From Eubacteriales bacterium (GTDB lineage: Bacteria; Bacillota; Clostridia; Oscillospirales; CAG-272), in NCBI GenBank assembly GCA_045651165.1, contig JAZRRX010000037.1, positions 584 through 64,583 on the forward strand: 64,000 nt of DNA, in the 5' to 3' direction. How positions within the stretch are numbered: the stretch's first letter is position 1; each line of letters starts with the position of its first letter. Positions 1 through 64,000 of the stretch are shown here, piece by piece. The position numbers and the translations under genes are program-made. The notes under the pieces are model-generated. The model did no database searches. It saw only the letters and a list, made by a program, of their open reading frames with translations, and was not told the DNA's origin.

Positions 1-1465
1 GAACCGCAGGATGCTCTGCTATAAAGCTTTCGATTGTGATGGGGAAAACTTTATGTCCGTCAAATCTTGTAATCATTCTCTTAACACGGCCCTTGATGTA
101 AACGAAACCGTCCTCATCAATAGAACCAATATCACCGGAGTGAATCCAATATTGACCATCAGCATGCAAACGTTTAACGTGGTCTGTTTCAGCCTGATTG
201 TTGAAATATCCCTTCATCATAGAAGGACCTGTCATACAAACTTCGCCTTCTTCATTATATCCAAGTTCTTCACCTGTTTCAGGATCGAAAATAGCAACTG
301 TTGTAGTAAGGCAAGGAATACCAACACTCTTTCTCTTATATCTGTCGTTAACACAGAAAGTAGCAGCAGCAGAAACTTCACTCATACCATAACCTTGGCA
401 CAAGGGATATTTCATGTTGTGTTCCTTCATGAATACATCAAGTTTTGCTTCAAGACCTTCGTTCATGGAGTCACCACCAGAACCAAGTGTATAGAGTTTA
501 GAAAGATCCATTCCCTTAACTTCCTTGCTATCAATAAGGATTTCATAGAAAGCAGGAGTTGCGATCATGTGATTGGGCTTATATTTCTTAATGTACTCGC
601 CCATCTTGAGAGGATAGAAACGAGGAATAAGCGCAAGCTCTGTATCAATAGTCAAAGGCATGTGAATACCACAGCAAAGACCGTAGGATGAGAAAATAGG
701 CATAATACCCAAGAATCTATCTCCACCCTCGTGAATGATACCTGCATGAATAAAGTTAAATGCAGTTGCGTTAATAGAATCGTTTGTGAGCATAACGCCC
801 TTGGGGAAACCAGTTGTACCACCTGTATATGTAATGGCAGCAGTAGCATCTCCATCATAGTCAGCTTCGTGAGCCAAACCATCTTTTGCGCCCTTAATAA
901 ATGTTTCCCAGCTCATAATTCCGCCCTGACCATAAGGAATACGGCTGCTTGTCGCAATTTTAAGTGCCAACTTCTTAATTGGAGGCAATGATGTAGCAGC
1001 AGTTTGAATAACAATGTGTTCCTGTTTGATCTTGTCGTGAATTTTTGCAACCAATGGATATGACATATCGATAGCAATAAGCATTTTTGATCCAGATGTA
1101 GTGATCATTCTTGTAATACTATTTGCATCAAGTCTTGGGTCGATTGCATTGAGTGTTGCACCAATTTTGTTAAGTGCATAGAAAACCATTATTGATTCAG
1201 GTGTTGACGCAGACAATAATGAAACAACGTCACCCTGTTTGATTCCGAGCGCTGCAAAAGCGTCTGCAACCTCATCAATTTTAGCAATAAGGGTTTTAAC
1301 CTTGATTTTAGTTCCGTAGTAGTAAATAGCAGTATGATAAAGTCGATGTTTGTTGGTTTCTTTAAGGTATGAATAAACCTTCATCTTTGGAAATTCAGCA
1401 GTTTTTGATTCCTCAGGGAAATGCTTCATCCAAGGTTTTTCTATACTGATTGTTCTTTTTTCCAT
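1..1465 (-). CDS. AMP-binding acyl-CoA synthetase (class I adenylate-forming enzyme); 3' end runs off the window
   Basis: Manual translation from ATG at 1465 (RBS AAGGAG) gives MEKRTISIEKPW..., with motifs YTGGTTGFPKG, QGYGMSE, HSGDIG and IKGRVK in one frame. Absent from the ORF track because it has no stop in the window. Confidence 0.9.
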   Translation of the reverse strand, partial: MEKRTISIEKPWMKHFPEESKTAEFPKMKVYSYLKETNKHRLYHTAIYYYGTKIKVKTLIAKIDEVADAFAALGIKQGDVVSLLSASTPESIMVFYALNKIGATLNAIDPRLDANSITRMITTSGSKMLIAIDMSYPLVAKIHDKIKQEHIVIQTAATSLPPIKKLALKIATSSRIPYGQGGIMSWETFIKGAKDGLAHEADYDGDATAAITYTGGTTGFPKGVMLTNDSINATAFNFIHAGIIHEGGDRFLGIMPIFSSYGLCCGIHMPLTIDTELALIPRFYPLKMGEYIKKYKPNHMIATPAFYEILIDSKEVKGMDLSKLYTLGSGGDSMNEGLEAKLDVFMKEHNMKYPLCQGYGMSEVSAAATFCVNDRYKRKSVGIPCLTTTVAIFDPETGEELGYNEEGEVCMTGPSMMKGYFNNQAETDHVKRLHADGQYWIHSGDIGSIDEDGFVYIKGRVKRMITRFDGHKVFPITIESFIAEHPAV

Positions 1466-1578
1466 TTAATTAATCTCCTTTAAACTTCATATAAGTATAA
1501 ATTTGCGCCAGAACAAATTGAGCGCACATAACACAGGAAAGTTGCTACAAGCAATACTACCCGATGTTATTTCATTTT

Positions 1579-1607
1579 ATTATACAATATTTGTACCTAT
1601 TTGTCAA
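1579..1607 (-). promoter_or_regulatory. sigma-A promoter for the acyl-CoA synthetase
   Basis: TTGACA-17 nt-TATAAT on the minus strand. Confidence 0.75.
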
Positions 1608-1705
1608 TATAAATTTCAAAAAACACCCTATCGGCAAATTATAACAGAAAAGTATAATAAATCATCTCTTAATTAATAAGTAGAAAACCAAAGCAAAAAA
1701 GAAGC

Positions 1706-1739
1706 TGCGCCCAAACGCAAATTAAAGAGTTTGGGCGCA
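1706..1739 (-). terminator. hairpin downstream of the methyltransferase gene
   Basis: TGCGCCCAAAC...GTTTGGGCGCA 11-bp stem, followed by a T-run on the minus strand. Confidence 0.6.
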
Positions 1740-1754
1740 TAGATTGGCTATATT

Positions 1755-2906
1755 TTATTTCTTTTTAAATTTATTTTTATCATCTCGCGGCTTATAATAC
1801 TGATACAAATTACAAGGTATCATTCCATTATAAAGCTTTCTGATTTTGTCCGCACGGCGACCATAACACCTTTCAAAGCTTTCCATAGAAGTAAGTACAT
1901 ATATTTGCCAAGGATAGAAATTATCAAAATTTTTACCAATATCGCGATAAAGCTGCTCTGCCTCACGAGGTGTCATCAATCGTTCACCATAAGGAGGATT
2001 GCAGATAATCGTGCCTCGCCTATCGGGTTTTTCAATTTTTCTAGCATCTGCAGTAAAAATATTGAGGTAGTCGGTAACACCTGCACGCAGAGCGTTTTCG
2101 TATGCAATATCAGTTGCCTCCTCATCAATGTCAGATGCAAATATTTCAAAATCTATTTCTTTTGATACAAGAGAACGCGCCAAATCTCTTTCCTCGTTCC
2201 ACATTTTAGATGTGATTTGAGGAAATTTTTCCGATATAAACTCCCTATTCATTCCGGGAGCAATATTGGCAAGAATCATAGCGGATTCAATCGCTATAGT
2301 ACCAGAGCCACAAAATGGGTCCCAAATAAGCACGTCTTTTCGTGGTCTGCTTGTCAATGCAAGTGCCGCTGCAAGCGTTTCACGAAGAGGAGCTGCAACG
2401 GATGCTGGACGATAGCCTCTTTTGTGGAGTGCAATTCCACTTGTGTCAATCATCAATGACGCCTTGTCCTTTAATATGAAAAATTCAATCTGATATTTTA
2501 TTCCGCTGTTTTCGGTAAACCAAGAAACGCTATACTTTTCGGATAATCTCGCAACCACAGCGCGCTTAACAATACTTTGACAATCAGGAATGGAATATAA
2601 CTTGCTTTTGATAGCATGTCCTTTTACAGGAAATTCATCGTAACGAGAAATAAAATTTTCCCACGGGAGTGCCTTTGTTCCCTCAAATAAATCATCAAAT
2701 GAATAGGCATTAAATTCACCAAGTTTAATAAAAACCCTCTCCGCAAGTCGAAGATTAATATTTGCGCGCGCAACATCTTGCAAAGTTCCCTCGAATGTAA
2801 CTCTGCCATCAATAGTTTCTATTCTTTTAAAGCCGAGAGCATCAATTTCCTCGCCCAAAAATTTTTCCAATCCAAAAAGACAGGTTGCAACAAGCTGTAA
2901 TTTCAT
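1755..2906 (-). CDS. rlmL: THUMP-domain 23S rRNA methyltransferase (RlmL/YpsC-like)
   Basis: LHKRGYR, APLRETLAA, DPFCGSGTI and NPPYGER motifs. Confidence 0.85.
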   Translation of the reverse strand: MKLQLVATCLFGLEKFLGEEIDALGFKRIETIDGRVTFEGTLQDVARANINLRLAERVFIKLGEFNAYSFDDLFEGTKALPWENFISRYDEFPVKGHAIKSKLYSIPDCQSIVKRAVVARLSEKYSVSWFTENSGIKYQIEFFILKDKASLMIDTSGIALHKRGYRPASVAAPLRETLAAALALTSRPRKDVLIWDPFCGSGTIAIESAMILANIAPGMNREFISEKFPQITSKMWNEERDLARSLVSKEIDFEIFASDIDEEATDIAYENALRAGVTDYLNIFTADARKIEKPDRRGTIICNPPYGERLMTPREAEQLYRDIGKNFDNFYPWQIYVLTSMESFERCYGRRADKIRKLYNGMIPCNLYQYYKPRDDKNKFKKK

Positions 2907-2936
2907 TTTTTATTTCCTTTTTATTATTATTTTCGA

Positions 2937-3347
2937 TTAATTATAAACCATAGTTGCTGATTTGTCAACATCACTTCTTCGCCTTGAAAGAAATTCAGCG
3001 CGCGCAATAACTGTTATATCATCAAGCTTAATCAGAAAGCTCCTCCCAATAACATCTTCAATTTTTAGTTTATTTGAAACACTCACATATGAGCCATCAT
3101 CAATACAAACAAGATTTTCACCGCAAAAAACATTTTGGAGAGCAAAATTTCCGTAATTTCTATCATACATTTTTATCTCTTTCACTCGCGCGCCACCAGA
3201 ATGTATGTGCAACAAAACCCCGAGAGGCGTGTGAATAAACTCTACTCTACCACTTCTCTTTTCAGTTGGGAAATCAATTTTTGCAACAGGAAATCTGTCA
3301 CGAAGCAACATTTTATAAAACTCTTTTTTATCTAAAATAGGCATCAT
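2937..3347 (-). CDS. hypothetical protein, possibly a degenerate Cu/Zn-SOD-like fold
   Basis: 136-aa ORF with RBS; segments GRVEF-x-x-TPLGVLLHIHSG and EDVIGRSFLI recall clostridial SOD-family proteins. Confidence 0.45.
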   Translation of the reverse strand: MMPILDKKEFYKMLLRDRFPVAKIDFPTEKRSGRVEFIHTPLGVLLHIHSGGARVKEIKMYDRNYGNFALQNVFCGENLVCIDDGSYVSVSNKLKIEDVIGRSFLIKLDDITVIARAEFLSRRRSDVDKSATMVYN

Positions 3348-3378
3348 TTTTCTTTTTTCCTTTCATTTAATCCTTACC

Positions 3379-3407
3379 AATATATGCAGGTAGAAAGAAA
3401 AAGATGA
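3379..3407 (-). promoter_or_regulatory. putative SigE-type sporulation promoter
   Basis: TCATCTT-14 nt-CATATATT upstream of the 2937..3347 gene. Confidence 0.45.
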
Positions 3408-3477
3408 TAAATCAAAATTCAAACAAAAATAAAAAAAATAAAAGACACCCATTTGGATGCCTTTTATTTATTAAACA

Positions 3478-3756
3478 TTAGTCAGCGTATACACTAACCT
3501 GTTTCTTTGTCTTTGTCTTGTGCTCAAACTTAACTCTACCGTCGATGAGTGCGAACAATGTGTCATCTGTACCGATACCTACGTTGTTACCGGGATGAAT
3601 AGCTGTTCCTCTCTGTCTAACGATAATGTTGCCGGCAACTACGTGCTGACCGTCAGCTTTCTTAACGCCAAGGCGCTTTGATTCACTGTCACGGCCGTTC
3701 TTTGTAGAACCAACACCCTTTTTATGAGCAAAGAACTGCAAACTAAGCTTTAACAT
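3478..3756 (-). CDS. rpmA: 50S ribosomal protein L27 with Prp-cleaved N-terminal extension
   Basis: [24 protein letters not shown] signature. Confidence 0.98.
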
Positions 3757-3791
3757 TTCTTTATTCCTCCGTACTTTAAATTTGTTTGACC

Positions 3792-4172
3792 TTATTGGTC
3801 TTGTTCGGACGGTTTTTCGTATTCCTTATCGATAACCTCAACTTGAAGATAATCATAATATTCTTCCATAAGGTCATTAAGTTGAATGCAATAGGACATA
3901 AACAAACCACTAATTGCATATCTCTTTCTTTCATCCTCCTCAAATTCGGGGAGCGCAGATTTGGACTGCACCATGATTTCAGTAGCACCCTCGTCTATTG
4001 TATAGTCGAGTTCGCCTGCATAAACCACGTTGATTGAGTTGATAAGCAACATTGTCATTGATGAAAGTGCCGCGCAAAGAATGTCGTAACCCTCATCACC
4101 ATAGCCTGTGTGTCCTGTTTCACGGAATCCGTAAAAAATACCGTCATTTCTAAAAAAAACTACTTTTGTCAT
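3792..4172 (-). CDS. prp: ribosomal-processing cysteine protease Prp
   Basis: GHTGY...DILCAALS motif; lies between rplU and rpmA. Confidence 0.92.
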
Positions 4173-4195
4173 ATTTATGACCCTTTTTTTGAAAA

Positions 4196-4507
4196 TTAGC
4201 CGTTGATAGCAGTGATTTCAACCTTAGTGTAAGGCTGTCTGTGACCAATCTTCTTCTTTTCGTTCTTCTTGGATTTGTACTTGAGAACATAAATCTTCTT
4301 GCCCTTACCGTTCTTAAGAACGTTTGCAGTAACAGTTGCACCTTCAACATTGGGAGCACCAACCTTGAATGTTTCACCATCGGACAAAGCCTTTACACAG
4401 TCAAAAGTAACTGTTTCTCCTTCGTTAACGTCGAGCTTTTCGATGAAAAGAACATCACCTACGTTAACTTTGTACTGCTTTCCACCTGTCATGATAATTG
4501 CGAACAT
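4196..4507 (-). CDS. rplU: 50S ribosomal protein L21
   Basis: [14 protein letters not shown]...GHRQPYT; start reassigned to ATG 4507 after the GAGGT RBS. Confidence 0.98.
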
Positions 4508-4524
4508 GGAAGTAGCACCTCTCT

Positions 4525-4600
4525 TTCTTATAGACTCGCTAAGGCAGGGGTGGCTCGAAAAATTCGTCCACTCTCTACGACCTGACATTATGCGGCATAT
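4525..4600 (-). ncRNA. L21 leader-type cis-regulatory RNA
   Basis: 5' UTR of rplU reading GCCGCA...CAGG...CCTG...GCGAGTCT, downstream of a TTGACA/TACAAT promoter at 4602-4631; resembles the Bacillota L21 leader. Confidence 0.65.
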
Positions 4601-4761
4601 TATTGTATCACATTGTAGAGCTATTTGTCAATAGTTTTTTCAATTTTTATTTGAACACAATTAATAGGATTAATTTTGTGTTTTTTATTGTCGTATAATT
4701 GACTTTTGTGTATAATTATGATATAATTACTTTATATTGTCTATTTAGAGAGGAAAATAAG

Positions 4762-7700
4762 ATGTTTATAAAATACATAAATAAATTTGTGGCAGCTATT
4801 ATTGCCTTGACAATTTGTTTTAGCGCTTCAAGTTCAAGTGTTGGAATATTCGTTAATGCATTGGATATTCAACAATCATCCGATAAGCCTGAATTCAATT
4901 ACGTTGCGCTTGGGGCTTCAAACGTAAATGGATACGGACTGCACGGATACAATTTTGAATACGTATACGAATCTCCCTTTGAAAAAGCAAAGGATAATAG
5001 ATACGGATATGAAATGGATACTCCCGGTGCATATGCAGATATTATAAAAGAAAAATTAAGCCGTGATTATAATGTAAATCTTCATCAAATTGCAACAAGC
5101 AGTTTGCGCGCCGAAGAACTTCACTTCCTTTTGGATTACACTTATCAAGGTGATGCATATACCGATACATGGTTCTATGACACCAACGGAGACGGCGTAA
5201 GTAGCAACTGGTATCTCGGCGGGGCTTTGTATGAGTGGCAACAATGTGTCGATAAAAATCTTGAAGGATTTGACCACGAACCCACTCCCGAAGAATTGCT
5301 CTATAATTTGCGCACCGCATGTAGAGAAAAGGTTGCAGATGCAGACCTTATCACCATTGATATCGGTATGAACAATTTTGGCACATATATGCTCAATCTT
5401 ATTTCCACGGGTGTTTTTTCAAGTGATCTTGAATCTCTTAATCCCGAGATAGCTCACTACTACAAGATTGCTAGTGAATATGCGCTCGAAATCATTGAAG
5501 AAACAATCGGTGATACAGTAATGCCCACATCAATGCTCAAATCTTTTGCCGATACTATTGCCTATGCCCTTGTGGGATATTGTGTTAATTTTGATGAAAC
5601 CATAAAAGAAATATATTCACTCAATCCCGACGTCAAAATAGTTGTTGTAAGTATTCAGAATATGTTGCGCGACCTTGACGTTGTTTTCCCAGGTTCAACA
5701 ATTCGTGTTCCTTTTGGTGATATATTTGGAACAATAATTAATGCAGCAAACCTTTATACTGCCACATTATCTCCTTATTCATCAACTTACTATTACGCCA
5801 ACGTTTCATCAAACGGACACACAGAATTCTTCTTTGATGAGGTGGGAGCTTACGATGGAAATCCTTCTTCACTCAGCACCAACCTCAAAGACTGCTTCAA
5901 TGTGTATGATGGCTCTCTTTATATAAAAACTCGTATTCAACAGATGTTTGCTGTTAATATGAGCAAAAAAGGACTCGTCCGCATGGATGAATCCCAAAAA
6001 GATACAACAAATATGGAATCTATCGAAGCTTTCCATTACGGATTCCATTATGGCATAGAGGGTAAAGAAAATACCCCCAAAATTACATGGCATGACGGCA
6101 CTCCCTTAAAAGATTTCATTAAAAAAGGTGAGGCGGGACAACTTTCCGGAGATGACAAATCATACTATGAAATTTATGCAAAAATGCTTTCAGTTGCATA
6201 TGACGTTGTCGCTGAAGTATTAAGAGAATCTACAAAGCCCAATATTATGGACTTTACACAGCTTGGTGTAGCTTCTTACCTCGGCCTTTCTACTGAACAA
6301 ATTCTTTTGGAAGAACTTGCTGCGGCCGTTGAAAATGCAATTGAAAATCCCGATTACAACTATGACATTAATGAACTTTATCCCGAAGGATATTTTAATG
6401 CTTTAGCACAAGAACACAATCTTGAACCCATTGTTTTTGAAACTATGTTTGCATTTGCTATGCGAATGCAATTCGGTGGAACTGTTTTCTCTCACCCCAA
6501 CGCAAATGGATATAAAGAAATCAGCAAAATCATTTGGAAAACTTATATCAAAGGTACCAAAGGTGCCGATGTAATCAATGACCAACTTAGTATTGATTAT
6601 TTACCCACCGATAGTTCATACTATGTTGCCATTAACGGTTTTGAAGGTGGCTATGCAGATATTTTTGCAGAACTAATTGGTCTTGAAAATAATCAGGTGG
6701 GATATACCTCATTTGATAACATAGACTATAGTGAAATCGCAAAGGCAGATATCGTAAGCATTGGCTATAACGAAGCTGATATGATTAACTTCGTATCCAA
6801 CCAAATGCTCGGTTATGTGGCGGATTATATCGACAATGATGCCCGTAGCATTGCCACCTCTTATGTTTCCACTATAGTTGACATTTTAAGCAATTCTCTT
6901 TCATCATATATTTCACTTGCTGGGCTCAAAGAAGAATTAAAAAAGCCTGTAAACAATATGATTGATGAAATCCTATTGACAGAACCAATAGCTAACAAAT
7001 CAAAACAAGACTTAGATTGGTCTCTCCTTCTTGATGAAGAGCAGGTTCAGTATGTCGAATTAACAAAGAAAACGCTTAAAGAACTTGTTGTTAATTATGC
7101 AGGATTTGAGTATTATACACTTAAAATAGATATGGTTGAATTGCTTGTACAAAACGCAGCTTCAATAAACACCAATCCTTTTGTAAGTGCAATCATCAGC
7201 AATCCAGATACTCTTTATACAATGTTTGGTGAAAATTCTTTTATAACAATCGATCTTCCCTTGACAGATGCAATCGTTTTTGCACTTGAATCATTCTTGT
7301 ATCGTTATATGGAAGAAACAATTAAATCTGCCAACCTTATTTCTTACATCAACACCAATCACCCCGATACCAAGATTATCATCCTTGGTCGTTACAATCT
7401 CTTAAAAGATTCCTATCTTGAAATTGGCAATGACCGATTAGATATTGGATATTTCTTTGAAGCACTCTCACTTGTATCAACCTCACAAACTCTTCTTTAT
7501 TTTAGCGTATTTAATAATACGGCGTTTGCTAATATATCGGAAACAACCACAAGTTATCAGGAAGCCAATGACGGACAAAAAACCAATATTTTAGACTTGC
7601 TTTCACTATATAATCTTGATCAATCGATTCTTAATATTGGAGATAAAGGTAACGAATATATTGCTAATAGAATGTACTCACAGATAAGATCTGTTTGTGT

Positions 7701-8010
7701 TCACCAATTTAACAACTGCGAGGATACAGAATGTTCACTCTGTGGTGAAGAAATAGACCCTCGTGAGCATAGTTATGGTGATTGGGAGGCAGTTTATGAT
7801 GCTGATGGCAACTATACTGGTGAGGATACAAGAACTTGTAGCGTTTGCAATCACATTGATAAACGCACAACATCTGTTATCGAATCCCAAACAGACACCG
7901 AATCTAACAAACTTAAAAATCCCGTGTTACCAATTACACTTAGTGCAGCGGTAATTTGTGCTTTGGCAGGATTTGGCGTATATTACTTTATTGTTCGCAA
8001 AAAGAAATAA
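4762..8010 (+). CDS. large exported SGNH/GDSL-like hydrolase with tandem domains and a C-terminal membrane anchor
   Basis: Signal peptide; YVALGAS, ADLITIDIGMNN and HPNANG blocks; a second degenerate repeat; Cys pairs; TM helix followed by RKKK. Start moved to ATG 4762 after the GAGG RBS. Confidence 0.7.
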   Translation: MFIKYINKFVAAIIALTICFSASSSSVGIFVNALDIQQSSDKPEFNYVALGASNVNGYGLHGYNFEYVYESPFEKAKDNRYGYEMDTPGAYADIIKEKLSRDYNVNLHQIATSSLRAEELHFLLDYTYQGDAYTDTWFYDTNGDGVSSNWYLGGALYEWQQCVDKNLEGFDHEPTPEELLYNLRTACREKVADADLITIDIGMNNFGTYMLNLISTGVFSSDLESLNPEIAHYYKIASEYALEIIEETIGDTVMPTSMLKSFADTIAYALVGYCVNFDETIKEIYSLNPDVKIVVVSIQNMLRDLDVVFPGSTIRVPFGDIFGTIINAANLYTATLSPYSSTYYYANVSSNGHTEFFFDEVGAYDGNPSSLSTNLKDCFNVYDGSLYIKTRIQQMFAVNMSKKGLVRMDESQKDTTNMESIEAFHYGFHYGIEGKENTPKITWHDGTPLKDFIKKGEAGQLSGDDKSYYEIYAKMLSVAYDVVAEVLRESTKPNIMDFTQLGVASYLGLSTEQILLEELAAAVENAIENPDYNYDINELYPEGYFNALAQEHNLEPIVFETMFAFAMRMQFGGTVFSHPNANGYKEISKIIWKTYIKGTKGADVINDQLSIDYLPTDSSYYVAINGFEGGYADIFAELIGLENNQVGYTSFDNIDYSEIAKADIVSIGYNEADMINFVSNQMLGYVADYIDNDARSIATSYVSTIVDILSNSLSSYISLAGLKEELKKPVNNMIDEILLTEPIANKSKQDLDWSLLLDEEQVQYVELTKKTLKELVVNYAGFEYYTLKIDMVELLVQNAASINTNPFVSAIISNPDTLYTMFGENSFITIDLPLTDAIVFALESFLYRYMEETIKSANLISYINTNHPDTKIIILGRYNLLKDSYLEIGNDRLDIGYFFEALSLVSTSQTLLYFSVFNNTAFANISETTTSYQEANDGQKTNILDLLSLYNLDQSILNIGDKGNEYIANRMYSQIRSVCVHQFNNCEDTECSLCGEEIDPREHSYGDWEAVYDADGNYTGEDTRTCSVCNHIDKRTTSVIESQTDTESNKLKNPVLPITLSAAVICALAGFGVYYFIVRKKK

Positions 8011-8025
8011 TAATAGATAAAATTT

Positions 8026-8057
8026 AAAGGACTTGTCTTGAAGGCAAGTCCTTTTTT
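8026..8057 (+). terminator. intrinsic terminator
   Basis: AAAGGACTTGTC...GGCAAGTCCTTT followed by a T-run. Confidence 0.75.
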
Positions 8058-8132
8058 GTCTAAATAAAAATCACTATTTCGCTTGATTTTTTGAACAATT
8101 TATGATAATATAACCTTGTTGAATATTAGTTT

Positions 8133-8209
8133 GCGCCATTAGCTCAGTAGGATAGAGCGTTCGCCTCCTAAGCGAAAGGCCGTTGGTTCGATTCCAATAT
8201 GGCGTGCCA
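8133..8209 (+). tRNA. tRNA-Arg (anticodon CCT)
   Basis: Acceptor GCGCCAT/ATGGCGT, anticodon arm TTCGC-CTCCTAA-GCGAA, GTTCGATT T-loop, encoded CCA. Confidence 0.96.
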
Positions 8210-8430
8210 AAAAGGTGAGTTGAGTTTAGTCTTAACTCGCCTTTTTGTTTAGCGCAAGTAAAAATACACAAAAGTTCAGTATTTTCATTAAAATAATAAA
8301 CAAAATATTAGTTTTTTTGACGATTTTTTGTTGTTTTTTTCAAAAATCGTTGAACTTCGACATTGTTTATGATAGAATTAATCTTAAGATGGAATAAGCA
8401 AATTCCCAACGTATTATGAAAGGAATAGTT

Positions 8431-9633
8431 ATGATTACAAACAAGCCCAATATCAGAGTATACCGAGTAGCTCAATTTTTGTCAGAAATTATAGCTAAAA
8501 CCATTTTCAAAAGAAAATATATTCGCAACGAAATAAAAGACGCAAAAGGTCCTATGGTTATCGTTTGCAATCACCAAGCGGCACTTGATTTTACAACATT
8601 AATTGGTGCTACCAAAGAAACGCAAACTTTCGTTGTTAGCGACTCCTTTTATCAAACACTCCCCTTTAAAAAAGGCATGGATAAAATTTGTGTTATTCCA
8701 AAACAACAGTTTCAGACATCTATCAAAGAGATAGCCTTGATGCGCAAGGCAGTTAAGCAAGACGGAATTCTCACCTTCTACCCCGCAGGACTTATGTGCG
8801 AAGACGGTCTTTCAACACCCATTCCCGACTCCACATACGCCTTTCTTAGATGGCTTGATACGGACGTTTATGCAGCAAGAGTTTACGGCACGTATTTTTG
8901 TACACCAAAATGGAGCAAAAAAATTCGCACTGGAAAAACATTCCTTGATATTCATAAAATAATTGATAAGCAAGAGTTGTGCGAAATGGCCGTAGAGCAA
9001 ATACAAGAAAAGATAGATAGCGCATTGCTCTTTGACGCTTATAGAGAACAAGAAAAGCTAAAAATAAAATACTCTGGTGGAAATAATATTGAAGGACTTG
9101 AAAATGTGCTTTATATTTGTCCTCACTGTAAAAAAGAATATACTCTCAAGGTTAAAAACAAGCACACAATTTATTGTACCGAATGCGGCTTTGCACACAA
9201 ATCTGATAAATACGGATTTTTACACAACGTGGGTAAAACGCCTAAAGAAATGAGATACGTTTCAGACTGGTCGCTTTGGATTCAGGAAATAATCAAAGAT
9301 CAAATTGAAAAAGGTGAACTTACCGACCTCACCGCCAAAGCCAAAATACAAACAATTGATTCCAAAAAGCATAAGTACACAACGGTTGGTTATGCAAACA
9401 TTAAATTAACCCCCGAAAAATTTATTATTGATGGCCCAATAAATTGCAAGAGAGTGCATCTTGAAATTCCAACTATACAGTTTGCATCCCTCCCATTTAA
9501 ACCGGGTTATCAAATTGAAATTCAACATAACAAAGTTTCATATCGTTGTATTCTTGACGACGGAAAGCTTGCAATGAAATTTGTTGATATGGTTGAAGTC
9601 TTTTATAAAATGAAATCCCAAAAGGAAAAATAA
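8431..9633 (+). CDS. 1-acyl-sn-glycerol-3-phosphate acyltransferase-like (PlsC family) with C-terminal Cys-rich region
   Basis: NHQAALD (HX4D) and FYPAG blocks; CPHC...CTEC; alternative start at 8416. Confidence 0.8.
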   Translation: MITNKPNIRVYRVAQFLSEIIAKTIFKRKYIRNEIKDAKGPMVIVCNHQAALDFTTLIGATKETQTFVVSDSFYQTLPFKKGMDKICVIPKQQFQTSIKEIALMRKAVKQDGILTFYPAGLMCEDGLSTPIPDSTYAFLRWLDTDVYAARVYGTYFCTPKWSKKIRTGKTFLDIHKIIDKQELCEMAVEQIQEKIDSALLFDAYREQEKLKIKYSGGNNIEGLENVLYICPHCKKEYTLKVKNKHTIYCTECGFAHKSDKYGFLHNVGKTPKEMRYVSDWSLWIQEIIKDQIEKGELTDLTAKAKIQTIDSKKHKYTTVGYANIKLTPEKFIIDGPINCKRVHLEIPTIQFASLPFKPGYQIEIQHNKVSYRCILDDGKLAMKFVDMVEVFYKMKSQKEK

Positions 9634-9635
9634 AC

Positions 9636-9668
9636 AAAAGCTCAATGCCACCACGGCATTGAGCTTTT
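9636..9668. terminator. bidirectional terminator
   Basis: AAAAGCTCAATGCC-loop-GGCATTGAGCTTTT between convergent genes. Confidence 0.85.
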
Positions 9669-9670
9669 TA

Positions 9671-11107
9671 TTAACATTTTTTCATTAAACGAATATAAAA
9701 TTCCACGCTCTTACGAATTGTGTCAAGCGGTATTTTTTCGTTATTTCCATGAATTGTTTTTCTCTCTTCGCTAGTAAGAGCCATAGCAGAAAAACGATAT
9801 ACCTTATCACTTATTCTACTCCAATGCTTTGCATCAGAGCAAGCAAACATAAGATAGGGAGAAACCAAAGTATTATCCCAAGTTCCCTTAACTGCATAGA
9901 CAATCTTGTTCCACGCGTCCCCACCAACAACGGATGTTGGAGATGGATCTACCCCCTCAAGAACTGTGAGTTGAATATCCTTATCTTTAATTTGTTTTCT
10001 AAGATATTCTTCTGCACTCTTTGTTGTTTCGCCAGGGATCAAACGAAGATTTGCACACATCGTGGCATTGGGTGGAATAACATTAATTCCCTTTGACCCC
10101 TCCATTTGTGTAAATGAACAAGTTGTTCTTATCAAAGCGTTAAGTTCACCACCACTCAATTTTCCAATGAGTGAGAGCACAGGACCAAACAACCAAAGAT
10201 TTGCAAATATCAATTTATATCCAAAATTTGAGTATCTTGCAAGGGTATCAAACATAGATGCAGACACCTTTGAAAGTGTATATTTGAATGGATGATTTTC
10301 AATATTTACGCACGCAGCGCTTAATTTTCCAATAGGTGTATGGGGCTTGGGAGATGAAGAATGTCCACCATTTCCTGTAAATTTAAGTTCAACGTTGAGC
10401 ATTCCCTTTTCAGCTATGCCAACAAGAGCACAGGGAGTGGTAACTCCGGGGAACACATTATTAACCACAGCTCCACCCTCGTCAAGAACAAGTGCAGGCG
10501 TGATATTTCTTTCTTTGAAAAGTTGAATGATTTGTGGCTGTCCCTCTCCGTTTATCTCCTCATTACCTGAAAATGCAAGATAGATATCATTTTCGGGAAC
10601 AAATCCTTCTAAAAGCAACTGTTCAAGCGCCTGCATTGATGCATTGAGTGTTGATTTAGTATCAAGAGTTCCTCTTCCCCAAAGAGTATCGTTTTCAACC
10701 TCTCCACAGAAAGGAGCTTTCTCCCAATCCTTTTCTTCAACGTCAACAACATCAAAATGTGCAGTAAATACACAGGGTGCATCTGAACTTTTTCCTTGCA
10801 ATCTATAAAGAATTGCGCGATCAGAAACTCTCTCAAATGCACAATGCTTATAAATCATGGGGAATCTTTCGGATAAAAGCGCGATAAAGCGTTCAAATTC
10901 TTCATCATTCTCAAGCGCTCTGTCACGATGGGATATGGTCTTGCATTTTACCATATCAGCAAGGTCACGTGTTGCTTTGTCAAGATTAACATTTACCTTC
11001 TCAATCTCAATTTTACTCTCTTTATGTGGAACAAAAAGCAAAGCTCTAATAATTGCTATTGACAAAAGCAAAACGATTATAGCCAAAATAACATATAAAA
11101 CAATCAT
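9671..11107 (-). CDS. membrane-anchored M20 family metallopeptidase (carboxypeptidase S/PM20D1-like)
   Basis: AHFDVV, WGRGTLDTK, NEE, LDEGG, GHSS and IHGNNE motifs; N-terminal TM. Confidence 0.9.
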   Translation of the reverse strand: MIVLYVILAIIVLLLSIAIIRALLFVPHKESKIEIEKVNVNLDKATRDLADMVKCKTISHRDRALENDEEFERFIALLSERFPMIYKHCAFERVSDRAILYRLQGKSSDAPCVFTAHFDVVDVEEKDWEKAPFCGEVENDTLWGRGTLDTKSTLNASMQALEQLLLEGFVPENDIYLAFSGNEEINGEGQPQIIQLFKERNITPALVLDEGGAVVNNVFPGVTTPCALVGIAEKGMLNVELKFTGNGGHSSSPKPHTPIGKLSAACVNIENHPFKYTLSKVSASMFDTLARYSNFGYKLIFANLWLFGPVLSLIGKLSGGELNALIRTTCSFTQMEGSKGINVIPPNATMCANLRLIPGETTKSAEEYLRKQIKDKDIQLTVLEGVDPSPTSVVGGDAWNKIVYAVKGTWDNTLVSPYLMFACSDAKHWSRISDKVYRFSAMALTSEERKTIHGNNEKIPLDTIRKSVEFYIRLMKKC

Positions 11108-11775
11108 TTTATTTCTCCGTTAGCTCTTCTCTCTTTGTTATAAAGAACTCTTGCATAGATAAGTGTGATAACCATACTTACAGGAATCATAATACCAACC
11201 ATACCGGAATTGAGATATGGTACGAAAACAAAGAGGATAATCATAAGTGCCATGGGCAAAACTGCAATTTTGAAATATCTTGAAAGATAAACAACGCCAA
11301 GTCCACCAAAAAGTGCAGGAAGTACGTTATCAAATGCAGGTTTTAACCACTCTTGTTCAAAGAATCCCTGGAAAGCTGTTAACAAGCACACACCAACAAA
11401 TATAATGATTATTGTCATTATCGATGATGTAGCTATTGAAATAGTGGAGATAACCTCACCCTCATCACTATCAGCCTTAACGCCTGCTTTATCCATAGAA
11501 TCAATAGCACAAGGCACTTTAAGTGAAGAAAGGTTACCCGTAACAAAGCTAAGGTATGTACCACCCACACCAAGCATGGGAGTATATGTTATAACCTCAA
11601 TAATACCAACGGGCCAGAATGTAACTGCAACTGCAAAAAGACCTTTTAAAAATACACCCCAATCGGGCCATGCATTAAAAACGATTGCCAAAGCAAAGGG
11701 AAAAGAAAATATAAATCCTGCAGTAACAACTGCCCATATTCTTCCCCATCTATGCATTTTATCAATATAATTCAT
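11104..11775 (-). CDS. multi-pass membrane protein (usual partner of DUF5058)
   Basis: Hydrophobic 223 aa with GTYLSFVTGN...LKVPCA; overlaps the M20 start. Confidence 0.7.
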   Translation of the reverse strand: MNYIDKMHRWGRIWAVVTAGFIFSFPFALAIVFNAWPDWGVFLKGLFAVAVTFWPVGIIEVITYTPMLGVGGTYLSFVTGNLSSLKVPCAIDSMDKAGVKADSDEGEVISTISIATSSIMTIIIIFVGVCLLTAFQGFFEQEWLKPAFDNVLPALFGGLGVVYLSRYFKIAVLPMALMIILFVFVPYLNSGMVGIMIPVSMVITLIYARVLYNKERRANGEIK

Positions 11776-11787
11776 ATATGTACCTCC

Positions 11788-12555
11788 TTATCCTTTAATC
11801 AAAAGTGAAACAGGAATTGCCAATGCCATACTACCTATCATTGAAATAGGAAGTGCATAGTCGTTGAGCCATTTCCAATTAAACTTTTTAAGAAGGGTTC
11901 CGCAAATAGCCATAAGCCCTGCAGAAATCGCCATAACAAACACAGGAATCCAGTGCTCAAGCTGATAGTGGAAAGCAAGTGCTTTTGTGCCATTTTCAAG
12001 TGTTTCAAAAACAAGACCAAGATCGCAAACAATATATCCAAGGAAAGCAGAAAGCATACCAACGAACATACTTGTCATAAGAAGGTCCATCCATCTTTTG
12101 TCCTTGTCTTTAACCTTCATCATACCACCCGTTATCGTCTTACAAGTGATGGGGGCAAGAATAAGACTTGAAGCAATACCAAATGTCATAACGAGTGCAA
12201 CTGTAACATATTGTTTAGCATCTGTTATCGCGTCAACGCCAAGTGCTTCAAGTGCATTTTTGGCAGCAGGAAGCTCATATGTAACCGCACCGATAATGGA
12301 AAGTCGCAACCAAGGAAGAGCAACACCGAGCATTTTTACAAGTGAAACAACACCCATAAATATTGCAACTGCGGGAGCAATAGTAAATATTGCCGATCTT
12401 TTTATAGTATCAACTAATACCGATTTTTTAATGCCTAATTCGATTCCTCTTTTGTAAGCCTTAACAAGAAAGAAAATTGATTGAGCAATTACTACGCCGA
12501 TTACTACTGCAACAAATGCAAAAATTATCGGACTATTAAGGGAAAATTCAAACAT
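11788..12555 (-). CDS. DUF5058-like membrane protein
   Basis: LPWLRLSIIGAVTYE motif, multiple TMs; start at ATG 12555 after AAGGAG. Confidence 0.75.
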   Translation of the reverse strand: MFEFSLNSPIIFAFVAVVIGVVIAQSIFFLVKAYKRGIELGIKKSVLVDTIKRSAIFTIAPAVAIFMGVVSLVKMLGVALPWLRLSIIGAVTYELPAAKNALEALGVDAITDAKQYVTVALVMTFGIASSLILAPITCKTITGGMMKVKDKDKRWMDLLMTSMFVGMLSAFLGYIVCDLGLVFETLENGTKALAFHYQLEHWIPVFVMAISAGLMAICGTLLKKFNWKWLNDYALPISMIGSMALAIPVSLLIKG

Positions 12556-12703
12556 ATTTATCTCCTTTTTTAATAATGTTGATAATATTATATCACCTTT
12601 TGGATATTTCTGCAAGTATATTCGAGAAAATTCATCATCATATCATATATTTATCAAAAATGACCTCCCGGATGGGAGGTCAAATTAATTCATAAGTATA
12701 AAT

Positions 12704-14353
12704 TTATGCGCCTTGGCTTTCTCCTGTGATTCTGAATACAACATTAGTAAATTCAACTACTGTTCCACGGTTTGCAAACATACCAACGTACATATATTCA
12801 GTGTCAACTGCAAAGAAATCAAAATCGTAGTGAGTTTGAGTATATGTATGTCCGCCATAAACAACGCTTACCTTTACGGACTGTCCGACTCTTTCAATAG
12901 TCATAGTGAACGTATCGTCAACCGCCGCAAGAGAAGATACAGTGCCACTTCCATTGTTGAGCACTGCATTTTCTCTATAGAAGTTTGCAGTCATTGAAGA
13001 GGAAGTACAAAGGAAACCTGCGGTTACGTAATTTGTGATAATGGGACTTTCAGCTGTGAGATTGATATAGCAATCGTCGCGAAGCATAAGACCAAAGCCC
13101 ACTTGATTGGTGGATGCAGTAGAAATCACCTTGCCACTAACAGTAAGAGTAAAGTTTTGGCTTGCTTCTACTTGTCTGAAAAGGAAGGCAAAACCATCTT
13201 CAGAAGAAGTAAATTTACCCTTTTTAGAATTTTGTCCAACCCGGAAGACACCTTCACTAACTTCTTTGGCAATATATCCATTTGAGGAAGATTGAGGATT
13301 TCCACCTGTTGTGCCAAAAGCAGTACCGTACCAGCCGTCAGTTGTGGTTTCAAACTGAGAGGGTGCATTATAATTTTCAAGGTCGGGAGTTTCGTAGGTG
13401 GGCACTTCATATCCCTCTCTTGCAGCAAGTGCCTTTTTGGTGGGCTCTGTGATATTTGGGAGAACGTATCCACCTATACCTTCAAGCTCTGCCATCTCGC
13501 TAGCAAACAAATATGCAACGAATTTTGCACCGTAAATATTCAAGTGAGTTTTATCAATGCTTGCCCAGTTAGGAATTATAGTCGTGCCGTCAGTATCATA
13601 TTTACCTGCTATAACTGCATGGTAATATGACGCTTCTGCAAATCCAAGGTCTTCATATTTGGTTCTTGTGAGAACAGTAAGGTCAATAACGTCAACGCCA
13701 TAAGCTTCACCAACCGCACGAACAGCCGCCGCATAGTCGCCCGTAGCAGTAACGTGACCTTCACTGCCGGAATAGTTATTGTCAGTTGCAGCGCGAACTA
13801 CGGGAGTGCAAAGAACAGGTGTTGCACCTACGCTTTGTGCAAGCTTAATATAATATTCGTAAAGGTGATATCCAAAAGAATCAGGATTCGTGTAATCAAG
13901 AGATGCATTGGTAAATCTTGTCGCATCATCACTCTTTTCGTCATTATGACCGAATCCGATAACGAGAATATCTCCCGCCTTCAAGGAGTTTTGAAGCGTA
14001 GTGTAATTAGCTTCACTCAAAAAGCTCTTTGAGCTTCTGCCTGAAAGAGCAAGATTTTTAACTGTAACCTTGTCAGAAAGATAATTAGCTATCTGCGTAC
14101 CATATCCGTATCTTGGATAAAAATAATCATCAGCAAATGAGCAAACGGTTGAGTCACCAACCAAATACATTGTTGTTTCCGGTAAATCCACGTCAGGATC
14201 CTCCTTTGGTTCATCGGGTTTTACTGTAGTAGTTGTTGTGGTTGATTGAGTTTGAGAGGTGGTTTCTTTTTCCTCACTTCCACCACCCAAGCAAGCCGTA
14301 AAAAGCATTGCAACGATAAGCAAAATTGCTATCAACGAATAAATTTTTTTCAT
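12704..14353 (-). CDS. lipoprotein SGNH esterase, rhamnogalacturonan acetylesterase (CE12)-like, with C-terminal beta-rich domain
   Basis: Lipobox LFTAC, Thr linker, GDSTV, NLALSGRSSKSF, FGHNDEK, DKTH. Confidence 0.85.
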   Translation of the reverse strand: MKKIYSLIAILLIVAMLFTACLGGGSEEKETTSQTQSTTTTTTVKPDEPKEDPDVDLPETTMYLVGDSTVCSFADDYFYPRYGYGTQIANYLSDKVTVKNLALSGRSSKSFLSEANYTTLQNSLKAGDILVIGFGHNDEKSDDATRFTNASLDYTNPDSFGYHLYEYYIKLAQSVGATPVLCTPVVRAATDNNYSGSEGHVTATGDYAAAVRAVGEAYGVDVIDLTVLTRTKYEDLGFAEASYYHAVIAGKYDTDGTTIIPNWASIDKTHLNIYGAKFVAYLFASEMAELEGIGGYVLPNITEPTKKALAAREGYEVPTYETPDLENYNAPSQFETTTDGWYGTAFGTTGGNPQSSSNGYIAKEVSEGVFRVGQNSKKGKFTSSEDGFAFLFRQVEASQNFTLTVSGKVISTASTNQVGFGLMLRDDCYINLTAESPIITNYVTAGFLCTSSSMTANFYRENAVLNNGSGTVSSLAAVDDTFTMTIERVGQSVKVSVVYGGHTYTQTHYDFDFFAVDTEYMYVGMFANRGTVVEFTNVVFRITGESQGA

Positions 14354-14463
14354 AACGTCATTCCCCTTCCGTAAAAATTACAATTCTATTATATCATTTG
14401 TACTTAGTTTGTGCAATAGTTTTTTCAAAAACAAAAAGGCAGTTCGTCCGAACTGCCTTTTTA

Positions 14464-15765
14464 TTAACCTTGCGCCTGCTCTTGAAGGCGCTTTTCTTCA
14501 GTTTCACGAGCGCTTGTCTTGCCCGCAACATTGATATCGCCCGCCTTTGTGAGCGCTATCTTTGTCAAATAAGGTCCAAAAATTTCATAAATAAGAACCG
14601 CAAAAAGTGTGATGTTTCTAACTATATCACCATCTGCGCCGAGTTCACCCGCTTTGATTGCCATACCAAGAGCAACACCTGCCTGGGGCAAAAGTGTAAT
14701 ACCGAGATATTTAACAATTTTAGGATCGCACTTCATCCATTTTGCACTCATTGTTGCACCTGCACATTTACCTGCAGATCTAACAAGTATGTACACAATA
14801 CCAACAATAATTACCGCAATGTCACCGAATACCGAAAGATCAAGCTCTGCACCACTCACAACAAAGAAAAGAATTAGAATGGGCGCTGTCCAACGGTCTG
14901 CCCTATCCATAAGTTCCTCAGAAAAATCACAGATATTGCAGAAAACTGTGCCAAGCATCATACAAGAAAGAAGTGAAGAAAAACCGATGTGAATACCACC
15001 TACTTCAAACTTGCAAAGTGAAATCCCAACTGTCAATAAAACAAATGTAACCGACATTGCCATTCTCTTTGAACGAGAGTGGAAAAACTTTTCAAAATAT
15101 GTGAAAACAACGCCCATAACAAAGCCAAGTCCAAGTGAAAGAACAACCTCAACCATGGGTTCAAGCACAACGGATGCTATGCTAATGCTAGCGCTTGTCA
15201 ATGATTTTGCAATACCAAATGAAATTGCAAAAACTATCAAACCCACCGCATCGTCAAGTGCAACTACTGGCAAGAGAATGTCAGTAAGTTTTCCCTTTGC
15301 TTTGTACTGCTTAACAACCATAAGTGTTGCTGCAGGAGCAGTAGCAGTAGCAACCGCGCCAAGTACGATTGCAGCAGGAAGTGGGAATTTGTCACCCATA
15401 ATAAAGTGCAAGCCAATCAAAAACGCGTCAACCAAAATGGTTGTGAAAAGCGCCTGCCAAATACCGATAACAGTTGCCTGCTTACCAATTTTCTTGAGCT
15501 GTGAAATTCTAAATTCATTACCCATAGAAAATGCAATAAAGCCCAAAGCAACGTCTGAAATTATTGAAAGCCCTTCTACCTGCTCGTGTGAAATACCAAG
15601 ACCGTCTATGCCAAGTCCACCGAGAAGAAAAGGTCCGATAAGAACACCTGCAACAAGATATGCAGTTACTGCAGGCAAACTCACTGCCTTTGCTAATCTT
15701 GAAAGCATTAATCCAGCAAGCAAAGCTACCGAAAGACTAATTAAAATAGTTGAATTTGATAACAT
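14464..15765 (-). CDS. cation:proton antiporter (CPA2/NapA-like)
   Basis: About 12 TMs; ATAPAAT, VALDDA and PQAGVALG motifs. Confidence 0.88.
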   Translation of the reverse strand: MLSNSTILISLSVALLAGLMLSRLAKAVSLPAVTAYLVAGVLIGPFLLGGLGIDGLGISHEQVEGLSIISDVALGFIAFSMGNEFRISQLKKIGKQATVIGIWQALFTTILVDAFLIGLHFIMGDKFPLPAAIVLGAVATATAPAATLMVVKQYKAKGKLTDILLPVVALDDAVGLIVFAISFGIAKSLTSASISIASVVLEPMVEVVLSLGLGFVMGVVFTYFEKFFHSRSKRMAMSVTFVLLTVGISLCKFEVGGIHIGFSSLLSCMMLGTVFCNICDFSEELMDRADRWTAPILILFFVVSGAELDLSVFGDIAVIIVGIVYILVRSAGKCAGATMSAKWMKCDPKIVKYLGITLLPQAGVALGMAIKAGELGADGDIVRNITLFAVLIYEIFGPYLTKIALTKAGDINVAGKTSARETEEKRLQEQAQG

Positions 15766-15948
15766 ATACTATATTCCTCTGTATATATAAAATAATTTTA
15801 TGATTCATTTTTTGTGCAGTGGATATTGTAGCACAATCAAACATAAAATTCAAGATTATTTTTCAACTTTTTTGATAATTTTTTCTTTGTTTTTTTGTGC
15901 AATATAAACAAAACGGAACCCTTTGAATTTGAGTTCCGTTTTTAACGT

Positions 15949-16398
15949 TTATTTCTTTTTCTTCATCAAATCTTTTATCTCTTTTAAGAATGTGTCAACA
16001 TCCTTAAACTCACGATAAACCGAAGCAAATCTAACGTAGGCTACATGATCGTAATCTTTTAATTTCATCATTACAAGTTCACCAATTTCACTTGTTGTTA
16101 TTTCGGTTCTCATTGAGTTTTGCAAATCTTGTTCAACCTCGTTAACAATCACCTCTGCATCAACAGGACGCTTCTGGCACGCCTTAAGCACGCCCGACAA
16201 AAGTTTGTTTCTATCAAAAATCTGCTTTTCTCCACTCTTTTTGATAACAAATATTTGTGTTGCTTCAATAGTTTCAAATGTTGTAAATCTCTTTTGACAT
16301 TCAAGGCATTCGCGTCTGCGACGTATACTTAATCCGTCATTTGAGGGACGGGAATCTATAACCTTGCTATCAAAATATCCACACGCGGGGCATTTCAT
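15949..16398 (-). CDS. nrdR: transcriptional repressor NrdR
   Basis: MKCPAC...SKVIDSR...RRRREC...RFTTFE zinc ribbon, ATP cone, VAYVRFASVY. Confidence 0.97.
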   Translation of the reverse strand: MKCPACGYFDSKVIDSRPSNDGLSIRRRRECLECQKRFTTFETIEATQIFVIKKSGEKQIFDRNKLLSGVLKACQKRPVDAEVIVNEVEQDLQNSMRTEITTSEIGELVMMKLKDYDHVAYVRFASVYREFKDVDTFLKEIKDLMKKKK

Positions 16399-16469
16399 AG
16401 GTATTTTTCCTTCTTTCGAGTTAATCTTTACTTAATCATACCACAAATCATTTGATTTGTAAAGATTTT

Positions 16470-16709
16470 TTAATTCTTTTGCTTTGCAAAATCGCACAAA
16501 ATATCCATAATACAATAAATATTCGTATTACTTGTGGATATTTCATCAAAAAGTATGTATGCTTCTTCCCTATCAGCTTTTATACTGCCACAATAAAAAT
16601 CCTTTTTGTCCTGCGCAATAATCACATAATAATTTCTGTAAAAGACTGCTTTTAAAAGCTTGTAGCAAACTCCATCCACCTCGCGCTTTTCAATTAAGCT
16701 AAAATCCAT
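16470..16709 (-). CDS. small hypothetical protein (DUF6514-like)
   Basis: 79-aa ORF with AAGGAG RBS; C-terminal pattern recalls DUF6514. Confidence 0.55.
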   Translation of the reverse strand: MDFSLIEKREVDGVCYKLLKAVFYRNYYVIIAQDKKDFYCGSIKADREEAYILFDEISTSNTNIYCIMDILCDFAKQKN

Positions 16710-16894
16710 AATAATCTCCTTTTGAGTTTTATAATAATATCATAGCATAATACTAACACATAAACATATTTGTTTTGTGTCGCTTTTATGTGCGTTTTTT
16801 AACATTTTCTTCCATTTTTAACAACAATTTTATATTGAATATAATACATTCTCACTGTATAATTATTATAGAATAATAAAGTTTGGAGAAATAT

Positions 16895-17143
16895 ATGAGA
16901 AAAATAAGAAATTATATAAATTCGATATATCGACCCGCCTTTTTAATGCTATGCATAGGACTTTCTATTTTTTCTGCAACAATTTGCATTTTGGCAGTTA
17001 ATTTGCGCGCGGATATGCTCGCAGGAGCAAGTGATGTAATATATAGATACCCTCAAATGATAGAAAAAATACTTTTTCCTATCTACATACTATTACCTAT
17101 AACATTTGTTGTGGATTTGAATGAACGCAAAAATAAAAGCTGA
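16895..17143 (+). CDS. small two-TM membrane protein
   Basis: GGAG RBS before ATG 16895, two hydrophobic stretches, ends in a terminator. Confidence 0.6.
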   Translation: MRKIRNYINSIYRPAFLMLCIGLSIFSATICILAVNLRADMLAGASDVIYRYPQMIEKILFPIYILLPITFVVDLNERKNKS

Positions 17144-17162
17144 CATCATGTCAGCTTTTATT
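17132..17162. terminator. bidirectional terminator
   Basis: Perfect 14-bp inverted repeat AATAAAAGCTGACA/TGTCAGCTTTTATT. Confidence 0.85.
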
Positions 17163-17164
17163 AG

Positions 17165-17341
17165 TTAGAATGAACCCAATTTTTGCATCACACAACCAAC
17201 ATTTCGCACAGTCTTCATGGCGCGGCGCATCATTCTGCGACGGCGTGCCGCCTTGGTATTTGACAACATTGCGCCCGCAATACCAATCATAACCATACCT
17301 CCAACGGCCCCCAAAACAAGTCCCATATTTCTTTTAAACAT
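17165..17341 (-). CDS. 58-aa small membrane protein missed by the ORF track
   Basis: Manual translation MFKRNMGLVLGAVGGMVMIGIAGAMLSNTKAARRRRMMRRAMKTVRNVGCVMQKLGSF; RBS GGGAGG; stop abuts the terminator. Confidence 0.75.
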   Translation of the reverse strand: MFKRNMGLVLGAVGGMVMIGIAGAMLSNTKAARRRRMMRRAMKTVRNVGCVMQKLGSF

Positions 17342-17405
17342 AATATCCTCCCTTTTGTAATTTATTTTTGTTATTATCTTTGCCTAAATAGGAGTTATTA
17401 TGCAT

Positions 17406-17759
17406 TTAAATGGACTTTATTTTGGGCGCTATTTTGTCAATCGCTTTTCCTTTTAATCGAAATACACTACGCCTTGAAATACCAAGTATTTTTGCGCAAT
17501 TTTCAAGCGTATTTCCCTTTATGTAGTAGTGATATAAAAACAATCGCTCGCGCGAGTCGGGGACCTCGAGTATCGTGGATCTAATTGCATACATCTGCGC
17601 TCGCATAGCAGCTTCATCAAGCGTGTATTCTTCGCCAAACGTTCTTCCATAGGACCTTGACGACAATAAAACGTCATTCATAGCACGATACGATCGCAAA
17701 ATTCTATCGCACTCCACTCGCGCAAGCTTTGTTTTTTCTTGGTTAAAACCGCCTTCCAT
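17406..17759 (-). CDS. sigma-region-4-like HTH protein (ArpU/RinA-type regulator)
   Basis: RERLFLYHYYIKG-TLENCAKILGISRRSVFRLKGKAI. Confidence 0.7.
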   Translation of the reverse strand: MEGGFNQEKTKLARVECDRILRSYRAMNDVLLSSRSYGRTFGEEYTLDEAAMRAQMYAIRSTILEVPDSRERLFLYHYYIKGNTLENCAKILGISRRSVFRLKGKAIDKIAPKIKSI

Positions 17760-17815
17760 TTTACATCATCCTTTCTTTTACCTATATCTTGGTGTATTTT
17801 TAATTAATAATAATT

Positions 17816-17829
17816 TGAACATTTGTTCG
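17816..17829. promoter_or_regulatory. LexA (SOS/Cheo) box
   Basis: TGAAC-ATTT-GTTCG versus the Bacillota consensus CGAAC-N4-GTTCG. Confidence 0.7.
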
Positions 17830-17857
17830 TGCTTGAGGGTTTTAAAAACTCTACCTT

Positions 17858-18106
17858 TCAGTAGAGCATATCGAAAAAATCTTTTATATCAGAGCAATCA
17901 AGAAACTCTAGAAGCTCGGGGGAGATGAGCTCCTCAGCACACTCTGTGCAAAGAAATTTTCCATTTTTTCTGTAATGTTTGTCATCTTCATATATCCCCT
18001 GTTCGCAACTTGCACATTTGCCTATGTGAGAACCCACACCCGAAACATATCCTGTGAAATTAGGGCATGATGAGGGACATTCGTATTGATTACAATATTC
18101 GCAAAT
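17858..18106 (-). CDS. small Cys-rich putative zinc-binding protein, phage-like
   Basis: CEYC..CPSSCPN, CASC and CTEC motifs; start uncertain (ATT 18106 after AAAGGAG, or TTG 18151). Confidence 0.65.
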   Translation of the reverse strand: MCEYCNQYECPSSCPNFTGYVSGVGSHIGKCASCEQGIYEDDKHYRKNGKFLCTECAEELISPELLEFLDCSDIKDFFDMLY

Positions 18107-18135
18107 AATTATCACTCCTTTAAATACAATTTCAC

Positions 18136-18164
18136 TTGAAATTTCATTCAATATGTTGTATAAT
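18136..18164 (+). promoter_or_regulatory. sigma-A promoter toward the ABC-F gene
   Basis: TTGAAA-17 nt-TATAAT. Confidence 0.65.
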
Positions 18165-18206
18165 AGTTAAGATATGTTTATTCATCTCAACTCGGAGAGA
18201 AATTCA

Positions 18207-18256
18207 CGAACAAATGTTCTTGATGCAATTATATAACATATTTTTCCTTTTGTCAA
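18207..18256 (-). promoter_or_regulatory. consensus sigma-A promoter with a LexA box at the start site
   Basis: TTGACA(18256-18251)-17 nt-TATAAT(18233-18228); CGAAC-AAAT-GTTCT at 18207-18220. Confidence 0.75.
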
Positions 18257-18301
18257 GGGAATTTTATGATATTTTTAATTTTTTTAGAAAGGGGTTTTTC
18301 A

Positions 18302-20233
18302 ATGCTTGCAATTACAGTTAATGAACTTGCTATGTCTTTTGGAGCAAGAGATTTATTCAAAAAAATAAGTTTTGCTCTTGAAGAAAATGACAAGCTCGGC
18401 ATTATTGGCACAAATGGATGTGGCAAGTCCACCCTTTTTAAGATAATTCTTGGTGAAACCGATGCCACAAGTGGCAATGTATTTATCGCAAAAAACAAAA
18501 CTATTGGCATTTTGACCCAGGATTGCGCCTTTGAAGTATCAGACCTCGTTGGCAGAACTGCGCTTGAACAGATGTATGCCGCCTTCCCCGAGCTCATTCG
18601 AATGGAAGAAAAGCTTGCTTTTCTTGAAGAAAAAATGGCAAGTGAAGTGAACCCTAATGAACACATCAAATTAAGTGAAGAATATCACGAGTTATATACA
18701 AAATTTTCAAACCTTGGTGGTCTTGATTATAAGAGCCGTTGCGCTTCAATCCTTCTCAAAATGGGCTTTGAAGAGCGCGCCTTATCCCTTGATGTAGATA
18801 AACTTTCAGGTGGCCAAAGAACACGTCTTGCTCTTTCAAAGCAACTTTGTCGCGAGCCAGATTTGTTGCTCCTCGACGAGCCTACAAACCACCTTGACAT
18901 CGAAACTGTTCAGGTACTTGAAAATTATATAAAAAATTACAAAAAATGTGTACTCATCATCTCGCACGATAGATATTTCCTCGACCAAGTTACAAACAAA
19001 ACCTTGGCTATGGAGCACGGTGAGGCAAAGCTCTATAACGGCAACTATACCCAAAGTATGAAGCAACGCGAGATTGACCGCGAGATTGCAGAAAAGCACT
19101 ATATCAATCAACAAAGAGAAATTGCACGTCAAGAGGCTTATATTGCCCAGCAACGTGCTTGGAATAGAGAACGAAATATCGTTGCCGCCGAAAGCCGTCA
19201 AAAAATGCTTGACAAAATGGTTAAGCTCGAGCGTCCTAAAGAAGCGCCAAAGCCCGTAAAAATAAAATTCACTCAATCACTGCAAAGTGGAAACGAGGTT
19301 TTAAGGGTTGCTGGACTTTCAAAATTTTTCGGTGAAAAGAAGCTTTTTGAAAATATGGACTTTCTTATTCGCAGAAGTGAAAGGGTTTTCATCATCGGCA
19401 AAAACGGATGTGGTAAATCCACCCTTTTAAAGATGCTTGTCGGTGAATGTGAAATATCAAGGGGTGTAATTGAGGCAGGATATAACGTCGAAATCGGCTA
19501 TTTCGATCAGCAAAACCAAAACTTGACCGAGAGCAACACAGTTCTTGACGAGCTTTGGAATGCCTATCCCGACAAAAAAGAATTTGAAATCAGAAGCGCG
19601 CTCGCACGATTCCGTTTTAGCGCAGATGATTGCGAAAAGACCGTTTCGGTACTTTCGGGTGGCGAGCGAGCAAGATTGACACTTGCTAAACTCATTCTTT
19701 CACCCATGAATTTGCTCATTCTTGACGAGCCAACCAACCACCTTGACATTATGTCACGCGAGGCGCTTGAATCGGCTCTTGAAGAATTTGGTGGCACAAT
19801 TCTCATCGTCAGCCACGATAGATATCTTGTAAATAAGCTTGCAACAAGAGTAATTGAAATTGATAACGAAAGAAGCACGGGCTCTGATTTTATTGACTAC
19901 CCCGTATTCAACGTTGGCAATGCCTTTGCAGAATTTATGCACCATAAAGAAACACACCTTGTGTCTTCCCTCTCAGTTGAAGTTGAAAAATCTCCAACAG
20001 CGCAAAAAGAGGATTTTATGGCTCGTAAAAAGCAAGCATCCGATGCAAGACGTGAGCAAAAGCGCATTGAAAATCTCAAAAAAGAGCAAGAGCAAATTGA
20101 AAAAGAACTCGAGCAAATTGAAGCAGACCTCTATGGTGATGCCGCAACGGATTATAAAAAAGCAGCCGAGCTCACCGCCAAAAAGGATGCTCTCGAAGAG
20201 CGCCTTATGGAAATTTATGAGGAATTAGAATGA
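18302..20233 (+). CDS. ABC-F family ATPase
   Basis: Two Walker A motifs (GxNGCGKST), two LSGG signatures, LLDEPTNHLD twice, no TM, C-terminal coiled coil. Confidence 0.95.
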   Translation: MLAITVNELAMSFGARDLFKKISFALEENDKLGIIGTNGCGKSTLFKIILGETDATSGNVFIAKNKTIGILTQDCAFEVSDLVGRTALEQMYAAFPELIRMEEKLAFLEEKMASEVNPNEHIKLSEEYHELYTKFSNLGGLDYKSRCASILLKMGFEERALSLDVDKLSGGQRTRLALSKQLCREPDLLLLDEPTNHLDIETVQVLENYIKNYKKCVLIISHDRYFLDQVTNKTLAMEHGEAKLYNGNYTQSMKQREIDREIAEKHYINQQREIARQEAYIAQQRAWNRERNIVAAESRQKMLDKMVKLERPKEAPKPVKIKFTQSLQSGNEVLRVAGLSKFFGEKKLFENMDFLIRRSERVFIIGKNGCGKSTLLKMLVGECEISRGVIEAGYNVEIGYFDQQNQNLTESNTVLDELWNAYPDKKEFEIRSALARFRFSADDCEKTVSVLSGGERARLTLAKLILSPMNLLILDEPTNHLDIMSREALESALEEFGGTILIVSHDRYLVNKLATRVIEIDNERSTGSDFIDYPVFNVGNAFAEFMHHKETHLVSSLSVEVEKSPTAQKEDFMARKKQASDARREQKRIENLKKEQEQIEKELEQIEADLYGDAATDYKKAAELTAKKDALEERLMEIYEELE

Positions 20234-20236
20234 TAT

Positions 20237-20267
20237 AAAAGGAACGGACAAAAGCCCGTTCCTTTTT
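20237..20267. terminator. bidirectional terminator
   Basis: AAAAGGAACGG...CCGTTCCTTTT. Confidence 0.8.
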
Positions 20268-20291
20268 CATTACTACCAAAACTATTATTTT

Positions 20292-21440
20292 CTATTCATC
20301 ACTTTGACTTTTTTGCCACGCGATTTCACCGTTCACAATGGTATATTTCACAGTAGATGCTATTTCCAAAGGATCACCGTCATAGATGACAATGTCGGCA
20401 TCCTTTCCCTCTTTTAAGCTGCCCAATCGGTGATCCACTCGGCAAATGCGCGCGGCATCTATTGTAATAGCTCGCAGCGCTCCCCATTTGCTCATGCCCT
20501 CCTTAACAGCAAGACCTGCACATAGTGGTAGATATTGAATTCTTGACACAGGATGATCCGTTGTCAGTGCCACTGTTGCTCCAGATTTTTGCAATACACC
20601 CGCCGTTTTGAAATCCGAAAGACTAACCTCATCCTTGCTTCGTGATGCAAGCGAAGGCCCAACGATAGCAGGATATCCGCTTTTCGCAATCTCGTCTGCA
20701 ATCAAATGCCCTTCAGTACAATGATCCAGTGTAAGTCCCAATCCAAATTCATCAGCTATTCTAATTGCGGTAAAAATATCATCGGCTCGATGCACATGCG
20801 CTTTAAGTGGTATCTTTTTTTCAAACAAATCACGGTAACATTCCATACAAAATGATTGCTGATTACAGTTATCGCCACTAAAATACTGCCTTGCTTTCGT
20901 CAACTCTTCTCTAATCAACGATGCAATTCCCATACGGGTGGAGGGTATATTTCCATTTGTTCCATAATTATTCATTGGATTTTCGCCAAAGGCAATTTTT
21001 ATCGCCGCAGGCGCAAGGACAATCATATCATCAATTCGTCTGCCGTGTGTTTTGATGAAAGCAAACTGCCCTCCAATTGGATTTGCACTACCAGGGCCTA
21101 CCATCACGCCTGTGATACCAACAGCCAAAGCGTTGTGAAATGCGCTATCCATTGGATTTATTGAATCAATAGCACGAACGCACGGAGTAATGGGATTAGT
21201 CCCTTCGTTAGTTTGATCGCCTGGATTACTTTTCTTTTCTTCTGCCATTCCTATGTGGCTATGAGCATCGATAAAACCCGGATATACTCGAAGCCCTGAT
21301 GCATCAATGATTTTCATTCTTTCAGTGGGTGTTATATTTCCCGCTATCCTAATTATTTTTCCCTTATCTATCAAAACATCAGCATAGCTTTCTTTTTTTG
21401 TTTCCATGGTAAAAACCAATCCATTTTGAATTAAAATCAC
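20292..21440 (-). CDS. metal-dependent amidohydrolase
   Basis: PGFIDAHSH, KIAFGENP, AHVHRADD, DHCTEG, TTDHP and GSLKEGKDAD motifs. Confidence 0.9.
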   Translation of the reverse strand: MILIQNGLVFTMETKKESYADVLIDKGKIIRIAGNITPTERMKIIDASGLRVYPGFIDAHSHIGMAEEKKSNPGDQTNEGTNPITPCVRAIDSINPMDSAFHNALAVGITGVMVGPGSANPIGGQFAFIKTHGRRIDDMIVLAPAAIKIAFGENPMNNYGTNGNIPSTRMGIASLIREELTKARQYFSGDNCNQQSFCMECYRDLFEKKIPLKAHVHRADDIFTAIRIADEFGLGLTLDHCTEGHLIADEIAKSGYPAIVGPSLASRSKDEVSLSDFKTAGVLQKSGATVALTTDHPVSRIQYLPLCAGLAVKEGMSKWGALRAITIDAARICRVDHRLGSLKEGKDADIVIYDGDPLEIASTVKYTIVNGEIAWQKSQSDE

Positions 21441-21468
21441 GCATTTATCTCCCTAAAATTTTTTTCAT

Positions 21469-21501
21469 GTATAGTTTGTCTTAAAGCGGTCAAAACTATA
21501 C
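21469..21501. promoter_or_regulatory. palindromic element reading as a SigG-like promoter on both strands
   Basis: GTATAGTTT-15 nt-AAACTATAC; GTATA-18 nt-AAAACTA on plus and GTATA-18 nt-CAAACTA on minus. Confidence 0.55.
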
Positions 21502-21530
21502 TCGTTACCAAAATTAAAGGAGAAAATTTT

Positions 21531-21803
21531 ATGAACAATAATTATCAAAACAACCAAAACAACCAAAACAACCAAAACAATCAAAACAATAGCAACAAGA
21601 ACAATCAGAATAACAGCAATAACTATCAGAACAATAACAACTACCAGAACAATAGTAACAACAGTAACAACAACTATCAGAACAATAACAACCAGAACAA
21701 CAGCAACAACAAGAACAATAATAACCAAAACAACCAGAACAACAACAAAAACAACAATCAAAACAACCAAAATCGCTTTAATAATCAGAATAACAATAGA
21801 TAA
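21531..21803 (+). CDS. 90-aa Asn/Gln-rich low-complexity protein
   Basis: AAAGGAG RBS; 59 N and 15 Q; AAC/AAT and CAA/CAG synonymous variation keeps the frame; terminator downstream. Confidence 0.75.
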   Translation: MNNNYQNNQNNQNNQNNQNNSNKNNQNNSNNYQNNNNYQNNSNNSNNNYQNNNNQNNSNNKNNNNQNNQNNNKNNNQNNQNRFNNQNNNR

Positions 21804-21853
21804 AAACAATACTAGTTATCATCCTCAAAATTCGCAACAAACTATTAAAAGCG

Positions 21854-21891
21854 AAAAAACGCCTTCCGCATTTATTTGCGGAAGGCGTTTT
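21854..21891. terminator. bidirectional terminator
   Basis: AAAACGCCTTCCGCA...TGCGGAAGGCGTTTT. Confidence 0.85.
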
Positions 21892-21924
21892 ATATTGATT
21901 AAAATTTGCTAAATAAATTTTATA

Positions 21925-23118
21925 TTATTCAGTAGTATAGTTGTCAAAATATCCCTGAATCCAAACGATTGGTGTACCCTTATCGCCGGAGCCGGATGTA
22001 AGGTCGCAAAGTGAACCGATAAGGTCAGTAAGCTGACGAGGTGTTGTACCTTCAGACGCCATTTTACCAACAAGGTTATCATCCTTTTGAGTAATTCTTT
22101 CCTTAATAGCATCCTTAAGAGCATCACCTGAAAGGTCTGCAAAATCGTTGTCTGCAAGATACTTGAGCTTAAGCTCATTGGGTGTGCCTTCAAGACCTGA
22201 TGTATAAGCAGGAGAAACAACGGGGTCAGCAAGCTCCCAAATCTTACCTACAGGGTCCTTAAACGCGCCGTCACCATAAACCATTACCTCAATGCGCTTA
22301 CCTGTTGCATCAAACAATCTCTTTTGAATGTCTTCAACAACAACCTGGCAATCTCTTGGGAAGAGCTTAACCTGCTCATCAGTTGCCTTGTTTGAACCAA
22401 GAAGACCGTAATGCTCGTTATAACCACTACCGTTTACGCTTTCAGACAAAATGTCGTCAAGACCATAAACTTTTTCAGCACCTGCAGCCTTCAAAAGTCT
22501 CTTGCTTCTGTGTCTTGTGTGAATGTCACAAGTCAAAACGTTCTTTGTGTAAGGAAGAACTGCTCTTGGGTCATTTGCAAAGATAATTTCGCAATCAGCA
22601 CCCTGTTCTCTTATAAGTTCTTCATAAAATTCAACGTAGTCAACACCAGTAAATCTGTGTTTTTCATAACCAAAAAGCTCTCTATACTTTTCAAGTGTCA
22701 AAACATCGCTGTAGGGGTTAACACCCATTTCATCAACCTTGTCAAGGGATACAAGATGGTTACCAACCTCGTCAGAGGGGTATGAGAGCATAAGAACAAT
22801 CTTCTTTGCACCTCTTGCAATACCCGTAAGACAAACTGAAAATCTGTTTCTGCTAAGGATTGGCAAAATAACAGCAACTGTTTCTCCACCAAACTTTGCT
22901 CTAATGTCAGTTGCAATATCGTCAATTGTTGCATAGTTGCCCTGTGCACGAGCAACGATAGCTTCGGTCATCGCAACAACGTCGCGATCTCTAATTTCAA
23001 TATTTTCTTCTCTAGATGCTTCAAGTATGCAGTTTGTAACAATCTCAGCAATATTGTCGCCATTTCTAATAATTGGTGCTCTAACACCACGAGAAACTGT
23101 ACCAATAGTACGACTCAT
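21925..23118 (-). CDS. coenzyme F420-0:L-glutamate ligase (CofE)-family protein
   Basis: RGVRAPIIR-GD, TEAIVARAQGN, and DLTSGSGDKGTP C-terminal motif. Confidence 0.8.
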   Translation of the reverse strand: MSRTIGTVSRGVRAPIIRNGDNIAEIVTNCILEASREENIEIRDRDVVAMTEAIVARAQGNYATIDDIATDIRAKFGGETVAVILPILSRNRFSVCLTGIARGAKKIVLMLSYPSDEVGNHLVSLDKVDEMGVNPYSDVLTLEKYRELFGYEKHRFTGVDYVEFYEELIREQGADCEIIFANDPRAVLPYTKNVLTCDIHTRHRSKRLLKAAGAEKVYGLDDILSESVNGSGYNEHYGLLGSNKATDEQVKLFPRDCQVVVEDIQKRLFDATGKRIEVMVYGDGAFKDPVGKIWELADPVVSPAYTSGLEGTPNELKLKYLADNDFADLSGDALKDAIKERITQKDDNLVGKMASEGTTPRQLTDLIGSLCDLTSGSGDKGTPIVWIQGYFDNYTTE

Positions 23119-23221
23119 AATAAAATCTCCTTTAAATTTAGGATTAACAAAAAAAGTATATCACTATTTTTTTATCTTGTAAAGTTATTTTTTATAAAAA
23201 ATTTAAATTTATGTGGTTTAT

Positions 23222-24307
23222 TTATGGATTTATGACATCAAATATTGTTTCCATATCTATAATGGTATTTTTATTTGAAGGATATGCGTCAGATCTTACC
23301 GCTTTTGCGGTAACCAAAACAAAATATTCTCCTGTAACATCGTTTCTGATATACGAAACAAGACAATATCCCGCCTTATCCTCAAGTCCGCTCTTTGCGG
23401 CAACAAGAGTATAATCATCCCCCAAAACTTTTTCGGGATTTGTACCCATATTGTTCAAGGTCTTTGAAAGAGTTGAGTTATAATATGTCATCTCAACAAA
23501 ATCCAATTTGTAAGCAATTCCTCCAAAGAATGCAACACAATCATCATTTTCCATAGCATATGCCATAATTGCAGCCATATCACGGCAAGTAGTCTGGTTT
23601 TCTTCGGTATCCATACCGATTGCACCACCAAAATGAGTATTTTGAAGTCCAATTTTTTCTGCTTTTTGATTCATCAAGGTTACAAAATCTTCAATTGACA
23701 AGCCAAGATAATCCAAAAGACACAAAACAGAATCAGCACCCGACATATATGAAATTCCATAAATCAAATCTCGCACACTCACTTTACTTCCAATACAACT
23801 TGAAAGCCAAGCGGTAGACGCTCCTTGCGGAACTGTATTCAAAATTTCACGAGTTATCACATATTCGTCATCGAGATTTTCAATCAAATCAAGAGCAACT
23901 ACAACCGTCATAACTTTTGTCATGGAGGCAGGATAAATCACCTCATCTGCATATTTATGTGCAAGAGTAGCCATGTCGGAAAGTCGCACCAAAATTGCAT
24001 ACTCGGATGACAACTCCATCTGATACAATCCCTTTCCCCCTTCGGTTGCAACATAAGTGGGAGTGGATGGGTCACCATTTGTTGAGGGGTTAGCACTTGT
24101 TGTTTGCTTAATTGGATTCCATGCAGGCAAGCTGAAATCACCAAACACCGCAAAAAATGTGCAAGTGATTATCGCAAGCACCACAATTGAAGCAATTATC
24201 ACAAGAGAGGATTTCTTTGCATCATTGATGAAAGAGGAAGAAATAAATCTATTCTTGCTCTCCTTGTGGGTGCGAAGTTCCCCGCTGTTATATTTGTTTT
24301 TATTCAT
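23222..24307 (-). CDS. S11 family D-Ala-D-Ala carboxypeptidase-like protein
   Basis: YPASMTK (SxxK), SGAD, KSG; N-terminal TM. Confidence 0.85.
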   Translation of the reverse strand: MNKNKYNSGELRTHKESKNRFISSSFINDAKKSSLVIIASIVVLAIITCTFFAVFGDFSLPAWNPIKQTTSANPSTNGDPSTPTYVATEGGKGLYQMELSSEYAILVRLSDMATLAHKYADEVIYPASMTKVMTVVVALDLIENLDDEYVITREILNTVPQGASTAWLSSCIGSKVSVRDLIYGISYMSGADSVLCLLDYLGLSIEDFVTLMNQKAEKIGLQNTHFGGAIGMDTEENQTTCRDMAAIMAYAMENDDCVAFFGGIAYKLDFVEMTYYNSTLSKTLNNMGTNPEKVLGDDYTLVAAKSGLEDKAGYCLVSYIRNDVTGEYFVLVTAKAVRSDAYPSNKNTIIDMETIFDVINP

Positions 24308-24319
24308 TTTTTCTCCAAA

Positions 24320-24880
24320 TCAATTATTTTTCATTTCATCAAGTTTTGCCTTGATTTGCTTCATATCCTCAAGCATTTCTTCTTTTTTGCGAGGATCACG
24401 CAACAAAAGCGCAGGATGATATACAGCAGTCATCAAGAAATCGCCTCTCTGTACCCACTGTCCATGCTCTTTGGTTATGCGATAATTTGGGTCAATAAGA
24501 CGTTGCGCAGAAATTCTGCCAAGACAAATAATCATCTTGGGCTTTATGAGGCGTACTTGTTCGCGCAGATATCCCATACAGGCATCCTCTTCATCGGGTT
24601 TGGGATCACGATTTTTAGGAGGACGGCATTTGAGAATATTTGCAATATAAACACTCTCGCGAGGAATGTCAACTGCAAACAAAAACTTGTCAAGAAGCTG
24701 ACCTGCACGTCCTACGAAAGGAGTGCCCGAAAGATCCTCTTTTTCACCGGGCGCTTCGCCAACGAAAAGAATATCCGCTTCTCTGTTACCCACTCCAAAA
24801 ACACAATTGGTTCTTGTTTTGTGAAGCTCGCACTTCTCACAAGAAGCGCATTCGTCATATAATTCTTCCCAAGTTTTCAT
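24320..24880 (-). CDS. family 4 uracil-DNA glycosylase
   Basis: CxxC, GEAPG, PFVGRAG, NILKCRPP and YHPA motifs. Confidence 0.95.
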   Translation of the reverse strand: MKTWEELYDECASCEKCELHKTRTNCVFGVGNREADILFVGEAPGEKEDLSGTPFVGRAGQLLDKFLFAVDIPRESVYIANILKCRPPKNRDPKPDEEDACMGYLREQVRLIKPKMIICLGRISAQRLIDPNYRITKEHGQWVQRGDFLMTAVYHPALLLRDPRKKEEMLEDMKQIKAKLDEMKNN

Positions 24881-25042
24881 ATATCGACTCCTAGAAAATC
24901 AAATTCAAAGCCAAAAGGCAAATACAAAGTTATTATACCAAATTTTTGATAATTTTTCAACAGAAATATAAACATTTATTAATGTTTTTTAAACAAAAAA
25001 GATGTCTCACTTTAACAAGACACCTTTTTGTAGTTCAATTAA

Positions 25043-25369
25043 TCAAAACAAAAGACCAAAGAGAAAAAGTTCAGGAAGCGCCACTGCCAAAACAATTCCA
25101 AAAATAAATGATATTACCCATGAAATAATAGCTGTTACACCACATGCCTTTGCTTTGTGGGGCAATTCATTACCTTTTATAGCCCAATAAATTATTCCAA
25201 ACAAAGGTATAAAGAAGGATAAAATACAAAGCCCAACACTTGCATTATCTTCAAACGGGTCATAGTATGTACCGTTTTCGTTGGGATTGTATCCTGTAGA
25301 ACATCCACATCCCGGGCAAATAACCGCCTCATTATGTATTTCTTTTCCACACTTAGTACAATATTTCAT
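25043..25369 (-). CDS. zinc-ribbon domain membrane protein
   Basis: MKYCTKCG...CPGCG plus two TMs; GGGGGT RBS. Confidence 0.8.
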   Translation of the reverse strand: MKYCTKCGKEIHNEAVICPGCGCSTGYNPNENGTYYDPFEDNASVGLCILSFFIPLFGIIYWAIKGNELPHKAKACGVTAIISWVISFIFGIVLAVALPELFLFGLLF

Positions 25370-25504
25370 ATAAACACCCCCTATATTGTTCACAATATAT
25401 GCACCTATATTATAAATATAAAGTAAAATTTTGTCAAGTGTTTTTCAAAATATACTTATTAGCAATCAAAAAAGAATGTAAAATTGCATCTTTTTTGTTT
25501 ATTA

Positions 25505-26191
25505 TTAAATTTTATACGCCTTATCAACAGGAAGCGCCATGACAGTACCATTTGCGTCACTTAATACGCCGTGGTTTCGGTTGATTTCCTCCATGATTTT
25601 GGCAGCAGTGCCTGCGGGTGCAAAAATAGTGATAACATCTCTTTCTTGATGAACTGCTTCTTCCCCAAGTTGCTCCATCATGCCACTTTCAGCAAGACGA
25701 GCACGCAAAACAGTACCACCCATAGCGCCCGCGCTTCTTGCGGTTTGCATAACCGCATCAGTGTATCCTTGATTTACAGATATAATAATAAGCTGATGCT
25801 TTTGTCCGCTTTTCACTTTCTTTTTACCTCCATTTGCATCAATTTCTTTGGAAGCTCTTGTAACAAACTCCGAGTACAATCTGCTAATCGCAGAAAGTTT
25901 AACACATATCATAAGACCGCCATATTCAAATTTTGAATTAATTCCGTCCGATATGTTATTTAGAATATACGAATTAATTATACTTTCTGGAGCTAAACTA
26001 ATGACGATATCCTTGTCATTGCTACCAAGTCCGAAAATATCCATCATTTCAGATGGAGCAGTTCCAACACCATTTAATTGAGTGTGAAAACCAATCCCGT
26101 TCTCTTCAAGACTTTCCATATATTTTTTAGCTTTTCCACGAGTTATGATAGAAAAAACCATCATTATGCGGTTCATAGATTCACTCATCAC
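25505..26191 (-). CDS. tandem P-II-like regulator
   Basis: Two PII-like halves (GVGTA...; ARSAGAMGGTVL); overlaps the DUF1538 stop. Confidence 0.75.
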   Translation of the reverse strand: MMSESMNRIMMVFSIITRGKAKKYMESLEENGIGFHTQLNGVGTAPSEMMDIFGLGSNDKDIVISLAPESIINSYILNNISDGINSKFEYGGLMICVKLSAISRLYSEFVTRASKEIDANGGKKKVKSGQKHQLIIISVNQGYTDAVMQTARSAGAMGGTVLRARLAESGMMEQLGEEAVHQERDVITIFAPAGTAAKIMEEINRNHGVLSDANGTVMALPVDKAYKI

Positions 26192-27705
26192 AGCACCTCC
26201 TCGTAATAAATCATATCATCTTCAAGTTGCAAAATTTCATGCTTTGCCTTAGCAAGTTGTTTTTTGCGTTTAACTTCACCATAAAGTCCCAAAACCTGAA
26301 TTGCAATAAGAGGAGTCATAGCTATCATAGCCACTATACCAAAAGCATCGGTAAGAATGTTTCCTCCAAGTGCATTACATGCACCTATAGCAAATGGCAG
26401 AATAAATGTCGTTGACATAGGGCCACTTGCAACACCACCCGAGTCAAATGCGATACCCGTATACAAAGGTGGAACAAAAAACGTGATAACAAGTGCAATA
26501 AAATAACCACAAATTAAAATTGGCAAAATTGGTATTCCAGTAAGAACGCGAAGCATTGCTATACCAACTGAACAAGCAACACCAATTGAAAGCGCAAGTC
26601 CAATCGAATTTTGAGAAACTGAACCATTAGTGATTTCTTCAACCTGCTTCTTTAATGAGTGAACAGCCGGCTCGGCACTAACAACAAAATATCCCATCAA
26701 TGCTCCAATTGGAATAAGGAGATATTTTGCTTCTCCCATCGCAATTCTTTCACCTATCAATCTACCTGCAGGCATAAATCCAACGTTTGCGCCCGTAAGG
26801 AAGAAAACAAGACCGATATATGTATAAACAAAGCCTACAGCCATTCTCAAAAGCTGATGCTTGTTAAATCTTCTTGTGATGAGTTGGAATACCACAAGAA
26901 CTGCGAGTATCGGCACAAGCGCACCAAACACCTCTTCTGCATATTTAGGCAATCCCTTAACGAATGCAAGAAAAGCATCCTTTGTAGTTTCAGCTATAAT
27001 GAATGTTTCATGAGTAGTCGCGCTTTCAGGTTTGAAAACAATGCTCAAAAGTAAAACGGACACGATAGGTCCTATTGAACAAAGAGCTATAAGACCGAAA
27101 GAGTTTTCTCTTGCATTTTTGGCATTACTCATGGATGCAATACCTGCACCAAGAGCCATAATAAACGGAACTGTTATAGGACCTGTTGTAACTCCACCCG
27201 AATCAAATGCAGTGGGTATAAAATCTTTAGGAGCAAAAAATGCTAAAACAATAGCCAGGCCATAAAAAACAAGCAATAAATTATTGAGTTTAATTCCCTT
27301 GCGTGAGCGAATCATCGAAACAACCAAGAAGATACCAACTCCAACCGCAACAGAAATGATAAGCACCATATTTGAAATGGATGGCACTTGCTCTGCCAGT
27401 ACAGTCAAGTCGGGCTCTGCAATAGTAATAAGAACGCCCAAAACGAAGCACACAAGCAATGGAATCCCAATGCGCTTGGCCTTTCCCAATGTCGCGCCTA
27501 TGCCCTCACCCAATGGCTCCATTGAAATTCCCGAACCAATGGTAAAAAATCCCATGCCTATAATGAGCAATAGAGTTCCAAAAAGGAACATAACGAGAAC
27601 TCCCGATTCCATTGGTGCGAAACTGACACTAAGGAGCAAAACTATGGCAAAAATCGGCAATACAGATTGCAAAGACTCTTTAAAGAACTTTGTAAGATTA
27701 TTCAT
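26188..27705 (-). CDS. tandem DUF1538 membrane protein
   Basis: Duplicated AEP and AFDSGGV(T/A)(T/S)GP motifs. Confidence 0.85.
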   Translation of the reverse strand: MNNLTKFFKESLQSVLPIFAIVLLLSVSFAPMESGVLVMFLFGTLLLIIGMGFFTIGSGISMEPLGEGIGATLGKAKRIGIPLLVCFVLGVLITIAEPDLTVLAEQVPSISNMVLIISVAVGVGIFLVVSMIRSRKGIKLNNLLLVFYGLAIVLAFFAPKDFIPTAFDSGGVTTGPITVPFIMALGAGIASMSNAKNARENSFGLIALCSIGPIVSVLLLSIVFKPESATTHETFIIAETTKDAFLAFVKGLPKYAEEVFGALVPILAVLVVFQLITRRFNKHQLLRMAVGFVYTYIGLVFFLTGANVGFMPAGRLIGERIAMGEAKYLLIPIGALMGYFVVSAEPAVHSLKKQVEEITNGSVSQNSIGLALSIGVACSVGIAMLRVLTGIPILPILICGYFIALVITFFVPPLYTGIAFDSGGVASGPMSTTFILPFAIGACNALGGNILTDAFGIVAMIAMTPLIAIQVLGLYGEVKRKKQLAKAKHEILQLEDDMIYYEEVL

Positions 27706-27871
27706 AATTTTCTCCTTTCTAAAATTTACATATTAATTATATACGATAAAAAACGAATTGTCAATCTGTTTGTTTTTGAATTGACAATATTTATATAAAA
27801 TATACTAAAAAAGGGCAGAAAAATTACCATTTTTCTGCCCTTTGATTTGAAATTGTATTACCAAAATTCAA

Positions 27872-28894
27872 TTAACTCCACGTTCCAGTGTTGGGGTCAT
27901 ATTTTCCCTGCCCTGCGTTGGGGTCGGTTTTGCTTGAATTGTTGGATTTTTTATTATACTTTGAGTTGCTAATGCCTGAAGAAATAATCATGATAATTAT
28001 CACAACCAAAATAATTATGAAAATAATACCAATGATTTTTCCAACATCAATAGCAGTACCAAACACATCTTCGCCATCTTCAATTACAACAGCAATGTTG
28101 TATCCTGTTTTTTCGGTGAAAGCAACAAGTGCCTTGTTTATTGTGTTTTCATTAACAACCATGTTGGATTTGTTGTATACCTTGGAATAACTTGTATCAA
28201 CGTCTCCACTGGTTTTAGGAATTTTGTTCGTCAAAGCTTCAACTGACATAGCAATTCCTTTGCTAAGTTGAGTTTCGTAATAATTTGAAATGTGCTGACT
28301 AATTGCTTCACTAGTGAACATCAAATTGATATTTGTGGGAATATCATCACCCACCCAAGAGATGCACTCAAATCCGTCATAAGTATCATAAACAGTATAT
28401 ACAAGAAGAATATTTTCTTCGTAATTTTCGGTATCACCGAAAATTGTTGCATATTGCTTATCTACATAGGATTGGAATACTTGCTCACCATATATTATAT
28501 TGCCATTGGGATCATCATTACTTCCAAAAATCAAGCCCAAGGACGCAATCAATAGCATCACCAATACAAATATGGTGATCACAGTCATTACAGTGCTACC
28601 AAGGCAACCGCCATTTTCTTGATTGTTAGATCCATTTCCACCACCCGAGCCATAATGTCTAGATGGTCCAAATATAAATATTGGTCTCGGTCTGTACCAA
28701 CGCGGACCAAACCAACGTGGGCCGTACCAATGCGGGCCGTGATGCATAGGACCTCTTGGTCCTCCACCCATACCTCCGCGTGAGCCGCCACTGTATCCAC
28801 CGCCGAAGCTACCACCGCGCGAGCCACCTGCTCCACCGCCACGTGAACCGCCTCCAAATCCGCCACCGCGTGATCCTCCTCCTGGTCCTGGCAT
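27872..28894 (-). CDS. membrane protein with Gly/Arg-rich N-terminus
   Basis: SRGG repeats, two TMs flanking a soluble domain; GGAGGT RBS. Confidence 0.7.
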   Translation of the reverse strand: MPGPGGGSRGGGFGGGSRGGGAGGSRGGSFGGGYSGGSRGGMGGGPRGPMHHGPHWYGPRWFGPRWYRPRPIFIFGPSRHYGSGGGNGSNNQENGGCLGSTVMTVITIFVLVMLLIASLGLIFGSNDDPNGNIIYGEQVFQSYVDKQYATIFGDTENYEENILLVYTVYDTYDGFECISWVGDDIPTNINLMFTSEAISQHISNYYETQLSKGIAMSVEALTNKIPKTSGDVDTSYSKVYNKSNMVVNENTINKALVAFTEKTGYNIAVVIEDGEDVFGTAIDVGKIIGIIFIIILVVIIIMIISSGISNSKYNKKSNNSSKTDPNAGQGKYDPNTGTWS

Positions 28895-29160
28895 AACATT
28901 GTACCTCCATTGTCAAAAATAATTTGTAATTAATTATATCATAAGTTAAAATATTTTTCAACACATAACTTAAATTATGTATTCATTATACACTTTTTTA
29001 ATATTTTTCAAGGTCAACAACCGCAAAATAGAAATGTGTATTTCTACAACAAATGCAAAATTTTAACAAATATTTCCTTGTTTGAAAAATGTTTCAAAAA
29101 TATTTTTAAATCACTTGACAAACAATAAAAGGTGTGATATAATAGCAAAGTCGAAAATAT

Positions 29161-29236
29161 TGGGGTGTCGCCAAGCGGTAAGGCATCAGACTCTGACTCT
29201 GACATTACCGGGGTTCGAATCCCTGCACCCCAGCCA
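29161..29236 (+). tRNA. tRNA-Gln (anticodon CTG)
   Basis: TGGGGTG/CACCCCA acceptor, TCAGA-CTCTGAC-TCTGA anticodon arm, GTTCGAAT, CCA; TTGACA/TATAAT promoter upstream. Confidence 0.96.
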
Positions 29237-29469
29237 AAATAAAAGAGCATTCTCGCAAGAGAGTGCTCTTTTGTTTTGCTTGTGGGTATATAATGGGATT
29301 CGAACGCAGTGAAAAAACAACACAGTGCGTTGTTTTTGAACGGTGACCGAAGAATTTTGCAAAACATAACATATAAACTCAATCGGATGTTTTGCAAAAT
29401 TCAAGAACGAATCCCTGCACCCCAGCCAAAATTAAAGAGCATTCTCGAAAGAGAGTGCTCTTTTGTTTT
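29216..29469 (+). repeat. 62-bp direct repeat of the tRNA 3' end plus terminator, period 192 bp
   Basis: 29216-29277 versus 29408-29469, 60/62 identical. Confidence 0.92.
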
Positions 29470-29603
29470 TTTGCGAGTATAAGTCTCCCCACACCACACA
29501 AAAACTTTTTATGAACATTTAATTTTTCCTATTGACACAACCTAATTGCCGTGATATAATACATTGTCAAAAAAATATCAAAGTTTGAAAGGAAATCAAA
29601 AAT

Positions 29604-30377
29604 ATGAACAATTTGTTTGATTTAACAGGCAAGGTTGCCCTTGTAACAGGCGCATCCTCAGGTCTTGGCGTACAGTTCGCAAAGGCACTCGCTCGTCAGG
29701 GAGCTGACGTTGCTATCTGCGCTCGTCGTGTAGAAAAGCTTGAAGCAGTAAAGGCTGAAATCGAAGCTCTTGGTGTTAAGTGCTTTGCATACAGATGTGA
29801 CGTTCAGGACAACAACCAGATTAAAGAAATGGTAGCTGCAGTTGAAAATCGCTTCGGTAAAATCGATATTCTCGTAAACAACGCTGGTGTTGCAGGCGCA
29901 TCTCCTGCAGAAGCAACTCCTGACGAGGAATGGAACTATGTTGTTGGTGTTAACCTCAGTTCCGTTTACTTCGTAGCTCGTGAGGTTGGTAATGTAATGC
30001 TCAAAAATGGTTACGGCAAAATCATCAACATCGGTTCTCTTCACTCTGAAGTAGTTATGCCCAACACATGCTGGCCCGTAGGCGCTTACGCAGCTTCTAA
30101 GGGTGGCGTTAAGATGCTCACAAAGGCTCTCGCAGTTGAATGGGCTAAGAAGGGTATCACAGTTAATACAATAGGTCCCGCTTACTTCAGCAGCGAAATG
30201 ACAGGTGCAATCCTTGACACAGGCGCATTTGACGGTGTTGCAGCAACATATTGCCCCATGGCAAGAGCAGGTAAGCCCGGCGAACTTGACGGTGCTCTTA
30301 TCTATTTTGCATCCGATGCTTCCTCTTATACAACAGGTCAGTACCTTGCTGTTGACGGCGGTTGGACAGCAGTTTAA
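29604..30377 (+). CDS. SDR oxidoreductase (gluconate 5-dehydrogenase-like)
   Basis: TGASSGLG, NNAG, YAASK, DGG; TTGACA-17-TATAAT promoter at 29532-29560. Confidence 0.9.
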   Translation: MNNLFDLTGKVALVTGASSGLGVQFAKALARQGADVAICARRVEKLEAVKAEIEALGVKCFAYRCDVQDNNQIKEMVAAVENRFGKIDILVNNAGVAGASPAEATPDEEWNYVVGVNLSSVYFVAREVGNVMLKNGYGKIINIGSLHSEVVMPNTCWPVGAYAASKGGVKMLTKALAVEWAKKGITVNTIGPAYFSSEMTGAILDTGAFDGVAATYCPMARAGKPGELDGALIYFASDASSYTTGQYLAVDGGWTAV

Positions 30378-30434
30378 TTTAATACAAAAAAACGGTTGAA
30401 TTGCTTCAACCGTTTTTTTGCATATTATGAAACA

Positions 30435-30534
30435 ATAAATGGGGATTTATCGCAGACCTATAAACTACTATAGGGAGGCTTCCCCCTACAATGAATAATA
30501 TTGCTTATCAACCCTCCGATAAATCAAAATCAGA
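30435..30534. mobile_element. short element with inverted ends and an internal GTAG-type REP-like hairpin
   Basis: ATAAATGGGGATTTATCG...CCGATAAATCAAAAT ends match those of 42111..42464; internal TGTAGGGGGAAGCCTCCCTA on the minus strand. Confidence 0.5.
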
Positions 30535-30624
30535 AATAAAATTATCGCAGTTTCTTTATAACCTTGCATTTTCCTTTTAAATGTGCTATAATAAACCGAA
30601 AAAATTAATCCCTACGGAGTAAAT

Positions 30625-31206
30625 ATGAAAAAATCAAAATTGATATCAACTTTATTTTTGACCTTTTTCAAGATTGGAGCATTCACCTTCGGGGGCGGAT
30701 ACGCTATGCTCTCGCTTCTTGAAAATGAATTTGTAGAAAAAAAGAAATGGCTGACAAAAGAGGAGTTTCTTGATATGGTTGCTATTGCAGAATCCACTCC
30801 TGGCCCTATTGCAATAAACTCAGCAACATTTATAGGCAATAAAACTGCAGGTGTGCTTGGTGCTGCCCTTTCCACGCTCGGTGTTGTACTTCCCTCTTTT
30901 ATCATCATTTTTATAATATCTTTGTTTCTTGATGCCTTTCTTAGTTTCACGCTCATTGCAAACGCATTCCGTGGAATACAAGCGTGCGTTGTGTACCTTA
31001 TCGGTTCTACGGGCATCAAGCTCTTCAAACAGATGGAGAAAAAACCACTCCCCATAGCAATAATGTCAACAGTGCTTGTTTGTATGGTGGCATTTTCAAT
31101 ATTTGCAATTAAATTTTCATCAATTGTTTTCATTCTTATTTCCGGTGCGCTCGGCATAATTGCTTTTTATAGCAAAAAACATAACGGAAAGGAGAAACAA
31201 AAATGA
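30625..31206 (+). CDS. short-chain chromate transporter, subunit 1
   Basis: FFKIGAFTFGGGY and ESTPGPIAIN motifs. Confidence 0.92.
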   Translation: MKKSKLISTLFLTFFKIGAFTFGGGYAMLSLLENEFVEKKKWLTKEEFLDMVAIAESTPGPIAINSATFIGNKTAGVLGAALSTLGVVLPSFIIIFIISLFLDAFLSFTLIANAFRGIQACVVYLIGSTGIKLFKQMEKKPLPIAIMSTVLVCMVAFSIFAIKFSSIVFILISGALGIIAFYSKKHNGKEKQK

Positions 31207-31781
31207 TTTTGCTTGAACTTTTCCTTACATTTTTTGAAATTGGCGCACTCACATTTGGTGGTGGATATGCAATGATTCCGTTTGTGCGCGAGCAGGTTTT
31301 AGCTCACGGATGGCTCACAGAAGAAGAACTACTTAATATGATTGCAGTTTCTGAATCAACACCAGGTCCTATTGCCGTAAATATGGCAACATTCGTTGGC
31401 GCAAACGAGGCGGGTGTAATGGGTTCAATTATGGCAACACTTGGTGTAGTGCTCCCCTCCTTTATAATCATTCTTATCATTTCCTCTCTGCTTAAAAACT
31501 TTCTCAAATACAAGGGAGTTAAAGCGTTCCTTGCGGGTGTTCGCCCCTGTGTCGTTTCCCTTATTTTAGGGACTGCATTTACTCTTCTTTTGAGCGTGCT
31601 TTTTGGTATTGGTTCAAAAAATTTCGCATTCAATATTGATTTCAAGGGCATAATTATACTTGGAATAATAATTGCAATCTCTCTAATTTACAAAAAAATG
31701 AAGGGTAAAAAACCCTCTCCCATTCTTATGATAGGAATATCTGCATGCCTTGGTATGATTTTCTATTCACTTCCATTTTGA
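31203..31781 (+). CDS. short-chain chromate transporter, subunit 2
   Basis: IGALTFGGGY and ESTPGPIAVN motifs; overlaps its partner. Confidence 0.92.
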   Translation: MILLELFLTFFEIGALTFGGGYAMIPFVREQVLAHGWLTEEELLNMIAVSESTPGPIAVNMATFVGANEAGVMGSIMATLGVVLPSFIIILIISSLLKNFLKYKGVKAFLAGVRPCVVSLILGTAFTLLLSVLFGIGSKNFAFNIDFKGIIILGIIIAISLIYKKMKGKKPSPILMIGISACLGMIFYSLPF

Positions 31782-31794
31782 AAGGAGATAAATT

Positions 31795-32575
31795 ATGAAA
31801 AAAAACAGCACTTATAACAGGAGCTTCTGGCGGACTTGGACTTTCATTTGTAAATCTTTTTGCAAATGATGGTTATGACCTTGTCCTTGTAGCGAGAAAT
31901 GGCAACCGTCTTGAAGAAATCAAAAAAGATATTGAACAAAAATATAATATAAAGGCAACTGTAATTGCTAAAGATCTCTGCTCACCAAATGGTGCGAGTG
32001 AGGTTTATGAAGCAACAAAGCAAGCAGGCATCAAGATTGATGTTCTTGTCAACAATGCGGGATTTGGTGACTTCGGTGAATTTTATAAAAGTGATATAAA
32101 TAAGCAAATCAGAATGGTTGACCTCAACTGCACAGCTCTTATGCATTTGTGCCACCTCTATCTTCCTGATATGATTAAGCAAAAGAGGGGAAACATTCTC
32201 AATGTTGATTCAATCGCGGCATTTCAAGCAGGCCCTCTTATGAGCGTTTATTATGCGACAAAAGCTTTTGTTCTTTCGTTTTCACAAGCTCTCACTCGTG
32301 AACTTAAAGGTACAGGAGTTAAGGTAACCACTCTCTGCCCCGGTCCAATCAGAACAAATTTTGATAATGCTGCCGACCTTGGCGAAAGTGGACTTTTCAA
32401 AAATCTCAAGGTTTGGGACCCAGACACAGTAGCCAAATTCGGATATAAAAATATGAAAAAAGGCAAATCCCTTTGCATTTGTGGATTTGTAAATAAAATT
32501 ATTGTATTTGCTAACCGTTTAGCGCCTAGAGCTCTCGTTAGAGAAATGGTTTACAATTTGCAGAAGGTACAGTAA
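31795..32575 (+). pseudogene. SDR oxidoreductase with a +1 frameshift in an A8 run just after the ATG
   Basis: RBS AAAGGAG and ATG 31795; removing one A gives MKKTALITGASGGLG...NNAG...YYATK, open to 32575. Confidence 0.8.
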
Positions 32576-32641
32576 ATCTATAAATCAAAATTTGAACACC
32601 GATAAAAAACCGCGAGGAAGTTCCTCGCGGTTATTTTTATT

Positions 32642-33847
32642 TTATTCTACTTCTTTCAAAACAAATGTATTGAAGTCATAAACAACTTCATCTACCTTTT
32701 GAAGCGCCAATTGTTGACGAATATATTCTTCTGAGTAGGTTTCAAGAACCTCCGCTTCAGACTTACCCATCTGCTCAATAAGAGTATCCAACATTTCTCT
32801 GTATTCCTCATCAGATGCCTCAATTCCCTCTGCCTGAACAATAGCAATCATTATAAGCTCATAAGTAAGTCCTTCATTTACATAATCTCTAAGTTCCTTA
32901 TCGGTAGTAAATGAAAATCCTAAAAGGTAAGCACCATATCCGGTTGCAAGGAAATCTTCATAAGACATCTGGAACATTGTTGCATAATCCTCTATCTGAT
33001 AACGATAGTTGTAATATACGTGATTGAACTGTTCTTCAGGGATAGTAACAACTGAATTTTCGAGAATTTGCTTCCAAAGCAATGTTATGTTGGCATCTTT
33101 TACCATGCCTTCCATAGTTTCTTTGATGTATGCTCTATATTCATCGCAAGTTTTGTACTCGTCTTTAGTATATTCTTTAACCCAACCGTCAGAAAATTCG
33201 GGTTTAGCTATGAAATTGATTTTAACTTCAAATATTGTTTTTTTGCCTTTCAAATCAGCTGCCTGATAATCTTCAGGGAAAGTAATATCAAGGTCAAGTG
33301 TTTCTCCCACATTGGCGTTGAGCATACCCTGTGCAAAGCCATCGATGAAACTTCCAATACCACTGCTACTTAATGTATATAATGTATTATCTTCAATGTA
33401 AGCCAACTGATTTGTACCAGATCCACCGTCAAATGCTTTATCTTTAGTTCCATCATCTTTCAAAAGATATCCTGTAAAGTCAAAGCTAAAAACAACTCTT
33501 TCGCTTATTTGACCTTCTCTTATTTTTGTGAATTCCTCTTGAATAGCAAGAACCAATCCAATTTGCCAATCAACTTCCTCATCGGCAACCTCGAGTTGCT
33601 CTGTTTCAATTGTCAAACCCCTATAATCACCGAGTGTAACGTATTGGCTCATATCAGTATTGAACAAATCCATTGCATTATACTGAGTTCTTGGGGGCTT
33701 TGTGGTTGTAGTTGTTGTGGGTGTTGTAGTTGTTGTTGTGAAAAGATTCTTGGAAATGTTATTATCAGTCAAAAGAATAAATCCAGCTGCAAGAACAATA
33801 ATTCCAACAACAAATGCAACAATAGTAATAATGGTCGACTTTTTCAT
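32642..33847 (-). CDS. membrane-anchored trigger-factor-like FKBP peptidyl-prolyl isomerase
   Basis: N-terminal TM and Thr linker, then LGDYRGL, AFDGG, FIDGF, TFPEDY..DLKGK; no ribosome-binding domain. Confidence 0.85.
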   Translation of the reverse strand: MKKSTIITIVAFVVGIIVLAAGFILLTDNNISKNLFTTTTTTPTTTTTTKPPRTQYNAMDLFNTDMSQYVTLGDYRGLTIETEQLEVADEEVDWQIGLVLAIQEEFTKIREGQISERVVFSFDFTGYLLKDDGTKDKAFDGGSGTNQLAYIEDNTLYTLSSSGIGSFIDGFAQGMLNANVGETLDLDITFPEDYQAADLKGKKTIFEVKINFIAKPEFSDGWVKEYTKDEYKTCDEYRAYIKETMEGMVKDANITLLWKQILENSVVTIPEEQFNHVYYNYRYQIEDYATMFQMSYEDFLATGYGAYLLGFSFTTDKELRDYVNEGLTYELIMIAIVQAEGIEASDEEYREMLDTLIEQMGKSEAEVLETYSEEYIRQQLALQKVDEVVYDFNTFVLKEVE

Positions 33848-33983
33848 ATTTTCTCTCCATATAATTGAATAAAATTATTTTTTAAAACAAAAAAAGGAAC
33901 TCTCCTTGTTACAAAACAGAATAAGTTCCTTATTTTATAGGAAATTCCGCTTTAAAATATTTAAGCGGTTATTGAAGCATAAA

Positions 33984-34166
33984 TTACGCTTCCTCTTTGA
34001 TAACTTCCTTGCCATTGTAAGAACGGCACTTCTTGCAAACTCTGTGAGAGAGCACGAATTCTCCGCACTTGGGGCACTTTACGATGCCGGGAAGGTTAAG
34101 CTTCCAGTTGTTTGAACGTCTTTTGTCTCTGCGAGCCTTAGACACTTTTCTCTTCGGTACTGCCAT
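33984..34166 (-). CDS. rpmF: 50S ribosomal protein L32
   Basis: [17 protein letters not shown] with two CxxC. Confidence 0.97.
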
Positions 34167-34229
34167 TGTCCTACACCTCCTTGTTAGTGTGATACACAAT
34201 TTATCTACGATATTATACTACATAATTTT

Positions 34230-34736
34230 TCATTTGTCAAGTAATTTTTTTAAAACTTCTAATCTTGGGTCAATTTCTTTTGTTACGCAACCGCAATCGC
34301 CCTCTCTTTTGGGTTTTCCACACTTTGGACAAAGCCCTTGGCATTCATCAGAGCAGAGCAATTTTCTTGGAAAATCAATCAAAAGTTCCTCGCGAACTGT
34401 GTCATCAAGAACAAGCTTTCCGTCATCAAGCACGATGTATTCATCTGCACTTTCTTCAAGCTTTTCTTCACTTACCATACCCTCGGTAACAACGGTTCTC
34501 TCAAAATCAAGTGAGAACACTCCGCGCACCTCATCAAGACAACGAGCACATTCTCCAACATAGGGCAAATCTGCTTGCAAAACAAGACGCATATACCCTG
34601 CAGAGTTAGTGATTTTTCCATGAACACGAGCATCGTCAGTAAATGTAACATCTTCAATTATTTCAGGCGTGAGAACGAAATCAATATCAATACTGCTTAC
34701 TTCTCCGCGAAGCATACGGTTAAGATCAATAATCAC
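34230..34736 (-). CDS. YceD/DUF177 family protein
   Basis: ECARCL, LCSDECQGLCPKCG and IDPRL; upstream of rpmF; GTG start after AAGGAG. Confidence 0.92.
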   Translation of the reverse strand: MIIDLNRMLRGEVSSIDIDFVLTPEIIEDVTFTDDARVHGKITNSAGYMRLVLQADLPYVGECARCLDEVRGVFSLDFERTVVTEGMVSEEKLEESADEYIVLDDGKLVLDDTVREELLIDFPRKLLCSDECQGLCPKCGKPKREGDCGCVTKEIDPRLEVLKKLLDK

Positions 34737-34988
34737 CTTTAGCACTCCTTTATAAAAAATTATTGTCAAACAAAACAACGGAAGATATTATAAACTAAAA
34801 TTCTCCCATTGTCAAGCGATTTAATAATATTTTTTTGGAATTTATATTTTTGCTAGATATATTTTACACTAAAATAAATTCAAAAAATCCACAAAAATAT
34901 ATTTACAAATAAGCAATTCTATGATAGAATAAACTCACAAAAGCAACATAATTATATTTACATAAATTAAGTAGGTGAACACGTTAAA

Positions 34989-35309
34989 ATGACCAAATTT
35001 AAAGAAAAAATTAAGAAATTTTGGGCTTGGTTGCGCCATAATGTAATCAACAAAGATATGCTTTTAGCACTTATAATTGCCGAAATTATATTTTGGTCAC
35101 CGTGCGCAATTTTAGCTATTTTAGCAGGAACGATAAGCCCTTGGTTCTGGACCGGATTTACAGCTATAATCATCTTTTGGAGCGCACCCTTCACACCAGG
35201 TTGGGCATTGCAAATTGCCTTAGCACTACTGATAAAGAAAGGTATTGACCGTTTCCATCAAAAATACATTCGCGTAGATAATAAGAACAACAAAGAAAAC
35301 GAAGAATAA
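34989..35309 (+). CDS. small Trp-rich membrane protein
   Basis: 106-aa hydrophobic ORF with RBS and a downstream terminator. Confidence 0.6.
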   Translation: MTKFKEKIKKFWAWLRHNVINKDMLLALIIAEIIFWSPCAILAILAGTISPWFWTGFTAIIIFWSAPFTPGWALQIALALLIKKGIDRFHQKYIRVDNKNNKENEE

Positions 35310-35346
35310 AAAACAGCGAGTCGTTAAAACGACTCGCTTTCTTTAT

Positions 35347-36189
35347 TCAAACTTTTTGTAAAACTTCAACTATACCTTGTGCATTTTCATCATCAACAAT
35401 GATTTCGCCAATGGAGTCCGCTTTAACATAACCAGAGTAAACATTTTTAACCGAAACGATATCTCCAACAATCTCTGCCTCAACCTCGCTTCTTTCAAAG
35501 CTGAGGTCGCAATCAATCATTGTACAATTAATGAGTTTTAACCCCTTGCAATAGCAAAGTGGCTGTGTGCCTATAATAGTACAATTTTCAAAAGTGATAT
35601 TCTCGGAATACCAAGCAAGATACTCACCCTTAACAACTGAATTTCGAACAACAATATTTTTAGCATGCCAGAAAGCATCCTTGGTGTCAAAATTGCAATT
35701 TTCAAAAACCGAATTTTCTATGTATTGAAAAGAATATTTACCAAGCAAGCTCGAATCACTCATTTTCAAACCCGTGGCTTGAAGCATAAAATATTCACCC
35801 TGAAATTTAGTGTGAGTAATATCAATATTGTGAGAAAACCAACCAAATTCAACGCTTTTTACGTCAGAATTTGAAATTGTAATATCACTACATTCGCGAA
35901 GCGCCTTAATTCCATGAAGCTTTGAGTTTCTTATATCAACATTATCAGAATACCAAAGTGCCGCGCGACAAAGCTCGGTCATTTCACTATTCTCAATCAA
36001 AACATTTGAGTCGTGCCAAAGAGGATAACGAAGATTGAAAAACACGCCATCGCATTTAATGTTTTTTCCTTCTTTGAGAGCGCTTTCGCCATCCTCGATG
36101 CCGTCAAATGAGCAGTCAAGCAACTCAATTCCATCAACACCATAAAGGGCGCGCTCCTCTCCAAATCTTTCGTTTCTATATATTTTCAT
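35347..36189 (-). CDS. DUF3737 family beta-helix protein
   Basis: GERALY, GESALKE, LRYPLWH, KDAFWH and GTQPLCYC motifs. Confidence 0.85.
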   Translation of the reverse strand: MKIYRNERFGEERALYGVDGIELLDCSFDGIEDGESALKEGKNIKCDGVFFNLRYPLWHDSNVLIENSEMTELCRAALWYSDNVDIRNSKLHGIKALRECSDITISNSDVKSVEFGWFSHNIDITHTKFQGEYFMLQATGLKMSDSSLLGKYSFQYIENSVFENCNFDTKDAFWHAKNIVVRNSVVKGEYLAWYSENITFENCTIIGTQPLCYCKGLKLINCTMIDCDLSFERSEVEAEIVGDIVSVKNVYSGYVKADSIGEIIVDDENAQGIVEVLQKV

Positions 36190-36332
36190 ATGCACCTCCA
36201 CATAAAGTTAACCTATATACTAAATAATAACACATAATTTCACTTTTTTCAATATTTATTTTTATTGACATTTTATCTCTTTTATAGTATTATTAAAGTG
36301 AATTAATATGCTCACTGAAGGTTGGTGAAAGA

Positions 36333-37232
36333 ATGAAGATAAATAAAAATTTAAAGGGTTGGTTATATCTGCTCCCCGCGTTTGTTTTTATTGCGGTGTT
36401 TATGATTTATCCCCTCATTGACGTTTTGATATATTCTTTTGAAGAGGGATATAATTTTGCGTCAGGAGAATCGTTTGGGGTTGGAATGTATAACTATAAA
36501 TACGTTTTGCGCGACCCTTATTTTATTCAGGCATTAAAAAATACATTTATTCTCGTTGCTATAACTGTGCCCGCGTCAACAATTATCGCGCTTGTAATCT
36601 CACTCGGTCTCTCTAGCATCAAATGGATCAAAAAAGCATATCAGACGATCTTCTTTCTTCCCTACGTAACAAACACCTTGGCTGTTGGACTTGTTTTTAT
36701 GATACTTTTCAAAAAAACACCCTATTCAGATGGCCTTGTGAACGCATTAATAACCTCACTTGGTGGTCAAGCTATAGATTTTATTGATGGCTCGTACGCG
36801 GCAAAAATGTTTGTTTTGTGTATTTACACAATATGGATTGTTATGCCCTTTAAAATTCTTATTTTCACAAGTGCGCTCGCATCGGTTGATAAAACCTATT
36901 ATCAAGCTGCTGCAGTAGACGGCACACCAGAAAATCGTGTTTTTTGTAAAATAACACTTCCTATGATTTCTCCAACCATATCATATCTTGTAATAACCGG
37001 CTTTATCGGAGCATTCAAGGCATATAGTGATGCTGTAGCATTGTTTGGTACAAACCTCAACACCGCAGGTATGAACACTATCGTTGGATATGTTTATGAT
37101 ATGCTCTATGGAGATGGCGGTGGCTATCCTTCATTTGCTTCTGCCGCGGCTATAATTCTTTTCTGCATCGTGTTGACTATAACTTGCATAAACCTTATCG
37201 TCAGCAAGAAGCACGTAACTTATGGAAAGTGA
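36333..37232 (+). CDS. carbohydrate ABC transporter permease
   Basis: FFLPYVT and EAA-like YQAAAVDG loop. Confidence 0.9.
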   Translation: MKINKNLKGWLYLLPAFVFIAVFMIYPLIDVLIYSFEEGYNFASGESFGVGMYNYKYVLRDPYFIQALKNTFILVAITVPASTIIALVISLGLSSIKWIKKAYQTIFFLPYVTNTLAVGLVFMILFKKTPYSDGLVNALITSLGGQAIDFIDGSYAAKMFVLCIYTIWIVMPFKILIFTSALASVDKTYYQAAAVDGTPENRVFCKITLPMISPTISYLVITGFIGAFKAYSDAVALFGTNLNTAGMNTIVGYVYDMLYGDGGGYPSFASAAAIILFCIVLTITCINLIVSKKHVTYGK

Positions 37233-37242
37233 GGTGCAGATA

Positions 37243-38109
37243 ATGAATAATCTAAAAAAAGCAAAGAAACAAAGCAAAACATCAAAAATCATCAAAAAGA
37301 CCGGAATATATTTTGGACTCTCTCTTTGGGCAATAGCAGTGCTTTTCCCATTCTATTGGATGCTTCAAAACTCTTTAAAAACTTTCTCGTCATATAATGC
37401 AGAAAGAATACCAAAATTCTTCCCCTCTGCCATAACCTTTGATAATTATATCCAAGCATTTACTACCGTTCCCCTTGCAAGATATTTACTTAACACCCTT
37501 GTTTTTACACTCATAACAACATTGATTATGCTCGTTGTAATAATTCTTGCGGCATTTGCATTCGCTCGTCTTGAATTCAAGGGCAAAAATCTTGCTTTCA
37601 CACTCTTTTTGGCTCTTATGATGATACCCAACGAATTGGTAATCATCACAAACTTTGTTACAATTACTAATTTGGATTTACGCAATACCATTTTGGGTCT
37701 TGTTTTGCCGTCCATAACTTCAATTTTCTTCTTATATCTCTTGAAAGAAAACTTTGCACAAATTCCCAATGAGCTGTATCTTGCCGCACAGGTTGATGGC
37801 TCAACGGATTTCGGTTATCTTGTGAAAGTAATGGTGCCCATATCTAGTCCCACAATCGTAACCATTCTTATTTTGAAAATTATAGAATGCTGGAACTCAT
37901 ATATTTGGCCTCGTCTTATTACCGATGACAAAACAAAATTCCTTATTTCAAACGGAATTCAAGAAATAAGAGAAAATGGTTTCGGACGCGAAAATATACC
38001 TGCAATGATGGCAGCAGTTGTGGTTATTTCACTCCCGCTTATCGTTTTGTTCTTGATTTTCAAAGACAAAATTATGGAGGGTGTTTCAAGAGGAGGTACA
38101 AAAGGATGA
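37243..38109 (+). CDS. carbohydrate ABC transporter permease
   Basis: IPNELYLAAQVDG, WNSYIWP and GGTKG. Confidence 0.9.
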   Translation: MNNLKKAKKQSKTSKIIKKTGIYFGLSLWAIAVLFPFYWMLQNSLKTFSSYNAERIPKFFPSAITFDNYIQAFTTVPLARYLLNTLVFTLITTLIMLVVIILAAFAFARLEFKGKNLAFTLFLALMMIPNELVIITNFVTITNLDLRNTILGLVLPSITSIFFLYLLKENFAQIPNELYLAAQVDGSTDFGYLVKVMVPISSPTIVTILILKIIECWNSYIWPRLITDDKTKFLISNGIQEIRENGFGRENIPAMMAAVVVISLPLIVLFLIFKDKIMEGVSRGGTKG

Positions 38110-39713
38110 TTAATAAAATAATTTCTATTGTTCTTCTTTTCACCACTCTGCTTTGCTCACTGACACTTTTTTCGTGCCATAAAAGAGCAAATATAGACGA
38201 ATTTGTTGTCCCCGATAATTTCGATACATCAAAGCAGTATGAAATAACATTTTGGGCAAAAAATGAAAACAATCAATCCCAAAGAAATGTGTATGCAAAT
38301 GCAGTTGCTGAATTTGAAAAACTTTATCCAAATATCAAAGTTACTCTGCGTAATTTCACCGATTATGGTGAAATATATAATAACGTAATTACAAACATTT
38401 CAACAGGCACAACCCCCAATGTCTGCATAACTTATCCCGACCATATAGCAACCTATATGGAAGGCGATAATATCATAGCGCCACTTGATTTGTTGATAGC
38501 AAATGAAAAATATGGTCTTGGTGGCAGTGAAGTGAAATTTGATTCGCCAAATGTTGAGGAAATTATCCCAAAATTTTTAAATGAAGGTAAAATTGGTGAA
38601 ACCCAGTATGCTCTTCCCTTTATGCGCTCAACTGAAGCGTGCTATGTGAATAAAGATTTAGTTGAAGCGCTCGGATTTACGCTTCCCGAAGTTCTCACTT
38701 GGGATTTCGTTTGGGAAGTAAGTGAATATGCCCTCTCACTCGGCAAAGATACGGACGGCAATTATATCGCAAACGGTCAAAACACACTCATTCCCTTTAT
38801 TTATAAGTCAACGGACAATATGATGATTTCAATGCTTAAACAACTTGAAGCACCATATTCCAACGAAAATGGTGAAGTTTTGATTTTCAATGACACAACA
38901 AAGGATATTTTGTTTGAAATTTCAAAGCACGCCAAAACAAAGGCATTTTCAACATTCAAAATTTCAAGTTATCCAGGAAACTTCTTGAATGCAGGTCAAT
39001 GTATTTTTGCTATCGACTCAACCGCAGGCGCAACTTGGATGGGCGCGGATGCACCGCTTGTTGATATTCCCGATGACCAGAGAGTTGATTTTGAAACTGC
39101 AGTTTTACCCATACCCCAATTTGATGAAGAAAATCCGCAAATGATTTCCCAAGGTCCTTCCCTTTGCATTTTCAATAAAGAAGATAGTGGCGAAGTGCTT
39201 GCATCGTGGTTGTTTGCTCAGTTCCTTCTCACAAATGAAGTGCAAATTGCTTACTCGCAAACCGAAGGATATGTTCCTGTAACATCAAAGGCGCAAAACA
39301 GTGCAGAATATATAGACTATTTGAATCGCGCAGGTGAAGATAACAATCTTTATTATGATGTAAAGATTGAAGCATCAAAGCTTTTGATAAACAACGTGGA
39401 TAATTCGTTCACCACTCCCGTTTTCAATGGTTCTACTTCTTTGCGTAATGCAGCAGGTGAGTTAGTTGAATTAACCGTTAGCTCTGCCACTAAAAACAGA
39501 ATCATCGATGATGCATTTATAGAACTCTTATTTTCAAGAGTAACATCACTTCATAAATTAGACCAAATAAAAACTTCAGGGAAAGTCCAAATCAATGAAT
39601 TTGGTTCTTTACCTAAAGAATCGATTATGTTAATATCTGGTTTGACTATAGTTTGGTTGGGAATTGGGTTGTATTTCTTAAAAGAATATATTAGTAAAAG
39701 AAAAAAGCAATAA
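38106..39713 (+). CDS. extracellular solute-binding protein with C-terminal TM
   Basis: Lipobox-like LFSC, ALPFMRSTE, QGPSLC and GYVPV. Confidence 0.85.
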   Translation: MINKIISIVLLFTTLLCSLTLFSCHKRANIDEFVVPDNFDTSKQYEITFWAKNENNQSQRNVYANAVAEFEKLYPNIKVTLRNFTDYGEIYNNVITNISTGTTPNVCITYPDHIATYMEGDNIIAPLDLLIANEKYGLGGSEVKFDSPNVEEIIPKFLNEGKIGETQYALPFMRSTEACYVNKDLVEALGFTLPEVLTWDFVWEVSEYALSLGKDTDGNYIANGQNTLIPFIYKSTDNMMISMLKQLEAPYSNENGEVLIFNDTTKDILFEISKHAKTKAFSTFKISSYPGNFLNAGQCIFAIDSTAGATWMGADAPLVDIPDDQRVDFETAVLPIPQFDEENPQMISQGPSLCIFNKEDSGEVLASWLFAQFLLTNEVQIAYSQTEGYVPVTSKAQNSAEYIDYLNRAGEDNNLYYDVKIEASKLLINNVDNSFTTPVFNGSTSLRNAAGELVELTVSSATKNRIIDDAFIELLFSRVTSLHKLDQIKTSGKVQINEFGSLPKESIMLISGLTIVWLGIGLYFLKEYISKRKKQ

Positions 39714-39788
39714 AATATTGACTTTTGGTATTTTTTGTGTATAATAATATTTGATAAAATTCTATTTTCTATAAAGGAGAATATTAAT

Positions 39789-40508
39789 ATGAAAAAGATT
39801 ATTTGTTTTGTGCTTCTTTGCACAACCGCTCTCTGCCTTTTCGGTTGTCCCGAAAAACCCGATAATACAGTTAAGGTTTTGACTTGGGAAGAATATGTTG
39901 CAGCTGAAGTTGGTTCAAAAGTAGTTATCGAAGCATATGTTCAGGGTCACCAATCTTGGTGGGATAACAAAATCTCTGTTTACGCTCAAAACGAAAACGG
40001 TGGTTACTTCCTTTATGACTTCCCTTGCTCAAAAGAAACTGCTGAAAAGCTCGTTCCTGGCACAAAGATTCGTGTTTATGGCTACAAAGCTGAATGGGCA
40101 GGCGAATTGGAAATCGTAACTGACGAAATGGATCCCGATTACGCAAAGATTGAAGTTATTGAAGGCAACTATGTTGCAAATCCCATTGACCTTACAGCAA
40201 AACTTGGTACAGATGAACTTGTTAATTACCAGAATATGCTCGCTGAATTCAAGGGTCTTACTTTTAAATCTCTTGAATACAAAAACGGTGAACCCGGTGA
40301 TGATATCTATGTAACATTCACCTATAACGGTGCTGACTATTCTTTCTGTGTTGAAAGATATCTTACAGGTCCTGAAACAGACCTTTACACACTTGTTGGT
40401 ACACTTCAGGAAGGTGACGTAGTTGACGTTGTTGGCTTTGCTTACTGGTACAACGGCATCAATACACACATCACAAGCGTAACAGTGCACACAACTCCCG
40501 CAAACTAA
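39789..40508 (+). CDS. acidic lipoprotein with probable tandem OB-fold-like domains
   Basis: Lipobox LFGC; two similar halves ending GTKIRVYG / GDVVDVVG. Confidence 0.6.
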   Translation: MKKIICFVLLCTTALCLFGCPEKPDNTVKVLTWEEYVAAEVGSKVVIEAYVQGHQSWWDNKISVYAQNENGGYFLYDFPCSKETAEKLVPGTKIRVYGYKAEWAGELEIVTDEMDPDYAKIEVIEGNYVANPIDLTAKLGTDELVNYQNMLAEFKGLTFKSLEYKNGEPGDDIYVTFTYNGADYSFCVERYLTGPETDLYTLVGTLQEGDVVDVVGFAYWYNGINTHITSVTVHTTPAN

Positions 40509-40558
40509 TTAATAAAAAATCAAACCGCGAGGGCTTTTTGCTCCTCGCGGTTTTATTT

Positions 40559-41143
40559 TTATTTTTTTCTCAAATTTAAAACTCTTACTATTGCAGGGCA
40601 AAGCACAATGTTTGTAATCAATTCAAACAAGAAGTTGCCACCCACAAGTCCGAGTATCATATATTCAACTGCAGATCCAAAGCCAGATGCAAGTCCCCAC
40701 TCTTGTATTGTTTCAAAGAAAAATACAAAGCATCCAATAAGGAACACACCGGTATTGACTATCGGACATACAATAGCTGCAGCAAATACTGCAAGATATT
40801 TGTTCTTTTCTTTGAGCAAATCATAAATAAGACCTGCTATAAGTCCACAAAGTGTGCCCTTTGCAAGAACTGTAATAATAGTTCCGATGGCATTAACGGT
40901 TAAAAAAGCTGCGGCATCACCATTAAGAAGCACTACCATTCCGAATACAAATCCAAGCCACGCGCTTATTTTTGGTCCACATGTCGCAGCGCCAATTACT
41001 ATTGGCATAAGCACGAGTGAACACTGAAATGGACCAAGTCGCACAAATGCACCCATAAACTGCAATATAACTACTAAAGCAGTCATAAGAGCCGAAAGCA
41101 CCAAAGTCTCGGTTGACATTCGTTTGTTTTTTGTTTTAATCAT
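40559..41143 (-). CDS. ECF transporter S component, probably pantothenate (PanT-like)
   Basis: Multi-TM, PIVIGA and NTGVF motifs; downstream of coaX. Confidence 0.8.
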   Translation of the reverse strand: MIKTKNKRMSTETLVLSALMTALVVILQFMGAFVRLGPFQCSLVLMPIVIGAATCGPKISAWLGFVFGMVVLLNGDAAAFLTVNAIGTIITVLAKGTLCGLIAGLIYDLLKEKNKYLAVFAAAIVCPIVNTGVFLIGCFVFFFETIQEWGLASGFGSAVEYMILGLVGGNFLFELITNIVLCPAIVRVLNLRKK

Positions 41144-41155
41144 AAATTACTCCTT

Positions 41156-41183
41156 GCTGTCGTTCGCTTTTGCGATACAACGC
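41156..41183 (-). ncRNA. pan-motif-like hairpin with two bulged A residues
   Basis: GC-GTTGT-A-TCGC-AAAA-GCGA-ACGAC-A-GC directly before the AAGGAG RBS. Confidence 0.55.
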
Positions 41184-41239
41184 TAAATTTATAAATTTAC
41201 TCTTTTAAAAAGAGCATTAAACAAATTGAATATTAAATT

Positions 41240-42004
41240 TTAGTTGTTTTTTTGATATATGATATTAAGGCCTCGAAGAACCAAATATTCGTCTATTTGC
41301 ATTTCGTGATAGCAATGAGGAACAATAACAGATGCATAACCACCTGTAACAATAACGGGCAATTTTTCTCCAACCTCGGAATTGATGCGATCAATCATTC
41401 CGTCCATCATGCTTGCATGTCCAAAAATAACACCCGATTTCATACAATCAACTGTATTCTTACCAATAACGGTTGCAGGAGCTTCAAGTCCAACCTGTGG
41501 GAGCTGTGCAGTTCCACTTGCAAGTCCTTTAAGTCCCATCATAACGCCAGGAATAATAGAAACACCGATAAAAGCTCCGTTTTTGTTGGTAACAATCATC
41601 TTAGTGGCAGTTCCAATGTCAATTATAAGTGCGGGAGAAGAATAGAGGGTATTAGCAGCCACGCAAGAGCAGATAAGGTCTGCACCAACGGACGATGGTG
41701 AATCGCAAAGAATACCTATACCTGTTTTAATTCCAGGACAAACCATAAGCGCATCAACGTCATAAACAAGACGAAGAGCTGATTTCATAACAGAATTAAG
41801 TTGGGGAACAACACTTGATATTATAGCACCCTCAACGTTCTCTTTGGTAACGTTGTGAATGGTCAAAATATTCATAATCTTGCTTGCATATTCGTCTTCT
41901 GTCTTTTTAACATCGGTAGAAAGACGAACAACAAATTTAAGTTCATCACCCTCAAATCCGCCAAGTGCAATGCTCGTATTTCCAATATCTATAGCCAAAA
42001 TCAT
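41240..42004 (-). CDS. coaX: type III pantothenate kinase
   Basis: AIDIGNT, SSVVP, VGAD, DIGTAT and TGG. Confidence 0.95.
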   Translation of the reverse strand: MILAIDIGNTSIALGGFEGDELKFVVRLSTDVKKTEDEYASKIMNILTIHNVTKENVEGAIISSVVPQLNSVMKSALRLVYDVDALMVCPGIKTGIGILCDSPSSVGADLICSCVAANTLYSSPALIIDIGTATKMIVTNKNGAFIGVSIIPGVMMGLKGLASGTAQLPQVGLEAPATVIGKNTVDCMKSGVIFGHASMMDGMIDRINSEVGEKLPVIVTGGYASVIVPHCYHEMQIDEYLVLRGLNIIYQKNN

Positions 42005-42110
42005 AGGTTTTACCCCCTTATCTTTTTACATTTTTGAATTATAACACAAACTTTTATGCTTGTCAATGATTTTGAGATAAAATAAAATGCCACAAATAAG
42101 CAGTGAATAC

Positions 42111-42464
42111 TTCAAATTTTGATTTGTCGGGGGAGTAACAATCCTGCCCTCTGTCGTTTTGCTCCGCTTTTTCAAAAGCGGAAGCCCGCACGGCTTGAGT
42201 GCAAAAAAACGGCATTTTCTTTTTGCTAAGCTTTTTCTTTTGGGCCTTTTGTTTCAAAAGAAAAAGCGAGTAAGGATTTAGTAATCAGTAATCGTTAGCC
42301 GCTTTTCTTTGCAAGTATAAGCGCAAAGAAAAGCTACAAAAGAAACGCTGAATACAGGGCTACGCGCCCCGTACCCGCGCCACTGTGCGTGGAGCACCAC
42401 CTTTGAAAAGGTGGACGAAACAATCCAAAAGCAGATTGTTACTCCTCCATAAATCCCAATTTAT
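42111..42464. mobile_element. non-coding MITE/REPIN-like nested palindromic element
   Basis: Imperfect terminal inverted repeats of about 30 bp with a perfect GGAGTAACAATC core, plus mirrored internal hairpins. Confidence 0.7.
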
Positions 42465-42506
42465 ATAAACTAAAAAGCACTCTTTCGAGTGCTTTTTAAT
42501 ATTGAA

Positions 42507-44105
42507 TTAATCAATCTTAAATTTGTCAAGCAAAGCAAGTGCAGAGAGAACACCGTCATATGCGCTTGTTATGATTCCGCCTGCGTATCCTGCACCCTCA
42601 CCCGAAGGATAGATATGTGGGTGAGCTAAAGCCTCTTTAGTTTGCTCATCACGGAGCATTCGAACGGGGGAAGTGGTTCTTGTTTCAGGACCTGTGAGTA
42701 TTGCATCGGGACTATAAAAGCCTGGCATCCATTCATCAAAATCCCTAAAAGATTCTGTAAGTGAATTTGTGATATATTCGGGCATATATTCTCTTGGAGA
42801 GAGGGGAAGTGTGCCGATTGGGTAAGATGGTTTGACGGTAAGATTTTTGCCATCAGGTATTTTGTTTTCTGCAATATCACTCATTTTTGATATGGGGGCG
42901 TGATAATTTCTGCCGGAAATATTGAATGCTTTTTGCTCAATGGCACGTTGAAATTCAATTCCCGCAAGCGCATCATCCGTGCCAAAATCTTCGGGTGTAA
43001 CAGATACCAATAGTGCACAGTTTGAGTTGTCTGCGTTTCTATCAAACACACTCATTCCGTTAGTTACAATGCCACATTCTTCACTTGTGGCAGGAACAAC
43101 AGTGCCACCCGGACACATGCAAAAACTATATACGCTTCGTCCATTTTTCAAATGAGTTACGAGGTGATATGTTGCCGTTTCAAGTGAACTATCATGATTT
43201 TTGCCATAAACCAAATCATTTATATATTCGCGTGGATGCTCAATTCTCATACCAACACCAAATCCCTTGGGTATCATTGAAAAACCACGATTATAAAGGG
43301 CGCTTATTGTGTCCCTTGCGCTGTGTCCGATTGCCAAAATAACATCGGTGCAGGGTAGGATATTCTCACTATTATTTTTAATATATTTAACGGCTGTTAA
43401 CTTATCACCCGAATATACAAATTCGGTGAATTTTGCGCCAAAAATGAATTTTCCACCATGATTTATTATCTTTTGACGAATGTTCTTGACAATCATGCCG
43501 AGCTTGTCCGTGCCGAGATGAGCAGTGGTAGAATACGAAATATCGGCGGTAGCGCCGGCACAGATAAATTCGTCAAGTATCTTTTGTTTGCAGGCATTTT
43601 TTGAGCCGACCTTTAATTTGCCATCAGAATATGTACCTGCTCCTCCCTCACCAAATTGCACGTTGCATTCGGGATTGAGAATACCAAATTTCACAAATTT
43701 CTCAACTTCTTTTTCGCGCTCGTCTATGGACAATCCACGCTCAAGTACAATGGGACGAGCTCCAGCCTCTGCCAAAATGAGTGCAGCAAACAGTCCACAA
43801 GGACCTGCACCTATAACAATGGGTGAGAGGTTTTGAGTATTATATTTTTTGTATTTAAACTCAAGAGAGGGGACTTCAACTGCAACTTTTTTGCGAAGCT
43901 TGAATTTTTCTTCAAGCTCACTATCAAAGCAAACGCCGATTGCCGCCTTATAACAAATATCACTTTTGTTTGAAAGGTCAAGGGCAAGTTTTAGTATTTC
44001 AAAGTGCTTTATATCTTCTTTTGTTATGGGAAAAACAGAACAAATTTTAGTTTTTATGTCATTTTCGGTATATTTTAATGGTAATTTGATATCTATTCTT
44101 AACAT
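42507..44105 (-). CDS. uncharacterised FAD-dependent dehydrogenase
   Basis: IGAGPCG, FGEGGAGTYSDGK, SFCMCPGG, ETRTTSP and GEGAGYAGGI. Confidence 0.9.
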   Translation of the reverse strand: MLRIDIKLPLKYTENDIKTKICSVFPITKEDIKHFEILKLALDLSNKSDICYKAAIGVCFDSELEEKFKLRKKVAVEVPSLEFKYKKYNTQNLSPIVIGAGPCGLFAALILAEAGARPIVLERGLSIDEREKEVEKFVKFGILNPECNVQFGEGGAGTYSDGKLKVGSKNACKQKILDEFICAGATADISYSTTAHLGTDKLGMIVKNIRQKIINHGGKFIFGAKFTEFVYSGDKLTAVKYIKNNSENILPCTDVILAIGHSARDTISALYNRGFSMIPKGFGVGMRIEHPREYINDLVYGKNHDSSLETATYHLVTHLKNGRSVYSFCMCPGGTVVPATSEECGIVTNGMSVFDRNADNSNCALLVSVTPEDFGTDDALAGIEFQRAIEQKAFNISGRNYHAPISKMSDIAENKIPDGKNLTVKPSYPIGTLPLSPREYMPEYITNSLTESFRDFDEWMPGFYSPDAILTGPETRTTSPVRMLRDEQTKEALAHPHIYPSGEGAGYAGGIITSAYDGVLSALALLDKFKID

Positions 44106-44296
44106 ATTTGCCCTCCTTTCGTATATATGTAATAATATTATACCATAAAACTTGTATAAATGAAACAAAAAAATAAATAATTAATAAAAATTTTTAAAAC
44201 CCCTTGATTTTTAAAATTAATAGTGTTAAAATTATATAAAAGTTTTATGAAACCTTTTATTTTATTGGGATTTTTGATGATTGAGGAGGCAAAATT

Positions 44297-46090
44297 ATGA
44301 AATCAAAATCTAAAATTTTAGTGCTAATTGCGGTTGCAATAGTTTTAGTTGCTGCAATTGTTGGCGTTTCACTTTTTGTGTCAAACAAGGGTGGAGATGA
44401 GCCTAATCCAACAACTACCACAACAACTACAACCACAACGACAACAACTACTGCAACGACAACTACCACCACAACAACTACTACAACTACGGGTAAACCC
44501 GCTCCTGAAACACCTAAATTTTCAAGAACTGAAAGCTCAACAACTAAAGCTGAAATTCTTGCAAGATATACTGCTACTCCTGAAGAATTTGAATCAGTAA
44601 TGGCAATGCTTGACAGAATGCTTGAAGGTGCTTTGGCAGATCCCGAAGGCAACGATCCTACAGTTGGCAAGTTGACTTATGAAGAAGTAGAAGCTATTTA
44701 CGAAGAATTCGAAGATGCGTTCTATCACCTCGCTGAACAGAGAACTATTGCAACTCTTGTTTATTATTGCGATACAAGTGATGAAGAGGCATCAACACGT
44801 TATCTTGATACTCAAGATTTGTTCTTGGATCTTAATGACAAATACAATATTGTTTGCAGAGATATGTATCTTAACTCTCCATATTCTGCACAGCTCTTTG
44901 AGGACTGGACAGAAGAAGAAATTCAAGCGCTTCTTGACTATGACCCCGAGATTATGGCGCTTAGAAAAGAAATAGAAGCTATTCAGGTTGAAGTTGATAA
45001 TCTTAATGAAAAAGACGACGATTATAACGACAAGAGCGCGGCTTACTACGTTCAGATAATCACAAAGAACAATCAGTTGGCAGCTCTTTATGGCTATGAT
45101 AACTATTATGATTATGCTACTAAAAACGTTTATAGCAGAGATTATGAGGCAGAAGACCTTTTGGCTTTCCGTGAATATGTTATTCAATATGTAGTTCCCA
45201 ATTATTCTGCTATATACAACAATTTCATGAACTATAAGAAATTGACTGAATGGAAAAAGAATCAGTTCCTTAATTTCGCTACTGCAGAGTTTGACAGTAT
45301 GAATAAGAATTATCTTATTATGTATCTCGATTCTCTTGAGGGTACAATGGGTGATAGCATGCGTGATGTATTTGAGAGCAAGAACTGTATCTTCTCAAAT
45401 ATCGGAACATCTCATCCCACTGCATTCTGCACATATCTTTATGAAACTGAAACCCCATTCTGCTTGTTTGGTAGCTCCGGACAGACATCGACAACAATAG
45501 TTCACGAAATCGGACACTATTACGCAAGTCTTGTTAATAATGACCTTGAAAACTATGACCTTTTGGAAGTACATTCTCAGGCGAATGAATACTTGTTCCT
45601 CAACCATGCCAAGAGTTCTCTTAACGCAGATGCTTATGAGTGCATCAGAGCATATCAGCTTGTAAACGCATGTTATGTAATGATTATGGCAACTATTATC
45701 GACGAGTTTGAACAAACGGTTTATACTCTTGACAGCGTTGAAAACTATACATCTGCAGATTTTGATGAAATTATGACCAATATTTGTGAAAAATATGGTG
45801 GTGTTGATTGGATCTCTTCAAAGCTTGCTGATCCTTACAATTACTGGAGACAGGTTGCTATCAGCAATCCCGTTTACTACATCAGCTATGCTGTTTCTGC
45901 AGTAGCAGCAACAGAAATCTTCTATATTGCTGAAGAAGTAGGTCAGGCAGAGGCGTATGAACATTACACCATTCTTGTTGAGGGTGTTACACCCGAAGAT
46001 GGTTTTGTTGGTGCTCTTACAAAGGCAGGTCTTGGATCTCCATTTGAAGAGGAAACATACGAAAAAATCCATGCAACATTGACAAGATAA
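44297..46090 (+). CDS. membrane-anchored M3-like zinc metallopeptidase with poly-Thr linker
   Basis: N-terminal TM, Thr tract, HEIGH, EVHSQ and YYISYA. Confidence 0.8.
   Translation: MKSKSKILVLIAVAIVLVAAIVGVSLFVSNKGGDEPNPTTTTTTTTTTTTTTATTTTTTTTTTTTGKPAPETPKFSRTESSTTKAEILARYTATPEEFESVMAMLDRMLEGALADPEGNDPTVGKLTYEEVEAIYEEFEDAFYHLAEQRTIATLVYYCDTSDEEASTRYLDTQDLFLDLNDKYNIVCRDMYLNSPYSAQLFEDWTEEEIQALLDYDPEIMALRKEIEAIQVEVDNLNEKDDDYNDKSAAYYVQIITKNNQLAALYGYDNYYDYATKNVYSRDYEAEDLLAFREYVIQYVVPNYSAIYNNFMNYKKLTEWKKNQFLNFATAEFDSMNKNYLIMYLDSLEGTMGDSMRDVFESKNCIFSNIGTSHPTAFCTYLYETETPFCLFGSSGQTSTTIVHEIGHYYASLVNNDLENYDLLEVHSQANEYLFLNHAKSSLNADAYECIRAYQLVNACYVMIMATIIDEFEQTVYTLDSVENYTSADFDEIMTNICEKYGGVDWISSKLADPYNYWRQVAISNPVYYISYAVSAVAATEIFYIAEEVGQAEAYEHYTILVEGVTPEDGFVGALTKAGLGSPFEEETYEKIHATLTR
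44411..44491 (+). repeat. ACN codon microsatellite encoding a poly-Thr linker
   Basis: About 27 near-consecutive Thr codons with variable third positions. Confidence 0.85.
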
Positions 46091-46107
46091 TTTAACAATA
46101 CAAATAA

Positions 46108-46140
46108 AATCCCCACTCCAAACGGAGTGGGGATTGTTTT
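46108..46140. terminator. bidirectional terminator
   Basis: AATCCCCACTCC-AAAC-GGAGTGGGGATT. Confidence 0.85.
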
Positions 46141-46761
46141 TTATCTTATAAAACTTGTTCTTTCTGGTTTTTCTCTTTCGGGGAGTCCGAATTTTTCTTT
46201 GCCAAGTTCTATGCTTTTCATAAGAAATATCATGTTGTTGGCAAGTGTGCGCATTGTTTGAAGGCCTTCAAGGTCTTGCGCGGCTTCTCCCTGTGCGCCA
46301 CCGTGGACACTGTTCCAATATTGGCTTGAGGCAAGTGGCATTCCACTGTAAGTAAAATATTTATTCAACTGATCAAATGTTGCGGATGCACCACCTCGTC
46401 TTGCGACTGCAACTGATGCGCCAACCTTCATTCGCTTGTCAAAGGTTGTGCTATAAAACAATCTGTCAAGACACGCGATGAGCGTAGAATTTGCGTTTGC
46501 ATAATATACGGGGGAGGCAATGACCATTCCATCACATTCTTTAAAGCGAGGCGCAAGCTCGTTTACAATATCGTCAATAACACATTTTTCTTTGCCGCTA
46601 TGGCATGCACCGCAAGCCATGCAACCTCGAATATTCATGTTGCCAATTTGAATGTAATCAACTTCAATATTGTTTGCGTTAAATATTTCTGTCATCTGTG
46701 CCAAAGCCAATGACGTGTTTCCGTTAACTCTTGGACTGCCATTTATTATAAGAACTTTCAT
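46141..46761 (-). CDS. flavodoxin family iron-sulfur flavoprotein
   Basis: NGSPR-GNT, CMACGAC....C and SPVYY. Confidence 0.9.
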   Translation of the reverse strand: MKVLIINGSPRVNGNTSLALAQMTEIFNANNIEVDYIQIGNMNIRGCMACGACHSGKEKCVIDDIVNELAPRFKECDGMVIASPVYYANANSTLIACLDRLFYSTTFDKRMKVGASVAVARRGGASATFDQLNKYFTYSGMPLASSQYWNSVHGGAQGEAAQDLEGLQTMRTLANNMIFLMKSIELGKEKFGLPEREKPERTSFIR

Positions 46762-46770
46762 AAATCACCT

Positions 46771-48135
46771 TTAGTTAAGAATAAAAGTAGTAATTTGTTC
46801 AGCAGTTTGGTTTATTTGCTCTGCATTAGATATGGTTGCTTGACCATCTTTTTTCTGCTCACCATACATTCCGAAATATGAGTGATTACCACCAGCTATT
46901 TCATAATGGCAACCATCGGGAAGATTATCTTTGTATTTGTTGTATTTGTTTTGATTAAGCACACCATCTTTGCTTCCGTAGATTGAAATAACTTCAAAAT
47001 CGGAAATATCGGTAATCGAATATGCGCCAAGAAGAACAACACCCTTAAATATATCGTCGTGTAGAGAAGCGCAGGATGCCGCCATAGCGCCACCGAGTGA
47101 ATGTCCACCAATGTACCAATCTGTAATTTCCGGGAAAAGCTTTGTTGCATTAACGCCTTTGTTTATACCAAAGATAGCAAGGTTTTGTGGCATTTTGATT
47201 ACAATACACACAATTCCTTCCTGCGCGCACTTTTTCAAAAGTGGCTCGTAAGAAGTATATTCAACCTGACCACCGGGATAGAACACCAATCCCGCTTTTA
47301 TTTTACTTTCGTCTGTGGGACGATAAGCAATTATGCCATCTTCAAATTCTTGTTTTTCGACATTTTCAATATATTCGGTGTTATACGCATATATTTTCTC
47401 TGTGTCTGCTTTGTAAACATTATTAAGGAATATTACTGAAACAGTGAAAAGTGTAATCAACACAAGACCTGTGATGACAATCAATATCCACTTACCTTTT
47501 TTCTTGGACACGTTACGTTTAATGTCGCTTTTTCTGGGGGCAGTTACGATATAGTCCATAATGGGCGTTGTGAGTGTCATCAATATCAAGGAGTAAATTA
47601 CTGATTCGATATCGGTAATAGGGAGGAAGAGAAGTATGATAACGAAATCTTTTATAAAGTGAATCCAACCGAAGTCCAAATCACCTTTTTTAGAAATTGC
47701 CATGGAAAGAACGTGTTCACCATTGGGTGCACTTCCGTATCTAAGCATCAAGCCCGTACCAACTTCAATAAAAATCATACCCAAAAGAGTTGCCAAAAGT
47801 ATGTAGTTTCCTAAATTCAAACGCAAGGGTTCGAAAATCGCAACGAAGAGTGAATAGGTAAGAGTACCAACCCCCATGTTAAGAATGAACTTTGCGTCCA
47901 TCAAACGCCATGCAAGAAGATAACAGAAGGCATTAATCAAAAGAGAAGAAAACCAAATTTCAATTTTTCCATCTGTAAAATGCTCAATAAGACGAGCAAG
48001 ACCGATGATACCACCGTCGGCAGCTCCGCTGTCAACGTGAATTGAAGTACCAAAGGCAACTATAGCAGAACCTAAAATGGTAAAAAACAGGTTCAAAAAG
48101 TTCATATTGGCAAATAATCGTTTAAGAGTTCTCAT
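46771..48135 (-). CDS. YitT-like membrane domain fused to an alpha/beta hydrolase
   Basis: ADGGIIGLA YitT-type N-terminal half; FYPGG, GHSLGG, GSKDG and GGNH in the C-terminal half. Confidence 0.75.
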   Translation of the reverse strand: MRTLKRLFANMNFLNLFFTILGSAIVAFGTSIHVDSGAADGGIIGLARLIEHFTDGKIEIWFSSLLINAFCYLLAWRLMDAKFILNMGVGTLTYSLFVAIFEPLRLNLGNYILLATLLGMIFIEVGTGLMLRYGSAPNGEHVLSMAISKKGDLDFGWIHFIKDFVIILLFLPITDIESVIYSLILMTLTTPIMDYIVTAPRKSDIKRNVSKKKGKWILIVITGLVLITLFTVSVIFLNNVYKADTEKIYAYNTEYIENVEKQEFEDGIIAYRPTDESKIKAGLVFYPGGQVEYTSYEPLLKKCAQEGIVCIVIKMPQNLAIFGINKGVNATKLFPEITDWYIGGHSLGGAMAASCASLHDDIFKGVVLLGAYSITDISDFEVISIYGSKDGVLNQNKYNKYKDNLPDGCHYEIAGGNHSYFGMYGEQKKDGQATISNAEQINQTAEQITTFILN

Positions 48136-48159
48136 TTATTTTATACCTCTCTGTCTTTT

Positions 48160-48912
48160 TTATCCAAGTAAAACGTCTGAAATAAGCATTATGCAAAATC
48201 CAACTAAAAGGGCATAGGTTGCACCACGCTCATTTCCGTGTGAGTGAGTTTCGGGAATCATTTCATCGCTTATAACATACAGCATTGTTCCGCCTGCAAA
48301 TGCAAGTGAGAAGGGAAGAATAACTTGTGCTACGCTAACAGCGAAGAATCCTATCATTGTACCAACGACTTCAATAAGTCCTGTTGCTGCTGCACAGATG
48401 AATGTCTTTTTGGGAGTGATACCACTTGCGAGCATTGGAGCGATAATAACCATACCTTCGGGAATGTTTTGAAGAGCAATGCCGCCTGCTATAAGCAATG
48501 CCTGCGTTTCGTTGCCTGAACCAAAACCAACTCCTGCCGCAATTCCTTCGGGCAAGTTGTGTATGGCAATCGCGGTAACGAATAACAAAACCTTGCTAAT
48601 ATTGGCATTGTTATGTGCTTCGGTATCTGCGCCCACGAGCTTGTGCAAATGGGGGACGAGTTTATCCACAAGGTTTAAGCATAATGCACCTGTGAATATA
48701 CCGACAACTGTAACGATGATTCCAAATTTATCTCCGTATTCAAGAGATGGCAGAATCAATCCCAACACTGCCGCTGCCAACATGACGCCTGCAGCAAATC
48801 CGAGTGTTATATCGGTGAATTTGTGTGATATTTTTTTGAATGCGAAGCCGAGAAGAGCGCCAATAACAGTTGCCCCACCAACTCCGAGTGCAGTTAGCAA
48901 TACTAAATTCAT
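48160..48912 (-). CDS. ZIP family metal transporter
   Basis: FAAGVML, IHNLPEG, QNIPEG and EMIPE. Confidence 0.93.
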   Translation of the reverse strand: MNLVLLTALGVGGATVIGALLGFAFKKISHKFTDITLGFAAGVMLAAAVLGLILPSLEYGDKFGIIVTVVGIFTGALCLNLVDKLVPHLHKLVGADTEAHNNANISKVLLFVTAIAIHNLPEGIAAGVGFGSGNETQALLIAGGIALQNIPEGMVIIAPMLASGITPKKTFICAAATGLIEVVGTMIGFFAVSVAQVILPFSLAFAGGTMLYVISDEMIPETHSHGNERGATYALLVGFCIMLISDVLLG

Positions 48913-49136
48913 AAAATATATCTCCGAAAGTAACTTTACACAATTATACATAATAATTATAGCACACTTTTTCTGCTTTTTCAATAAGAAAATATTATAT
49001 TATTAATTTTTTTGATTTACAAAGAATTAATATATTGTTCATTGTATGTTGACAAAACAATTTTGGTGTGTTACAATAACAAAGGGCTTCATTAAGAGGC
49101 TTTTTTATTAAAATACAACTTTGGAGGCATCATCTT

Positions 49137-50540
49137 ATGGCAAAAAATCAAAAAACGCCCGGTGGTCTTACCAAGAAACATTGGTTTGGCTATATGTTCG
49201 GTGACTGGGGTGGATGCATGACATTTACACTCATGGCAAGCATCTTCTCTATGTACTGCACTAACGTTTTGGGCATCAACCCCACAGTTATGGGTGTTCT
49301 TACAATTATTTGGACAATTTGGGACGCTATTAATGACCCGATGATGGGTGCACTTATGGATAAGGCATTTGCTAAGAGTCAGAATAAGCGTGGAAAATTC
49401 CGTCCTTGGATTCTTCGTTCAACTCCCCTTCTTGCAATTACAGCTATAGCTCTTTGGACAGTACCTACATTCCTTGATGGTATTCCGCTTCTTGTTGCAT
49501 TGTTCTCATTGAAGATTCTCTATGAGGGTTCTTATACAATGTTCAACATTCCCATGGGCTCTTTGCTTTCTGCAATGTCCACCAATGACTCGGAGCGTGC
49601 ATCATTGTCATCTGCTCGTGGTGTTGGTTCTATGTTTGGTAATATGATTCCCGGTATGATAGGCCCTGTAGTTATCGGTATGTTTGGCGATACAAAGTCA
49701 ACAGGTTATATGATTACTGGCGTAATTATGGCAATTATCGGATTTGTAATTTGCTTGCTTCACTATGCACTCACTGAAGAGCGCACAGTAGTTGCTGCAG
49801 AAACAAAAGCAGAAGATATTAAGTTTACTGACATTTTCAATGTTGTTAAAAAGAATCGTCCTTTCTTGGCACTTTGTGTTCATGGCGTTTGTATCTGTAC
49901 AATGCAATATCTTGTTCAGAACATTAGCATGTATATGTATTCTGCTGTATATCACGATGTTACTTATCAGACAATCGGTTCTGCATTGTCATCACCCTTT
50001 ATGATTGGTTCTATGATTGCAGTGCCTTTTATGTGTAAGAAACTCGGACTTGAAAAGCTTATTCGTTATTCGCTTCTTATAGGCGGTGGCATTTGCGGCG
50101 TTCTTTTCGCAATGCATCTCTTTATGGAAGTAAATCCCCTTGTTCACGGCGTTATCCTTGGTATTGGTTCAGGTATGGCTATGGTATCTATTCAGATGCA
50201 GTGGGGACTTGTTGGTGAAGCTATCGACTATAATGAATATATCACAGGTAAGAGAACTGAGGGCTCTATTTACGGTACATTCAACCTCTCTCGTCGTATA
50301 GGTCAGACAGTGGGTCTCGGATTTAGTTTCTTCGCTCTTGACTGGATTGGATACAAACCCGAGCTTGTTACACAGAGCGCAGGTACAATTTTCGGCTTTA
50401 AGGCTCTTTGCGTATTGACTCCTGCAATTTTCATCCTTGGTTCTTGGGCTGCATTCAAGTTCATTTGGAACATTACTCCTGAGGTTCGTGCAAAGATGTC
50501 AGAAAAAAAGACAACTTTGGCTGAAGAAAAGGCAGAATAA
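49137..50540 (+). CDS. MFS glycoside-pentoside-hexuronide symporter
   Basis: WDAINDPMMG, GKFRPW and DYNE...GKRTEG. Confidence 0.92.
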   Translation: MAKNQKTPGGLTKKHWFGYMFGDWGGCMTFTLMASIFSMYCTNVLGINPTVMGVLTIIWTIWDAINDPMMGALMDKAFAKSQNKRGKFRPWILRSTPLLAITAIALWTVPTFLDGIPLLVALFSLKILYEGSYTMFNIPMGSLLSAMSTNDSERASLSSARGVGSMFGNMIPGMIGPVVIGMFGDTKSTGYMITGVIMAIIGFVICLLHYALTEERTVVAAETKAEDIKFTDIFNVVKKNRPFLALCVHGVCICTMQYLVQNISMYMYSAVYHDVTYQTIGSALSSPFMIGSMIAVPFMCKKLGLEKLIRYSLLIGGGICGVLFAMHLFMEVNPLVHGVILGIGSGMAMVSIQMQWGLVGEAIDYNEYITGKRTEGSIYGTFNLSRRIGQTVGLGFSFFALDWIGYKPELVTQSAGTIFGFKALCVLTPAIFILGSWAAFKFIWNITPEVRAKMSEKKTTLAEEKAE

Positions 50541-50608
50541 TTATTTAACTTTTAAGAATTATATCAAGTGGCACTGTTGAGTGCCACTTGAGTTTTAAGG
50601 AGATAATT

Positions 50609-51967
50609 ATGGAAAAATATATTATTAATACCCCGTGTGGTGAAATAAAAGGTACGTCTTGCCGACTTGATGGCGTTGTTGCTTTCAAGGGCATTCGTTA
50701 TGCTAATGCTGGCAGATGGGAATATCCAAAGCAGGTAACATCTTGGGATGGCATTTATGATGCCACAAAATATGGTAATTGCTCATATCAGCCACGCACT
50801 TTTTATGACGAAGAATATAATGAAAAGAAATATTTCTATTATAAGGAATTCCGCAAGGGTGAAACTTACAACTATAGTGAGGATTGTTTGTTCCTTAATA
50901 TTTGGAAACCCGAGGAAGCAAAAGAGGGCGACAAATTACCTGTTCTTTTTTATATTCACGGCGGTGGATTTACAGGTGGATGTGGACACGAAAAGCATTT
51001 TGATGATCCTGTTTGGGCACAAAAGGGAATTATTGGTGTAACAATCAACTATCGTTTAGGCCCTATGGGATTTATAACACTCCCTGAACTTAGAGACGAA
51101 GCGGTAAAAACAGGAAACTATGGTCTTTATGACCAGCTTTGCGCAATTAATTGGATAAGAGATAATATCTCTGCGTTTGGTGGCGACCCCGAAGCTATTA
51201 CAATTATGGGACAGAGTGCGGGTGGAATGAGCGTGCAGCAGCATTGTTTGAGCCCTCTTTCAGAAGGACTTTTCCGTGGCGCAGTAATGAGTAGTGGTGG
51301 TGGAGTTAATAAGATTCTTTCTGCTGCTCCTGCTGACAAAATGTTTGATTTTTGGCATGCGGTTATGGAAAATTGTGGTGCTAATAATCTCGATGAATTT
51401 CGCAGGGTAGCTCCTGATAAACTTTTTGAAGCTTGGCAGAGAACTCAAAAGGAATTGAAAAAACCTGCATCATGTTTCCCGTGCATTGACGGAGAATTTG
51501 TGGTTGGTACGGGTTGCGAGCTTTTTGAAGCTAAAAAGCATCACAAGATAAATTATCTTGTTGGTTCAACTAGTCACGATATGATGACACTCTTTATGAG
51601 CTCGATGGCTAAGGGGTGGTGCGAAAATCAAGAAAAGAGCAGTTATACATGGATGTTTGATCGCATTTTGCCAGGTGAAACAAATGGCGCATGGCATTCT
51701 GCTGACCTTTGGTATTGGTTTGACACACTTGACAACGGTTGGCGTCCTTGGGAAGAGCAGGATAGAAAAATTGCATCTCTTATGAGTGATTATCTTGTGA
51801 ACTTTGTAAAGACGGGTAATCCCAATGGTGATGGACTTCCTAATTGGAAAACCGCACAGGATAGCAAAAAATCGTTATTTATTGGAGAGGGTGAGCCAAG
51901 AATGGCAACCCCTTCTAAACTTAAACTTCTTTGGACTATGCTTACTACCAAATCAGTGGGAGAATAA
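50609..51967 (+). CDS. type B carboxylesterase
   Basis: SEDCLFLNIW, HGGG, GQSAG and AWHSAD. Confidence 0.93.
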   Translation: MEKYIINTPCGEIKGTSCRLDGVVAFKGIRYANAGRWEYPKQVTSWDGIYDATKYGNCSYQPRTFYDEEYNEKKYFYYKEFRKGETYNYSEDCLFLNIWKPEEAKEGDKLPVLFYIHGGGFTGGCGHEKHFDDPVWAQKGIIGVTINYRLGPMGFITLPELRDEAVKTGNYGLYDQLCAINWIRDNISAFGGDPEAITIMGQSAGGMSVQQHCLSPLSEGLFRGAVMSSGGGVNKILSAAPADKMFDFWHAVMENCGANNLDEFRRVAPDKLFEAWQRTQKELKKPASCFPCIDGEFVVGTGCELFEAKKHHKINYLVGSTSHDMMTLFMSSMAKGWCENQEKSSYTWMFDRILPGETNGAWHSADLWYWFDTLDNGWRPWEEQDRKIASLMSDYLVNFVKTGNPNGDGLPNWKTAQDSKKSLFIGEGEPRMATPSKLKLLWTMLTTKSVGE

Positions 51968-52075
51968 AAATACAACGGCGAGCAAAAACTCGCCGTTTTT
52001 CTTTGATTTTTTATTGACAAATCAAGGGTTTTGCTATAAAATGGTTTTATAATTATTTTTTATAAGGAGAAAACT

Positions 52076-53875
52076 ATGAAAGACAGAAAAGACATACCCG
52101 CTAAATATAAGTGGGATTTATCCGTAATTTATGCGGACGAAAAGGCATTTTACGAAGATTATGCCAAGGTTGAAAAGATGCTTAAGGAATTTCCTAAGCA
52201 CGAAAAGACGATGACAAAGAGTGCAGAGGGGCTTTATGCGTGCCTTCGCGCGATGTGTGACGTTGAAGCAATCATTGAAAAGCTTTGGAGCTATGCATCT
52301 CTTAACTTCTCAGTTGATTCTTCAAACAACGCTTTCCAGGCGCTTAATGGAAAGGTTCGTTCACTCGCTGTGCAGGCGGGTGCGGCTTCTTGGTTTGTAT
52401 CTCCTCGCCTTCTTGCTCTTGATACAGAAACAGTGAATGGTTGGTTCTCAGAATATCCCGCTCTTGAAACATTCCGCAGAATGATTGAAACAACTATGAG
52501 AACAAAACCCCATATGCTCTCTGACGAATGCGAACAACTTATGTCCAAACTCCAAGACGGCTTTGGAACACATGGAGATATTAGAAGCATCTTTGCAAAT
52601 AGCGACCTTCGTTTTGGCAAAATTAGAAACGAAGATGGCAAACTCGTTGAACTTACTGATACAAACTATGTAACATTCCTTATGAGTGGCAACCGCAGAG
52701 TGCGTCAAGCGGCTTTCAGAAAGCTCTATGAAACATACGCTCAGTTTGGCAATACATTTGCAACAACATTCAATGCTATGGTGCGTGAAAGAGGTACTCT
52801 TGCAAAAGTTAGAGGATATAAGAATTCCATTACTGCATCCACATTCCGTGATGAAGTAACTCCCGATATTTATAACAACCTTATTAACTGTGTTCACACA
52901 GGTCTTCCTGCGCTTTATGATTACTATGCACTCAAAGCAGAGGTTCTTGGCGTGCAGAAACTTCACTTGTATGATGTTTATGCTCCTCTTATTGGTGAAC
53001 TTGACAGAGTTTACACATACGATGAAGCAGTTGAAGAGGTTCTTGAAACCGTTAAGATTTATGGTGATGAATACTACAATGCACTCAAAGCAGGTCTTAC
53101 AGAAAAGGGTTGGGTTGACGTATATCCTAGCCGTGGTAAGAGAGGTGGCGCGTTTAGTTCAGGTACACCTGATACAGAACCATATATCCTTCTTAACTAC
53201 AAAGAAACTCTTGATGACGTATCCACTCTTGCTCACGAAGCAGGACACTCAATGCACACTTGGTTCTCAACTCACTACAACGAGCCCCACAATTCAAGTT
53301 ACACAATTTTCGTAGCAGAGGTTGCTTCTACTGTTAACGAACTTTTGTTGTTCCATAGAAAGCTCCGTGAATGCACTGACGATAACGAAAAGCTCTATAT
53401 CCTCAATCAGTTGATGGAAACGTATAAGGGAACACTTTATCGTCAAACTATGTTTGCTGAATTTGAACGTGATATGCACGCGATGAGCGAAAAGGGAACT
53501 CCTCTTACTGCTGACGTGGTTAATAAGCACTACTACAAACTCGTTAAGAAGTATTTTGGCAAGGATGTTGCAGTTGACAAGCAGATTTCTATGGAATGGA
53601 TGAGAATTCCTCACTTCTATTCAAGTTTCTATGTTTATAAGTACGCAACTTGCATTAGCGCGGCTTCTGCCATCGTTAAGAGAATTGAAAATGAGGGCGC
53701 GGCTTATGTAAATCAGTACATTGATTTCCTTAAGTGTGGCGGCTCAAAGTCACCTCTTGATTCACTCCTTGTTGCAGGAATTGATATGAGAGATCCTGAG
53801 GTTGTTAACGGCGCAATCGAAGATTTCAGAAGCGCAGTTGAAGAATTCAGAGCAATCTATAATAAGAGAAAATAA
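52076..53875 (+). CDS. pepF: oligoendopeptidase F
   Basis: KWDLS, GKRGGAF, TLAHEAGHSMH, AEVAST and RIPHFY. Confidence 0.95.
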   Translation: MKDRKDIPAKYKWDLSVIYADEKAFYEDYAKVEKMLKEFPKHEKTMTKSAEGLYACLRAMCDVEAIIEKLWSYASLNFSVDSSNNAFQALNGKVRSLAVQAGAASWFVSPRLLALDTETVNGWFSEYPALETFRRMIETTMRTKPHMLSDECEQLMSKLQDGFGTHGDIRSIFANSDLRFGKIRNEDGKLVELTDTNYVTFLMSGNRRVRQAAFRKLYETYAQFGNTFATTFNAMVRERGTLAKVRGYKNSITASTFRDEVTPDIYNNLINCVHTGLPALYDYYALKAEVLGVQKLHLYDVYAPLIGELDRVYTYDEAVEEVLETVKIYGDEYYNALKAGLTEKGWVDVYPSRGKRGGAFSSGTPDTEPYILLNYKETLDDVSTLAHEAGHSMHTWFSTHYNEPHNSSYTIFVAEVASTVNELLLFHRKLRECTDDNEKLYILNQLMETYKGTLYRQTMFAEFERDMHAMSEKGTPLTADVVNKHYYKLVKKYFGKDVAVDKQISMEWMRIPHFYSSFYVYKYATCISAASAIVKRIENEGAAYVNQYIDFLKCGGSKSPLDSLLVAGIDMRDPEVVNGAIEDFRSAVEEFRAIYNKRK

Positions 53876-53975
53876 TACAAAAATATGGGGACTTGTGTAA
53901 GTCCCCATAACTTTTTCTTGTATCTTTTGTTTATGTATGGTATAATTAATTTAACAAATTTTAAGGAGCAAAAAT

Positions 53976-54392
53976 ATGAAGGGTTACAACGTTATCGTGG
54001 TTTTTGATAAAGAGGCGGACAAAATGCTTATGTGTAATAGGATTAAAGACCCTTATAAAGGTCTTTCGAATTTTGTCGGCGGAAAAATTGAAAAGAATGA
54101 AAACGGATATGATGCCGCATATCGCGAGCTTTTTGAAGAAACTGCGATAACAAAAGAGGATATAAAATTAACACACCTTATGGATTTCACCTATCATATG
54201 GCGCAAGAATACGTTGAAGTTTACATTGGCAGACTCAATAAAGATGTTGAAATCAAGGGTGATGAAAACATTCTCTATTGGTCTGATTTCAACCACAATT
54301 TCTTTGATCCCACTCTCTACGCAGGTGAGGGCAATATCGGTCATATCATGATGCATATCGACTTTGATAGGGAGAGGTTACTTGAATTATGA
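53976..54392 (+). CDS. NUDIX hydrolase
   Basis: GGKIE...AAYRELFEET Nudix box. Confidence 0.9.
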   Translation: MKGYNVIVVFDKEADKMLMCNRIKDPYKGLSNFVGGKIEKNENGYDAAYRELFEETAITKEDIKLTHLMDFTYHMAQEYVEVYIGRLNKDVEIKGDENILYWSDFNHNFFDPTLYAGEGNIGHIMMHIDFDRERLLEL

Positions 54393-54904
54393 GTGGTGGA
54401 AATACATTACCCAAAAGAAAAAGCACCCGTTTAAAAGAGTTTGATTATAATGATACTGCAATATATTTCATAACGATATGTGTACAGCATAGAGAGTGCT
54501 TGCTTTCCTCGATTGTAGGGACAGGCGTCCTCGACTGTCCGTACGTGAAATTGACAGAATACGGGCGAATAGCGGAGAAATATATAAAGCAGTTGAATGA
54601 TTTTTATAATCATATAACAATTACGGACTATGTTATAATGCCAAATCACATACATTTAATAATCTATATTCGAATGGACGGACAGTCGAGGACCCCTGTC
54701 CCTACAACTAAAGCGAATAGTGAATACTCAAAATTCATATCAACCTTTAAGCGTTTTTGTAACAAAGAGTATGGATATAATATTTGGCAAGCTCGTTCGT
54801 ATGAACATATCATTAGAAATTATAGTGATTACGAAGAAATATCAAAATACATCCACGAAAACCCACTAAAATGGCAATTTGATGAGTTGTATTGTGAAGA
54901 ATAA
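54389..54904 (+). CDS. REP-associated tyrosine transposase (RAYT/TnpA-REP, HUH Y1 nuclease)
   Basis: RKSTRL..FDY, YFITIC, VIMPNHIH (HUH), WQ..SYEHIIR and YIHENP (catalytic Tyr). Confidence 0.88.
   Translation: MSGGNTLPKRKSTRLKEFDYNDTAIYFITICVQHRECLLSSIVGTGVLDCPYVKLTEYGRIAEKYIKQLNDFYNHITITDYVIMPNHIHLIIYIRMDGQSRTPVPTTKANSEYSKFISTFKRFCNKEYGYNIWQARSYEHIIRNYSDYEEISKYIHENPLKWQFDELYCEE
54513..54707. repeat. inverted pair of 30-bp GTAG-type REP sequences inside the RAYT gene
   Basis: 54513-54542 versus the reverse complement of 54678-54707, 29/30 identical. Confidence 0.9.
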
Positions 54905-54916
54905 TTAGGAGATATT

Positions 54917-55240
54917 ATGTTAGGTAAAATTGTAAAGGTTATAGTTGATAGACCGCTTGGAAGTAATCATCCCAATTATGATGATATGGTTTATCCCATA
55001 AATTACGGTTATGTGGAGGGCATTATTGCCCCTGACGGTGAGGAGCAAGATGCGTATATTTTGGGAATTGATGAGCCGATAAATGAATATACGGGCAAAA
55101 TTATAGCGATTGTTCATCGCCTTAATGACATAGAAGATAAATGGATAGTAGCTCCTGAAGATACACATTATACAAAAGAAGAAATAATCAAACAAATAGA
55201 ATTTCAAGAACAGTTTTTTAAATATGAAATAATTATGTAA
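54917..55240 (+). CDS. small inorganic pyrophosphatase-like protein
   Basis: DRPLGS, YPINYGY, DGEEQDAY and EDKW. Confidence 0.8.
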   Translation: MLGKIVKVIVDRPLGSNHPNYDDMVYPINYGYVEGIIAPDGEEQDAYILGIDEPINEYTGKIIAIVHRLNDIEDKWIVAPEDTHYTKEEIIKQIEFQEQFFKYEIIM

Positions 55241-55283
55241 AAAATCCCGACGAATTTTTTCATCGGGAGTTTGTGTATTTGTG

Positions 55284-55535
55284 TTAGAATTTGTCGGATT
55301 TTATATCCTCCAGCTTATATAGGTGCCGTTTTTTTTTGTTTATTTCTGCAAAAATCCAATTAGAATTGCGCTTTTTGTACCGTTTAATTTCCTTTATAAT
55401 AGGAAGGATTTGTTTCTTTGTTACGTTTATTCCGTCTTTTTTTAGTTTTCTGCGAATAATCCCTGCTGTGAAATTGTTAAGAATCAATCGTGTGGGGGAA
55501 AGAAAAACGGTGTGATTATTTTTCTTTATCCTCAT
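55284..55535 (-). CDS. small basic hypothetical protein, C-terminus possibly frameshifted
   Basis: Begins 3 nt after the XRE gene stop; A9 run near the 3' end. Confidence 0.55.
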   Translation of the reverse strand: MRIKKNNHTVFLSPTRLILNNFTAGIIRRKLKKDGINVTKKQILPIIKEIKRYKKRNSNWIFAEINKKKRHLYKLEDIKSDKF

Positions 55536-55538
55536 ATT

Positions 55539-56039
55539 TTATTCCACAAACATTTGAATAATATCGCCGTTTGCGTCTTCAATATCTATAATATTGCCGA
55601 TTGCACCTTGATTTGCCATATTCAAAATCACATTAAGGTCTATATTTTTCAGAGCCTCGTTTTTTGAAAGATATGACATATTTAGCCCACTATCTAATAT
55701 AACCTTAATTATGGCAAGGGGGAGATTTACGCGCACCACGTCGCCGCCCTTACCGGTTATCATTATACGGAGCAACATATCCTCAATTTTCTTTCTCTCG
55801 TTTTCAGGTAACATTCTAACCGCCTGGGCTTCCTCTTTTTTGCCCGTGAGCAGCTCGTCGGTGCTTATACTGAGTGTTTTTGCAAGAAGCGGGAGCAAAG
55901 AAATATCGGGGCAGGTTTGATCGTTCTCCCATTTGCTTACAGCTTGAGAGCTTATACCGAGCTTTTCGGCAAGCTCGTCTTGCTTCATCTGCTTTTTGTG
56001 GCGTAGAGCTGCAATTCTTTTCCCTAAAGTTGTGTTCAT
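55539..56039 (-). CDS. XRE-family HTH regulator with C-terminal domain
   Basis: LGKRIAALR...QDELAEKLGISSQAVSKWE...PDI. Confidence 0.9.
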   Translation of the reverse strand: MNTTLGKRIAALRHKKQMKQDELAEKLGISSQAVSKWENDQTCPDISLLPLLAKTLSISTDELLTGKKEEAQAVRMLPENERKKIEDMLLRIMITGKGGDVVRVNLPLAIIKVILDSGLNMSYLSKNEALKNIDLNVILNMANQGAIGNIIDIEDANGDIIQMFVE

Positions 56040-56272
56040 AATTAAAACTCCTTTTTGATTGTTATTGTTTTTTTGTTGGGTGATTTATACCATCCGACGG
56101 TATCATTATATCACCCCAAATCTGCAAAGTGAAGATAACAACGGTTGAAAAAGTTTTAATTTGCTCAACCAAACAGAGAATTAACCCTCAACCGATGGTT
56201 GCTTGGTGTTTTTATGGAAAATCAAAACTCCCGACGGAATTTCTGTCGGGAGTTTTATGTATATACATTAAA

Positions 56273-57658
56273 TTATTTGCTCTTAATGTACTCATCCATT
56301 GCTTTTGCAGCTGTTTTACCAGCGCCCATTGCAAGGATAACTGTTGCAGCACCTGTTACGGCGTCACCGCCTGCGTAAACGCCTTCACGAGATGTAAGGC
56401 CGTTTTCGTCTGCGATAAAGCAACCCCATTTATTTGTTTCAAGACCCTTTGTTGTGTTTCTAATAAGGGGATTGGGGCTAGTACCTATGGACATGATTAC
56501 ACAGTCAACGTCAAGAACGAATTCGGAATCGGGTTTAACCATGGGACGACGTCTGCCAGAAGCATCGGGCTCACCGAGTTCCATCTCAACGCACTTGATT
56601 CCTGTTACGAACTTATGCTCGTCACCAAGTACTTCAATGGGATTTGTGAGTGTCTTAAAGATGATGCCTTCTTCTTCAGCGTGTTCAACCTCTTCCTTAC
56701 GAGCAGGAAGTTCTTCCATACCACGACGGTAAACGATATAAACGTTTTCTGCGCCAAGACGCTTTGCAGAACGAGCTGCGTCCATAGCAACGTTACCACC
56801 ACCAACGATTGCAACGTTCTTTGAATCCTTAATAGGTGTATCGGAGCCAGGAAGGTAAGCCTTCATAAGGTTAACTCTTGTCAAAAATTCATTTGCAGAG
56901 TAAACGCCCTTAAGGTTTTCGCCGGGAATATTCATAAAGTTGGGAAGACCTGCACCTGAGCCGATGAAGATTGCTTCATAACCCATAGCGAAGAGTTCGT
57001 CAACTTCAATTGTTCTACCAACAACAACGTTTGTTTCAACCTTAACGCCCATTGCCTGAAGGTTTTCGATTTCTCTTTGAACAATCTTCTTAGGAAGACG
57101 GAATTCGGGGATACCGTAAACAAGTACGCCGCCTGCCAAGTGGAGAGCTTCAAAAATTGTTACTTCGTAACCAAGTCTTGCAAGGTCACCAGCACATGTA
57201 AGACCTGAAGGACCTGCACCGATGATTGCGCATTTGTGTCCGTTGGATACGGGAGCTTCTGGCTTTTCTGTTGAATGAGCATTGTGCCAGTCAGCAACGA
57301 ATCTTTCAAGACGGCCGATAGCAACGGGTTCACCCTTAATACCTCTTACACACTTGCATTCGCACTGTGTTTCCTGGGGACAAACACGTCCACAAACTGC
57401 GGGAAGGGCAGAGCTTTGAGAGATGATCTGGTATGCGCCTTCAAAATCTCTCTCTTTTATCTTCATAATGAATGCGGGAATATCAATAGCAACAGGACAA
57501 CCGCCTACACAGGGTTTATTCTTACAGTTAAGGCATCTTTCCGCTTCGTTTACTGCCTGCTCCTCTGTATAACCAAGAGCAACCTCAAGGAAGTTACCGT
57601 TACGGACCATTGGGTCCTGAACGGGCATTTCGTTCTTTTTAAGACTCATATTAGCCAT
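56273..57658 (-). CDS. nfnB: NfnB/SudA-like (GltD-family) subunit of the electron-bifurcating transhydrogenase
   Basis: RCLNC..PC..GCP, CGRVCPQE..CE, GAGPSG, YGIPEFRLP and GGGNVAMD. Confidence 0.85.
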   Translation of the reverse strand: MANMSLKKNEMPVQDPMVRNGNFLEVALGYTEEQAVNEAERCLNCKNKPCVGGCPVAIDIPAFIMKIKERDFEGAYQIISQSSALPAVCGRVCPQETQCECKCVRGIKGEPVAIGRLERFVADWHNAHSTEKPEAPVSNGHKCAIIGAGPSGLTCAGDLARLGYEVTIFEALHLAGGVLVYGIPEFRLPKKIVQREIENLQAMGVKVETNVVVGRTIEVDELFAMGYEAIFIGSGAGLPNFMNIPGENLKGVYSANEFLTRVNLMKAYLPGSDTPIKDSKNVAIVGGGNVAMDAARSAKRLGAENVYIVYRRGMEELPARKEEVEHAEEEGIIFKTLTNPIEVLGDEHKFVTGIKCVEMELGEPDASGRRRPMVKPDSEFVLDVDCVIMSIGTSPNPLIRNTTKGLETNKWGCFIADENGLTSREGVYAGGDAVTGAATVILAMGAGKTAAKAMDEYIKSK

Positions 57659-57659
57659 T

Positions 57660-58502
57660 TTACTGTACCTCCTTGTTCAAAAGATTGCATGTTTCTTCGT
57701 GCTTCTGTCTTTCAAAGCCCTTATACATTGTTGAACGTTCGATTGCTTCATCGAAATCAACAAGGTGACCGTCGAAGTCGGGACCGTCAACACATGCAAA
57801 CTTTGTCTGACCACCAACAGTAAGACGACAACCGCCGCACATACCTGTACCATCAATCATAATGGGGTTCATAGAAACTACTGTGGGAATATTGTATTCC
57901 TTTGTGAGCTTGCAAACGAACTTCATCATTACAAGGGGACCGATTGCGATTACTTCATCGTAATTGTGACCTTCTTCGATAAGACCGAGAAGAGCGTTTG
58001 TAACAAGACCCTTTGTTCCGTGAGAACCGTCATCTGTCATGACTTCAAGAACGTCACTTGCTGCTGCAAATTCGTCTTCAAGGATAACAAGATCTTTGTT
58101 TCTAAAACCGATAATAGAGTGAACCTCTGCACCAAGTGCGTGAAGCTTCTTTGCGATAGGGTATGCGATAGCACAACCAACGCCACCACCAACTACTGCA
58201 ACCTTTTTAAGTCCATCTGTATGAGAGGGAACTCCAAGAGGGCCTACGAAGTCGTGAATGTAGTCGCCTTCTTCAAGACGGTTGAGCTTTTCTGTTGTTG
58301 AACCAACAATCTGGAAAATAATTGTAATTGTTCCTGCCTCGCGGTCGAAATCTGCAACTGTTAAAGGGATTCTTTCACCATTCTCGTCAACACGAAGAAT
58401 GATAAACTGACCGGGTTCTGCTTTTTTAGCAACGAGGGGTGCCTCAACGTCCATGAGTGTTACTGTTGGATTGAGGACTTTTTTTCTGAGAATTTTGTAC
58501 AT
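57660..58502 (-). CDS. nfnA: NfnA/SudB electron-transfer subunit
   Basis: PGQFII, ERIPLT, GPLG and DGTGMCGGCR...CVDGP. Confidence 0.88.
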   Translation of the reverse strand: MYKILRKKVLNPTVTLMDVEAPLVAKKAEPGQFIILRVDENGERIPLTVADFDREAGTITIIFQIVGSTTEKLNRLEEGDYIHDFVGPLGVPSHTDGLKKVAVVGGGVGCAIAYPIAKKLHALGAEVHSIIGFRNKDLVILEDEFAAASDVLEVMTDDGSHGTKGLVTNALLGLIEEGHNYDEVIAIGPLVMMKFVCKLTKEYNIPTVVSMNPIMIDGTGMCGGCRLTVGGQTKFACVDGPDFDGHLVDFDEAIERSTMYKGFERQKHEETCNLLNKEVQ

Positions 58503-58739
58503 TTTTCTACCTCTTTTATTTATTTAAAGTAAAATTGTTATCAATTTATTGTGTTCGCACACCGATATATTATATTACAATAGAATTAAAAAGTCAATAT
58601 AATTTCGTTACTTTTTTAACAAAAAACAAATTTTGTTTTTTTAGATAAAAAACAAGAAAAATATTAAATGATGATGATAATTTTAACAATAAAAAAGCAG
58701 GGAGCAGTTAATCTCCCTGTTTTTTATTTTGTTGGTTTA

Positions 58740-59081
58740 TTAGTCATCTTTTTCCGAATCGTGAGTATGTTTCAATTCAAAGTGAATAAGGATGCTCATA
58801 AGCGCTCTCAAAGCAAACACTGCTCCAAGAACCAACAACTCATCAAGGTCGTGAACGATGAGTGTTTTAAGTATTTCTGCGCCGAGCTTAAATTCAAGAC
58901 CTGTTGCAAGACCTTTTGCAAGGTGAGTTTGAATTCTATTGTGTTTTCTCATGAATGTGTTTTGGATGTATTCTCCAAAAGCTTTAATGCAAGTCCAAAA
59001 GACAATGAAAACACCCATTAATTCAAGAATAAAAACTATAGCTGGAATAACTATTTGGGAAATGTCGTGAAGTGTATGCAT
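58740..59081 (-). CDS. DUF1622 membrane protein
   Basis: GLEFKLGAEILKT motif. Confidence 0.85.
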   Translation of the reverse strand: MHTLHDISQIVIPAIVFILELMGVFIVFWTCIKAFGEYIQNTFMRKHNRIQTHLAKGLATGLEFKLGAEILKTLIVHDLDELLVLGAVFALRALMSILIHFELKHTHDSEKDD

Positions 59082-59221
59082 TTTTATTTCTCCTAAAATA
59101 TAAATTCAACTTATTATAGTTTGTTGCGCGAATTTTGTCAATATTTATTTTAATTTTTCTTTATAAAGTTGTACCATTTTTTATGAAATTTATTAAAATA
59201 TTATCAATATATACTTTTTTA

Positions 59222-59250
59222 TTGACAAATAAAATTTGCCGTGATATAAT
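59222..59250 (+). promoter_or_regulatory. sigma-A promoter of the rnf operon
   Basis: TTGACA-17 nt-TATAAT with extended TG. Confidence 0.8.
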
Positions 59251-59330
59251 AAAATGATAATTTATGGTTTTGTGAACCTTGATTATAAAATAAAAAAGCA
59301 TTTAAATATAAACGAAAGGTAGGATTGTGT

Positions 59331-60635
59331 ATGTCTTTTTTTATGAATAGCATTCCCGTTCCAATGAGAAAGAATACCGCAGGCACTCCTTCTGCAACTA
59401 TGGGTGATGCTAAAGTCGTTACTCTTCCTATGCAGATGCACATTGGTGAGCCGGCTAAACCTGTTGTTAAAATGGGTGATCTTGTTAAGGTTGGAACATT
59501 AATTGCTGAGGCTAATGGAGAATTATCATCTCCTATTTATGCGAGCGTTTCCGGTAAGGTAACAAAACTCGCCGATTACGTTACTGTATCTGGTAAAACA
59601 GTACCTGCAGTTGTAATCACATCCGATGGCGAGATGGTTCGCGAAGAATTTGAAGCACCCGCTGTGAACACACGCGAAGAACTTCTTGCAGCTATTTTGA
59701 ATAGCGGAGTAGTTGGTCTTGGAGGTGCTGGATTCCCAACACATCGTAAGTTTGACGTTGATTTCGAAAAAGTTGAAGTTCTTATCGTTAATGGTACAGA
59801 GTGTGAGCCCTTTATCACAAGTGATGATCACACAATGAACGAAAGAGCAGGGGATATTGAATACGCTCTTAAAGCATATCAAAATTATTTTGGTATCAAG
59901 CGCATCATTATCGGCGTTGGCGATAATAAAAAAGATGCTAATGCAAAAATGGAGGAAGTTGCTTCTCACATTCTTGGTTCAGAAGTAATGGCATTCCCCT
60001 CTACCTACTCACACGGAAGTGAAGAGGCAATTATTTACCACACACTTGGCAAGGTTCTTTCTGCAGAACAGCACCCAATAGATCTTGGTTGCCTTGTTAC
60101 AAACGTAACTACAGTTGCTACTATTGGTCACTATCTTAAGACAGGTGAACCTCTTACACACAGATTTGTTACTGTTGACGGTGCGTGTGTTAAAAATCCT
60201 CAGTGCGTTCTTGCACCCATCGGTGTATCACTTGCAGAGCTTATTGAATTCTGTGGTGGATTTGTAGAAGAACCTCAAAAGGTTGTAGTTGGTGGCCCTA
60301 TGATGGGTATATCCGTTCCTTCTCTTGATACACCCGTTACTAAAACAACAAATGCGGTACTTGCTCTTTCTGAAGAGCAAACTCGTTTCCCAAAAGAAAC
60401 AGCTTGTATTCGTTGTGGTAAATGTACAAATAACTGTCCTTTGGGTCTTGCACCTGCAGCTATTGAAAAAGCATATAAGCAGAAAGATGCTGAGCTTCTT
60501 CAAAAGCTTATGGTAAATGTATGTATGGAGTGTGGAAGCTGCTCATATCTTTGCCCTGCGCATCGCCCCTTGGTACAGACTAATAAGCTTGCAAAAATGT
60601 TTTTGCAAGAAGAACAAAGCAAAGGAGGCAACTAA
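59331..60635 (+). CDS. rnfC: Rnf complex subunit C
   Basis: MHIG, GLGGAGFPT, ECEP, GGPMMG and two CxxCxxCxxxCP. Confidence 0.92.
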   Translation: MSFFMNSIPVPMRKNTAGTPSATMGDAKVVTLPMQMHIGEPAKPVVKMGDLVKVGTLIAEANGELSSPIYASVSGKVTKLADYVTVSGKTVPAVVITSDGEMVREEFEAPAVNTREELLAAILNSGVVGLGGAGFPTHRKFDVDFEKVEVLIVNGTECEPFITSDDHTMNERAGDIEYALKAYQNYFGIKRIIIGVGDNKKDANAKMEEVASHILGSEVMAFPSTYSHGSEEAIIYHTLGKVLSAEQHPIDLGCLVTNVTTVATIGHYLKTGEPLTHRFVTVDGACVKNPQCVLAPIGVSLAELIEFCGGFVEEPQKVVVGGPMMGISVPSLDTPVTKTTNAVLALSEEQTRFPKETACIRCGKCTNNCPLGLAPAAIEKAYKQKDAELLQKLMVNVCMECGSCSYLCPAHRPLVQTNKLAKMFLQEEQSKGGN

Positions 60636-60638
60636 ATA

Positions 60639-61565
60639 ATGAATAAAATGTTGCATATGTCCGTTTCTCCCCATATTCACTGTGGAAGAAGCACATCACA
60701 AATTATGCGTGACGTTTTTGTTGCACTTGTTCCTGCCGCAGGCGCAGGTGTTGCAATCTTCGGACTTCGCGCACTCCTCGTTATTGCTGTTTGCGTTGCG
60801 AGCTGTGTTGGTCTTGAAGCATTGTTTAATTATATCGTTAAAAAAGAGCAGACAATCGGTGATTACAGCGCGGCTGTAACAGGATTGCTTCTTGCACTTA
60901 ATCTCCCTGCAAATATTCCTGTATGGCAATGTGTTGTGGGTTCTGCATTTGCAATCATTATTGTAAAATGCTTGTTTGGTGGACTTGGCTATAACGTAGT
61001 TAATCCCGCTATCACAGCAAGAGTATTTATGCTTGTATCTTTCGCAAGCGTAGGTAAGGCAGCTCAACCCATATTGGCTGATACAGTTACTGGTGCTACA
61101 CCTTTGGCACGCTTTGCAGAGGGTGAAACAGTTGGACTTATGGACCTCTTCTTTGGAACACACGGTGGTACTATAGGTGAAACTTGCATTATTGCTTTGC
61201 TTTTGGGATTCCTTTATCTCCTTGTTAAACGCGTTATTACATGGCAGATTCCCGTAACATTTATCGGTAGCGTTTTCGTATTCTCTTTCCTTATGGAAGG
61301 CGATGCAATGAAGGCGTTGGCTCTTACACTTTCAGGTGGACTTATTCTCGGTGCAGTATTTATGGCTACCGACTACGTAACAAGCCCTGTTACTCCTTGG
61401 GGTAAAGTAATCTTTGGTGTTGGATGCGGTCTTTTGACATTCCTTATCAGATATTTTGGAACTTATATTGAGGGCGTTTCCTTTGCGATACTTATTATGA
61501 ATATACTTACACCCTATATTGATAAGTTTACAGCACATAAGGTATTTGGAGGTAAGAAGGCATGA
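60639..61565 (+). CDS. rnfD: Rnf complex subunit D
   Basis: SPHIH, FGGLG.N..NPA, TGATPL and FMATD. Confidence 0.95.
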   Translation: MNKMLHMSVSPHIHCGRSTSQIMRDVFVALVPAAGAGVAIFGLRALLVIAVCVASCVGLEALFNYIVKKEQTIGDYSAAVTGLLLALNLPANIPVWQCVVGSAFAIIIVKCLFGGLGYNVVNPAITARVFMLVSFASVGKAAQPILADTVTGATPLARFAEGETVGLMDLFFGTHGGTIGETCIIALLLGFLYLLVKRVITWQIPVTFIGSVFVFSFLMEGDAMKALALTLSGGLILGAVFMATDYVTSPVTPWGKVIFGVGCGLLTFLIRYFGTYIEGVSFAILIMNILTPYIDKFTAHKVFGGKKA

Positions 61566-62740
61566 AAAAGCATTTGAAAAGTATTCTTACACTCTTTGCT
61601 ATTTGTGCGATAGTTTCTATTGCACTTGCGGTTTGTTTTGAAATTACAAACCCAATCATTCTCGAAAGACAACAGGCAGCTGCAAGCGGTGCGCTTCTTG
61701 AAGTAATGCCTGAGGGTGGTACATTCGAAAAGATGGACACAAGTTCTTATACTCTTCCTGCTACTATTAAGGAAGTGCATAAGGCAAGCAATGGTGGTTA
61801 TGTATTCCAAGTGGAATTTGCCGGATTTAATCCCGGCAACGTTGCAATGATCGGTGTTTCTGCTGACGGCAAGGTTACAGGTACAAAGATTATTACTAAC
61901 GTAGAGTCCTCAGGTTACGGTGCAGACCATCTTCCTGCTCTTGATGGCAAGGGACATTACAACGGCGCTGATGCTTCAACAATTGATAGTGTTGACACAG
62001 TTTCTGGTTGTACAGTTTCCACAAAGGCATATCGTGCAGTTGTTAAAGACACACTTAATGCCGCCCTTATTCTCGGTGGTGGCGAAGTTGACCTTCGTGA
62101 TCCCGCACAAATTCTTAATGACAATCTCAATGCAGCACTCGGTACAGAGGGCGTTGAATTCGACAAACATTTCTTCACCGAAGTAGTTGAAGGCGTTGAT
62201 GCTATCTACGTTGCAAAGACAGGTGAAGGCCATGTTGTAGTGATTGGTGAAACATTTGTTGGTGTTGATGCTGAGGGCAACGTTGTTGGTGAAGCAAATG
62301 AAGTAGCAGCAAATGCAATTGCAACAATCAAAGAAACAACATTTACTGAACTTAATCTTTCTGAATTCACAGGACTTTCTAAGAGAATTAAGTCCGCAAA
62401 GGTTACAAACGCCGGCGTTTATGTAATTGAAGTTGAAGGCGCAGGATTTGGTATCAATGGTGATTCTCACTACGGTGCTTCTCGTGAATATATCCAAATT
62501 AGAGTTTCTATTACTGCTGACGGTACAATTGTTGACTGTTATACAGTTTACCAGAGCGAAACAAATGGATTCGGTTCAGCTTGTGCTGATGAAGAATTCT
62601 ATGGTCAGTTTGCTGGCAAGACACAAAATAACTACAAAGATATCATCATTGCAGGTTCAACCTACACAACTGATGGTTATCATTCCGCTATAAAGAATGC
62701 CTTTAAGGCAGTTGCAATTTTCGAAGGAGGTGCTAACTAA
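61562..62740 (+). CDS. rnfG: Rnf complex subunit G, long form with two FMN-binding domains
   Basis: N-terminal TM; operon position; SGCT and AGST flavinylation-like motifs. Confidence 0.85.
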   Translation: MKKHLKSILTLFAICAIVSIALAVCFEITNPIILERQQAAASGALLEVMPEGGTFEKMDTSSYTLPATIKEVHKASNGGYVFQVEFAGFNPGNVAMIGVSADGKVTGTKIITNVESSGYGADHLPALDGKGHYNGADASTIDSVDTVSGCTVSTKAYRAVVKDTLNAALILGGGEVDLRDPAQILNDNLNAALGTEGVEFDKHFFTEVVEGVDAIYVAKTGEGHVVVIGETFVGVDAEGNVVGEANEVAANAIATIKETTFTELNLSEFTGLSKRIKSAKVTNAGVYVIEVEGAGFGINGDSHYGASREYIQIRVSITADGTIVDCYTVYQSETNGFGSACADEEFYGQFAGKTQNNYKDIIIAGSTYTTDGYHSAIKNAFKAVAIFEGGAN

Positions 62741-63429
62741 TGAGTAAGAATAACAATCTCTCTGTTATAACAAAGGGTATTCTTAAAGAAAACCCTGTAT
62801 TCGTGCTTGTTCTTGGCACATGTCCTACTCTTGCCGTAACAAATAACGTGTTCGGCGCATTTGGTATGGGTATTGCGGCTATGATAGTTCTTATCTGCTC
62901 AAATATGCTCATTTCTGCACTTCGTAAGGTTATTCCTGACAGTGTTCGTATTCCTTCTTATATCGTAATCATCGCGGGCTTTGTTACTATCGTTCAGATG
63001 GTTGTTCAGGCGTTCTTGCCCGACCTTGACAAAATGCTTGGTGTATATCTTCCTCTTATAGTTGTTAACTGTATCATTCTTGGTAGAGCCGAGATGTTTG
63101 CAGGTAAGAACACAGTTGGAAAGAGCGCACTTGACGGCGTTGGTATGGGTATCGGATTTACACTTGCCTTAGTTTCTATGGCAGTGGTTCGTGAGGTTTT
63201 GGGTTCTGCGTCATTTGCAGGAACTGCAATTCCTTTCCTTGAGCCATATAAGATTGCTTTCCTTTCAAAAGCACCTGGTGGCTTGCTTGTTTACGGTCTT
63301 CTTATTGCCGTTGTTTACGTTGTTACAAATGGAGCAGCACCCAAGAAGAGATCATTCTCTTGCGAAGGCTGTCCTTCACGTGCTCATTGTAATCCTGCCG
63401 CTTGTGGCGGAGAAAAGGAGGAAGCATAA
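62740..63429 (+). CDS. rnfE: Rnf complex subunit E
   Basis: ENPVFVLVLGTCP, PLIVVNCIILGRAE and REVLG. Confidence 0.95.
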   Translation: MSKNNNLSVITKGILKENPVFVLVLGTCPTLAVTNNVFGAFGMGIAAMIVLICSNMLISALRKVIPDSVRIPSYIVIIAGFVTIVQMVVQAFLPDLDKMLGVYLPLIVVNCIILGRAEMFAGKNTVGKSALDGVGMGIGFTLALVSMAVVREVLGSASFAGTAIPFLEPYKIAFLSKAPGGLLVYGLLIAVVYVVTNGAAPKKRSFSCEGCPSRAHCNPAACGGEKEEA

Positions 63430-64000
63430 ATGGAAGCTATTAAAAGTATGCTCGTAATTTTGTTGTCTGCCGTATTGGTTAACAACTACGTTTTGGTTAG
63501 ATTCCTTGGTATCTGCCCCTTCCTTGGTGTATCTAAAAAGATAGACCAGGCATCCGGTATGGGTGTTGCTGTTACTGTTGTTATGCTTCTTGCAACTGCT
63601 GCAACTTGGCCAATTCAAAAGTATATTCTCGACCCCAACGGTCTTGGATATATGCAGACTATTGTATTTATCGTTATCATTGCATCTCTTGTTCAGATGC
63701 TTGAAATCGTTCTTAAAAAATTCATTCCTTCACTTCACGCAGGACTTGGTGTATATCTTCCTTTGATTACAACAAACTGTGCAGTGCTTGGTGTTGCTAT
63801 TAACAATATCAATGATGGTTATACATTCCTTGAATCTATGGTAAGTTCACTTGGCGTAGGTATTGGATTCCTTCTTGCGATGGTTCTTTTCTCAGGAATT
63901 CGTTCCAGAATTGATGAAACACAGGTTCCAAAGCCCTTCAGAGGCGTTGCAATTACACTCGTAGCTGCATCCTTCTTGTCTCTTGCATTTATGGGCTTTG
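63430..64000 (+). CDS. rnfA: Rnf complex subunit A, cut by the window end
   Basis: Manual translation: NNYVLVRFLGICPFLGVS...LPLITTNCAVLG. Confidence 0.93.
   Translation, partial: MEAIKSMLVILLSAVLVNNYVLVRFLGICPFLGVSKKIDQASGMGVAVTVVMLLATAATWPIQKYILDPNGLGYMQTIVFIVIIASLVQMLEIVLKKFIPSLHAGLGVYLPLITTNCAVLGVAINNINDGYTFLESMVSSLGVGIGFLLAMVLFSGIRSRIDETQVPKPFRGVAITLVAASFLSLAFMGF

Follow-up and report, generated by a model that had tools for sequence, protein, structure and literature searches.

The window, by which we mean the whole stretch of 64,000 nucleotides that was analysed, carries a pair of divergent genes that suggests an undescribed kind of spore protein: a gene for a mini-protein consisting mostly of asparagine and glutamine (the N/Q protein) and a gene for a metal-dependent amidohydrolase. 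Comparison across loci supports the reading that the genes are conserved and inherited as a pair, and that the palindrome between them would act as two overlapping divergent promoters of the forespore type (sigma-F/sigma-G class) and not as an operator. For the fuller reading, a forespore-expressed module that combines a low-complexity spore protein resembling gamma-type SASP with a forespore-recruited amidohydrolase, we consider the chances to be evenly balanced. The elements of the unit are:

20232–20271, both strands: left-border hairpin with flanking A/T runs, terminator-like (fold energy against shuffles)
20292–21440, minus strand: amidohydrolase gene, 382 aa, GTG start; metal-dependent, 3OOQ-like family, clade A
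21448–21453, minus strand: ribosome-binding site (RBS) GGGAGA of the amidohydrolase gene, 7 nt 5' of the GTG start
21469–21501, both strands: palindrome, read as two overlapping divergent forespore-type promoters (sequence, conservation, motif sharing)
21517–21522, plus strand: RBS AAGGAG of the N/Q ORF, 8 nt 5' of the ATG
21531–21803, plus strand: N/Q ORF, 90 aa, ATG start, 83% N+Q, ending in NQNNNR
21856–21891, both strands: right-border two-way terminator with a 15-bp G+C-rich stem and U-tracts on both strands (−30.9 kcal/mol, z −7.2)

This layout agrees with an earlier note on this DNA, which had described a pair diverging from a 90-bp spacer with a 9-bp inverted repeat and closed by terminators at both ends; the start codons are indeed 90 bp apart, and hairpins were found at 20232–20271 and 21856–21891 (z −5.8 and −7.2). 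The left hairpin sits between an ABC-F gene (stop at 20233) and the stop of the amidohydrolase gene, folds with −16 kcal/mol on the plus and −20.3 kcal/mol on the minus strand (z −5.8 and −5.7), and was equalled in stability by 0 of 200 shuffles; it was detected by folding against shuffles and is not listed by a simple terminator scan. The right terminator is common to the N/Q gene and a convergent CofE-like gene. A leader-peptide or attenuator role of the N/Q ORF was rejected, as the ORF diverges from the enzyme gene and has a terminator and a convergent gene downstream of it.

The inverted repeat, GTATAGTTT-N15-AAACTATAC, has 9-bp arms that are 100% complementary, and it is the single match in the window (0 expected in 100 shuffles) as well as in the 1.6-Mb genome. 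On the plus strand, GTATA at 21469–21473 (−35) is followed after 18 nt by AAAACTA at 21492–21498 (−10); on the minus strand, GTATA at 21501–21497 is followed after 18 nt by CAAACTA at 21478–21472, which reproduces the GTATA-18-(A/C)AAACTA arrangement previously read on both strands, each 5' of an RBS. A −35 of the form GNATA, a spacer of 17–18 nt, a −10 resembling CA(T/A)A(C/A)TA and a suitable distance from the RBS are thus present in both directions, the reference being the B. subtilis consensus. In Clostridioides difficile, the consensus sequences of sigma-F and sigma-G are reported to be similar to one another and to their B. subtilis counterparts (PMC3789822). The same paper includes CD2841, a 'putative amidohydrolase', in the sigma-G regulon of C. 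difficile. The window sequence fits sigma-F or sigma-G alike and permits an assignment at the class level only. The two-way SigG-like promoter of the earlier note is thus supported as a forespore-type promoter, through motif conservation and sharing with sporulation genes, with sigma-G not separable from sigma-F by sequence. In the proposed arrangement the promoters would lie back to back, with the GNATA −35 of one overlapping the complement of the CAAACTA −10 of the other, and RNA polymerase with a forespore sigma factor would fire leftwards into the amidohydrolase gene and rightwards into the N/Q gene. We consider co-expression of the two genes in the forespore probable. A search for public sequencing runs covering 20240–21900 returned none. 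The palindrome would then be a clean natural case of two alternative-sigma promoters occupying the same 33 bp in opposite directions.

The pairing recurs among homologues, in about forty gut Clostridia, as the earlier note had led one to expect. Across 41 loci with an enzyme 5' end (39 related loci, the window and G014), a divergent N/Q ORF is present in 38, and the motif points towards the N/Q gene in 38, towards the enzyme gene in 33 and in both directions in 32. Wherever the motif occurs, its boxes are 17 or 18 nt apart and the inner spacer sequence is variable, and the motif ends 23–57 nt 5' of the N/Q start in 36 of the 37 loci with a defined start. The exceptions are of several kinds: four loci (L096–L099) have the motif in one direction only, two clade A loci (L063 and L065) kept the enzyme and lost the N/Q gene, and in L100 an N-only ORF of 35 aa with its own GTATA-N17/18 motif lies at the opposite end of the enzyme gene, convergent downstream of it instead of divergent upstream.

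The operator of a dimeric regulator could also look like this, a perfect 9-bp inverted repeat whose arms are conserved and whose centre varies, with both genes read from ordinary sigma-A promoters, and TATAGT-like and TATACT-like hexamers do occur inside the arms. We regard this explanation as very unlikely. The arm-to-arm spacing differs by 1 bp among loci (17 or 18), no regulator gene adjoins the divergent pair, and the region has no more sigma-70-like sites than chance would give (7 observed vs 6.2 expected). Moreover, the motif has a single direction in L096–L099 and in 14 of 14 N/Q genes that stand alone, at promoter distance (19–59 nt upstream in 12/14, with a reverse-direction copy in 0/14), which argues for a pair of promoters and against an operator. 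The half-sites also match the promoters of spoVT, spoVAD and spoIIR.

This last resemblance extends the forespore-type reading to other genes of the same genome, in which the motif type precedes spoIIR, spoVAD (GTATA-N17-GAAAATA), spoVT (GTATA-N17-GATACTA) and YetF-type genes. Among 20 further motif-proximal ORFs, three have sporulation-specific Pfam families (Spore_II_R, SpoVAD and SpoVT_C) and four more belong to families that we take to have forespore members (YetF/DUF421, DUF1540, Amidase_3 and Peptidase_M23), with the remaining 13 outside sporulation families; random-anchor control ORFs put through the same pipeline gave 0/20 with such families. Motif sites were correctly placed before an RBS and an ORF in 22 of 118 cases, compared to 10 of 156 for the reversed pattern. 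The strict motif was found at 2 of 35 alpha/beta-type SASP genes, the classic sigma-G targets, in these genomes, so the strict pattern is no universal forespore signature in them. By eye, −10-like CATAATA and CAAAATA boxes can nevertheless be made out at alpha/beta-type SASP genes. The genome is that of a spore-former and carries Spo0A, SpoIVA, an alpha/beta-type SASP, SpoVA, SpoVT and a sigma-G-like gene; its sole PF00269 gene lies at C41:19368-19535, away from the N/Q ORF.

The N/Q protein consists of 66% asparagine and 17% glutamine and lacks D, E, A, G, I, L, V, P, T, H, W and C altogether; Y, K and R recur at regular intervals and there is no hydrophobic core. Its best explanation is a real, translated and intrinsically disordered mini-protein. 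The rival reading, that the ORF is an untranslated, slippage-prone simple repeat rich in AAC and CAA or an unstructured RNA, can draw on the tandem repeats in the DNA (periods 6, 9, 21 and 33) and on the several open frames, including the antisense frame, owing to which frame openness is no evidence of coding here. It can also point to the HMMER homologue search, in which 7999 candidates were scored and 0 reached E≤0.001. Nevertheless, we hold it to be extremely unlikely, because a GGAGG-type Shine-Dalgarno sequence stands at the right distance in 37 of 37 loci with a settable start, the loci agree in the start and in the C-terminal N-Q-N-(R/K)-stop but differ in repeat number by whole codons, and early-codon differences among the N/Q genes of four close relatives are AAC/AAT wobble changes. 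The gene furthermore has its own promoter motif and terminator, and the same architecture recurs in unrelated syntenies. Across loci, the length of the protein ranges from 32 to 90 aa with freely variable repeat number. The C-terminal N-Q-N-(R/K) is kept in 35 of 36 complete paired ORFs vs 8 of 14 stand-alone ones, the former count not being independent since the paired ORFs probably share ancestry.

Given the extreme composition and the empty HMMER search, synteny and a codon pattern were used in place of homology to find related genes. No Pfam or NCBIfam family matched the N/Q protein at E≤0.01, a search in which the composition correction of HMMER may mask such a query, and the ESM Atlas returned only clusters of 47–61 aa at 0.87, below the counting level. 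With one narrow codon pattern applied to genome samples of 301 and 401, N/Q mini-genes without this enzyme made up 14 of 20 loci in one sample and about 15 of 29 in another. The best explanation is that the N/Q protein belongs to a broad, unannotated clostridial class of small proteins made of Asn and Gln only, whose genes mostly stand alone with a promoter of this kind.

The closest functional parallel is offered by the gamma-type SASP (SspE) of Bacillales, an amino-acid reserve of the spore core that is degraded at germination. Like SspE, the N/Q protein is small, monocistronic, rich in Gln and Asn and of low complexity, with a promoter of the sigma-G type, here by motif only; unlike it, the N/Q protein is far more extreme in composition (83% N+Q), shows no sequence relation, with the SASP_gamma profile unmatched, and is paired in one clade with an amidohydrolase. 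The PF00269 (alpha/beta-type SASP) profile was likewise unmatched by the N/Q protein. The residues of the cleavage site of the protease GPR in gamma-type SASP are absent, and with E, A, I, L and V all missing, this site cannot occur in the N/Q protein. Gamma-type SASP are not known in Clostridia. If the N/Q protein played the part of a gamma-type SASP, it would be a bulk protein of the spore core, broken down to Asn and Gln at germination; by this analogy, on which the nitrogen storage of the earlier note also rests, storage would be the likeliest role, though we would put it at somewhat below an even chance.

Literature searches on asparagine-rich, forespore, SASP and Clostridia returned neither an N/Q mini-protein nor such a pairing, and the only relevant match was GerG (CD0311) of C. 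difficile, an Asn-rich, low-complexity spore protein with variable repeat number and high levels in sporulation (PMC5241399). GerG is larger, with about 30% Asn and GMPNNMSNNMNSNM repeats between functional non-repeat regions, and is reported to be restricted to C. difficile; compared to it, the N/Q protein is almost purely N/Q and has, by motif, a forespore-type promoter. In vitro, GerG gels spontaneously owing to its asparagine-rich repeats (PMC5241399), which together with the extreme composition of the N/Q protein, its regular Y, K and R and its lack of a hydrophobic core speaks for a physical role, in which the protein would fill the dehydrated core as a polar zipper, gel or glass and so immobilise or protect it. 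We consider this role, argued by analogy and compatible with storage, rather doubtful: the GerG repeats are dispensable for GerG function, GerG is a mother-cell protein under sigma-E (PMC5241399), and free length variation from 32 to 90 aa suits bulk material of either kind.

The second gene of the pair encodes a member of the amidohydrolase superfamily, as indicated by Pfam matches above the gathering cut-offs (Amidohydro_1, 59.2 bits vs 25; Amidohydro_3, 76 bits vs 29.7) and by the presence of the HxH, Lys, two His and Asp residues. H60, H62, K148, H215, H217, H240, D295 and H296 are invariant in 49 of 49 aligned homologues (39 from clade A, 10 from clade B), and the metal ligands are complete in 22 of 22 clade A sequences of one alignment; the ligand roles of individual invariant residues are inferred. 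Every named NCBIfam model stayed far under its cut-off with a partial match, including isoaspartyl dipeptidase (TIGR01975, 38.4 vs 331 bits), imidazolonepropionase (TIGR01224, 56 vs 298 bits), dihydroorotase (≤60 vs ≥279 bits), hydantoinase (59 vs 393 bits) and Xaa-Pro dipeptidase (NF051886, 51.9 vs 500 bits).

The nearest solved structure is PDB 3OOQ (E 2e-87; profile search E 2.2e-108), a structural-genomics entry for a Thermotoga maritima amidohydrolase of unassigned function, which is a full-length homologue (residues 2–373) and shares the HxH / H-x-H / H / D-H pattern of metal ligands; a literature search on its code returned as sole match an unrelated docking-method paper. The window enzyme is set apart from 3OOQ by its clade, which has forespore-type promoters and 10 invariant residues of its own. 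The next-best characterised relatives are cog1228-type peptidases (profile search E 9e-15 to 2e-9), for example the prolidase-like 2QS8 and 3FEQ/3N2C and the Zn-dependent arginine carboxypeptidase 3BE7/3DUG, which by their depositors' names take the C-terminal residue off small peptides or N-acyl amino acids. The match to these is partial (residues 255–362 or 3–109), a likeness at the superfamily level that gives no firm pointer to a substrate.

Within the enzyme family, a quick tree recovers clade A as monophyletic (SH-aLRT 100), and clade A is separated from clade B by 10 positions invariant in clade A, including K213 and D239, which adjoin the metal ligands H215 and H240. As far as sequence comparison tells, the enzyme family is ancient and in most cases has no N/Q gene as partner: a homologue at E≤1e-60 occurs in 121 of 301 genomes overall, in a sample of 300 other genomes from the family of G053 the enzyme is represented in 120 by nothing closer than a copy of at most 52% identity, and motif and N/Q ORF are found in 0 of 10 distant homologues (43–48% identity). 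Clade A may thus be pictured as a distinct clade of a widespread family that was recruited to forespore expression beside the N/Q gene, unlike its clade B relatives, which would be housekeeping enzymes. The clade A substrate would most likely be a small amide or peptide arising in the spore or at germination, and fragments of the N/Q protein with its conserved N-Q-N-(R/K) end are one possible candidate.

Whether the two products also act on one another is a separate matter from their shared expression. The earlier note held that the enzyme mobilises the N/Q polymer, a claim that is not supported in this form, as stand-alone N/Q genes are common without the enzyme and only 4 of the 14 genomes with such genes have a homologue (E≤1e-60). 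With most N/Q mini-genes lacking the enzyme, a store with its mobilising enzyme is not obligatory. The same observations favour the rival in which a stand-alone spore protein and an unrelated forespore-recruited metabolic enzyme share their expression and travel together through interlocked promoters: the stand-alone N/Q genes have RsmF/LUD or YitT genes as neighbours and no amidohydrolase in the vicinity, L063 and L065 retain the enzyme without the N/Q gene, and most of the old enzyme family lacks such a partner. On the other side, the neighbourhood outlasts rearrangement in L100, the pair persists over enzyme identities from 55% to 94%, the 10 positions invariant in clade A (K213 and D239 among them) differ from clade B, and the N-Q-N-(R/K) end is better kept in paired than in stand-alone ORFs, the paired ORFs probably being kin. 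We see this absence of an enzyme-substrate link as a tenable possibility that falls short of an even chance. The case for a functional coupling of enzyme and N/Q gene is a weak one, and action of the enzyme on the N/Q protein or its products seems unlikely to us. Complex prediction with the enzyme profile and N/Q residues 51–90 gave a score of 0.01 and no verdict.

A bolder version of the forespore module would see the N/Q-only proteins as a widespread but unrecognised class of clostridial spore-core proteins, the functional counterpart of gamma-type SASP, with one lineage forming a 'store plus key' cassette whose enzyme dismantles the polymer at germination; we rate this combination as decidedly unlikely. 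The key could be peptide cleavage at the N-Q-N-(R/K) end or side-chain deamidation by a dedicated metallo-amidohydrolase, and the cassette would be portable, its genes interlocked in one laterally spreading lineage through the self-complementary two-way forespore promoter. The composition of the spore core is much less known in Clostridia than in Bacillus. If the reading is right, a class of tiny, probably abundant forespore proteins would alter inventories of the spore proteome and provide a clostridial parallel to gamma-type SASP, and N/Q-only tryptic peptides together with missing annotation would explain why it was overlooked. The pairing also gives experiments a way into an amidohydrolase family that has no assigned function and a single solved structure (3OOQ).

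Within the genus, the two genes occur as a unit or not at all. The enzyme is present in 4 of 23 genomes, which all have N/Q ORF and palindrome too, at a shared site, and in the 19 other genomes this site has neither N/Q ORF nor palindrome (19/19). The best explanation is a compact, laterally mobile two-gene module in a variable hotspot. A recurrent hotspot ORF of about 195 aa, taken by eye for a transposase, was dropped as a candidate since it has no Pfam family. Of 40 other genomes with the module, 35 carry SASP genes. GPR is absent from 23 of 23 genus genomes, and with the enzyme in only four of these, and GPR present in 37 of the 40 other module genomes, a role of the enzyme as a substitute for the missing protease was rejected. 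That the cassette occupies a variable hotspot in just 4 of the 23 species in the genus suggests that spore traits can be exchanged as accessory genes among herbivore-gut Clostridia.

The amidohydrolase (hereafter the enzyme) and the N/Q gene, encoding a small low-complexity protein almost only of asparagine and glutamine, diverge from a 90-bp spacer. Both genes, their ribosome-binding sites (RBSs), the spacer, its 9-bp repeat and the bounding hairpins were all found at the coordinates that an earlier note had claimed. These features and their neighbours are:

18266–20233, ABC-F gene
20232–20271, stable hairpin with U-tracts, one border of the unit
20292–21440, minus strand, amidohydrolase ORF, 382 aa, GTG start with GGGAGA 7 nt upstream
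21465–21809, minus strand, V/I/L ORF, 114 aa, opposite the N/Q gene, without an RBS or promoter of its own
21469–21501, perfect 9-bp inverted repeat GTATAGTTT-N15-AAACTATAC, within the 90-bp spacer
21531–21803, plus strand, N/Q ORF, 90 aa, ATG start with AAGGAG 8 nt upstream
21856–21891, stable hairpin with U-tracts, other border of the unit
21925–23118, minus strand, CofE-like gene, 397-aa product, F420-0:gamma-glutamyl ligase family PF01996

The N/Q product consists of 66% Asn and 17% Gln, the remainder being S, K, Y, R, one F and the initial M. At the DNA level this stretch is tandem-repetitive and its antisense frame is also open, so that an open frame alone is no evidence of coding; the 114-aa V/I/L ORF arises as a mirror-image artefact from the AAC/AAT/CAA repeats. 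The two-way reading GTATA-18-(A/C)AAACTA put forward in the same note holds, with GTATA-N18-AAAACTA on the plus strand of the inverted repeat and GTATA-N18-CAAACTA on the minus strand. The repeat has a single match in the window (0 in 100 shuffles) and a single match in the whole 1.6-Mb genome.

The two genes are a conserved, co-inherited pair. A one-genome-per-species scan yielded 41 loci, 39 of them including the enzyme 5′ end, and together with the window and the genus relative G014, 41 were examined. Searching these enzyme homologues for a divergent N/Q ORF, a check that had been proposed with the original claim, recovered one next to the enzyme gene at 38 of 41 loci (in L087 truncated by a contig end), with enzyme identities to the window of 55–94% across paired loci. 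The N/Q ORFs range from 32 to 90 aa, a GGAGG-type RBS precedes each of the 37 whose start could be defined, and 35 of the 36 complete ones have a C-terminal R or K, typically in ...N-Q-N-R/K (the exception is L099). No N/Q ORF lies next to the enzyme in L063 and L065; a quick tree nests these two loci as the sister branch of the window's group, which suggests that the N/Q gene was secondarily lost. At L100, from a MAG labelled Sarcina, a 35-aa N-only ORF (3966–4076, minus strand) lies downstream of the enzyme gene and is convergent with it; its sequence is almost pure Asn (MSYNNNNSKNNNNNSNN...NNR) and it has its own GTATA-N17/18 motif.

Within the genus, four of 23 genomes encode the enzyme (the window's own, G000, and G003, G010 and G014), all with the N/Q ORF and palindrome at the identical site, and the remaining 19 have no N/Q ORF or palindrome adjoining the conserved CofE-like gene. 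With a narrow codon pattern for N-N-Q-N-N-x-N-N, neither the genus nor 18 related families of the order yielded any further multi-hit N/Q locus. Across the genus, the stretch between the ABC-F and CofE-like genes (20233–21925 in the window; loci L036–L060) varies in content and marks a hotspot: three genomes have the two genes abutting, and elsewhere the cargo includes a NUDIX gene, BspA-type LRR proteins, a protein that by eye is MATE-like and membrane-bound, or a recurrent ORF of ~170–210 aa without a Pfam family. Clade A, the paired-type enzymes including the window's, is nested among differently labelled MAGs, and a family relative carries clade B, the distant, unpaired homologues; together with the hotspot location, this points to a probable acquisition of both genes together as one cassette. 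The CofE-like protein, which occurs here in a non-methanogen gut Clostridia genus, matches PF01996 (E 3e-58) and falls well short of the equivalog cut-offs for CofE; it is full-length at 82–97% identity in 22 of the 23 genus genomes, and in G017 the gene is split over two contig ends (95–96% identity).

The enzyme matches Pfam Amidohydro_1 and Amidohydro_3, and no named NCBIfam equivalog scores near its own cut-off. Among solved structures, only 3OOQ (E 2e-87; profile 2.2e-108), a Thermotoga maritima amidohydrolase without assigned function, is related to it over the full length. The second-best matches in the profile search are all partial, covering either the beta-sandwich N-terminus of dihydroorotases and hydantoinases or the C-terminal part of cog1228-type prolidase-like and arginine-carboxypeptidase-like enzymes. 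Residues H60, H62, K148, H215, H217, H240, D295 and H296 are unchanged across 39 close and 10 distant homologues, and the enzyme is thus very probably an active metalloenzyme. The 10 distant homologues (43–48% identity) all belong to the same order as the window, and one of them, G023, to the same family; none has an N/Q ORF or motif beside it, and several sit, judged by eye, downstream of a yabQ-divIC-S1-domain cluster. One clade, clade A, is specifically tied to the paired arrangement: a quick maximum-likelihood tree groups the 39 paired-type sequences into a single clade (SH-aLRT 100) separate from the distant homologues. At ten positions, among them H102, K213, D239, D276 and K278, clade A has an invariant residue that clade B seldom shows; K213 and D239 flank metal ligands, a pattern compatible with, though no proof of, a changed specificity. 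Clade A is also sparse, since among 301 genomes sampled from the family of G053 only G053 itself carries a copy, and 120 others have a copy at ≤52% identity.

N/Q mini-genes extend beyond the pair as a broad class sharing one promoter type. In the module genomes, the codon pattern gave one clustered site each, and 23 of 26 first sites adjoin the enzyme, the other three being chance matches in large proteins. The pattern matches 30 of the 301 genomes from the G053 family, where 14 of 20 fetched loci are small N/Q ORFs (38–70 aa) preceded by an RBS, all 14 lacking a nearby amidohydrolase; recurring neighbours are an RsmF-type methyltransferase and a LUD-domain gene, or a YitT-family gene. An enzyme homologue (E ≤ 1e-60) is encoded by four of these 14 carriers vs. 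121 of the 301 genomes overall. Across an even sample of 401 genomes from the whole class, 34 match, and about 15 of 29 fetched loci are small N/Q ORFs from many families, 8 or 9 with the strict motif. The stand-alone loci (L188, L191–L196, L198, L199, L201, L202, L204–L206; L222–L244) encode 36–70 aa, have an RBS and mostly carry a predicted forespore-type GNATA-N17/18 motif.

Scanning the 41 spacers in both directions for G-N-A-T-R, 16–18 nt and N-A-N-A-N-T-A identified a motif towards the N/Q gene in 38 loci, towards the enzyme in 33 and in both directions in 32. The distance between boxes is exclusively 17 or 18, even though 16 was allowed. The palindrome arises because GNATAGTTTG contains both the -35 box (GNATA) and the opposite-strand -10 box (CAAACTA); its arms are kept and the central bases vary, even among four close relatives. 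Such a palindrome could instead be an operator, but the distance between the arms differs by one base, the most distant paired loci (L096–L099) retain the N/Q-directed motif alone, and 12 of 14 stand-alone N/Q genes have the motif 19–59 nt before the start, with no reverse copy in any of the 14. These results argue that the palindrome represents predicted promoters and not an operator.

The B. subtilis sigma-F/sigma-G consensus is GNATA, 17–18 nt and a CATACTA-like -10 box. In C. difficile, the sigma-F and sigma-G consensus sequences are described as similar both to one another and to their B. subtilis counterparts (PMC3789822). On these grounds, the motif was tested inside the window's genome, where GTATA-N17-GATACTA lies upstream of spoVT and GTATA-N17-GAAAATA upstream of spoVAD. 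The pattern G[AGT]ATA-N17/18-NA[AT]A[ACT]TA has 118 genome sites, 22 of them placed 12–60 nt ahead of an RBS and an ORF of ≥60 aa, vs. 10 of 156 for the reversed pattern. Beyond the pair, these 22 sites give 20 ORFs: three belong to the sporulation-specific families Spore_II_R, SpoVAD and SpoVT_C, four to YetF/DUF421, DUF1540, Amidase_3 (CwlD-like) and Peptidase_M23 (SpoIIQ-like), which we take to be families with known forespore members, and 13 to other families or none. A random-anchor control in the same pipeline placed 0 of 20 ORFs in those sporulation or forespore families. Counting against the forespore reading, the strict pattern fits only two of 35 alpha/beta SASP (small acid-soluble spore protein) genes of these genomes, in which CATAATA/CAAAATA -10 boxes and variant -35 boxes are seen by eye. 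Overall, the two-way motif is of a predicted forespore type common to sporulation genes, sigma-F and sigma-G being inseparable by sequence.

The window's organism is likely a spore-former, as its metagenome-assembled genome (38% G+C, 95% complete) encodes Spo0A, SpoIVA, one alpha/beta-type SASP, SpoVAC/SpoVAD, SpoVT and a sigma-G-like protein (397.5 bits, the equivalog cut-off being 457). Despite the alpha/beta SASP gene in the window's genome, no GPR germination protease (Pfam Peptidase_A25) was detected there or in any other of the 23 genus genomes, eight of which are at least 90% complete. The enzyme as a stand-in for GPR is ruled out, because 37 of the 40 other genomes with the module encode GPR.

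Taken together, we infer that both genes would be transcribed in the forespore, and by analogy the N/Q product may be a bulk spore-core protein similar to gamma-type SASPs. That the enzyme acts on the N/Q protein or its fragments is the weakest step, because most N/Q genes occur without the enzyme and two enzyme loci lack the N/Q gene. Alternatively, the N/Q protein might act physically by forming a gel or glass, an idea prompted by the asparagine-rich repeats described for C. difficile GerG (PMC5241399). In the open-access literature without supplements, we found no account of Asn/Gln-only forespore mini-proteins in Clostridia or of the N/Q–amidohydrolase pairing, and no function assigned to members of the 3OOQ family. 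Small spore proteins resembling SASPs and promoters for alternative sigma factors are already known in kind; what stands out here is the unusual interlocked two-way predicted promoter, together with the enzyme partner. Among the C. difficile sigma-G regulon genes tabulated in one study is CD2841, entered as a 'putative amidohydrolase', which has a sigma-G promoter and is detected in spores (PMC3789822). Finally, a 425-aa ORF without a Pfam family in the window's genome (L123, G000:C44:232-1509) lies 31 nt behind a near-consensus GTATA-N17-CATACTA and is a candidate forespore gene.
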